Both the position numbers and the translations under genes were made by a program. From Sphyrna mokarran (lineage: Eukaryota): 64,000 nt of DNA. The DNA lies in NCBI GenBank assembly GCA_024679065.1, contig JAGIQG010000004.1, positions 54,498,001 through 54,562,000 on the forward strand, written 5' to 3'. Below the pieces are notes generated by a model that was not told where the DNA came from, did no database searches, and was given only the letters and a program-made list of their open reading frames with translations. Shown piece after piece: positions 1 through 64,000 of this stretch. Each line of letters begins with the position of its first letter. Within the stretch, counting starts at the first letter, position 1.

Positions 1-1780
1 GGTGGGGAAGCTGTTGGAGGGGATTCTTAGAATAGGACGCATAGGCATTGCAATCTGATTAAGGATACGCAGCGTGGCTTTGTTAAGGGGAGGTCGTGCC
101 TTACGAATCTGGTAGAATTTTTTGAGGAGGTGATGAAAATGGTCGATGAAGGGTGAGACACTGATGTCGCCTATATGGATTTCAGTAAGGCGTTTGACAA
201 AGTCCATCATGGGAGGTTAGTTGAAAAGGTCAAGGCTAATGGAATACAAAGACAGGTAGCTAGATGGATAAGTAACTGGCTTGGTAATAGGAAACAGAGA
301 GTACTAGTGGAAGGGTGTTTTTCTAGCTGGAGTTCAGTCACTAGTGGTGTGCCACAGAGCTCAGTATTGGGACCTCTTCTATTTGTAATATATATAAATG
401 ACTTGGAAGAGGGAATAAGTGGAGTGATCAGCAAGTTTGCAGACGATACAAAGATGGCTGGACTTGTGGATAGTGAGGAGCATTGTCAGGCAATACAGCA
501 GGATATAGATAGGCTGGTAGCTTGGACACATAGATGGCAGATGCAATTCAATCCTGATAAATGTTAGGTGATGCATTTCGGGAGTAAGAATGTAGGGGGG
601 AGGTATATGATAAAGGGTAGACCTATTAAGAGTATAGAAACGCAGAGGGACTGAGGGATGCAGGTGCACAAGTCTCTGAAGGTGGCAGAGCAGGTGAAGG
701 TTGTGAAGAAAGCATATGGTATGCTAGCATTTTTAGGAAGGAGTACAAGAGCTGGCCTTTAATGTTGCAGGTGTTTAGAATGTTGGTTAGACCTCATTTG
801 AAATACTGCATCCAGTTCTGGTCGCCCTACTACTGGAAGGACGTGGAGACTCTGGAGAGAGTGCAGAGGAGGTTTACCAGGATGCTGCCTGGTATGGAAG
901 TTCTGAGTTATGAGGAGAGGTTAGGCAAGTTGGGGCTGTTTTCCTTAGAAAGACGTAGACTTAGAGGAGATCTAATAGAGGTGTACAAGATAATGAGGGG
1001 TATAGATAGAGTAAACAATGTTAAGCTTTTTCCTAGGTTGAATTGAAATATCATGAGGGGTCACGGGTTTAGGGTGAGGGGGTAAAATATAATTTGGATG
1101 CTAGAGGGAGTTTTTTCACACAGAGAGTGGTGGGGGTATGGAATGCACTGCCAAGTAAGGTGGTGGAGGCAGGCACTCTGGAGTTATTTAAGAGATACTT
1201 AGATAAGCACATGAACAGAATGGAAATGGAGGGGTATAGAAAACTGATATAAAATAGGGATCATGAGCCTTGGGAGTTTTCTGGGAAGTGTGTAAATTGT
1301 CAACGATATTCCTGTTTTATCCTACAGATACTTCAGTCTGCCTTGTTGTCTAACAAGGGGCATACACGCGATGGGTCATGAGAGGGCTACTCTTGGATTT
1401 TTGGAGAGCAGCCTAGTGCTTCATGTCATTAGTGTATGCTTGAACTGGACCAATTGATAGGCAACACGACAGCTCAGTGCCTATTGCTGTGCTGTGCAGA
1501 TACATGGATATGGGCCTGTGTCTGTGGGAGTTTGCAGATTCTCCCCGCGCTTGCATGAGTTTTCTCTGGTGCTCCTGTTTCCTCCCATACCCCAAAGATG
1601 TGCTCTTAGGCTGATTGGCAAAACAAATTCTCCCTAAATTGTTTTGCAAATTTTGTTGCAATGCATAGATCTATAAACATAGATAGGGATCATGGGTAGA
1701 AGTGAGAACATCGAAGTGGTGGCGTGCGCTCGTTGGGCCGAAGGGCCTGTTTCCCGTGCTGTTTTGTTCTTTGTTCTTTG
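1..1780 (+). mobile_element. CR1-clade LINE, 3' part (RT domain + long 3'UTR), decayed
   Basis: DFSKAFDKV, SGVPQSSVLGPLLFVIYINDL, KFADDTK, LERVQRRFTRM, with in-frame stops; ends in (TTCTTTG)-like repeats; the 3'UTR matches 60830-61290 in reverse. Confidence 0.95.
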
Positions 1781-2168
1781 ATTTAATTGGCAAATATGTA
1801 TGTCAATGAAAAATGTGAAATATCTCTGGTCCTGATTTGCTGTAATTGACTATAACTGCTGAGATGTTTCTTTGTGAAGTCAGAACTGCCCTGGCCATTC
1901 CATGTTGGATAGAGGGATTTATCCTTGTGCACAAGTAATTAAAGACCTTGCATTTGGTGCATGTGTCCAGCGCTGTTTGTGTTAAGAGCCAATTGAGAAC
2001 CTTTAGATTGCTATTACTCAGAGATTCTTTGAGCATGATTTCTCCTGTGTACATTCAAGCTGACTTAGTCTGATTCACCACAACCTTCCAAATGTTGAGT
2101 TATTAAATCCTTGATGAACGACTCAAGCAGTTTCCCCAGTACTAATATTTGGCTCACTGGTCTATAGT

Positions 2169-2915
2169 TCACTGTTTTCTCTCTACGTTCCGTTTGAATA
2201 TTGGGCTTATATTAGCTACCCTCAAATCTGTAGGAACCAGTGTAAATTCCAAAGAATTTTGGAAAATAACTACCAATGGATCTACTATTTCCATGGATAA
2301 TTCCTTAAGCACGCTGAAATGAAGATTATCAGGCCACAAAGCTTTATCCACCTTCAATTCCATCAATTTCTCCAAAGCCATTTCTCTATAATTGCTGATT
2401 TCCTTCCATTCCTGACTGAAACTTGTTTCTGTCAGAGCTTCTGGTACATTATTCTTGTTTTCCTTTGTGGAGATTGAAGCAAAGTACATATTTAATTCCT
2501 TGACCATTTTTTTGTTCCCGTTATGAGTTCACCTGTTTCTGACTGTAAGGGGCCTACATTCGTTATTACAATCATTTTCTCTCTACATATCTGTAGAAAC
2601 TTTTACAGTCAGTTTTTATGTTCCAAATTACTTCCATACTCTATTTTCTCCTCGCTAATCAATCCTTGGTGCTCTTTCGCTGAATTTAAACTGCACCCAA
2701 TTGACAGGTCTATTGCTTTCTCTTGCCAATTTGTATGCTTCTTTCTTGAATCTAACATGATCTCTAATTTCCCTTGTAAGCCATGGTTTGGCCACAGTTC
2801 CCTTACCAATTTTTCACGAGATAGGAATAAACAGTTTCTGGGGTTCACCTATTCATTTCTTAAATGCCTGCCATAATCTGTTCACTGTCTTTCCTTTCAG
2901 TAATATTTCCCGGTC
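2169..2915 (-). mobile_element. CR1 LINE ORF2 fragment
   Basis: ELNMYFASI...LKVDKALWPDNLH...IFQNSLE...ANISPIFK. Confidence 0.85.
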
Positions 2916-3292
2916 CATCATAGAATGTGACATGGAGGGACAGAGCATACCAATATAACAGTGCACCAGCAAATGGGAGCAGAGTAGAAAACATGGTACA
3001 AAGACAAAATTTGACATAATTGTGGTTTCCAAAGGAGATTAGGACAATTATCTGGCGAGAGAAAATGTAGAGCTACGGAGAATAGTGCATGAAGGGGGAC
3101 TAGGAGAGTTGTTCTTGCAAACAGCTGGCATGGACATGACAGGCAAAAGGCCCCTTTTTGTGCTGCAAACATTTTATTTTATGACTCTAAGTGAATTTTA
3201 TCTGAATGCACGCAAGATTCATTTTAAGGTAGATAAGTGACAGCACAAGTAGAAACAAATTGATATTTCATGATTGTCTTTACGGAAACATC

Positions 3293-4353
3293 GGCTGCAT
3301 TCTCCCATTGCGGCCCACACCTTTTCTGTTGGATGGCAGTGAGAGGCGCGTGTCATCAACATTGAACAGGGATTTGCGCATGCGCTAGGAACACATGCCC
3401 ACCTCCCAGAGCTGGTGAGCAGATCAGTCACTGATCAGACCATGCTGGAAACCAGCGGGAGGGCAGGTAAGAAATTTAAATCTTTTTTTAATTTTTTTAA
3501 AAAAATACGTTCATTAGTTCATTATCAGGGCGTTTCAGCTCCCGATTGAACCTCTCATCCCTCCAGCATACTTCATTCCGGCGGGGTTCAGACCAGCTCC
3601 CACATTCAGGGAACTAGCGGGAGACTGTGCTGGAATGAAGCTGGGTGGCACCTGGGGCTCCCCAGTGGGTTGGACGGCAGTGGGTGGTGCTCCCTGGGCA
3701 TGGGCACGCTGGCAGTGCCAGCATGTTCCCCAGGAGTCATCTTGGCACTGCTAACTGGCCAATGCACAGGGGCTTATTGTCAGTAGGGCTCGGGGTGATC
3801 GGTGAGGGTAGGTGTCGCGCTGCTACTCTGCAGACAATATCAGTCTGGGATGGAGGGTGGGCAGTGATTGAAGTAGGAGGGTGGTCTCCTTTTGGGGGGG
3901 GGCTGCCTCTGGTGAGGCTCGGCGGGGCAGTGGATCTGCCAAAGTGTGGGGGTTGAGGGTATCATCACTGTTTGGGAGTGCGGTGGTCTGTGAATCCATG
4001 CACTCGAGGACGAGGGGGGGGGGTGCGCTGTTCAGGACTGGCTTGGGAATTGTTGTGGGGATCACAATCAGGCTGTGGGAGTCAATAAGGGCAGTACTGT
4101 GCTGGCCAGAGATCGGGCTGTCCAGCAAATGGGGAGTCTGACAGATTGGGACAACTGTGCACGCGCAGAGTTCCAGAATGGTCAAATTCTGGCATGAATA
4201 GGCCCTGCCCACCTCTGGGTTTTTAATGAGATTCACGACTGGAACTTTTGCTGTGCACATAGTGTCGAGATTCGGGTGAGAAACTGAACTGACTAAACAG
4301 TCGGGAAAAAGAACACTTTTCCCACAAATTCAGCACTTTTGGGAGAATCGTCC
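3293..4353. mobile_element. Non-autonomous DNA transposon (Harbinger-like MITE)
   Basis: GC-rich block with imperfect TIRs GGCTGCATTCTCCC / GGGAGAATCGTCC; related copies at 4430-4610 (inverted fragment) and 63493-64000. Confidence 0.55.
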
Positions 4354-4619
4354 TCAAAATTGCAAGTTGACCCAGGCCAGGAACCTTTAGGAGGTTTCAT
4401 ATTGTGACAGAAAAAAAAAGGAAAATGAGGTGGGATGATGCCACTCCACTGCTGTCCGACCCACTGGGGAGCCCCAGGTGCCCCCTTCATTCCAGCAGGA
4501 TCTCCCACTAGTTCCCCAACTGTGGAGGCTGGTCTGAACCCCACCGAATCAAATATTCCTGGTGGGACGGGAAATTCAGTCAGGAGCTGAAATGTCCTGA
4601 TAATGAACTGAGATGGAGA

Positions 4620-5380
4620 GCAGAAAAAACATGGCTGAGCACATTCTATTAGAATGATGCTGGAATGCATCAATAAAGAAGAAGTAGTAAAGCATTCATA
4701 AACTTATGGTACAACCAAGCAGAGACATTATTTTATAAAAGAAAATAATGTTTGGCAAACCTTAAGGCGCAACAAGTAGGTCGGATAAATGGGAACGAAT
4801 TGATGGAGTATATTTGAAATTCCAAAAGGGATTCGATAAGTTGACAGAATAAAAAATACTGTACAAGATGAGGACTCAAAGTCTTGATGTTAATTCAATA
4901 ACATGGGTAGAAGATTGACTAACAGGAAATAGAAAGTATGAATAAATCAGAAATATTCAGGCTGAAAATGAACTAACTGAATGCCAAAAGGATTGTTGCT
5001 GGTGCTTCAAATTTCTCTGTGTTAACTAAACGGATGAAGAACAGAATATATTGCTGCTAATTTTGCTGATAATCGTGAAGAGGACATGAAAAGAGTCTGC
5101 AAAATTGTATGATAGTTTAGATGAGTGGGCTAAAATTTGGAAGATATAATATAATGTGAGAAAATATGAGGCTATCCACTTCGGTGGAAAGAATAGAAAA
5201 ATTGGATATTATTTACATGAAAAGAAATTACAGAGCACGGAGGGATCTGGGTAATATTATATGAGAATTACAAAGTATTAATATGCAGTTAGACCAAGTG
5301 CTTAGGAATGCGTGGAATACTGCCCTTTATTGCAAGGATTGGAGTAATAAGCAGGGATGACTACACTGCAATGACATTTC
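4620..5380 (+). mobile_element. Highly decayed CR1 RT fragment
   Basis: Remnants of the FADD (aattttgctgat) region and typical CR1 3' ORF2 words. Confidence 0.6.
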
Positions 5381-7250
5381 TGAGATAAAACTAGGTAATA
5401 TTTTTAAATGTCAAGGGGAGGTGGTTTGTTCTCCCTTGTTTGGGATGTTTATTTTTTGGCACTTCTGTGATACTTGCCACATATCAACGTCCCTGAATAT
5501 TTTCCAGGTCTTGCTGCATATGGACACAGACAATGACAACATCTCCAGGTATCGGGGGAGACACTAACGAGCCCAGAAAATACCGTTCTGAGTTTGGTAA
5601 TCATACTAAAATTGGAACTTCAACATTGTAATCAGTATTGCACCAATTTCCAGCATATGGCTGATTACTTTCAAAAATATTGCCTTGGAGATTTATAATC
5701 AGCCAGACAGCAGTCAGAAGTCCCACTACAGGCTTCCCACTGATGTCTCCCTGCCTGGGCTACTCAAGCTGTGCAAGGGTCTGGGTGAATTGCCCCTGTG
5801 ATGAGTTAGACAATAGGAGTGCCAGAATCATCATGGGCACAGTAATTCAAGGAGAATGTGCACTGTTAACTTCTTGATGACAAATATAGCTTTATCCACT
5901 TCATCCACATACCAGAAAGAATGTCTTGCTCTACTCTCTACACTCAGAGATTTAGAACTCTGACCCTTTTTGATGTTGTACGTCTTGTGGTGCTGCACTT
6001 CATTTTGCCAGCACAATGTGGTGGAACATAAATTGGGGTTCTCATAGCCCACTGTGTCTGGCCCATCATGAATCTCCCATGCCCGCTTCTGGTATAATCT
6101 CCTCCATGCTAGAAATAGATTTGGGGCTGCATAGCATATTGATTTCAATTTCAGTATGATTAGCGAACCCAAGATAGTTGATTCAGGGCATAGTAGATTT
6201 TTCCCCAATTATTTTCATGCTGGCTGGACGGGGTTAGGTTGGAATTTTACCTTCCCATTCGTTACAGGAATCAGAAACTGAATATTGCAGGGGCCAACCA
6301 TTGGCAACCCAAAAAGAATGCATAAATGTCTGCTTCCACCTTCTCTTCCTGTTGCCCCTTGCTGCCCTATAACAAGCCTGTTAAATTCGTAGCAGGGAAT
6401 TGATGGTTGTAGCGTTCTGGAATTTCAATATCAAAATTTCCCACCATTTATTGTGCATTTCTCACAAATGCCTGATAATTTTGTGATTGAACTCTTTTGA
6501 AAGACCTTCAGTCTATTGGTATTAGTAATCTTACCCTTCTACAGCCTAAATCTTATTGGACTCAACTAACTGGCACATATTACAACACCACAGTGAAAAC
6601 TGCACAGCCCTGAATCACAGACAAATGGACATCAGCCAGAATACCTGTGCGATCTCAGTTTCCCTTTTGGATCTCCAGGATTTGTCTCTGAGCTATGCTC
6701 CCTTGGAGTGGCAAGGAATCAATTTTTTCCATTTTATAATGGGACGGTCTGCACTGTTCTCTCCAGCTCATTCCATCTCATCTAGTACAAATTTAATGCA
6801 AACATATGGACCGCGTATTTCATTTTCCAAGTTAATTTTGAATACCACGTTACATTAAATGTAATTGAAAATAATTTATTGGATCAGCCTGTGGTCTATA
6901 TTTCTGTAGCACTTAGGGCGAATGGGAAGAAAGTTATGGGAAAAACAAGATTAGATTATTAAGTTGGATGATCAGCCATGATCGTAGTGAATGGCGGAGC
7001 AGATTCGAAGGACCAAATAGCTTCCTCCTGCTCCTGTCTTCTATGTTTCTGAGTGTTCTAGTGATCTTTCCTCCCTAATAATAGAACCTGTGTCCCTGTG
7101 CATATTAGCTTGTCTTCTCTCTAATGGAAATGGGTTATCTTAAAGAATAATTTTGGAAGCAGCTTCAGTGCATTTTATGAAGTTTCGGGCGCAGAGGCTT
7201 TTCTCATCCCTCTCTATCCTGTGACCAAAAAGACCGTGATTCAGATAGTA

Positions 7251-7256
7251 TTTATT
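7251..7256 (-). terminator. Candidate poly(A) signal AATAAA of the VJ-C1 receptor gene
   Basis: Minus-strand AATAAA ~520 nt past the stop codon. Confidence 0.45.
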
Positions 7257-7771
7257 GCGAATGGTTGCTGTCACCTCAGCCAGTCACTCAGTAACAATGG
7301 ACTTTGGAGGCAACTGTTAAATTTGTTACACAGTGGAAATTAATACCCATTTCTTAAAAGTTGAACCGATTAACACCTCCTTGAAGTTCAACGAACTCCT
7401 TGTGAAATTGTATAATACGAATCATGCACACTGCATTTTAAGAACGATCACAAGTTGACATTACAAAATGTCGATGCCAATTAGTTGCTAATATCACAAA
7501 AAGATCATCCTGCACATTTGAAATCCGGAAGATTTTCAACTTGTCGACAACCTTAAACTGGTTTTGGAAACCTTGCCCTGGTCATGGAAAGCATCCGATA
7601 TTGAATTGGTTCTCTAACAGTCCAGCGAAGAATTCTGCCAGTTGAGATGTTTTAGATAGTTAGCCTGGCTGCAATCAATGTTTACAGTAATGGGTGCATT
7701 TTAACGTTTATAATCAAATAGTCTGATCCTGCACTCATAAATATCTCACACCCGCAAACATATTTAGATTC

Positions 7772-7909
7772 TCAGCTTCTTTCTTTCTTTGTTACGTTCA
7801 CTTCAGCATACAATGCGCGTTTGTTTTGTTTAAGTTTTGATGGGTCCTTGGAATCAGCAAGCTGCAAGGCGGCATATGTCAGCTTGTTATCTCCACTTCT
7901 TTGTTTAGT
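7772..7909 (-). CDS. Terminal coding exon with ITIM LTYAAL and ALYAEV
   Basis: ttttcacag|ACT, phase 0; TKQRSGDNKLTYAALQLADSKDPSKLKQNKRALYAEVNVTKKERS, TGA at 7774-7772. Confidence 0.88.
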   Translation of the reverse strand, partial: TKQRSGDNKLTYAALQLADSKDPSKLKQNKRALYAEVNVTKKERS

Positions 7910-10900
7910 CTGTGAAAATAATATTTAATATCACGGTAAATCCATCGTTCAATCATTATTGAGACAGTTAACATTTTAACAAAAGACTTACGGAATTTCC
8001 TTTCATTAGTACCAATTTCAGATTGTAATTGGACTTTGAACTGGCTTCCTTCTCTGCAGCCCTCCCCTAAATCTTGTTGAAATTCCATTTGAACTTTCAT
8101 GTAAAATGAGTTCGTCTGTAAATATAGCTCATTAAAGAAAGCAGATTAATTATTTGACTAAAGTAGAAAAAGTAATTCTATGCTGCTCTGTTGGGAAAGC
8201 TGATATTACACAACATTGATTTAAGGCCCAATTGTGTGAACATCGACAGCAGCAGTGCCTTGCTTATTTCACGGAGGAAGGCTCCCGCTCAAATTTTTCA
8301 ATCGCCTTACCGCCATTCCCGCTAATCTCCCGATCTCTGGGTCATGAGGCAAAAATGACGAACTTGTTTGAAATCAGCCGACAGAGCACAACTGGGATAT
8401 TAAGCAAGAATCTTCCCATTTCAAGCATCTCAGTGTGGCATCACAGAATATTGATGCCATTACAGTAAATGACCTAAGATGTACCTGGGAATATACGATA
8501 TTCTCCTCCCTCTGTCTGGGGTTCGCCTTTTTCCTGGTGTCAATTTTGACTGTGGCGTAGGCCAGGCTGTTGTCGGTGCCGTTTTCTGTCTGTAAAATAG
8601 ATATTTTTCCACCGGGAATTGGTGAATTTCTTGTTTGGTAGTTTGGGACAAACATTATTCCAGGCAGACCCGAAAAAGAAACGTGGATATTATTGACCCT
8701 GTTTTTGTGTAAAACCGACTACGAGCCCGCTGCCCGATTTGTATCTGTCCAGATTGTTATTTCCAATCAAGTCAGTAGGAGAAATGCCAATTAATAAGGA
8801 CTTGTTGAAATCTATTCCATAAAGACAAAACTTTCCCCAACCCGCTCAGATTCTGAACAATTAATCAACATTGACTCTGTCATATATAGTCATATCGTAG
8901 AATCCATACAGTGCAGAGGAAGACCATTCGGCCTGCATCCACCACAATCCCACCCAGCTTCTATGCCCTTAAATCCATCTAACCCCCACTAAGCCCTTGG
9001 CATTAAGGGATAATTAACTTAACCTGCACATCTCTGGAGTGTAGGAGGAAACCAGAATACTTGGAGGAAACCCACGCCAACATAGGGAGAATATGAATGT
9101 CCAAACTCCACATAAACAGTTACTCGAGGCCGTAATTGAACCCGGGTACCTGGCGTTGTGAGGCAACGGTGCTAACCGCCTAGTTTGAATATTTTTCGCT
9201 TCAATCCCTCAGTCGTACCTGGAAATAGGTGGTGCGCTCTTTCTTGTGTCTCGGTTTGGAGGATCCTTTTTCTTCTCGCACGCTCAGAGTAGCGTAGGCG
9301 GCAATGTCCTCACCTGGCTTTTGTCTAGCCTGTAACAATAAGACACAAAATATTGAAAGCGGCGAATCTGTCTCTATAGCCAGCTACTGTCAATTCTAAT
9401 TAATTCTTCGAAGTAAATATGCAGATAGCAAACGATAAAACTAGGTTGCAAGTGCACTCTCTCTCTCTTCTCGACTGTTGTATCCAATGCCGAACCAATA
9501 GAGTTGAGAGTATTTGTTTTATCAGTTCAAGGGATGTTGGCTTCGCTGGCTAAGCTAACGTATATTGACAGTCGATAATTGCCCTTGAACCGCTCCAGTC
9601 GGCGTGGGATACGTGCGTCCCTGGTGTTTTTAGGGAAGTACTTCTAGGATTCTGACTCAGCAACAGTGAAGGAACTGCGATATTTTTCCAAGCCAGGGTG
9701 GTCGGTGGTTAAGTGGGGAGGTTCAACGTGGTGTTCCTGTACATCTGGCAGCTTTGAGATAGGACGAGTTGGTGCTACTGGAGAGAGAAATCAGTCGGAA
9801 AGAAAAGCAGAACTTTTTCAGATAGGCATTCCTGGAAGATAAGTGGAAATGAAATAAACACGAAGATAAAAACAAAATATTGCAATGCTGGAAGCTGAAA
9901 CAAAATCAGAAAACAATAGAAAATCTCAGTAGGTCTGACAGCATTTGTGGAGAGTGAATAGAACGTTGGCTCTTTTCTGCTTCCACTGATGCTGTCAGAC
10001 CTGCTGAGATTTCCAGCATTTTCTGTTTTTGTCTCAGATTCCAGCATCTGCAGTATTTTACTTTTAGCTTTTGGGTCGTATAGATGACAGTGGTCGTGAG
10101 TTTGGAGGGTGCTATCTAAGAAACGTTAATGAGTTCCCGCAATGTATCTTGCAGATGGTACACACTGCTGTCACGGTGTGTCGGTGGTGGAGGAAGTTTT
10201 CTTTGTGGATCGGTTGCCAATCAAATGTCCTCTTTGTCTTGGATGGTGTAGAGCTTCTTGGTTGTTGTGGAACTGCTCTTATCAAGACAAGTGGAAAGTA
10301 TTTCATCACACACCTCACTTGTGCCTTTTAAATTGTGCACCTGCTTTGGGGAGTCAGGAGATGACATACTCAGTGCTAGATTCTTAGTCTCTGTCCTGCT
10401 GTTGTAGCTGCAATGTTTATGTAAGAATACAATAAACATAACAACTAGGAACAGGAATAGGCAAGTTAGCATCTCTAGCCTGCTCTGCCATTCAGTATGA
10501 TCATGACTGATCTCATTTCAGCCTCATCTGCAGCTTCCTACCCATTCCCCATAATCATTCATCAGAGGGAACAAACCATGTGACACATTACTAGTTTGCC
10601 AAACAGAAAAAAGACCCATTGTTCCCACTCTTTATTTCCTGTTGGTTAGTGAATCCTCTATCCAAACTAATATATTACCCCTAACACAATTTTACCCTTT
10701 ATATTAATCTTTTGTGTGGCATCTTATCAAATGCATTCTGGAAGTCCTATGGAATCTCCTGTAACAATCTCCACTTGTTACACCTTCGAAGAGTTGGTTA
10801 AACATAATTTATCCTTCTTAAAAATATGCTGACTCTGATGGATTGTGTTTTGATTTTCCAAATGTCCCTTTACTACTTTCTTAATAATGTGTTTAAGCAA

Positions 10901-13900
10901 TTTTCCAATGACAGACGTTAAACTGACTGGTTTATAGTTTTCTACTGTTTATATTTCTACATTTTTGAACGGAGGTGTTACAATAGCCATTTCCCATTCT
11001 CCTACAATCCCTATATCGGAGAAGAAGGCCATTTTGTCCATCGATTTTGCACCAAGTCTCTGACAGAACATCTTATCCTGGCCCGCCCCCCATTCCTATT
11101 CCCGTAACCCGATTTATTCACCATAATTCTCTGAAACTACACATCCCGGGACATCTAGGGACAATGTGGTATGGTCTATGCACCTAATCTACTGGAACTT
11201 TTCCAGAATCCAGGGAATTTTGGGACTTCAAACCAGTGCACCCACTATCTCTGCTGCCACCCTCTTTAAGAAGTACGTCATCATGCACTGGAGAATTGTC
11301 TGCCTTTAATCCCAATAGTTCCCTCAGTACTTTTTTCCTCGTGAAGGCGATTATTTTAAATGACTCATTTTGAACCATCACCGCGTTATCTGTTAATATT
11401 GGTATGGTTCTAGCCTGAAAACAGGGTCTAAATATTGATTTAGTGCCACTACCATTTCTATGTTCCCCATTATTAATTCCCAGTCTCCTCCTCTGAGGAA
11501 CTAACCTTGTCTTCAGCTACTTCCTTCCTTTTTACGTAGTGACAGAATCTTTTCCTCTCCGTTTTATATTTGCACTGGATTTGCTGCCATGCAGACATAT
11601 GGCTGGTCTAGTTCAGTTTCTGGCTAATGTTCTAAATATGGAACCCAGAGCGCTTGATAAATTTATCTGCATTTAAAATTGTCACTATTTAGAACATTGC
11701 TAATAATTATATAATTAATAATTTTCCAATTACCTCCAACCGCCCCCCCCCCACACCTCATCGAAGTAACTATTGTCATCTTATTGCAACCTACTGGAAG
11801 ACTTGACTGCGATGCCTGAATTTGTCTTTTTTTCACTTCCAGAAACTTCCGTCCCAAAGTGGAAATCAACAGCCCGGATCCTGGAAAACCCTCATTCCTA
11901 GCATCACTCCTCTCCCTCTGCCTCCCTTACCTCGACTTTCATGCGCCACCATGCACTCTGGAAAGGTTTCAGGCCAATTAAGATACCAGCAGGAGTGTTC
12001 CAGCCTGGCTTAGCCAATACCCCAAAACCTAGGACCTTCCTTGTCTGTCTATCTGTGCGAATACTTTCCACATTCAGCACCTAGATAGCTGGAAATATCC
12101 TTATTTTGAAATAAATTTAAGTTTTTAAGGGGGATTCAACAAGATATAATTGTTGTAAAGTAAATAGTCATCTGGTTCTTAACATAAAGGAATAGTGTAA
12201 AACAAGCGATACTTTCAAACTAGCCAGGCCTCAACTGGAAATTGTGTCCCACTGTGGGAAGGATATCAAGGTTTGGAGAGGAGATTTACTGGAATGTTAC
12301 CAGGGCTGAAGGACTTCAGTTATATGCAGGAAACTAGAGAAATATCATTGTTCTCCTTATAGCAGGGAAAGAATTCTCAGTGGTTTAGTTCGAGCAAACG
12401 GGGCAAAACTGTTACCCTCAGTGGGCTGCTTGCTAACCAGGGGATGCGGATTTTGATAACTGGGGAAGATTAGGATTCTAATCTGCAATGCCCTGACTGA
12501 CTGACTGGCGGATGCCTATTGCATAGAAAGTTTCAGAAAAGGCATTAGAGAAACGTTTAAAAAAATGTCGGTTGTAGGTAAAGCGCATGGGAGTGAGATT
12601 CGCTGAGCATTTATTTCAAAGAAGAAGCACAGCTATTTTCTTTTCATACTATAAAATTTTATGGTTACTTTAAAACTAATTGGTATCTTCCCGGCTGGGT
12701 ATAGAATTTCCTTCTCACTGCCGCCCCCCATTCATCCCCTCACGCCATGTTTTTGTAATACAAAATAAGGCATTGCTATCCTACCTGTTCTTCTGTCTGA
12801 GCCGCTTCCACTGAATTTCTATTATCGCCTAGAAGAGAAAAAAGACATGAGCAACTAAATCAGTGCACAAGCGAAACCAGTATCATGCCTTTGACGCTAA
12901 ACAAATTTGTATAAATTAAGGAAACCAGAATGCTGAAGTTGTTCAGCGGCATCAACGGCAGTGTACTGTGCATTACCTTCTCATTATCCGCAGTGACCCG
13001 CGATACACCTGGTCTACTCAAGTCTTTGCACAATGGCGCGAAGAATTTGATAGGGAATCGTAACACTTTGACAATTTCAAGTTTTCAAAATCCGCTTTAT
13101 GTTGCCATTTTCAAGTCTCAATCACATAACCCTCGTGTGACATTACCTTCATTCTTTAACAATTTTGCAAAGTGCTCTTTATTCCTCTATATTGAATCTA
13201 TGTATTTTAACAGCGTAACCGCGCATGAGAAAATATAATTATGCAGTGCAATGTTAAAGGTACTTACCAGCTGATGCCTTTAATTTGAGCCTCGTCAAAA
13301 TAATTATCAACAGTAAAATAGCCAATGCGCCGCCTGCACATCCGAAAATGAGCGGAAGGTTGACATCACTGTCTACAAGAACAAATGATTGAAATAAGAA
13401 GCTGCGCAACTCATACACAGGTGCAAACGTGTCACTCAGAATAATCGCTCCTATCAGTGGATCTCGACCGCTTTCACTTGTGTGTTGTAGCTAAACAAGG
13501 ATCACATTTATCAAATCACGTAAACTGCACGTTAGTAATGCAATTTATAGAGGAAACACGTTTCATTCCATAACGACGCAATAAGCTTCTCATTGGTAAG
13601 AATGAGGGAATGTTCATTTCTTTCAGCTTGACGCGCTACACCAAACTACTGCGCAATATCACAAAAAGCGGCAAAGGCTTTCATTCTTCAAGTAATCATC
13701 CCTAACCTTACCAGAGCACGTTGTTTTTGAGAGATAGCAAAAGAAACTTGAATACAAATCAGGTACAGGAGGAGGCCATTCTGCCCTGCGACCCAGCTCC
13801 TCTATTTGGCTGATCCGATTGTGGCCTCAACTCTAATTTCCTCTTCATCTCCTTAACTTTTAACTCCATTGTCAATCAAAAATCTATCTAACTCAACCTT

Positions 13901-16900
13901 AAAAAATATTCAATGACCTTGCTCACAACTTTCTGGGAAAGAGAATGCCAAAAACACACCATGTCTTGAGAGAGAGAAAAAAATCGCCCCGTTTTAAATG
14001 GGAGGTCTCTTAATGTTAAAGTGTCCCCTAACATTAGCTCCTACAAGAAAAACCATTTTCTCAGCAATCATCCTGTCAGGTCTCCTCAGGATCTATGTTT
14101 CTGAAAGATCACCCCCATTCTTCTAAACTTCATAGATATATGACCAAGCTGCCCCATCTTCCCTCATAAGATAATATCTTTGTTCCAGGAATCTGTGCAA
14201 TGAAATTGCTTCTAAAGAAATTACATCCTTTCTTAAGTAAGAAGGCAAAACTCCATATGTGTACTCCAGATGAAATGTGCATTTATACAGCGTTTCCAAC
14301 GAAGTAAAACCTCGAAAGATATTTCGCCGAGCATTATCAAACAAAACTGAATACCGACTCACATCACGTAAGCGCAGAAGCTGGGGTTCAAGAACAGTTT
14401 TAAAGAAGCCGGAGCTAGAACGGAGAGCGGTCTCCGAGCATAGGATGTAAACTACTGAGAACAAATTATTTTATTTTATATTTTAAATCTCAGCCAGCAG
14501 GAGACTATTTGGCTCATCATGTTTGCACTGACAACAATGCCATCCAAGCCCTATCCCCGTAGTTGCACATATTTACCCTGCTAATTCACTTGACACTAAG
14601 GATCAATTTAACATCGCCAATCAATCTAACCCGCACATCTTTTTGGAAGGAAACCGGAACACCCGGAGGAAACTAAAGCAGACACTGGGAGAATGTTCAA
14701 ACTCCACACAGTCACCAAAGGCTGGAATTGAGCATGGGTTCTGGCGCTTTAAGACAGCAGTTCTAATCACTGTGCCACCGTGATGATAACAATGACACTC
14801 CCATATATTGAATTGAAATGCTATAATTGCATGATATAAAATTTAATCTTTAAGAACCGATCTGTTTATCTATGTCATTTGGCAAGAATTTTGCGCGGAA
14901 TGAACTTTCAGTCTCAAACAGTTTGCATATCAACCTGCAGACCCAGATCTTTTCAAGCAAATATTCTCCCTCCTCTGGTTCCAAACCACCTTGATTATTT
15001 GCATTTATTCCCATTGATGTGACATTGAGATTGAATAAGGTCCACATTCACCCTATAATTTCAAGTTTGAACAGCTGCCTAGCTACATATCCAATAAATA
15101 ACTACAGGTTGGAGCATTTCCCCCGTTCACTGCTGTAAATGTTTTAAATCTTACCTTGAATATAGCTGACACTGGCGGGCACCTTAAGGGAAATATGAGA
15201 TGCCAGGCATGTATAAACTATTGGACTCTGGACAGGCTGTGCATCTTCCAAAGAACTGGTGACCTCAAAAAGACCATCCATCGTCTTGTTTCTCACAGTT
15301 TCTATTCCGGCCAGAATTTCCACACTATCTCTTCGCCAGGAGATTTTTAAATCCTCCGGGTAAAAGGCAGCCGTTTTACACTCGAACCTCAGAGAAGTCG
15401 CGGAAATCCCTTCGACCTGAATGAGTTTCAGGGGGGTTGGGGGAACTTTAATAGAGAAATATAAGGACTATTAATTGAGCATATTCTAATTCATCGACCA
15501 TCCATTGTGTTGTTACATTCCTAACGTGAGAATAATTGTCCGTGCTATCGTTTTTTTGGAAAAATGAATTCCTGTCTGCATTTATTTTAATTTTTTTTTC
15601 GCCGCGCACAGCAAATTGTTCCAATGTATTGCAAACTGTTTGGATGAATCGCCCAGACCTAGTGATAATTGATAAAACATCTGTCACTGTTCTGAATGGA
15701 AACACAGCTACTGGGATGAGATTAGTTTTTTGCAGCAAAGACCCTGAATGAGATTTCTTGTTCGAATCTATGGTAAACCAGGCACAATCCACTGAATTCT
15801 CTCACATTTTTCTGCAAGAGTCGTGGTCATAATAAACATTCTTATTAAAAATCAATTGTCCGAATATTTCATGTATTGTGAAATATATTTTGTTTTAACA
15901 ATCGATATTGAGAACATATACGTAACTGAAATGTACAATATGCACTGCAAGGACTCAACGTTCCTTAGGCAGCACCTTCCAAGCCATAACGATCACCATC
16001 TAGGAGGACAAGAGCCAAGGAGGTTCCCCTCCAAGTCACTCACCATCCTGACTCGGAAATATATGTACACCAGGGACTGCAGCGGTTCAAAAAGGCGGCT
16101 CACCACCGAGTTCTTAAGGGCAACTAAGGATGGGCAATAAATGCTGGTCCAGTGAATTTTCCGTAAATTAATTTTGAAAAAGCATGCCCAATATCTGTAA
16201 AGATCCCAGGCAAGATATTACTTTATTTATATGTAAAAATCCATGCTTTTATTAAAGAACATTTCTATGAAAGGTGTTTCCGATCGTGTAGCATCCACAA
16301 AAGGAACCGTTCCCAGAGGAGCGACCGAGGGCGAACGCAAATTTTTAATCAGGAAAGGGCTTTATTGTTAATTCTTCATGGGTGTATAGATCACAACATC
16401 CATGCAGAGTGAAGACAAATAAAAACATCTTTACACAGAATGCATGTGTTATATAATTCCATGCGTTTTGCCCGTCTATAATTTCATTTATGGAACATGC
16501 TTGGTCTGGAGAATTTCCTCTCATATCAATCCCACGTTTAAAATTTTCAAATGTGAAATTGTGAAATTGTGTCCGCTTGTTCTATAATCACTGTTTAACT
16601 GGAAGTAAATTCCCTCATTAGGTTACATACATTTGCAAATTATAATCAATCTCCTTAATATATTTTATTTAGAATTCTACTTTGCCGACATTGCAGCAAT
16701 AGCAATTCACACGCATTATTAACTTTTAGAATTATGTTAGTCTTTATTCCCAACAAAGGCTGAGAATTCCTCCATTATTTTCCCAAGGATCTGTTTTAGG
16801 TACATACCAAACAGAATTCCCTCTGGCCGGAAAAAGTCAATGTTCTCTCGGTCTCCTGCCTCAACTTCCTTCTACATATGTTGACTGTGCATGGAAATTA

Positions 16901-19448
16901 CAAATACGGGACCTCAGACGTTCTATAAAATATTCGATGACATCCACTTTACCGGTTGTGAGTGGATCAGAGAAAGTCTTTTTGGTGTATCCCAAAGATA
17001 CAAACAAGGGCCTTGAGCACCTTAACTGTCCTGCAAGGTCTAGGGGTGGAATCCAGCATTGAGGACACGATCAACATATACCCTCTCACTAGTTTGTAGG
17101 ATCTCGTTGTAAAAAGAGTTCGGAATTTCAACCAAATCATTAACGGACACAAGTGCAAAATACAAACTGCGGATAGAGAAACAGGGGTCCATTCGGCCCC
17201 GCTAGCTTACTCTACCATTCCTTTAAGTCATGTCTGGTCCATTTGTCCGACTTAGTTTGATTCTCTTGAAACCTACGATTTATTTCCCTTGATATGCATT
17301 GCAAATTTAGAACTACTCGATTATTCGATTGCAATTTTAAACAGGGACTGACAAGATACTTTGTGTATGGAATACTCATGACTGTAAGTAGGCCAGTTTT
17401 CGCCTGAATGGATACAAGAGGCACCTTATTGGGACGAATAAGATGGTCATTAATTTTGCAGAACTTAGTTAATTTAGGCAGTGTTAAAATCAATCAAAGA
17501 TCGTAAATCTGAAACCTTGACTCTGTCCGCAGATGTTCAATGACTTGTTTTCTGTTTTTATTTCAGGTTCCAAGCATATGAAACATTTTGCTTTTGTACA
17601 AAAATTGTCCTCAGTGTTGAACCTTGGCGCCGTTATTTTGGTGAGAGCAATCTCATCCCGTCGACTAATCGCAAACTGAGATTGCAACATAATCCCGCTT
17701 CATTGTTTTGGTGCAAAAATAGTTGCTACTTCACACAAGGCACACATTGGGTGAAATGTTACGAGGACGCGAGTGGGTGAAATTGATCTTGAGCAATGGC
17801 ACAAAGTGGGCGAGAGGGAATCGAGGGAGGACCATTCTATAACAAGGTCAAGGCAGTGTAAAATAAATCCAGCAGTATAAAATAAATTCATCATTATCAG
17901 GTTTTCATCTAGTGATAGAAGTTCAAATAACATAAGTCACACATAGCTGAAAAGTACCCTTTCCCGGTAGTTTGAAACTTACCGTACACAGTGAGCTGGG
18001 AACCACTTCCATCCCCAATCTTGTTATGTTGATGTTTTACTGAACAGTGATACATTCCGGAGTCTGCAACACTCGCATTCAGAACTTCAAATGAACTACT
18101 GCCCTTCTTTAGATAGATTTTCTTTCTGTTGTCTGATTCCAGAATAGATTCCTCGCCCCGTTTCCACCAAGAAACTTCAGGATCGCTTTCCAGCATGGGA
18201 AATGTGCAGAACATGGAAGCATTTTCACCCCTGGCAACCGTCAAGTGTTTAGGGAACTGATCCACTTTGCTGCAAGTTAGTTTAGCGGCTATAATAAAGA
18301 GTAAAGAAAAGAGTAAAGATGACTAGAAAGAAAAATAATAGAGGAAAAAGAAAGAGACATCAGCAGTCACATTAGATAAGGACAGCATCTATTTTTACAA
18401 TGCATACAGTTGTAGACGTAAAATACAATTTAAGCTGTTCTAAAACGGCGAAGTAAGAACTCAGGTTACCTAGCCAAACCAGGCTCAGAAGAGTCATGTA
18501 CTGAATTGTAACTTTCATCGACATGTTGTCAAGTGAACAAAAAATGATATGGATAATTTTTGTTCAGGAGGAGATATCCTGAATGGTTTGGGCAAGAAAT
18601 TGATTTCTTAGATAAATATATAAAACGGAGAAACCATTATATAGGTTATCACATGACCGAAATAGCCTATTGGTCCCCATTATAACTGTGTGTAAGAATC
18701 TGAAAAGTAGGAGGTCCCTTCCTAACTGCGGGCCTGAAGGCTTCCATCCTGAGAGCAATTTTGTTTCTGCAACTCTCAAGGCAACGCATTCTTGAACACC
18801 CAGGCACAGGCGCGGCTGTCCTCCAACACGTCATCTGAGGATTAGCTGAGCTCCTCAGTCCTTAAATCATTCCAGTAAATCTGTGTTGTATCTATTGAAG
18901 TCCTTTACAACCTTCAGATCTCAAGGAACACTCCAAACTGAGGTTGAGCTGGCGATTTTTAAAAGGTTTAGTACAACTTGCTTGCTGTATCTTGCATGCC
19001 TTGTTTGTCCGGTCACTTTCAAGATTTTGTCCATGCGCCTCGAGACCACTACTTTCAGTGACATTTGCATCGTTTTGGAGATCAATAAAATGGAGTTATT
19101 CTTTTCCTTTCGTCTTCTCATGGGTTGTAAGGATCGCTTGCAAGGCCAATTCCTAACTGTCCTCTTCAGAAGATTATGGCAAGCCTCAGAGTTCCGTCTT
19201 TAGTGGCAGATGTTGGTCGTGGGCATAAAAGTAAGTGATCTAACACAAGAACCAATTAGGGATACAGTGGTGACAATTATACCACTAACACGTCCTCACA
19301 ATGCTATGGTGACATTGATTGATGAAGGATGATGCCCATCTGAACTGTCCTCCCTTATTGAATCCTAGTAATTGACTAACGCTTTACCACTAAGTACGAA
19401 AATCCTATTTACACAGCGACTTACAATGAATAACTTCTGAGGGAGCAT
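7772..19448 (-). CDS. Spliced gene: germline-joined VJ-C1-TM-ITIM immunoglobulin-superfamily receptor (non-rearranging antigen-receptor-like / SIRP-like), 347 aa (351 aa with microexon)
   Basis: Exons 19425-19448, 18470-18500, 17983-18288, 15155-15445, 13268-13372, 12785-12828, (9314-9329), 8485-8589/8585 and 7772-7909 are bounded by GT-AG introns with compatible phases and give one stop-free frame: MLPQKLFIYMTLLSLVWLAAKLTCS-KVDQFP...DSGMYHC...GDGSGSQLTVY-VPPTP...CKTAAFYP...W...YTCLASH...-LPLIFGCAGGALAILLLIIIL-...LAYATV...IVYSQ...LTYAAL...ALYAEV..ERS*. Confidence 0.9.
8485..8589 (-). CDS. Cytoplasmic exon with Tyr motifs LAYATV and IVYSQ
   Basis: ttttacag|ACAG|AAAAC tandem acceptors and CAG|GTACAT donor; TENGTDNSLAYATVKIDTRKKANPRQREENIVYSQ. 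Confidence 0.85.
8895..9180 (-). mobile_element. tRNA-derived SINE (HE1-like)
   Basis: acctgcacatc...ggaggaaacc...aaactccaca...gaacccggg...tgtgaggcaacggtgctaacc; similar copies at 14495-14785, 30250-30525, 31330-31570, 38580-38730 and 48140-48430 (-), and 40748-41070 and 47340-47625 (+). Confidence 0.8.
9314..9329 (-). CDS. Candidate 16-nt cytoplasmic microexon (ARQKP)
   Basis: ttattgttacag|GCTAGACAAAAGCCAG|gtgagg; strong sites, and in frame only when the distal acceptor at 8585 is used. Confidence 0.55.
9860..10065. repeat. Palindromic (hairpin) repeat, probably Penelope-derived, inserted in an older LINE tail
   Basis: aatgctggaa...aaatctcagtaggtctgacagcat / atgctgtcagacctgctgagatttccagcatt; related pieces at 19940-20040, 36640-36735 and 54465-54600. 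Confidence 0.6.
10430..11580 (-). mobile_element. Decayed CR1 LINE with nested SINE (~11010-11185)
   Basis: CR1 3' tail at 10445-10560; ORF2 remnant LLGLKADNSP...SQNSLDSGKVPVD. Confidence 0.7.
12785..12828 (-). CDS. Cytoplasmic exon 1 (GDNRNSVEAAQTEEQ)
   Basis: tttctcttctag|GCG...CAG|gtagga, 44 nt, phase 1->0. Confidence 0.85.
13268..13372 (-). CDS. Transmembrane exon (uncharged TM)
   Basis: ttgtag|ACAGT...GCTG|gtaagt, 105 nt, phase 1-1; DSDVNLPLIFGCAGGALAILLLIIILTRLKLKASA. Confidence 0.92.
13740..14270 (-). mobile_element. CR1 LINE 3' end
   Basis: ggaggccattc tail; YLRKDVISLEA remnant. Confidence 0.7.
15155..15445 (-). CDS. Ig C1-set domain exon
   Basis: 291 nt, phase 1-1, missed by the ORF track; VPPTPLKLIQ...FECKTAAFYPEDLKISWRRD...DGLFEVTSSL...YTCLASHISLKVP carries the C1 hallmarks C-xxxx-FYP, W and YxCxxxH. 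Confidence 0.93.
17983..18288 (-). CDS. VJ-type Ig variable domain exon (germline-joined J-like G strand)
   Basis: Long pyrimidine tract + TAG acceptor and G|GTAAGT donor, 306 nt, phase 1-1; B-strand Cys (SMFC), C-strand Trp (VSWW), DSGMYHC, di-glycine bulge GDGSGSQLTV. Confidence 0.95.
18470..18500 (-). CDS. VJ-C1 receptor leader mini-exon L2 (YMTLLSLVWL, 31 nt)
   Basis: ttcag|TAC...CTAG|gtaac; phase 0->1 links L1 to the V exon and supplies the hydrophobic core of the signal peptide. Confidence 0.75.
19425..19448 (-). CDS. VJ-C1 receptor leader exon L1 (MLPQKLFI)
   Basis: ATG at 19448 and phase-0 donor ATT|GTAAGT; resembles the paralogue leader MLPRKLIL at 37613. Confidence 0.75.
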
Positions 19449-19468
19449 GGGCCAAACTCTTTCCACAG

Positions 19469-19573
19469 ATGCAAATGAACGTGGCAGCTGTTTGTGATGT
19501 TTCCCGCCACTGCTACTGAAATTCTTCTGGGGAAGAGCAAAGCTACGTAACAATTTCTATTAGGAAATTTTCC
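19469..19573 (-). promoter_or_regulatory. Motif cluster upstream of the receptor ATG: octamer/decamer TCATTTGCAT, E-boxes, NF-kB-like GGAAAATTTCC
   Basis: ATGCAAAT at 19469-19476 (+), CAGCTG near 19486, GGAAATTTTCC at 19563-19573; motif matches only. Confidence 0.35.
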
Positions 19574-22069
19574 AGCAAGTTCGGCAGCAGTAAAAGGGAC
19601 AATAAAAGACTACAGTTCAATGATTTCCTATGCAATAGTACTTTGGGGCTGATGAGATTAAAATACTAAATGTTGGAAACGTCAAATTAAATATAAAATA
19701 TTGACCTTATAATATCTGTAGAAAAATGAATCACATTACAGTTGGCAGGGTTCATGCTGACTTGATATTGCGACGTCCCTCGTGTGGTGCTTAATAACAT
19801 CAGAACAAATTCGGCCATTTAGCTCTTTCAGCATGTTCCGCCATTCAGTGAGACAATAGCTGGTCTGAAACCTAATATTTCATACCTTACATGTGACATT
19901 TGCCGGCTGCTCGCAAATGTTACGAGAGAAAAACATGCGGGTGCTGACAATCTGAAATAAAGACAGGAGGGGCTGGAAATTCTCTGCCGATCAGGAAGCA
20001 TCTCTGAAGAGAGAATCAGTAACGTTTCATGTGATCTTTGAACAGAACTAGGAAAACGGTTATAATGTAATATGTTTTGAGCAAAGGGAGAGTGGGGTAG
20101 ATCGCAGGAGAGACTGAAAGACAGGCGAGTTAGTCGTATAGTGTTATAGGGGACAAGAAAAATAAACAATAAGTCGGAAGATGTGCTTGAAGGTGCTGTC
20201 CGAAAACAGGAAACTCCGAAATATGCAAAGAAAAGGAACAAAATGGGAGATCAATATTTGAAGTTGTTCAATTTAATTTAAGTCCGGAAGTTCACAAAGT
20301 TCCGAATCTATAAATGAGATTCTGTTACAGCAGCTTACATTGAGTTTTCAATGGAACCTATGCAGCAGGTTGCTCACCTACAGGTCAACTTGTGAGCAAG
20401 GCGGAGAATTAAAATGACTTCTAATAGTAGCTCGAGGGCATGTTTGCAAATACCACTGCATTTCCAAGAGCTGTGCTTCTTTCAATCATCTAGTCCAGAA
20501 TAAAGTATCTGTTTTATAGTGAAGATGTCAATTAATTCAAAAGTGAATGTTGGGTACAGTTTAAGTAAAAGTTGCTTTTGCTATGTTCATAGGGTATCTG
20601 GAGGAAATTAGATTTCATGGCTAATATTTAAACCCCATCCAACATCACTGATATAAACCTGGCGAGTATCAGTATTTTGTGTGACTCTACTGTAAACAAG
20701 CTGTGGATCATCTCCTATGACAGTATCTATACTTCAACAAGTACTTCGGCTGTGAAACTGTTTGTGAGGTCCCATGATTGAGAAAGGCACTATATAAATG
20801 TTCTCTTCTTCATATCTTACATAAGTAATGGGTATTTTTCAACAAATGTGATGTGCAACTCATCACGCCATCTTCTCTGCAGCTTGAAATCTATCTATAA
20901 GAAGCACTGAATTGTTTATTGAAGATAGTATGTGATGGTAGTTACAACAGATGGAGATGCGTTTGAACTTTTGGAATAAACTCAATGTTATTTTTCTTTC
21001 CGCTACATTGCTATGTCCTTAAGTCTTCCACAGTGTGTTACTCGGCTCAGATACAACTTGAGAGGCTAATTTAATATTAGATACTTAAAATAGTAAAATG
21101 ATATGAAATAGATCACAACAGTCATCGATAAAGAGTTTTATATTTCATTTTCATTTAAGTGACCATTTTGATAGTTTAGAGTTCATTTTGCAGCATTTCT
21201 GTCACTTCTGAAAAGCCTTATTCCCCATGTACTGATCAAGCCCTTATTGCTGCAGGTGTTCTTTTTACAAAGGCCAACAAACCATGAATCTTTGCATCTT
21301 GTCAGATGGATTGCCATAGAGTTCTCCCTTATATTATTTCCCCCCTACCAGCATTACTAATTGCTAATGATCACATTACTTTTTATGTGACCTTCCGTTT
21401 TGCTAATTGTCAGTCATCTTTCTCGAGATTACAATAGCTGAAAACGCTTCAAAAATACTTTATGATTGTGAAGGCTCTGTGGAGTGGTTGTGTTGCTATA
21501 AGAGTGGCTTCTTATTTTTCTAGTGCTATTAATGGGATTTTGCGATTAGAAATATGTTTCCAGGTTTGTTTACTTCAAAAGCAATTAATGTGAAGCACAT
21601 TCGGAAATTTCAGAAGCTATATAGTATTGTGTTTCATATGAATGCAGGCCGTTCTATCTTTCATCACTGAGGCATAACTGGGAAAAAATGAAAAATTAAT
21701 AAGAATTTGGAATTTCCAAGCATCCTGGGAAGTTAGTGAATCAAATGTTTGTTAAGCCGATTACGATGGTTCAGTCGAAGTTTCGTGGCAGATGCCACAG
21801 CAATCAGTAATAAGCTTTTCTCACTGTGAAAATAAAACTTCCCCTTCTAATGAAAACTCAGAGCGCGGGCTCCAGATTCCAAAAAATAGATGGACGTTCT
21901 ACTGCTGGGATTAGAAATTGCTTCCTCATTTGGGCGAGTTCAGGGCTAGGGGGCACTGTTTTGAAATTAGGGGTCGCCCTTTCAGGGCAGTGATTATTTT
22001 TTCTCTCTCTCTGAGAGTTGTGCAACTTTGGAACCCTCTGCCTGAGAAGGAGTTGGTAGCAGAGTCAAA

Positions 22070-24685
22070 AACAAAGAATGAAGAAAAGTACAGCACAGGA
22101 ACAGGCCCTTTGGTCCTTCAAGCCTACAAAACCATGCTGCCCAACTGAAATAAAACTCTCTTTTATTCCAGGGATCATATCCCTCTATTCCTACGTATTT
22201 GTCAAAAAACCCTTAAAAGTCACTATCATATTTGCTTCCACGACCTCTAACCTGGGAGCGAGTTCCAGGCATCCACTACCCTCTGTGTAAAAACAAAACT
22301 TGCCTTGTACATCTCCTTTAATCTCTGCCTCACGCATCATAAACCTATGCCCTCTAGTTATTGACTCTTCCACCTGATCTGACTATCAACTCTGTCCACA
22401 CTACTCATAATCTTGTAGACTTCTATCAGGTTGCCCCCTCAACCTCTGTCATTCCAGCAAAATCAAACCAAGTTTCTCCAATCTTACCTCATAATTTACG
22501 TCCTCCATACCAGGCAACATTCTGGTAAATTTTTTCTGTACCCTTTCCAAAGCCTCCACATCCTTCTGATAGCATGGTGACCAGAAATAACACTATATTC
22601 CAAGTGTGGCCTAACTGAGGTTCTATGAAACTGCAGCATGACTTGCCAATTTTTAAACTCAATGCTCTGGCTAATGAAGCCAAGCAAGCCATTTGCCTTC
22701 TTGACTACCTTATCCACCTGCGATGCCACTTTCAGTGCCTGTGTACCTGCATTTCCAGATCCCTCTGCCTATCAATACTCTTCAGGGTTCTGCCATTTAT
22801 TGTGTATTTCCCAACCATATTACACCTTCCAAAATGCATTACCTCGCATTTGTCTAGATTAAACTCCATCTGCCATCTGACTGCCCATGTCTCCAACTGA
22901 TCCATATCCTGCTTTATCCTCTGATGGCCCTCATTGCTATACACAATCCAACAACATTTTGTGTCATGTGTAAACTTACTAATCAAAGCAGTTACATTTT
23001 CCTCCAAATCATTTATATATATTACAAACAGTAAAGGTCTCAGCACTGATCCCTGAGGGACACCACTTGTCAGAACCCTCCATTCTGAAACACACCCTTC
23101 CACTGCTACCCTCTGCCTTCTATGACGAAGCCAGTCCTGCATCTGCTTTGCCAGATCACCTCTGATCCTGCGGACTTCACCTTCTGTACCAGTCTACCAT
23201 GAGAGATCTTGTCAAAGGCCTTACTGAAGTCCACGTAGGCAACACCCACTGTCTTTCTCTCATCAATCATCTTCATTGCTTCCTCAAAAAACTTGATGAA
23301 GTTAGTGAAAGACAACCTCCCTTCACAAAACCATGTTGCCGCTAGCTAATACATCCACTTAATTCCAGTGGGAGTAAATCCTGTCTCAAAGAACCCTCTT
23401 CAATAATTTCCCACGACTGATGTAAAGCTCACTAGCCTGTAATTACCTGTAATATCCTTGCTACCCTTCTTAAACAAAGGAAAAACATTGGTTATTCTGC
23501 AATCTTCTGGGACTTCTCCACTACAGTAAGAAGTCTCACAACACCAGGTTAAAGTCCAACAGTTTATTTGGTAGCACAAGCCACAAGCTTTAGGAGCACT
23601 GCCCCTTCATCAGGACTCACAAAACTTACCTGTTGAAATAAACCTGCGATCAAATAAACTTGTTGGACTTTAGCCTCTCGTTCTGAGACTTATTGCTGTG
23701 TTTACTCCAGTCCAATGCCAGCATCTCCACATCATGATCTTCCTTGCAGCCAATGAGGATGCAAAGACTTCTCTCAAGGCCCCAGCAGTTTCCTCCCTTG
23801 CCTCTCTCAATATTCTGTGATATATCCCTTCTGACCCTGGGGACTTAATTACTTTAACTTTTCTGAAGAACCCCAATACTTCCTCCTTTTTAATCTCAAC
23901 ATGATCCAAACTATCCTTCTCTTTGGTTAATATTGATGCAAAGTACTTATTTACATCTCGCCCATTTCCTCTGGCTCCATGCGTAGATTCCCTCCCCTGT
24001 CCTTGAATGGGCCAAACCTCACCCTGGCTACCCTCTTGCTGTTTATATATGGATAAAGAGCCTTGGGATTTTCCTCAATCCTGCTGGCAAATAACTTTTT
24101 GTGACCCCCTTTAACCAGCCTTACTCCTTGCTTAAGTTTCTTTCTACTTTCCTCGTATTCCACATTTGGTTCATGTGTTCCCAGTCTCTTAGCCTTGACA
24201 AATGCTTCTTTTTTCTCTTTGACTAGGCTCACAATATCTCTCTTATCCAAGTTTCCCGAAACTTGGCAAACATATCCTTCATCCTTACAGGAATGTGCTG
24301 GCCTTGAATTTCTGTCAACCTACACTTGAAAGCCTGCCACACATATCAGCTGTTGATTTGTCCTCAAACGTCTGCCCCAATCTACATTTTTCAGTTCCTG
24401 CCTAATATTATTGTAATTAGCCTTGCCCAATTTAGCTCATTCACTAGAAGATTGCGTTTTCTTTATCCGTCAGTACGTTAAAGCTTGCTGAATTGTAGGC
24501 ACTGTTCCTGAACTGCTCCCGTACCAAAACATTGACCAGCTGACCAGGATCATTCCCCAATACTAGATCTAGTATGGCCCCTTCCCTAGTTGGACAATCT
24601 ACATACTGTTTCAAGAGGGCCTGCTGGATACTCCTTACAAACTTTGCCCCATGCTCGCTCCTAGCACGAAGTGAGCCCAATCAGT
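22070..24685 (-). mobile_element. CR1 LINE ORF2 (endonuclease C-terminus + RT), nested inside an older plus-strand CR1 3' end (21915-22065 / 24720-24870)
   Basis: PTREGAILDLVL, DFSKAFDKISH, SGVPQGSVLRPLLFVIYINDL, WQMEFNLDKCEVMHFG; frameshifted. Confidence 0.92.
23524..23737. mobile_element. Short Penelope terminal-repeat (inverted pLTR) insertion within CR1
   Basis: cagtaagaagtctcacaacaccaggttaaagtccaac ... ttggacttta ... ccagtccaatgccagcatctccacatcatga, same termini as 51905-54289. Confidence 0.75.
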
Positions 24686-37747: not shown

Positions 37748-39203
37748 GAGTAAACCCATACATTTCTTCAGATCAGATTTATAAAGACATTTCTTGTGAC
37801 AATGGCCGTATAAATCGCGGAGTCTAATCTGAAACTCTAACCCTTAACTCCAACCACTCGCCCAGCCCCTAATACTAACCGTGAACCCTAAGACACGAAC
37901 ACAAATTCTATCAAACTAACGCTTAATCTTAAAACGCTACTAACTCTGATAAACCAACATGCTTGAAGAAAAACTAGATGAATATTGCTTTTTTTAAAAA
38001 ATCTAGAAATGCGTATTCTCTCGGGTGGATTGCTGGCTAGTGACTACGATAAAACAGCACTGTTGGCTCCCTGTTGCTGTTCTGATCTCAGAGATACTAG
38101 GAATCCTCTTGCTCCACTTGTTTCATGCAAAATTAATACATGGATGTACTGCTGAGGCTTTATAAGGCTTTCGTCATACCACATTTGGAGCAATATTTGG
38201 GAGCAATTTTCGGCCAGTATTTAAGGAAGGAGGTGCTGCCCTGGAGAGGGTCCAAAAGAGGTTTACGAAAATGAAAAGTTTGATGAATGACGTGCGTTTG
38301 AAGACCACCTCTATCTTAAATGGAATTTAGAAGGATGATGGGAGATCTCACTGAAACTTACAGCATACTGAAAGGTCTGATAGCGTCCATATGGAAAATG
38401 CGTGAATCCTTTTAGAGAGAGTTTCTTTGCTTAATTTTTGTATCTTATTTGAGAGCGTATGGGTATGCGTATCTAGTATAATGTAGGGTGCACTTCTAGG
38501 ATTGGGGGTGAGGTGAATGGTTGGGAGAGAAAAAGAATTATTTTGGAGCTTGATATTCTTCACTGGTCATTGAGCATCATTAATCCACTTAACCTGCACA
38601 TCTTTGGTGTGGGGAAGGAAACCAACACACCGGGAAAGCCCACAGGGAAAATGTACTAATGTCACCCAAGTCTGGAATCGAATGAGGGTCGCTAGAGTTA
38701 CGTTAGCATGTTCTAACCACTGTGCTACTGGATATGAGTCACTGGTCTGGGAATGGCTTGGATTAAAATTTTTCACTTTGCCAGTCCTCATTCAACTCTA
38801 TCTTCCCACTGACAAGCCTCTGAGATCTCTGTGCTCCTGCAATTCTGGCTTGATATTCAATTTTGGGGCACTTTCGAAATGTGCGATAGTATCAAATGCT
38901 TGTTATTCTCCGCTGATAAATCAGATGGGATATAATGTTAGTAGACATTCAGCTGCTACCTCTTTTCAATATGATATTCATCCATTTTTTGTGTCTTTCT
39001 TTAACTATTATCATTTTAATACATATCCAGTGCATAATGGATCCTTTACATATGTTAATACTTGTCAGAAAATTGGAAATCACTATTACATTCTAGGAAG
39101 GATAGCATCCTTAAACATTTTTACCCTTGGTCAACATATAGTAGAAGAAAATTCTATTCAAGAAAATGATGGTTATTACTCTACATTCAGATTCATGCTC
39201 ATG

Positions 39204-39646
39204 CAGTGCCAGATTTAGGCGTAAGCTAAACAAGCTACAGCTTAGAGCCTCACAATGCGCAGGGACCTCAAAATTTCAGAAGGTTTACAATGAAGAGAAC
39301 ACTTAAAAGTGGATACCAGAAAAAGAAAGAATAACCAGCTTGAAGATCAAATGAAAAAATTAAATCCGGCCCTGTAGATTATAGTGTACTATATTATAAT
39401 CTAAGAGAGGTCAAGTCAGCCAAATGACAAATATGTAATCAGTGGGTGCATTCATTTGAAAATCATTTGTATTTTTCCACTTTAAATACTTTGCTATTAA
39501 ATAATTAAAAGCATAATTATGTTTTTAATTTTTTTGTGGTAATCCAAAGTCCTGTTTTGGTATGCACCTTTGAGAGATCTTTTGGTATAACTTTTTAACC
39601 AAGCTTTATATAGTTTAGGGCCTCACCAAGTCTAAATCCGGTACTG
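39204..39646. mobile_element. hAT-like MITE remnant(s)
   Basis: TIR-like CAGTGCCAGATTTAG at 39204 with inverted matches TAAATCCGGCCCTG (39361-39374) and CTAAATCCGGTACTG (to 39646); no clean TSD. Confidence 0.45.
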
Positions 39647-41865
39647 ATCATATCCTTAGATTTTGTTAAGCACCAAAGGAATCCATCAATCTTAGTCTTG
39701 AATACACTCAATGACTGAACCTTCTGGAATAGAAAATTTGAAAGATGAAGAATTTTATCTCCATTTCCATCTAGTGCCTGAGATGACATGATGGTGTTAT
39801 AATCTAGTACAAAAAAAGGCACCCACACACAATCTGATTAATAAATCTTTATTAATCACATGAAAAGTAAACTGAAACATATAAATTGCTGATACTTCCT
39901 TTCCTCATGTCATTTGGCCAATGCTATAATTAGTATGGAAAGAAATCACATGATTGGCATGCCTACTATATTGATGAAGCCATCAAGCAAGAATATTTTC
40001 TCAGTATTATATAATTGAGGGCACCATGACATCATTAACTATTGTTCTAGTTGATCTGTCTTCAGATACATACAGAAATGTTCAGTAATCCTGTGCTCCC
40101 AGCATATAGCTCTCGAGTGGAATTCTTGTTGGATATAGTTCAACTACAAGATTATTTATTTCCTGCTCCCTTGAATATGACTCTGCAGCATCAATCAACT
40201 TCCCCTATAGTTGAATTATAGTAAAGCTAATTAGGAGTACTATTTAAGTAATTTGCATCCTGAACATTATCAAATATTTGATGTCTTTACAATAATCAGT
40301 TTTATTGCTAACCCTGAGAGTTCTTCCTTTTGGTGGATTGTTCCAGTGACGTTAGTAACGGCAGTGCCCAAAGATCAAATAGTAGGGAGCACATCACCTC
40401 AAGTTAAGCTTACCTTGAGCTCGATTATCTAGATTTGGAGTGCTGCTTTTCTATCTGAAGTGGAGTTTCCATAAGCTTGGCTGCTTTAGGTAGTTGGGCT
40501 CAGATGTGAATCAGCTGAGGCTTCACCATTAATGGAATAGACACTTCTTTACTGTGTTTACACCTCAAGGGTTATCACTGGCACCCATAGGCAGCATTTT
40601 ACAAGGGAAGGAGGAATGAAAAAATAGAGATAAGGATAAGATTTCTAAGTTTATAATTTTTTTTTCATATTTTCATGGGATGTGGGTATCATTGGCTAGG
40701 CCAGCATTTCTTGTTCATCCTAATTGTTCTTAGGCTTAATGGCTTGCAAGGTGGCATGGTAGCACAGTTCTTAGCACTGCTGCTTCACAGCTCCAGGAAC
40801 CTGGGTTCGATTCGCGGTTTGGGTCACTGTCTGTGTGGAGTTTGTGCGATCTCTGTACCTGCATGGGTTTCCACTGGATGCTCTGATTTCCTCCCACAGT
40901 CCAAAGATTGTGTGTGTTAGGTTGTTTGGCCATGCTATAAGAAATTGCCCCTTAATGTTGTAACATGAGTAGGTTAGAGGGAATAGTGGATGGATATGGG
41001 GGTAGAGCCTGAGTGGGATTGTGGTTGGTGCAGATTCTATGGGCTGAATTGCCTCTTTTTGTACTGTAGGATTTTTGTGATTCTAAGAGTCAACCGTGTT
41101 GCTCTGGTTCTGGGGTCACATATAGGCCAATTCACAGAACCATATAATCCCTCCAGGAATCCATGTAGACATAGGAGAACTTACAGACTCCACACAGACA
41201 ATCACCAGAGACCAGAATTGAACCTAAATCCCTGGTCTGAGACAGAAATATTAACCACTGTCACTCCAGGTAAGGGTCGCAGATTTTTACCCCTAAAGAA
41301 CACTGATGAATCAGATAAATATTTATAGCAGTGATCAGTTTTATAGTTGAGATTTCATTCGTGATTTAAGTTGTGCCAATTACTGTGATGTATTTAAATT
41401 TTGTTAAACTTAATTGTAATAGAATAGTGGACGAGAGAATTCAGTACAGTTCAAAATAACTTGCAAACTTCCTCAAGCCAGTGAAACAGTTGCCAGAAGA
41501 AGTTTGCGATTTTCCATGGTTAATTCTTTTACAGAATTGAGTATTCATTGGCATAAATGTCATGACATAAATGCAATTGATGAAATTAGGAATGACAACC
41601 TTCATAAACGATATTTCAATTTACATTCTTACCTTTTCTCTATCATGTTGGAAGTAAGGAGCAATGCATGGTGCTGTAACTGACTGTCAGCCAACTTCAC
41701 TACATGTCTACCTTTGTCTCCATTAGGTCCTTCTGGAGTAATCACTACAGCAGCCTTCAAGCCTCCTGGAGCAAATTGAGTTAGAGGCACAGACAGCTTT
41801 TGCTAAAAAGATTGATAGGCATATAATTTGTAACACTGGAAGTATCACCAAATATTCATAATGCT

Positions 41866-44800
41866 GGGGAGAATTTTACTAGATTTTTTCTAAGTGTCCA
41901 GGTAGCTTGAAAATGGGAGCATTCTTGAACCATTTTTTGGGCAAATTTTCCACACCCAATCTTATGTACTCGGTCTTTGAAATAGTGGGCTAGACCATAT
42001 CTAGCCACTACAGGCAGTGAACAGGGCTTATTTTGCCTGACAGCCTGCGCTCAAGTTGGGGGCCACAAACTGTGCATGCACAGAAAAAGCAAAAAAACAA
42101 AAATATGCAGTTCTCCTGACACAACATCCTTCTTCCCACCATGGATGTTGGGGACCACGCCCCCAGTGTTACTGACCCCCTTACCCCTCCTATCCTTGCT
42201 GGACTTCTTTGCACATGATTCCTCATCACCCCACTCAGCCCTGATGACTGACTGCCATGTCCCTCTCTCTCCCTTATGGCAATCAGAGCCACAAATTCCA
42301 TATCCCTCTCCCACCTCCATGAACACATATGCAAGTGCAAACCTAGTTTCCCTTCCATAATAACAAGAACAGCATTAAGCTCATTGGAATGTTTCAACTA
42401 GTACAAGACTTTTCCAAACTGCCTGTAGCTAATCTGCCCTAAAAACGGAAAGCTCCATTAAAAATCTCCCAAGAATGAGCAGATAGTACAAGAAGAAATG
42501 GCCTCTAGGAAGACAGCTCCCCATTTTTCTAAAGCAAATCTGGTCAGGTTGCTGAAGGCAGTGGAGGCAGGGTGGCATACCCTCTTTCTCCCCAGCAGGA
42601 TTCTGTTCCAAGGGAAGGAAGTGGAAATGCAGGAATGGAAAGGAAGTGGGAAGTGATGGCAGCCTGTGTTAGTGCGAGGGCACTGGCCTGGAGAACTGGG
42701 AAGTAATTGCACAAAAAACTGAATGACCTAATTCAGGCAGGAAGGGTGGGTGTTTAACTCAAGATCTTCCCCCAAAAAAAAAAAAAGACACAAGACAACT
42801 CACACCCAGCATGCTTCCAACCCCTGACTGTCCAAACACATTCCTCCTCCCTCCCAAGTGTTTCACAACCCTTGTCCTATGAATGCCATTCCCAATACCC
42901 TGGATGACTCATGCCATCAGATTTTACACGTCTCCTTCTTTCCTCCCTGAAGAATGCCCATAATCACCAGGAGAGGGTGATGTGCCCAAGATTCAGTTCT
43001 CACCCCCTTTGAGAAGCAGGCACTGAAACTTATGGGAAGGAGGGAATGCAGGCCATTAGTGACCCTTGTGACTACCAGCCCTTTAGCACCTAGGTGGTGT
43101 CATCATTTTCTTGCTGCGTAGCCTCCTGCCCAATGATGCCCAGCTGGTCGACCTCCATGCCTTCCACCTCCAAAAGGTCTCCTTGTTAGTGTGTCAGGTT
43201 GTATAGGGCACAACAATGATCACAATTCAGGATAATATTAGGTGGGCTATATTGGAGGGCCCTGCCAGACCAGTCCATGCACATGAACTGTATTTTAAAG
43301 AAGCCCTTTGCACTGCTCCACTATTGAATAGGTGACAATGTGGGCCTCATTATATTAAGTTTCCTCATCAGCCTCAGGACTCTGCACTGGTGTCAGCCAA
43401 GATCCAAGTGGGTATCCATGTCCCCCATGAACCATCCCTGCACCCTGGGTTCCTCCTCAAAGACCTCTGGAACATCAGAGCTTCTCAATACAAAACTGTC
43501 ATGCACACTGCCAGGGTGTCTGGCACAGACGTGCCTGATTTTCAGCTGATGGTCACACACCAACGATACACTTCAATAATTCTATTCATGAATCTTCCTG
43601 GACTTTTCATCAGGACTTTGAGGACGATGTGGGTGCTGTCATCCCCCTGCACATTTGGCATCCTCTCGATAGTCTCAGGCTCTGTAGGACGTAGTCAAAT
43701 TTAATATATTGGCCAGCCTGGGTATACAGGGCATCCATAATCTCCTTCACACACTTGTGGGTGCATGATTGGGAAATGTCACAAGTCTCCACTGGCGGTC
43801 TGAAAAGCCATTCACAACCACCAGGAGTAGGTGTTTCGAAAAATAGCACAGGTGTCGCAATGTCTCACTGCCTCAGCAGTGTGTGATGTTCAATAGTTGC
43901 TCAAAGGGCACTTGTGTATGGAACTGCCATGATCATTATTTCCTCCTTCTCTTGCCCCTGCTTCTCACCCCCTCAAGGTGGAACAGTGGTCACCTCCTGC
44001 AGCTATCTCCCTCTACTGCAAGTAGTAAGGCCTGGGCCTCCTGTGCCTGCAATTTACCCTCATGCTCCTCAGCTCCAGCAACAACCAAAAGAACTGAAAG
44101 ATCAATGGGTTGCACTGCAAAAACCATCTGATCTGAAGAGTAAGCGGGGACTGGGATTTGGGGAAGGGGAGGCAGATGGAGAGGTTGAAGAACTCTGCTT
44201 GCCTCAGCCCAGCAACATGTACTTCCCATGCCCCCCACAGACCCCAAGCAATACAGGCTCCCAGTACACTTCCACAGCTCCTTCCAGGAAAGCAACAAGC
44301 TACCTTCCACCAATCACAAACACACACCCAGAACCCATGCAGTAGAAGTCACAGACAATGTTGCTTGACAAGTCCTGAGGTTGCAGCAATGCCACTTCAG
44401 AGAGTTGCCAGCCCATCCCCCACCAGCAAGTATTTACTGCTGCCACCTAGAATCTATGCTAAGACGCAAGGTCAACCTGAGAAGCTGAAGTTGGAGTCCC
44501 CACACCATCGTGGGCCCTCCAACCCAAAATGCAACATGGCTGCCATGAAACAACTCCCTGAAGCACCACCAAGCAGTTTAAAAGCAGATACTCCCCTGGT
44601 CAAGCACCTGAATGTGACTTTTATACTTGGTGTTTGCCTGTGCGATCCAACTGCAGTGAATGAGGTTGTAAAGACAGGTGAGCAAGGACGATTGGGCATG
44701 AAGCTCACTAAAATGTATCATTATGAATACAAAAAAGTCCAAATTGGGATTTCAACTGTTTTGGACAGGGTCCTAATTGCGCCATCTTTTTCTTCTTGGA

Positions 44801-44895
44801 AAATTGGAATGGGCAGGGAAACAGATACCATTTCCAATTTTTTTGACTTTTTCCTTGCCGTAAAACGAGCCTGATGAGGTCGTATAGTTCTGCCC
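41866..44895. mobile_element. Decayed autonomous-type PIF/Harbinger transposon (Myb/SANT ORF on +, DDE transposase on -)
   Basis: 42498(+) MASRKTAPHFSKANLVRLLKAVEA...WEVMAACVSARALAWRTGK*LHKKLNDLIQAGR is Myb/SANT-like; ~43130-43860(-) TCDISQSCTHKCVKEIMDALY...YIKF, MPNVQG/DSTHIV and a GD-GYP remnant are HARBI1-like; weak TIRs GGGGAGAATTTTAC / GTATAGTTCTGCCC. Confidence 0.85.
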
Positions 44896-45689
44896 ACTGA
44901 ATCAGAATCTTTCATTATGGCTACCCAATTATGCAAACGTTAATTAATTTCACAGTTTCAAGTTTTGTCCACTTTGCCTGGCTCTACATTACATTAAATG
45001 CTATTCATTTATGACATCTTCCAAGATCAATGAAAGCCATCAAATCACCATTTTTCCCTCTCTACAACTCCTCAGGTACTGGAAAAATTTATGTTTGCAA
45101 TCAGGAAGACCTGAACAACATCCAGGCTTAGGCTTTTGGCAAGTGATGATAAGTGCCAGGCATTGGCCATTAAATTGAACAAAGCAACAAAATAAAAGCA
45201 TGAGCACAAACACTCAAAAGTTTAGATGGTGAAACTCTACATTCTACGTTTCCTAATGTTAAAATACAACCGTCGCAAAACTCAGGGAATTGCTTGAAGG
45301 TTTCTGTTTTAAAAAGTTGCTCAGTGAATTTTATTTGAACAAACTGTTTTAGGAAGGAGGAAAGATAGTGTTAAAATCATGATATTACATATAAAAATAT
45401 AGATATATCAAGACAAGGTGAATGGATCTTTTGTCTCTATTGCTTGCATTTAAGTAAGTCAAAAATGAAGAAACTCTCATGAGTCTGACTGGATTCATAC
45501 CATGGTGTAAGGAAAGAATCAACCAGTTACTTTGAAATCTTCAAATGTTATAAATCACAAGGAGTTTTTGCTTTATCCTTCTTACGTGTATTTTTAATAT
45601 ATAGATGTAGTGAACCCCAATCTAGTTAATTACAACTGACCTTAGCTGTAGTTGATTTAAAAGCAAAGAGTTCTGTTTAATTGACATTG

Positions 45690-46160
45690 AGAGGTTCACT
45701 AGATTGATTCTGGAGATGAGAGGTTCGTGGCATGAAGAGAGATTGAACTGTTTAGACCCATACTCTGGTATTTAGAGGAATGAGGGGAGATCAAATTGAT
45801 GTATAGAAGATGACAAAGTAGATGTAGAGCAATGCTTCTGCTAGTGAAGCATTATAGTGTGACAGGTCATAATGTAAGAATAAGGGGTAGCAAATGTAAA
45901 ACAGAATTGAGGAGAAAATATTTCTCCCAAAGAGTTGTGGAACTGTGGAATTCACAACCCCAAGTGCAGTGGATGCTGGGACAGTGAGAAAATTTAAGGA
46001 GGAGGAGGTAGACAGATTTTTAAGTTGGTAATGGGTTGAAAGGTTATGGGGAGAAGGCAGAAAAATGGGAAATGAGGAGCGTATCAGCCAAGATCAAATG
46101 GTGGAGCAGACTTGATGGGTCAAATGGCTTAACTCTGCTCCTATATCTTGTGAACTTATA
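45690..46160 (+). mobile_element. CR1 LINE 3' end
   Basis: gaggttcactagattgattc...tgtggaattcac...tail. Confidence 0.75.
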
Positions 46161-47689
46161 AATATTAAATTCAGTAGTGTGAACTAATCCTTTATCATAA
46201 CTAAATTAAATTGTACATTAATTTATAATTGTTTAATTTTGTAGATATCTTTCAATGGTTAGAACTCAATCATGGAGCAACAGCAAAGCTCCTTTTTTTT
46301 TTGGAATACTTTGAATTAAAACAAATCTAGCAGTTGCGTTTAGTGGATCTCTAGCTATTAGTACAGGACAATCAAACTCATGTGAATCACTGTGTAATGC
46401 ATGTTCAAAACATGCAGAAGTTGAATGAGGAATTGGACACTAAGGCTAAAAGTTCAATTTTATCATAAATTCAGCTCTTTAGTTATGCTTAATTATGGAG
46501 AATTATAATCATTACTAAATGAATCAGTGACATTTGATATTTATATCCTATTACTACTACTCTGAAGAGAAAGTTATTAAGAACACTAATCTTTTATTAA
46601 GTCCTAGAGGTGCGAATAGTTACTGACTTCGATCTAACATACAGGCTAACTTCTGGTCTAACAATTTATTAGTCAATTTAAGCAGGATTTGATGAACTAC
46701 TGATTTGCCATTAAAAAAGCTGATATTGCTCACAACACTGGATTAAAGTTTATTACATTTTATTTCTGTAACACAAGATGTATATCAAATAAAAACAGAA
46801 GTAGGAGTAGACCACATGGCCCATCTAGGTTGTCTGCCATTCAATACCATCATGACTAATTTTGGGCTTCAACTGCATTCTAAAACTTTTTTGTACCCCC
46901 CTTAATTCCTTGAGACACCAAAAATCTGTCTCAGCTGTAAATGCAGTCAATTACACCCACAATCCTTTTGTATGGAGAATTCTAAAGATTCTTATCACTT
47001 TGAAGAAATTTCTCCTAATCTCAATCCTAAAGATTGGCTCCTTATTTTTGGGGGAGTGCAGTACTCAACTAAATCCTAATCAGAATGACTGGTGTGACAG
47101 GAAGTTAATTGTTAGGTAATGAGTAGTGTTATAGGAAGTAAATGGTTAGGTATTTTCATATCCCTGCTGAAATAAATAATATGCCCTGATAACATTGTTT
47201 GCAAAACAGATTTGAATTTACAGCATAGAAGGATATAATTTACTCTGAAGGGTTGTCCAATTTAGTCCAACACCCCAGTTTTCTCTTAATTATTTGGCAG
47301 AGTAGTCCTTTAAGGATTGGTTAATTGCCAATTAAAGTTAGGGTAGCATGATGGTGCAGTCTTTAGCACTGTTATCTCAGTGCCAGGGACCCAGTTTAGA
47401 TTCTTGGCTTGGGTTCCTGTGTGCAGATACTATACATTCTCTGTATGGGTTTCTTCTGCTTGCTCTGGTTTTTAAATGCACACAGTCTGACATATGTGCT
47501 GGTTAGGTGCACTGGCAATGCTAAATTCTCCCTTAGTATACTTGAACAGGCACCAGAATATGGGGACTAGGGGATTTTCACAGTAACTTCAGTGCAGTAT
47601 ACATACAAGCCTGCTTGTGACATAAATAAATGAACTCATTATAGAATCTTAATTCCAACACCTTTTTAGGTAACATATTGCAGTGTTAA

Positions 47690-50520
47690 CAGAATCATAC
47701 AGTGCAGAAGAGGCCCTTTAGCCCTTCAAATCTGCACCAACACACAAGAACCACCTCCTTCTACACTGTAGGAATTTTATACGATAATGAGGGGCATGGT
47801 CAGAGGGATAGGAGCAGCTATTTCCGTTGAGGTTAGTCATGAGGACCTTTCAGACTAACAAGTCTGCTTTGACACAGAAGAGCCACAAACTACCTACCTC
47901 TAATCCCATTTACCAGCACTTGGCCCATAGCCTTTGAATGTTATGATGTGCCAAGTGCTCATCCAACTACTTTTTAAAAAAGGGTGTCAGGCAACCTGCT
48001 TCCATCACCTTCCCAGGCAGCATATTCCAATTATCACCACCCTTTGGCTCAAATGCAGCTTTTCTTCATCTAAGCATTGAACTGGTCTCCTCTCATGACT
48101 GACTCTTGAAACAGCTGCTCCTTATCCCTCAATCTTAATCATAGAATCCCTACAGTGCAGAAGACCATTCAACCCATTGAGCATACACTGACAATGATCC
48201 AATCCAAGCCCTATCCCGTAATCCCACACATTTAGCCTGCTAATCCCCCTGACACTAAGGGGCAATTTAGCATGGCTAATCAATCTAACCTAAACAACAT
48301 TTGACAGAGGAAAACAGAACACCAAGAGGAAACCCACACAGATAGGAAAGAAATCCATACAGACATTCACCCAAAGCCGAAATTGAACCAGGTCCCTGGT
48401 GCAGTGAAGCAGCAGTGCTAATCACTGTGCTACTCCAAATAAAAACAGACTTGTACTCCTTGATCAGGTGATTTCAGTCCTCTCTACTCCACCAAGTCTA
48501 TCCAACCTCACTTCATAAATGTTCTATCCAAGGCAGCACCCTGGTGAATACCCTCTGCACCTCATCCAGTGCAATCACACCCTCTATACATTGTGGCAAC
48601 CAGAACTGCAGAGTGCAGTCCAACTATAGCCTCACAGTTCCAACATGATTATCTTGCTTTTATAATCTATGTCTCAATTGATAAAGGCATAGTTCTGTCT
48701 TTCTCACTACATGACTAACATGCCCTGAGAGCTATGGACAAACACACCAAGGTTCCTTTGTTCCTCAGGACACCCTAACTGTTCATTAAATACTTCCATG
48801 TCAAATTACTCTCTGCAAAGTTTATCACTTCATACTTTTCACCGTTAAATTCCATGTGCCTCTTATCTGCCCATCTTCCTGTACCCAAGATAATGAATGT
48901 CATTGTTAACCATCTGACAATTAATATAGGCTTAATAATCCTACCCCCCACATAGTCATCATTTCTATAGATGACTAATAGGAGACCTATCAGATCCCTA
49001 GCCACTGGCATCTAATTACCAAAGAAGACGTCTATCTTCATGCTGTCTTCTACAACTAAGCCAGTTTTGAATCCACCTCCTCAAAATTACCTTGCATTTC
49101 ATGTGCATTTGTCTTCTTTACAAGTCATCTATTGAATCTTAAAGGCTTTGCTGAAATCCATGTAGACTATATCAGCTGCACTACCCCCATCTATACTTTC
49201 TGTACTCCACTAACAATTCCACTGATTTGCTTGCCTTGCATCTGCTAAAACGCTTATTTTCCTTCTCATTATACCATGAATATCTCTGGTCATCCATGGT
49301 TCTCTGGGCTCATTACTCCTTTCATCATCCTAGAATGAACATTTTAGGTTTGTGCCCTCCCCATTTCCTTTTTGAATGCCTTCCCACTGCTCTTCTGTAG
49401 ATGCCCCTGCAAGTAGTTGTTTCCAATCTGCCTTGGCTAGATCTTACTTCATCTTACTAAACCCACTCTTCCCCCAGTCCAAAACTTCTACTGTTTTTAC
49501 AAACTGAATTGTGCACATATTTTCTCCTCAATTTCTCACTGCCAATCTGGGGGTCTACAATGAATACCTAGCAATGTGGCTGCCCATTTTTATTTCTATG
49601 CTCTATCACAAAACCTCTTTCAATGCCCCCTCCAAGATATCATTTCTTACTGCAATAACTGATTCCTTAACTAATAATTCTCTTTTACCACCTCCCCTAA
49701 ATACTTATCTTGAATTTTGAGCTGCTAATACCACCCTTCCCTGAATCACATTTGTGACTGCTACTACAATACACTTCCATGTGTCAATCCTCATCCTTAA
49801 CTCATCTGTAATACTTGTGACATTAAAGTAGAGACTATTTAGCCTTGCCTTACTTCCTTGAAGCTTACAGTTCTATTCCCTCTGATTTAATTGTTTTACT
49901 GTATTATGCTGTTTCCCTATTCTGCAAGTAATTTGCATCCCCTCCCAATGCCAAATTAGAATAGACGCCTCTCAACAGCACTAGCAAACCCACCATCAAG
50001 GATGTTAGTAGTTGTGCTCTGGTTCAAATGTAGATAATTTCATTGGTACAGATCCCATCTTTTCCAGAAATGGTCCCAGTGATTGTGGAATCTAATATCC
50101 TTCCTCCTACACTAACCCTTAAACCACACATTCACCTGTACTATCCTCCTATTTTTATGCTTGCTAGCATGTGCTTACTCAAAGTAACTCAAATTACAAC
50201 TCAAGGTCTGTTTTTTAGTCTACTACCTAACTCCCACTTAAAAACAAGACTTCAGTCCTTTTGACCTATATCATTGGCATCAACATGTACCATGATCTTA
50301 AAGGGGAATCCTGCTGTATCTTTTGGATTGCTGGGTGGTTCCCCCATTCCCTTCAAGTCCTCTGGCTACATTGTGATCACCTCCATAAAACATGCTATTC
50401 ATGACATTCTTAGAGTCATGAATACTCAGTGGCCCCAGCCAATGTTCTGCTCTGAAACCCAAGCTTCCAGGAGCTATAGCTGGACACACTTCCTGCATAC
50501 ATGTTGATCCCAGGCATTGG
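47690..50520 (-). mobile_element. Fragmented, CpG-decayed CR1 LINE with nested SINE
   Basis: WADKRHMEFNGEKYEVINF; ggctttgctgaaatccat (DFSKAF reversed). Confidence 0.7.
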
Positions 50521-50526
50521 AATTGT

Positions 50527-50679
50527 GTAAGAATCAGGCAACACCAATTTTAAATCCAACCGATTTATTTGATAAGCTTGCAGATTTACTATCAAATAAG
50601 TCGGTTGGATTTAAAATTGGTGTTGCCAGATTCTTACTGAGTTTACCCCAGTCCAACACTGGCATCTCTACATCATGAC
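50527..50679. repeat. Penelope-derived near-perfect hairpin insertion with TSD
   Basis: 48-bp inverted arms 50527-50574 and 50590-50637 (2 differences); flanking direct repeat TGGAATTGTG at 50518-50527 and 50680-50689. Confidence 0.85.
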
Positions 50680-51904
50680 TGGAATTGTGCCCAGCATCCC
50701 TCAGAGCAGAAATATCAGACTACAATTTTGAGTTCTTCTGCCTTAACTAAACCCTTTATAACAAGGAACTTAACATAAATTTCCTATTCTTGCTTAAACA
50801 ATGACTTACAATTAGTTGCCATTGGTTCCACAATACCTTCTGAACTCTGATATTAACTTGGAATGCCAGTGTTTATCCCTGCACTCATTGATTTACCATG
50901 CTGCTGAAAAATATCTAGTAACAATTACTCAGCCTCACCCACCACTCAAATCAGTTCCCTCACTGTCTGAGTTTATGAAGCTTTGCTACACTCCACTCCT
51001 GCCTAGACTGAGCTCCACATTCACTGTCCATCCAAATCACTCATTTTACCAAGCAACATTGAAGTTTCTCCATTTTATACATCCCAAAACAATAAATTTT
51101 GAAACTAAATTAAACCAGTTGTTCAGTTAGCCAGTGTCAGCTGAGTGACTTAGCTGACTGTTTCAGGAATGCAACTGCACCCAAGAGTAGTAGCTTTTAC
51201 TCCCTAGAATAACTAATTTATCTAGAAATTTGTCCTGATGTTAAGTTTAAATTTTGAGTTTGAAAAATGTGTTTCTCATTTCCCCTCTAGTTTTTGCCAG
51301 TTATTTGAATCCATTACCACTGATCATCCACTCATGTGCCAGAGTATAAGTTTCTCTACTTTCTCAAAAACCCTGCCATTTCTGAGTTTATCAATTAGAT
51401 CTCCTCTTAACCTATTCTATGGTTCTGCAAATTCTCTGCATAACAAAAGCTTCTCATTCTTTGTAACCTCCTCTACATCCTCTCCTTCCTAAAGTGTGGT
51501 GCCTAGAATTGTACTCTACAATCAAGCTGATGTATAATCACTGATTCTTAAAGATGTAATATGATTTCTTACTTTTAAAATTTAATGATCTTATATACAA
51601 ACTAAGTATCTCATATGCTTCCTCTATCATATTAATTTTTTTTGAGCCATCTTTAAAGACTTCTGAATATGCATTACCAGATCCTTAAGCAATACACTCA
51701 CCGGGAAATTTGAAAAAAGGTGACTTGAACATATTTCTTTTGTTTACAGCAAATGTGTTCTTGCATATGAAAGTATTTTACCTTTGGCAGCCATAAGCCA
51801 CATTATGTGCTTGATTGATCTTAAATTGTGTTTTCCTGAATGCAAGATCAAAAGTGTCTGCAACATCTCAGTTCTCCAATCTTCTGCTGCTGTTGTTAAT
51901 AGTA

Positions 51905-54289
51905 CAGTAAGAAGTTTCACAACACCAGCTAAAGTCCAATAGGTTTATTTGGTAGCACAAGCTTTTGGGGTGTTGCACCTTCAGGCAAGTGAAGTGTTGT
52001 GTTCACAAACAGGGCATACATAGACAAATCCAATTTACAAGAAAATGGTGGAAATGCATTTGTGGTGTGATGTCATGGTCACTGTTCTCCTGAAGGCTGG
52101 GTATATTGCTGCAGACAATGGTCTGTTTGAGGTTGTGCAGTTGTTTGAAAGCAAGAAGTGGTGGTGGGGTGATGGCCTTGGCAAAAATGTTTGTCTTCAA
52201 TGACATATTGAAGGCTCTGGGAAAGATATTGTAGCTTCTCTGCTCCAGGGAAGTACTGGACGAAGAAGTGTACTCTGCCTGCCATGTTCTGTGTTTGTCT
52301 TCTGAGGAGGAGGATTTTCGCTATGGCACATTGATCAACAATTCCAATGAGCCAAGTGCCATATCCTGTTCTTATGAGGATGTCTTCCAGCATCCTAGGT
52401 GCCTGTTGTGATCCTCCTCATCTGAGCAGATCCTTTGTACATGGAGGACTTGTCCATAAGGAATGGCTCCTTTAGTGTATTTAGGGTGGAAGCTGGAGAA
52501 GGTGCAGCATCATGAGGTTATCAATGGGCTTGCAGTATAATGAAGTGTTGAGGTGACCATCCTTAATGGAGGTGCATGTGTCCAAGAATGCAACTGGCTC
52601 CTGAGAGTAATCCATGGTGAGTCTAATGGTGGGATAGAATTTGATATCATGTAGTTGTTTTTAGTGATTGTTTGCCATGGAGTCCAAAGGAAGAAAATGT
52701 CAATCGATGTATAGCATAGGTTGAAGGTCCTTTGCAGAGAAGAGGTCTTGTTTGAACCTGTGCATGAAGATGTTGGCATATTGAGGTGTGAATTTGGTCC
52801 CCATGGCAGTTGCATGTGGATGAAGAACTGGTTGCTGAAGATGAAGACGTGGTCCAGGATGAAACAGATGAATTGTAGAATTGCATCTGGAGATTGGCAT
52901 TTGTCAATGCTGAGTACTGAGGCAGTTGCAGCAATGCCATCATTGTGGGGGATGCTGGTATAGAGTGCCAAGACATTCATTGTGATGAGTGCTCCTGATT
53001 GAATTGCTTCATGTATGCTGAGTTTGTTATAAGTCTGTAGTGTCATGACACAAGCTGGGGGTTCTTTGTACAATGGGTTTCAGGATGCCCTCGATGCAGC
53101 CTGAGGGGTTCTTACACAGGGTCCCATTGCCTGACACAGTGGGACTGTTGGGTGTGTTAGCCTTGTGTATCTTCAGGAGACAGTAGAGATCTCCAGTACT
53201 GGGAGTACACGCAATGAGAACAAAGGGTGTTCTGAAGGTCTGGATCAAAGATCTTGATCAGTCTGTTGAGTTGATGCATGTGTTTATTGATTGGATCTGC
53301 CAGTAACTGTCTGTAATGTTTCTCGTTGGTACAGTTCTTTGCAGTAATCCATTCTGTTCAATATAACAATGGCTCCTCCTTTGTCTGCTGGCTTGATGTC
53401 AATGTTGTGGTTGGTCTTCAGAGCCTGGATAGCATTGCCTCTGCTTGGGGCTATTTTGTGACTGTGGCTGATGAATCTGACATTGATGCACCTCCTGACA
53501 GCATGGACATACATGTTGAGTCATGAACAGCAGCCTTCTGGTTCATTGTGTTCCAACCCCAAGAGGCCAACAGTGAACACAAGATGTACTGAATCATTGA
53601 CATGGATACCATCATCTCACATGAGAACACCATCCACCAGGTACATACTCTTATGACTCGGCCAATGTTGTCTACCTGATATGTTGCAGGAAAGGATGTC
53701 CCGAGGCATGGTACATTGGTGAGACCATGGAGACACTATGACAACAGATGAACGAACACTGCTTGACAATCACCAGGCAGGAATGTTCTCTTCCTGTTGG
53801 GGAAACACTTCAGTGGTCATGTGCATTCAGCCTCTGATCTTCAGGTAAGTGTTCTCCAAGATGGCCTTCACACCACACAACATTGAATTGCGAAGCAAAA
53901 GCTGATAGCCAAATTTCACACATGAGAATAGCCTCAACTGGGATCTTGGGTTCACATTATCTGTACATATTATCTGTAACCCCCATGACTTGCAAAGTCT
54001 CACTAACTGTCCTGGCTGGAAACAATTCACATACTCTTTCACCTGTGCCTAACCCTCTCTCCACTCGCATTGTCTGTACCTGTGAAGACTTCAATACCTG
54101 TAAAGACTCACATGCCAACTATCATCTTGTAAATTGAATTTGTATCTATGTATGCCCTGTTTGTGAACAACTTTATTCACCTGAAGGAGCGACACTCCGA
54201 AAGCTTGTTCTGCCAAATAAACCTGCTGGACTTTAACCTGGTTTTGTGAAACTTCATACTATGCCTATCCCAGTCCAACACCACATCAC
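51905..54289. mobile_element. Penelope-like retroelement with internal inversion (RT on -, GIY-YIG on +)
   Basis: IKPADKGGAIVI, ALYTSIPH, AMGTKFTPQYANIFM (-); DSANVVYLICC...YIGET (+, ~53650-53730); inverted terminal repeats; 11-bp TSD TGTTAATAGTA at 51894-51904 and 54290-54300. Confidence 0.92.
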
Positions 54290-55527
54290 TGTTAATAGTA
54301 GCAAAGACCAAATTGGTGACTATAACCCCACTTGCGACCACTGGGAGTGCACCATGTCATCATTTGTGTCTGAATGAGGAAATGGCAGTTGCCATTGCAG
54401 TGATGATTCATGGTCTCCAACTGTGTCAGCACTGCCCCAGTCTGAACTTTAGGTGGTGCTAAAAGCAAAGCAAAATACCTCAAATGCTGGCATTCAGACA
54501 AAAAACAGACAGACGTTGTCAGAAAAACTTGTTTTGTCACATCCATAGCGAGATAAAACTGAAGTAACGTTCCAAGTCTTTTTGGCTCTTCTTCAGAATT
54601 AGAGGAGGGAAAATGTGTTGGATATTATATTGTAAAAGGGGAGTTGAATAGTTAGAACAGTGATGGGTGACAGTTGGGAGAGATTGCAATAAAAATGTAG
54701 CAAATTTAAGAACAAGAGACATAAGGCCTGGGGAACGGGGAGAGAGTCATTTTGTATTGCGATATATGGGATGAAAATAAAGAGATTAAGGTGGAGGAGA
54801 TGGCCTAGTGATATTATTGCCAGACTATTAATCCAGAAACTCAGCTAATGTCCTGGGGAATCGATATTTTAATCCTGCCACAGCAAATGGTGGAATTTGA
54901 ATTCAATAAAAGGTATCTGGAACTAAGAATCTATGAAACCATAGCTGATTATCAGAAAAATCTACTCGTCTTTAGGGAAGGAAGTCTGTTATCCTTACCA
55001 GTGACTCCAGAGCCACAGCAATGTGGTTCACTCTAAGCTGCTTTCTGAAGTGTCCTAGCAAGCCATTCAGATCAAGGGCGATTAGAGATGGGCAATAAAT
55101 GCTGTCTCAGCCAGTGACGTCTATGTCCTACAAATGAATGAAAAAAGATCAAAGTTGAGCCCCGAGGTGCTGCTCCTCCAGCTTGCATTGGGCCTCACTG
55201 CAGCAGGCCAATGATGGACAAGTGGGTAATGACAGCAAGGAGCCGAGTTGCAATGGCGAACAGGATGGTTAAGGTTATGCTTGCAGATTGATCGAAAAAA
55301 GGTGTTCTGCAAAGCAGTCACCTAGACTGTGTTTAGTTTCCCCAATGTGAAGAGTATTGCATTTCGAACAGTGAAAACAGCAGAAGAGGAGGCTAGAAGA
55401 GCATCACATCTTCCAACTAGGCAGTCTACTACACTCAGGATTGAACATTGAGTTCGAGAATTGTAGATTGTGACCTCTCGCTCCATCTTCATTGACATTC
55501 GTTCCTTGACATTCTTTGCTTTTCTTT

Positions 55528-55642
55528 AGATGGCGCTGTTGCGGGAGTGTGTGGTGAGCCGGGTGTTGCCGGGAAATGTAGTTCTAGGTGAGGCAGAGGC
55601 TGGCGGTGCCACAGGGTTTAGAACGGCAGCTCCGGCGTAGGA
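55528..55642 (+). promoter_or_regulatory. OGFOD1 CpG-rich promoter/5'UTR with ZNF143(Staf)/THAP11-type motif
   Basis: GTTGCCGGGAAATGTAGTTC at 55565-55584 is the reverse complement of GAACTACATTTCCCGGCAAC (ACTACAnnTCCC motif); YY1-like AGATGGCG near 55528. Confidence 0.6.
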
Positions 55643-55796
55643 ATGAGCTCCAAGAGGTTACGGAGTGATCCGGTGTGTGGAGTTGGTGGGAAGCGATCGC
55701 TAAAGCAGCAGGAGTCTGCAGAACTCAACCCGGTGCTGCTGGAAGTGAAGGAGCGAGTGAGCGAGGCCTGGAGCCGGAGGCTCGAGTACTCACATG
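55643..55796 (+). CDS. OGFOD1: OGFOD1 exon 1 coding part
   Basis: ATG at 55643 in a CpG-rich segment; CATG|gtgagg donor, phase 1. Confidence 0.9.
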
Positions 55797-58700
55797 GTGA
55801 GGATCAGCAAGGGGTATGGGGGCTGGGACAAGGGGCTGAAGCTCTTGGAAGATTGGAAAGCGGCCAGTCAGATAATCCAAGGCCGGAGAAATAATTCTAG
55901 TGCCAGTTTAAGTCAGTTGTTGGGCTCTTGTGTTAATCAGGAGATCAAGGAGCGCATAATCTACTGCCAAAGCCGTGCGGGAGCGGGGAAACCCTGCATT
56001 GGCGGAGTACAGTCTTTCGGAAGGCGCGTTGGCCCAAATTTTGGGATAATAGCGGCAACTAAACTGTCAGCATTAATAAAAACTATATTTCAGAAATATA
56101 GGCAATGTTTGATATCAATATGTATGTAGTTATATCTGGAAATCGGAGAGTTTCTGCGACCATTTCCATACTTACCCATAGGGTGCGCTGTTGAAATTTC
56201 CGAGGCTGTAAGCAAATAGAAATCACTGAATCGACAGATTTGTACCACTTTGTAATTCATCTTGCTGTAAAAAAAATCTTTCACACTTTGTTGAATGACG
56301 TGTAAGTGAGGTTTCTGCGATTTTTTTCATGCTCAAAATTACTGCTGTGAGAAACGCCGCTCAGGATCAAACAATTTAGTCGAGTCAAGTTCCGAAGGAG
56401 CAAGACATTTTGTTTAACGTTCTTGCAAGACCAGGTGTCCAAAAGATAGGCACACCTTACATCGAGTTTGAGCAAGCATTTTATACTATTTCTACAAGCA
56501 TATTAATCAATTACACAATACGTTGTTCTCCCCTAATTGGTGGTTTTTGTCCCACTAGTGTGTGGTCAATCCCCTATTGGCTCATGGTGCCCCACGTTCC
56601 TGTCCCCTCTACTCCCCTTCTAACCATGTTTCCCGTTATCGCAGGAGTGTGATTTGTAGTGTTGATGCAATATCCTTCCTCATGGGAACTCATCTGTCTT
56701 ATCTAGGACTGTTAACGTGTCCAGTTCAGACCGGCTGTAATCAATCTTCTGCTAACTTAATTACTGATGTCCCAACTATCTCAGTGACCATCATCCCCCT
56801 GTAATTAGGAAACATGCTCAGTTGCAGAAACAACAAATCTTGCTTATCATTTGTCTCACAATCTGAATCTGGTACATTCCTACAGAATGTGGTGTAAGTG
56901 CCCTACTGCACACTGCACATCTGGTGTTATTCTTACACAATAGGCAGTTTCTTTACTGTCCTTGACCATTGTTCTGTTAGCATCAATGAGTTCTATATCC
57001 TGTGTTTGTGACTAAAATCACAGTTGTTCCCATAATGTGGTTTGGCAATGTGCCTGACTATATCCAATCTACCTAACTTTAGGCTATTTCTCTATGATGT
57101 GCAGATATATGTGTTAACAGCATCTTTACCTGTTGTTTACACTGCTGAACAATGTGGAAACTGATTTTGTATTTATGGAATGTTAAATTTCTTTTTTATG
57201 ATTAATATAATTTTAAATTGAAAAAGTTGATTATATTTTGGTTTCTGTCGTAATCCTGTGCTGATGTTCCAGTCATTTATTTTGCACTGCGTAAAGTTTT
57301 GATCATTGCATTTTACTCTCTAGTTTGCTCTTTGTGGTAAGTATCCAATCACAGGATCCACTATGGTAAGTAAGTATCCACAGTGATTGGATAATGACAC
57401 TTACTGTACTTAATGCAGTCACTAAGGTTGGAGTCTTTGGAGATGCGCTTGATTCAGTGTCAGATTGAGACTGAGGTCGGCAAAACAGGAGTTCATACTA
57501 CAGCAGTCTCTCAACCAATTCCACTGAAAACAAATTTAACTGGCCGTTCATCTTTCCAATCTTTTTGAGACCTTATGGTGGGAAATGCTGTTTGACTGCA
57601 TAACAATAGTAACTATGCTATGAAGGTCATTTGTGCGAGGAAAGGTAACAAGAAATTTTGCTAACTGCACGTCAATGAAATTTTGATTCTATTGTTTGTA
57701 AATGTTTTGAATGAAAGGATTAGGCATCATGGTGCAAATGTAACAGGCACTTTTGAATGGTGTAGTCTTACTAAATTTCTGTACAGTAAATGGACCAAAT
57801 ATACTGAAAAAAAATGTAGGGCAAGAAAATCACTGCAGCAGATACGAATGGGCACCCTGGAGTACAATGAAAGAAGGAAAAAGTTCACTTGCATTTATGT
57901 GATGCCTTTTCATACCCCAGAATATCCCAAAGTCTTTGACTGCCACTAAAGCAATTTTGAAATTGTGCAGGAATTCTGTAAGACCTCTTAAATATATGTT
58001 TAAATTTCAGCGTTTTTGATTCAAATGCAAACATGCTGTGAATGGACTGATTTGCACAATCTATACATTCAAACATTATTGGTCAAAAAGACAGCTTTGT
58101 ACATTCTGAAGTGTTATCTGGTCAGAAGAATTTCAGACCAAACCGGGTAGCATAAATGAGAGTACTTCTCTAATTGATATAGCAATATACAGATTGTTCT
58201 TCTTTGTCGTTTTCAGAATCTGACAATTCAACTCCCTTTTCATTCTTGCAAAGATGAAGAATGCTAAGCAAAATATTCTGTATCTATTTTATTGTAGAAA
58301 GAAGTGTTTCTTGCCAAGGTAATAACAGTGTTTTTCTTCTTTCCTCCACAGAGAAGGATTTGCAGGTGGGCAGTCAGCCGTTTACACACTGTTTGATCTC
58401 AAATTTTATCCAGAGTCAAACATTTCTGAAAGAACTTCAGACTGAGCTTCTACAGCTGAAGTTTCATGAAAAATCAAACGATCTGTATAAATTCAAGCAG
58501 GTGAGAAACCAAAGCCCAACAGCTGATCTAAACTGACACTGGAATTATTTCTTCAGCCTTGGATTATCTGACTGGCCGCTTTACAATCTTCCAAGAGCTT
58601 CAGTCCTTATCCCAAGCCCCATACCCCTTGTTAACCCTCACCGTGTGAGTACTCGAGTATTAAAGGGAAGGTTTGTGTGGAAAGAGATAACAGGAAATTT

Positions 58701-61700
58701 TGCTAACTGCACATCAATAAAATTGTTTGTAAACTGTATTGAGTGAAAGGATCAGGTATCATGCTACAAATGCAAACAGGTATTTTTGAATGGTGTAATG
58801 TTAAGGGATTTGTGTACAACAAATGGATCAGATATACTGGAGAGATGTAAGGCAAGAGAATCACTGCATAACAGAGAGGAATGGCACACTAGAGTTAGAT
58901 GAAAGAAGGAAAAAGTTAACTTGCATTTATGGGATGCCTTTTCACATCCCAGAACATGCCAAAATCTTTTACTACCACTAACGCAATTTTGAAATATTGT
59001 CAATGAGTAATGTAGGAAGGCTGTTATGCGGCAGAATTCTTGGAAGGACACAGCTTGAAGTGATCCTAGTGCAAGAGCAATCCTGAAAAGATGTCAGGTG
59101 AAGTGATTCTTGTGCAGAAAACATATTTGAAATCCACCAGAAAAGGTGATCTCTTGTGAAGGAGCCTTTCCAGAATGATATAGGACAAGTAAATTATTTG
59201 TCAATCCACTTACAATTGCAAATATCAATTTAAGTCTCTTGGAATAGGCCATAGATTGCGCTCATCTTTTAATGTCTGAGTAATTACTGATGTAGTCAAT
59301 GGAGATGGAGTGGGGAAAAAAATAACCAAGTTCCATTTTGTGATACATGAAATCTGCAGCTCCAGTGTGATGTAATTATGGAAGTAAATATTTACACTGA
59401 GCTGGCAAAGGGTGATAATCAGAAATAATTGAATTTTTAGACATCAGTAATCAAATGGAGCTAATAAGGGAAAGGTATATTTTTAGGCAGAGTTAACATA
59501 TTGAGATTCTAAGTATGAATATTGTGTTTTTTTTTCCCTTTTTCACAGTCCGATGACCTGCGAAAGGAAAAAGGATATCATATCTCAGCATTAAGGTGAG
59601 TTTGTGTGAATCCATCTTTTCTGAGCTTGCTCAGGGCAAAATTTGAACCAGATTATTGGACTGAAAAATTTTGTATTTTCATGCATGTTTAATTTGTTGC
59701 AGCACTGATTTTCAGTTGAGTTTTTTTTCCAGTGTGCTTTGTGTATGCTGAGCAGCTGAGATGGACATCTCTGTGAGCAAGCTGCTGCTGCGTACTGAGG
59801 TGAAATGTAATAGAAATGTTAGCTGCAAGATTCACTGGCAAAAAATGAACTCAATTTTTAATATTGAATTCAACTAAGCCATCTTGCTGTGCAGAAGCAT
59901 ATTTATTGTTGTTTTTATTAAGTTCACGACTTCTTAGACTGACATTTACTTTTGTGTAAACTCTGGGAATCCCATGTAACTATTTCCTACTTTTTTAAAA
60001 GAAAAGTTTTCTCGTTTTGTTTGCTCTCATTCTAGTACTTTGTTTCTAAGACTGATTATAATTAAATTCATCTCCATCATGCAGATTCGATTAATCCTTG
60101 CCCTTATTGCTGTAGGTATATTTTTCTTTACTCTTTCATGGGGTATGGATTTGGTTAGAAAGGCGAGATGTTAATGTCCATCGTTAATCGTCCTTGAACT
60201 AGCTAGCTTGCTGGACCATTTTAGCGGCATTTAAGAGTCAGCATATTCCAGTGGATCTGGATTCACAAGTAGGTCAAACCAGATAATGATTTCCTTCTGC
60301 CAAAGGGCATTAGTGAACAGATGAGTTTTTACAGCATTCAGTGACAATTGCTATGGGCACCAACTAGCTTTGCATTCTAGTTTATTAACTGAGTATAAAT
60401 TCCATCAACTGCTGTGCTGGGACTTAAAGCTATGTCCACTGAATATTAGCCTGGGTCTCTGGATTAGTCCTGTGATGTGACCACTTGCTACTATTCCTCT
60501 TACTGATGGTGATTGTGGCTCTGGCCAAGCCTCATACACTTTATCATGGTCTCTCCAAATGTTTACTGACAGACCCTGAATCATATTTCCTTTTTGAAAC
60601 ATTCACTGATGGTCTTACTGCCATGTTGTACTGTGTTCCCTCCAACACTTTCAGTGAGTAAACTGTTCATAACACAAGGTAATGCAAAAGAAAATCCTTT
60701 CCACTTAGTCTGTGAGCACTGACCAATATTTTAATAACTATAACATTTGTATTTCGCTGCTATTGCCTAGCACATTATCAAAACATAAAGAAATATTCAT
60801 GAATGACTTTTCCACAGTACATTTCAAAGAGCAACACAGCACGGGAAACAGGCCCTTCGGCCCAACGAGCCCGTGCCGCCGTCATAACTTTATAGTAACA
60901 ATTCCATTTTCTTATTCTAATTTTAGGTTATTCCTAATATGGAAGAATCTCAATATAGGGTCAATTTGTTTCCCAATCAGCCTAAGAGCGAATTTTTGGG
61001 ATGTGGGAGGAAACCGGAGCGCCCGGAGAAAACCCACGCAACCACGGGGAGAACGCGCAAACTCCCGCAGACACCGGCCCAATTCCAAGTGCCTGCACAG
61101 CTACAGCGATAGTCACTGAGCTGTCATGCTGCCCTTCAGATGGTCCAGATAAAGCACTCATTTACGACATGAAGCACCAGGCAACCCATGAATCAACATC
61201 CAAGAGCTGTCCTCGCACCACCTGCCGAATGCATGCTCCTTGTTGGTCAAGTTGGACCGAATTACCTGTGGGGAAAAAAAAAGTCATAGTTAAACAGTCC
61301 TACTATATCCCTCTATCTGCATACCGCTCATGTGGCTGTCCAAGAGACCCTTAAACAGCCCTAGCGTGCCTGCTCCCACCACCTTACTCGGCAGTGCATT
61401 CCACACCCCCACTACCCTTTTGTGTGAAAAACTGCCCTCTAATATTCGTCTTATACATAGCCCCCCTCACCCTAAGGCTATGACCCCTCGTCCTATCCAT
61501 TTCTGAAGGTGGAAAAAGTTTACCACCATTTACTCTATCTATACCCCTTATAATCTTATACACCTCTATTAGTTCCCCTCTAAGCCGACGTCTTTCAAGG
61601 GAAAACAATCCCAGTCTATTCAATCGTTCCTCATAAGACAGTCCTTCCATACCAGGCAGCATCCTGGTAAATTCTCTGACACTTTGTGCAAAATTGTGAT

Positions 61701-62939
61701 GATTCCGTGTAAGAAGGTTTGAAGGTGGCACTGGGAAGAAACTTGGAAATTAGGACATCAAGTCAATGAGCCAAAGTGCTCTGAGGGCAGGAGGGTGAAC
61801 ATATGCAGTATCTACTCATCTAGTAGTGCTTCCAAGGATGCCTGTCCTCACGTTCACCTTTTTACCTGAGGAGCAACCACCTCTCTCATTGGGCCTTCTG
61901 GCCTTCCAAAGCTGCAGGCTATCTAAATGGGCCTGTCGCCTCAGGGACCTAGCAACCAGGAGATTATGAGGAGGACGTTTCCTGGTAGATCGCTCTGTAC
62001 TGAGCACTGCAGATCCATGAGGGGGTCATGACCCAAAAATGGTCCCAACTTCTAAAAATAAACAATCACTGGAAGATTCTGTCCATTATTTTAAGCAATT
62101 TGATAGGAATGAGGGGGCACATCCAATACTTTTAATGATTGATAGATCCTCTTCTTTTTTCCTTTATGGACCCTTTTATATTTCATCTAAATGTGCAGCA
62201 GCAGATTTAATTGGCCCTGTCTGATGCATTCAGCAAGGAGAAAATGTAGCACGTGATGTGATGCTAATCACTGGTTAACCTAAGATCATTGAGAAAGAAA
62301 GATGGCACAATACAGTCAACTTCATACCACGTTCTTAGTTTGGCAAGATAGGGAATTGTAGATGGTTTGGAATAGCTCTCTAACCAGCAGGGTGAATGTG
62401 TGCATTATCAATCACTTACCAAATTGTTCATTTTTGAGACTTCTGATCTGTTTATTGGGATCATAAAATTACCACCTCTTTAAATGGAATGAATGCTTAT
62501 TTGACCACTTTGCGCAATATTCATTCAGGATTTGCTAACATTTATGTGCTGTAAAAACTTTGCCCTTCATTTGTGGGGATGAAAGTCGGAAAGTTGGTTG
62601 AACTTAAAATTTGCTGCATAGTATTCTTGTTTGAAAAGGGCATTATATCATACTTCACTGAGATGCCGATATTGGTATAAACCTTTGTTCTAATTAGGTA
62701 CGCAGTGAAGTAAAGTATTTCAATTATAGTATCTACATTTCTCCTGTAGAATGTTTCTCCCTGTTTAAATTTTGTAAAATTTGTAATCTAATTTTGATTA
62801 ATGATGATTCAGTCACTCTCTTGATTTTCTCTTCCCAGGAAGTTTCTTTTTGAAGACTTTCGTACATGGTTGTCAGATATTGCTGGTGTAAAACTGGAAA
62901 GTACAGTGGATATGTCCTGTGCTAAATATGAATACACAG
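55643..62939 (+). CDS. OGFOD1: OGFOD1 (ribosomal prolyl 3-hydroxylase), coding exons 1-4; gene continues beyond the window
   Basis: Spliced translation MSSKR...[112 protein letters not shown] matches the vertebrate OGFOD1 N-terminus as recalled ([32 protein letters not shown]). Confidence 0.95.
55781..58657. repeat. Local inverted duplication: arms 55781-~55930 and ~58510-58657
   Basis: 58510-58657 is the reverse complement, with scattered substitutions, of the last 16 nt of exon 1 plus the start of intron 1. Confidence 0.9.
57622..59000 (+). repeat. Local direct duplication: ~57622-57966 and ~58667-59000
   Basis: Shared blocks gaaattttgctaactgcac, ttttgaatggtgta, aagagaa/aaaatcactgca, cttgcatttatg and gcaattttgaaat occur in the same order on both sides of exon 2. 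Confidence 0.85.
58352..58500 (+). CDS. OGFOD1: OGFOD1 exon 2
   Basis: ttcctccacag|AG...CAG|gtgaga, 149 nt. Confidence 0.95.
59549..59595 (+). CDS. OGFOD1: OGFOD1 exon 3
   Basis: tttcacag|TCCGAT...TTAAG|gtgagt, 47 nt. Confidence 0.95.
60825..61680 (-). mobile_element. 5'-truncated CR1 LINE, same family as 1-1780
   Basis: [40 protein letters not shown] plus the shared long 3'UTR. Confidence 0.92.
62839..62939 (+). CDS. OGFOD1: OGFOD1 exon 4
   Basis: cttcccag|GAAG...ACAG|gtatgc, 101 nt. Confidence 0.95.
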
Positions 62940-63492
62940 GTATGCAACATCAATTCAAAAATGTTTTTGCATTGGATATATTACATGCATACCATTTTAC
63001 TGGGTGCAGTATGTACTGTATTACACTGGTGTTATTGCACATGTGATATCACCCTGGCACTTGTTTTATATTGAAGCAATTACATATATGACATTTCACA
63101 AGCATCATGATAGCCATAGGGGACATTATTGTACAAACAGACATTGGAAATACTTCATGATATCAGATATCACACTTGCAATGTCAAATACCCGGGGAAT
63201 GTTGCATATCTGGTCTATGAAAACTATAGTACACTCAAAAGATAATGCATGATATTCTTAAGTTAACCCAAAAAATATTGCAGACGATGAAATTATTTGT
63301 CTTAGCCGTAAAGATGGTCTTTAATATTATAATTGTTTTCCTAGTTTCAAATTTATTTTGGATGCTATGTTTAATGAATTAGATGTGCTTAAAGAAAAGC
63401 ACAGTCCACACCTGATGCACTTTAAATGTGTTCTTGATGGTTATAAATAACTGAACTCCAGAGGAATAAGAAATCTTTTCAAGAGATATAAA

Positions 63493-64000
63493 GAGCGATT
63501 TTCCCAAAAAAAAGTTTTAAATGCTGAATTTGTGGGAAACTCATGTAAACCAGGATTGTTTTTTCAGTGGGAGTTCAAACTCGAATCTCCCACACTCTGC
63601 ACACTGCAAAAGTCACAATCATGAATATCATTAAAAGCTCGGAGGGTAGTGCTTATTCACGCCAGAGTCTGACAGTTCCAGCAGAGACCCCAAACTGTCA
63701 ACCTCCCATTTACTGGCCAGCTCGGAACCCCTGCAATGCTGCCCCTCCATCATCCCCTCCTCCTCTCCACAGCACGATCATGGCCTCCACAAACATATCC
63801 AGGTCAACTCTGTCCATCTCCAGGCCTGCCCCCAGCCTGCCCCAGTCACTGACCTCTCTCCAGTCCCAACCAATCCTCATCCAGAATGGCAGCGACACCT
63901 TCCACTGCCACTGCCCCTAAGCCTTGTCTCCTCAGCACTACTGTGCTTAGTTGGCAGTGCGATGGTGCCCCTGGACATGGGCATTTTGCCTTGTTTCCAG
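63493..64000. mobile_element. Copy of the 3293-4353 MITE family in the opposite orientation, cut by the window edge
   Basis: cgattttccc...gctgaatttgtgggaaa...ctcgaatctc...gcaaaagt is the reverse complement of 4150-4350. Confidence 0.65.

What the first reader, a model, noticed from the sequence alone, without database searches (positions are those of the whole stretch)
7772..19448. Intact non-rearranging antigen-receptor-like VJ-C1 inhibitory receptor
Seen: a complete spliced ORF whose ectodomain has the domain plan of a TCR or Ig light chain, a V domain with a J-like GxG strand plus a single C1 domain. V and J are fused in one germline exon, no RSS was found, and the TM is followed by four Tyr motifs. 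Established: C1-set domains are nearly confined to Ig, TCR, MHC, b2m, tapasin, SIRP and B7-H6-type molecules; mammalian SIRPalpha is V-C1-C1 with four tail tyrosines; NKp30 is a lone VJ domain. Inference: this is a shark inhibitory receptor resembling the hypothesised pre-RAG ancestor of antigen receptors. It may belong to the non-rearranging VJ-C1 families reported in cartilaginous fish or to an undescribed one; I cannot tell without a search.
Basis: partly seen in the sequence, partly recalled or inferred. Interest (0 to 1): 0.88.

Follow-up and report, generated by a model that had tools for sequence, protein, structure and literature searches.

The report
Shark SIRP-like VJ-C1 inhibitory receptor gene
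This is an intact shark gene for a cell-surface receptor with an antibody-like outer part and an inhibitory tail, one ordinary member of a large receptor family found in all cartilaginous fishes that databases already label as SIRP-alpha-like.

Summary
The gene is real and lies on the minus strand. It has one exon encoding a V-type domain with a germline-joined J-like strand, one C1-set exon, an uncharged transmembrane exon and Tyr-motif tail exons. No RSS was found.

Homology to natural shark proteins places the split leader at 18524-18470 rather than 19448. It also adds a 44-nt cytoplasmic exon and uses three duplicated tail exons. The total is 8 exons, 384 codons and six tyrosines, not 347 aa and four.

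The gene is not unique. It falls in a well-supported elasmobranch clade of a chondrichthyan-wide multigene family with inhibitory and activating-like forms. RefSeq names family members inconsistently as SIRP-alpha-like, B7-H6-like, tapasin-related-like or Ig-lambda-like.

Among solved structures, a catshark/horn-shark-type family member scores about equally against SIRP-alpha and Ig lambda light chains. The C1 exon alone is nearest B7-H6 and UrIg2.

The most likely function is a SIRP-alpha-type inhibitory receptor that recruits SHP-1/2. That is inferred, not shown.

No RNA run was listed, so expression and splicing are untested. The scan's other notes report many similar loci in this genome; I did not check them.

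The parts
18470..18524 (-). Exon 1: split leader. ATG at 18524, 55 nt, phase-1 donor G|gtaacc.
   Evidence: tblastn of natural relatives: leaders of 7 of 8 queries match 18524-18474 (6 of them over 17 aa at 53-65% identity). ATG and donor read.
18289..18469 (-). Leader intron, 181 nt, pyrimidine-rich at its 3' end.
   Evidence: Sequence. With the phase-1 donor, the acceptor at 18322 runs into a stop, while the one at 18288 stays open (read).
17983..18288 (-). Exon 2: compact V/I-type Ig domain with a germline-joined J-like G strand (G-x-G bulge). 306 nt, phase 1-1.
   Evidence: Pfam I-set 44.1, ig 42.1, V-set 39.0 bits. AF2 pLDDT 92.4, G strand split at residues 93-95, no C'' strand. VIA Z 14.2-14.9 to NCAM2 Ig1, TCR V-alpha and shark VNAR. 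64-71% identical to catshark and horn-shark relatives.
15155..15445 (-). Exon 3: C1-set Ig domain, 291 nt, phase 1-1.
   Evidence: Pfam C1-set 29.0 bits, cut-off 21. PDB sequence hits UrIg2, B7-H6, MHC II beta. AF2 pLDDT 92.8. VIA Z 14.7-15.9: 49 of 50 rows are MHC II beta-2 and 1 is UrIg2. Wide search: MHC II, UrIg2, B7-H6 (32% identity), Ig CL, SIRP-gamma d3 within about 1 Z.
13268..13372 (-). Exon 4: stalk, uncharged transmembrane segment and basic stop-transfer. 105 nt, phase 1-1.
   Evidence: Sequence. 93% identical over 29-30 aa to horn-shark P0151 and P0163.
12785..12828 (-). Exon 5: 44-nt cytoplasmic exon that shifts the phase from 1 to 0.
   Evidence: Splice-site and open-frame scan. 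Sequence. 81% identical over 16 aa to catshark P0166.
9219..9329 (-). Exon 6 (tail module A): two Tyr 23 residues apart, both non-canonical.
   Evidence: 53% identical over 38 aa to P0151.
8485..8589 (-). Exon 7 (tail module B): canonical ITIM (L-x-Y-x-x-V) plus a second Tyr 22 residues on.
   Evidence: Weak match to the same module of P0164 and 42% over 31 aa to P0151. AG/GT sites listed.
7772..7909 (-). Exon 8 (tail module C): canonical ITIM (L-x-Y-x-x-L) plus an A-x-Y-x-x-V motif 22 residues on, then the stop codon.
   Evidence: 76-80% identical over 45 aa to horn-shark proteins. Poly(A) signals 515 and 891 nt downstream.
19425..19448 (-). Not supported.
   Evidence: It has an ATG and a gtaagt donor, but none of the 8 natural relatives laid on the window matches it.

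Best explanation
The locus is an intact, germline-joined (non-rearranging) gene for a type I membrane receptor. Its plan is split leader, compact V/I-type domain with a J-like G strand, one C1-set domain, an uncharged TM segment, and a cytoplasmic tail built from three duplicated two-tyrosine modules.

It is an inhibitory member of a chondrichthyan-wide, tandemly clustered family of paired receptors. That family has ITIM-tailed forms and short-tailed forms with charged TM residues.

It most likely works like SIRP-alpha. The VJ domain binds a ligand. Src-family kinases then phosphorylate the tail tyrosines. The paired phosphotyrosines, 22-23 residues apart, dock the tandem SH2 domains of SHP-1/SHP-2, which damp ITAM-driven activation, possibly that of activating family members with similar ectodomains.

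Shown here: gene structure, domain types, family membership. Inferred: expression, phosphorylation, SHP recruitment and ligand.
For: - Gene structure: 8 exons, all with AG/GT sites and matching phases, summing to 1155 nt. Exon-by-exon homology to natural shark proteins: V 64-71%, C1 70-74%, TM 93%, last tail exon 76-80%.
- Conserved residues: the window's exons keep the columns that are invariant in the 54-row family alignments (W40, D75, C81 in V; W36, C79, H83 in C1).
- Domain types: Pfam, PDB sequence searches, AF2 models at pLDDT 92, structural neighbours.
- Family size: 352 representative clusters at E<=1e-3 and 119 at E<=1e-10 for the C1 exon. Of the best 150, 90 are short V/C1-type proteins: 29 with ITIM-like tails, 5 with a '..DH' TM plus a short tail, 56 truncated or without a motif.
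- Taxa: all 20 short members looked up are chondrichthyan. So are 31 of 31 hits and 36 of 37.
- Placement: the window gene sits in an elasmobranch clade of 17-18 rows (SH-aLRT 98-99). In the V tree it is sister to two catshark proteins (97).
- SIRP likeness: the family profile gives SIRP-alpha 107 bits and SIRP-gamma 95 bits, the best non-antibody, non-UrIg2, non-titin hits. P0151 alone gives SIRP-alpha 44 bits. The top two Atlas clusters are SIRP-alpha-like at 0.96, with 205 of 256 shared features.
Against: - No RNA evidence.
- Only 2 of the 6 tail tyrosines sit in canonical ITIMs. Two conserved ones end in ...Y-x-Q-T across the splice junction.
- Queried alone, the C1 exon does not place SIRP among its best 60 PDB hits. 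B7-H6 and UrIg2 lead. Likewise the V exon alone finds I-set proteins and TCR V, not SIRP V.
- Ig lambda light chains score nearly as well as SIRP-alpha (88-91 vs 107 bits with one extra domain; 35-42 vs 44 bits).
- No SIRP sequence could be obtained from the tools, so there is no tree. No conserved flanking gene lies in the window, so there is no synteny test.
- Ligand and cell type are unknown.
Confidence: 0.75

Rival explanations
1. It is a B7-H6-type (NCR3LG1-like) ligand, a V-C1 member of the B7 family displayed to be read by an NKp30-like receptor, rather than a receptor itself.
For: B7-H6 is the best single-domain PDB sequence match of the C1 exon (35.3 bits over residues 7-91). It is also the structural neighbour with the highest identity (32%, Z 14.2). 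RefSeq names several family members 'natural cytotoxicity triggering receptor 3 ligand 1-like'. Pfam's butyrophilin Ig-C model scores 26.9 bits, just under its cut-off of 27.
Against: The N-terminal domain has a J-like G strand with a G-x-G bulge. Its neighbours are TCR V-alpha, VNAR, CD79b and I-set domains, and no B7 V domain is among the 50 rows. The family has ITIM-rich tails and charged-TM, short-tailed twins, which is the signature of paired receptors. Against whole-protein and profile searches, SIRP-alpha and Ig light chains score best, not B7-H6.
Confidence: 0.07
2. It is a silent or recently dead family member: the open frame is intact but the gene is not expressed.
For: No RNA run was listed. 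A decayed paralogue lies 16 kb away in the same window, so gene death does occur in this cluster. Module A has lost the canonical residue at Y-2.
Against: All 8 exons are open with canonical splice sites. All family-invariant residues are kept. The branch lengths of the window gene (0.21-0.23) are at or below the tree medians.
Confidence: 0.1
3. The first reader's exon model is the true transcript or a real isoform: leader at 19448 spliced to 18322, a different small cytoplasmic exon, and only two tail modules, giving 347 aa and four Tyr.
For: The 19448 exon has an ATG and a gtaagt donor and reads open into the V exon. A 35-nt open candidate exon with AG/GT sites exists at 9777-9743. By my arithmetic on lengths+340+291+105+35+111+138 = 1044 nt = 347 codons plus stop. 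Natural relatives do show isoforms that skip tail modules, for example P0163 with one module.
Against: None of the 8 natural relatives matches the 19448 exon or the 35-nt exon, while 7 of 8 match the 18524 leader and P0166 matches the 44-nt exon at 81%.
Confidence: 0.08
4. It is a genuine relic of the pre-RAG antigen-receptor chain, closer to the Ig/TCR ancestor than SIRPs are. It would be comparable to UrIg/UrIg2 but with an inhibitory tail.
For: It has a split leader with a short intron, a single VJ exon and a C1 exon, as in antigen-receptor genes. Lambda light chains align across V and C contiguously. UrIg2 is among the top hits (128 bits; Z 14.9).
Against: It belongs to a multigene, fast-diverging family, unlike UrIg (PMC12227049, section 7). 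The V domain is compact and I-set-like. SIRP-alpha scores at least as well as light chains.
Confidence: 0.1

Closest known systems
SIRP-alpha / SIRP-beta (SHPS-1 family) of tetrapods
   Same: N-terminal V-type domain with a J-like strand followed by C1-set domain(s). Uncharged TM. Tail with tyrosines arranged in pairs. Activating short-tailed counterparts with a charged TM within the same family. Best non-antibody, non-UrIg2, non-titin PDB hit of the family profile (107 bits). Top Atlas clusters. The commonest RefSeq name for family members.
   Different: One C1 domain instead of two. Three tyrosine pairs instead of two (the SIRP-alpha tail layout is recalled, not checked). The V domain is compact and lacks C''. 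The single exons do not find SIRP among their best 60 PDB hits. Orthology, synteny and CD47 binding are untested.
B7-H6 (NCR3LG1)
   Same: V-C1-TM plan. Its C1 domain is the closest single solved domain by sequence (35.3 bits) and by identity in structure alignment (32%).
   Different: The window's N-terminal domain carries a J-like G strand and resembles TCR V, VNAR and I-set domains, not B7 V domains. The family has ITIM pairs and activating twins.
UrIg / UrIg2 (non-rearranging shark VJ-C genes; PMC12227049, abstract and section 7 read)
   Same: Single VJ exon, canonical split leader, C1-type domains, cartilaginous fish. UrIg2 is a top PDB hit.
   Different: Nurse shark UrIg2 has one VJ and nine C domains, and the paper describes each as one gene per species. 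The window gene has one C1 and an ITIM tail, and belongs to a multigene family.
Ig lambda light chains and TCR chains
   Same: V(J)-C1 plan with a split leader. Lambda chains align contiguously over V and C (88-91 bits; 35-42 bits). TCR V-alpha domains are tied top structural neighbours of the V exon at 25-31% identity.
   Different: V and J are fused in the germline and there is no RSS. The gene has a TM segment and an ITIM tail. The V domain has no C'' strand.
NKp30 (NCR3), PRARP, NITR, CD79b (other germline VJ-type IgSF receptors, listed together in PMC11599192, passage read)
   Same: Germline-joined VJ-type domain. CD79b is a structural neighbour (Z 13.6, 23% identity).
   Different: As far as I recall, NKp30, chicken PRARP and CD79b lack a C1 domain, and NITRs (teleosts) have no C1-set domain. 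None of this was tested here because no sequences were available from the tools.

Membership tests
SIRP family | N-terminal V-type Ig domain with a germline J-like G strand | tested here: met
   One exon runs continuously from Y-x-C to G-x-G-S-x-L-T-V. V-set 39.0 bits, I-set 44.1 bits. The G strand is split by a bulge in the AF2 model.
SIRP family | Membrane-proximal C1-set domains (two in mammalian SIRP-alpha) | tested here: inconclusive
   Exactly one C1-set exon. Some family members in skate and chimaera have two (P0008, P0177). The kind is met but the number differs.
SIRP family | Cytoplasmic paired tyrosine motifs that bind SHP-1/SHP-2 | not testable with these tools
   Three modules each carry two Tyr 22-23 residues apart, and two are canonical ITIMs. 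Binding needs an experiment.
SIRP family | Common descent with tetrapod SIRPs (phylogeny or synteny) | not tested
   No SIRP sequence was obtainable as a stored protein. The window holds no conserved flanking gene, only reverse-transcriptase fragments. Similarity scores only.
SIRP family | Activating counterparts with a charged TM and a short tail | tested here: met
   Catshark P0003 and P0167 and sevengill P0168 have an Arg and a '..DH' in the TM and short tails, and they sit in the same clade as the window gene. The in-window twin is decayed.
Rearranging antigen receptors (IgL/TCR) | Separate V and J segments flanked by RSS | tested here: not met
   V and J are contiguous in one exon. No RSS-like site lies in the gene, and 1 lies in the window against 0.96 expected.
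Rearranging antigen receptors (IgL/TCR) | Split leader, V domain, C1 domain | tested here: met
   181-nt leader intron in phase 1. C1-set exon.
UrIg / UrIg2 | One VJ followed by several C domains, described as one gene per species | tested here: not met
   One C1 exon only, and a multigene family. The feature is taken from PMC12227049, section 7.
B7-H6 / B7 family | B7-type V domain paired with a C domain | tested here: inconclusive
   The C1 is closest to B7-H6. The V exon's best 60 PDB sequence hits and the 50 structural rows of each search hold no B7 V domain. Absence from a list is not exclusion.
NKp30 (NCR3) | A single VJ domain with no C domain (recalled) | tested here: not met
   A C1-set exon is present.

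The most novel reading that the evidence does not exclude
The chondrichthyan VJ-C1 family to which this gene belongs may be a still-undescribed third lineage of non-rearranging antigen-receptor-like genes, beside SIRPs and UrIg/UrIg2. It scores about as well against Ig lambda light chains as against SIRP-alpha. It has expanded into tandem clusters of inhibitory and activating pairs, which would make it the cartilaginous-fish counterpart of KIR, LILR or NITR-type polymorphic receptor systems. It would also push the VJ-C1 plus ITIM architecture back to the gnathostome ancestor.
Probability: 0.3. Interest if true: 0.7.

Novelty: new member of a known kind. Interest (0 to 1): 0.4.

Why it matters
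The gene itself is an ordinary member of its family. The family is what is worth a specialist's look. It consists of germline-joined VJ-C1 receptors with SIRP-type tails and activating twins, and it is present from chimaera to sharks and rays. RefSeq names it inconsistently after five unrelated molecules, and I found no paper on it in six full-text searches.

If it proves to be the SIRP orthologue group, the SIRP system predates bony vertebrates. If it proves to be a separate lineage, it adds a candidate to the small set of relics used to reconstruct the pre-RAG antigen receptor.

Tried and rejected
- A SIRP reference sequence for trees. P0085 (tortoise, 453 aa) was tested against the PDB as a possible SIRP but matched IgA/IgG heavy chains and CD276, so I dropped it. 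The word-indexed homologue searches returned only chondrichthyan relatives plus one fish PTK7. No domain tree against SIRP, Ig, TCR or B7 was therefore possible.
- Synteny. The 10 longest other ORFs I scanned gave only two reverse-transcriptase fragments.
- Literature. Searches for UrIg, PRARP (only unrelated uses of the acronym among the 15 rows listed), SIRP with cartilaginous fish and C1-set, SIRP/shark/nonrearranging/ITIM, B7H6/NKp30/shark and VJ-C1 found no paper describing this family. Subscription papers are not searched. PMC10530332 (UrIg 2023), PMC3709836 (B7H6/NKp30 2012) and PMC4594805 were not held, so they may bear on novelty. Supplementary files S1-S9 of PMC10751288 list shark chromosome annotations and may include these genes, but supplements are closed.
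- Rejected readings. UrIg/UrIg2 membership is rejected because the gene has one C1, an ITIM tail and a multigene family. NKp30 is rejected because a C1 is present. A rearranging gene is rejected because there is no RSS.
- The Atlas search with the V exon alone gave only generic V/I-set clusters.


Full report
What is there.

The finding lies on the minus strand. Stop-free stretches and the raw sequence show four kinds of exon:
- an Ig exon whose F strand (Y-x-C) runs without interruption into a J-like G-x-G-S-x-L-T-V strand and ends at a phase-1 gtaagt donor;
- a second Ig exon with the Y-x-C-x-x-x-H signature;
- an exon with an uncharged hydrophobic segment followed by basic residues;
- three similar exons that each carry two tyrosines, the last ending in a stop at 7772.

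Pfam scores the first Ig exon as I-set 44.1, ig 42.1 and V-set 39.0 bits. It scores the second as C1-set 29.0 bits (cut-off 21) and butyrophilin Ig-C 26.9 bits (cut-off 27). The TM exon and the three tail exons match nothing. A scan for RSS-like heptamer, spacer and nonamer found none in the gene. It found one in the whole 64-kb window (at 59775), against 0.96 expected from shuffles. The core of the observation therefore holds: a germline-joined VJ-type exon, one C1 exon, a TM segment, tyrosine motifs and no RSS.

The exon model.

Every exon was searched apart, and natural full-length relatives were laid on the window instead.

tblastn of eight natural shark proteins places the leader at 18524-18474 in seven of the eight. 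In six of them the match covers 17 residues at 53-65% identity. The sequence there has an ATG and a phase-1 donor at 18470. The matching acceptor is at 18288, which gives a 181-nt leader intron, the canonical split leader. It must splice to 18322, inside the pyrimidine tract of the leader intron, and the Ser/Leu/Phe-rich translation of that tract merely looks like a signal peptide.

The TM exon ends in phase 1, but the tail exons start in phase 0. A splice-site and open-frame scan offered a 44-nt exon at 12828-12785. It is 81% identical over 16 residues to the catshark protein P0166 and corresponds to the same segment of horn-shark P0151. P0151 (380 aa) then carries the same three tail modules in the same order.

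The homology-supported set is 8 exons of 55+306+291+105+44+111+105+138 = 1155 nt. That is 384 codons plus stop, with AG/GT at every junction. Relatives do show isoforms that skip tail modules (P0163), so a four-Tyr isoform is possible.

Of the six tyrosines, two are in canonical ITIMs (L-x-Y-x-x-V in module B and L-x-Y-x-x-L in module C). Two are ITIM-like with Ala at Y-2. Two end in Y-x-Q followed by Thr across the splice junction. Within each module the tyrosines lie 22-23 residues apart (counted on the output).

Domain types.

AF2 models of the two Ig exons, each with a 54-row family alignment, are confident at pLDDT 92.4 and 92.8.

The N-terminal domain has strands A, A', B, C, a one-residue C', D, E, F and a G strand split by the G-x-G bulge. 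It has no C'' strand, and only 53 residues lie between its cysteines. Its structural neighbours are tied at Z 14.2-14.9: NCAM2 Ig1, TCR V-alpha (25-31% identity) and shark VNAR domains. The Foldseek-independent search adds basigin, CD79b and titin. SIRP V and NKp30 are not among the 50 rows of either list, which does not exclude them. It is best described as a compact V/I-type domain with a J-like strand.

The second domain is a C1-set fold. In one search, 49 of the 50 rows are MHC class II beta-2 domains (Z 14.7-15.9, rmsd 1.1-2.4) and one is UrIg2. In the wide search, MHC II beta, UrIg2 C3 (29% identity), B7-H6 C1 (32%), Ig CL and SIRP-gamma d3 (23%) fall within about 1 Z of each other.

By sequence, the C1 exon's best PDB hits are UrIg2 (51.1 bits summed over three domains, best domain 26.9) and B7-H6 (one domain, 35.3 bits). 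IgA, MHC II beta, IgNAR C and TAPBPR follow. The V exon finds titin and NCAM (I-set) first, then TCR alpha and beta V domains at about 1e-4 over its full length.

The family.

An exhaustive HMMER search of 1.84 billion representatives with the C1 exon found 352 clusters at E<=1e-3, 119 at E<=1e-10 and 5 at E<=1e-30. The best 150 break down as follows:
- 90 are short V/C1-type proteins. Of these, 29 have ITIM-like tails, 5 have a TM ending in '..DH' with a short tail, and 56 are truncated or without a motif.
- 56 are proteins of 500 aa or more with repeated domains.
- 4 are shorter proteins with three or more C1-like domains.

All 20 short proteins that I looked up are chondrichthyan. The species are Heterodontus, Scyliorhinus, Chiloscyllium, Mustelus, Heptranchias, Pristis, Mobula (two species), Hypanus, Narcine, Amblyraja and Callorhinchus. 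The 10 others looked up are a white-shark 'titin-like' protein, uncharacterised proteins from five frog species, and proteins from a skate, reedfish, a catfish and a tortoise.

Word-indexed searches with natural P0151 and with a 47-member profile returned 31 of 31 and 36 of 37 chondrichthyan hits. They add Carcharodon, Stegostoma, Hemiscyllium, Chiloscyllium plagiosum, Scyliorhinus torazame, Hemitrygon and a Pristiophorus-type sawshark. These searches are limited by the word index and by length, so the absence of bony-vertebrate relatives there proves nothing.

The source names are inconsistent: 'tyrosine-protein phosphatase non-receptor type substrate 1-like' (SIRP-alpha), 'signal-regulatory protein beta-1-like', 'natural cytotoxicity triggering receptor 3 ligand 1-like', 'tapasin-related protein-like', 'immunoglobulin lambda-1 light chain-like', 'M1-specific T cell receptor beta chain-like' and 'HLA class II ... 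beta chain-like'.

Within a species, the members listed share one contig length (for example 99,651,266 for all horn-shark members and 198,790,641 for the catshark). This suggests one chromosomal cluster per species.

Placement of the window gene.

It is 64-71% (V) and 70-74% (C1) identical to catshark P0166 and P0167 and to horn-shark P0151. In quick IQ-TREE trees of 54 rows (106 V columns, 98 C1 columns) it sits in an elasmobranch clade of 17-18 rows with SH-aLRT 98-99. In the V tree it is sister to the two catshark proteins (97). That clade mixes ITIM-tailed and activating-like proteins of the same species, the pattern expected of paired receptors. The species of the window was not identified.

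Unchecked notes of this scan report further VJ-C1 genes 22, 37 and 149 kb before the window and 37 kb beyond it, and on other pieces of the genome.

What it is like.

A profile of 47 family members against all PDB sequences ranks, in order: an IgA1 heavy chain (133 bits), UrIg2 (128), an antibody construct, titin, another heavy chain, SIRP-alpha (107 bits, with V and the first C1 in one contiguous stretch), SIRP-gamma (95) and lambda light chains (88-91). Multi-domain chains add up scores, so SIRP-alpha with its extra C1 and the light chains are effectively level.

P0151 alone gives titin 55.8 bits, SIRP-alpha 44.0 bits and lambda light chains 35-42 bits. The language-model Atlas puts two SIRP-alpha-like clusters first for P0151 (0.96, 205 of 256 shared features). 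This is a lead, not a test.

The layout of the SIRP-alpha tail, two pairs of Y-A-D-L-type and Y-A-S-I/V-type motifs, is what I recall; it was not checked here. If that is right, the shark modules look like the same unit repeated three times.

UrIg and UrIg2 (PMC12227049; abstract and section 7 read) share the single VJ exon and the split leader. However, nurse shark UrIg2 has nine C domains, and neither is described there as a multigene family. PMC10751288 (passages read) says VJ-C1-type genes are known in tetrapods and names UrIg and NKp30 as the non-rearranging relics of the shark MHC. It does not mention this family in the passages I saw. PMC11599192 (passage read) lists CD79, NITR, SIRP, CD8, NKp30 and PRARP as the known joined-VJ genes.

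Mechanism.

Shown: the architecture of an inhibitory IgSF receptor, and the existence of activating-like relatives. Inferred by analogy with SIRP-alpha and other ITIM receptors: ligand binding by the VJ domain, Src-family phosphorylation of the tail, docking of the tandem SH2 domains of SHP-1/SHP-2 on tyrosine pairs 22-23 residues apart, and damping of ITAM signalling.

What counts against this reading: there is no RNA evidence at all, only two motifs are canonical, the ligand and cell type are unknown, and SIRP orthology is untested.

Verdict.

The gene is a new member of a known kind: a SIRP-like VJ-C1 inhibitory receptor from a family that genome annotation already carries under assorted names. 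In the literature I could search, the family appears uncharacterised. Interest is moderate, and it rests on the family rather than on this locus.

Noticed in passing
window 35218-37613, minus strand: A decayed paralogue of the same family. The V-like pieces lie in three different frames with an in-frame stop in place of the conserved Trp-Trp motif. The C1-like pieces lie in two frames, with the invariant Trp replaced. No TM or tail exon was looked for. The scan has a separate note on it (s1-886616).
   Followed up: partly
window 175-564 (+) and 22735-23142 (-): Reverse-transcriptase (RVT_1) fragments at 64.9 and 41.2 bits, i.e. retroelement debris between the receptor genes. The other 8 of the 10 long ORFs I scanned matched no Pfam family.
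   Followed up: no
proteins P0012, P0013, P0018, P0052, P0073, P0038: Uncharacterised proteins of 923-2158 aa from five frog species and reedfish. They match the shark C1 exon in up to 12 stretches each, which points to large arrays of V/C1-like repeats of unknown function in bony vertebrates.
   Followed up: no
family members: All listed members of a given species share one contig length, suggesting a single chromosomal cluster. The white-shark member P0184 lies on a 193.5-Mb contig, while the white-shark MHC is on chromosome 19 (PMC10751288, Fig. 2 legend). That subfamily is therefore probably not MHC-linked. This is an inference from chromosome size only.
   Followed up: no
window 18289-18322, minus strand: The pyrimidine tract at the 3' end of the leader intron translates into a Ser/Leu/Phe-rich stretch that mimics a signal-peptide core. 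This is a trap for reading exon starts by eye.
   Followed up: yes
window 59775, minus strand: The only RSS-like heptamer, 24-nt spacer and nonamer in the window, with 1 and 2 mismatches. Shuffles give 0.96 per window, so it is chance level.
   Followed up: yes
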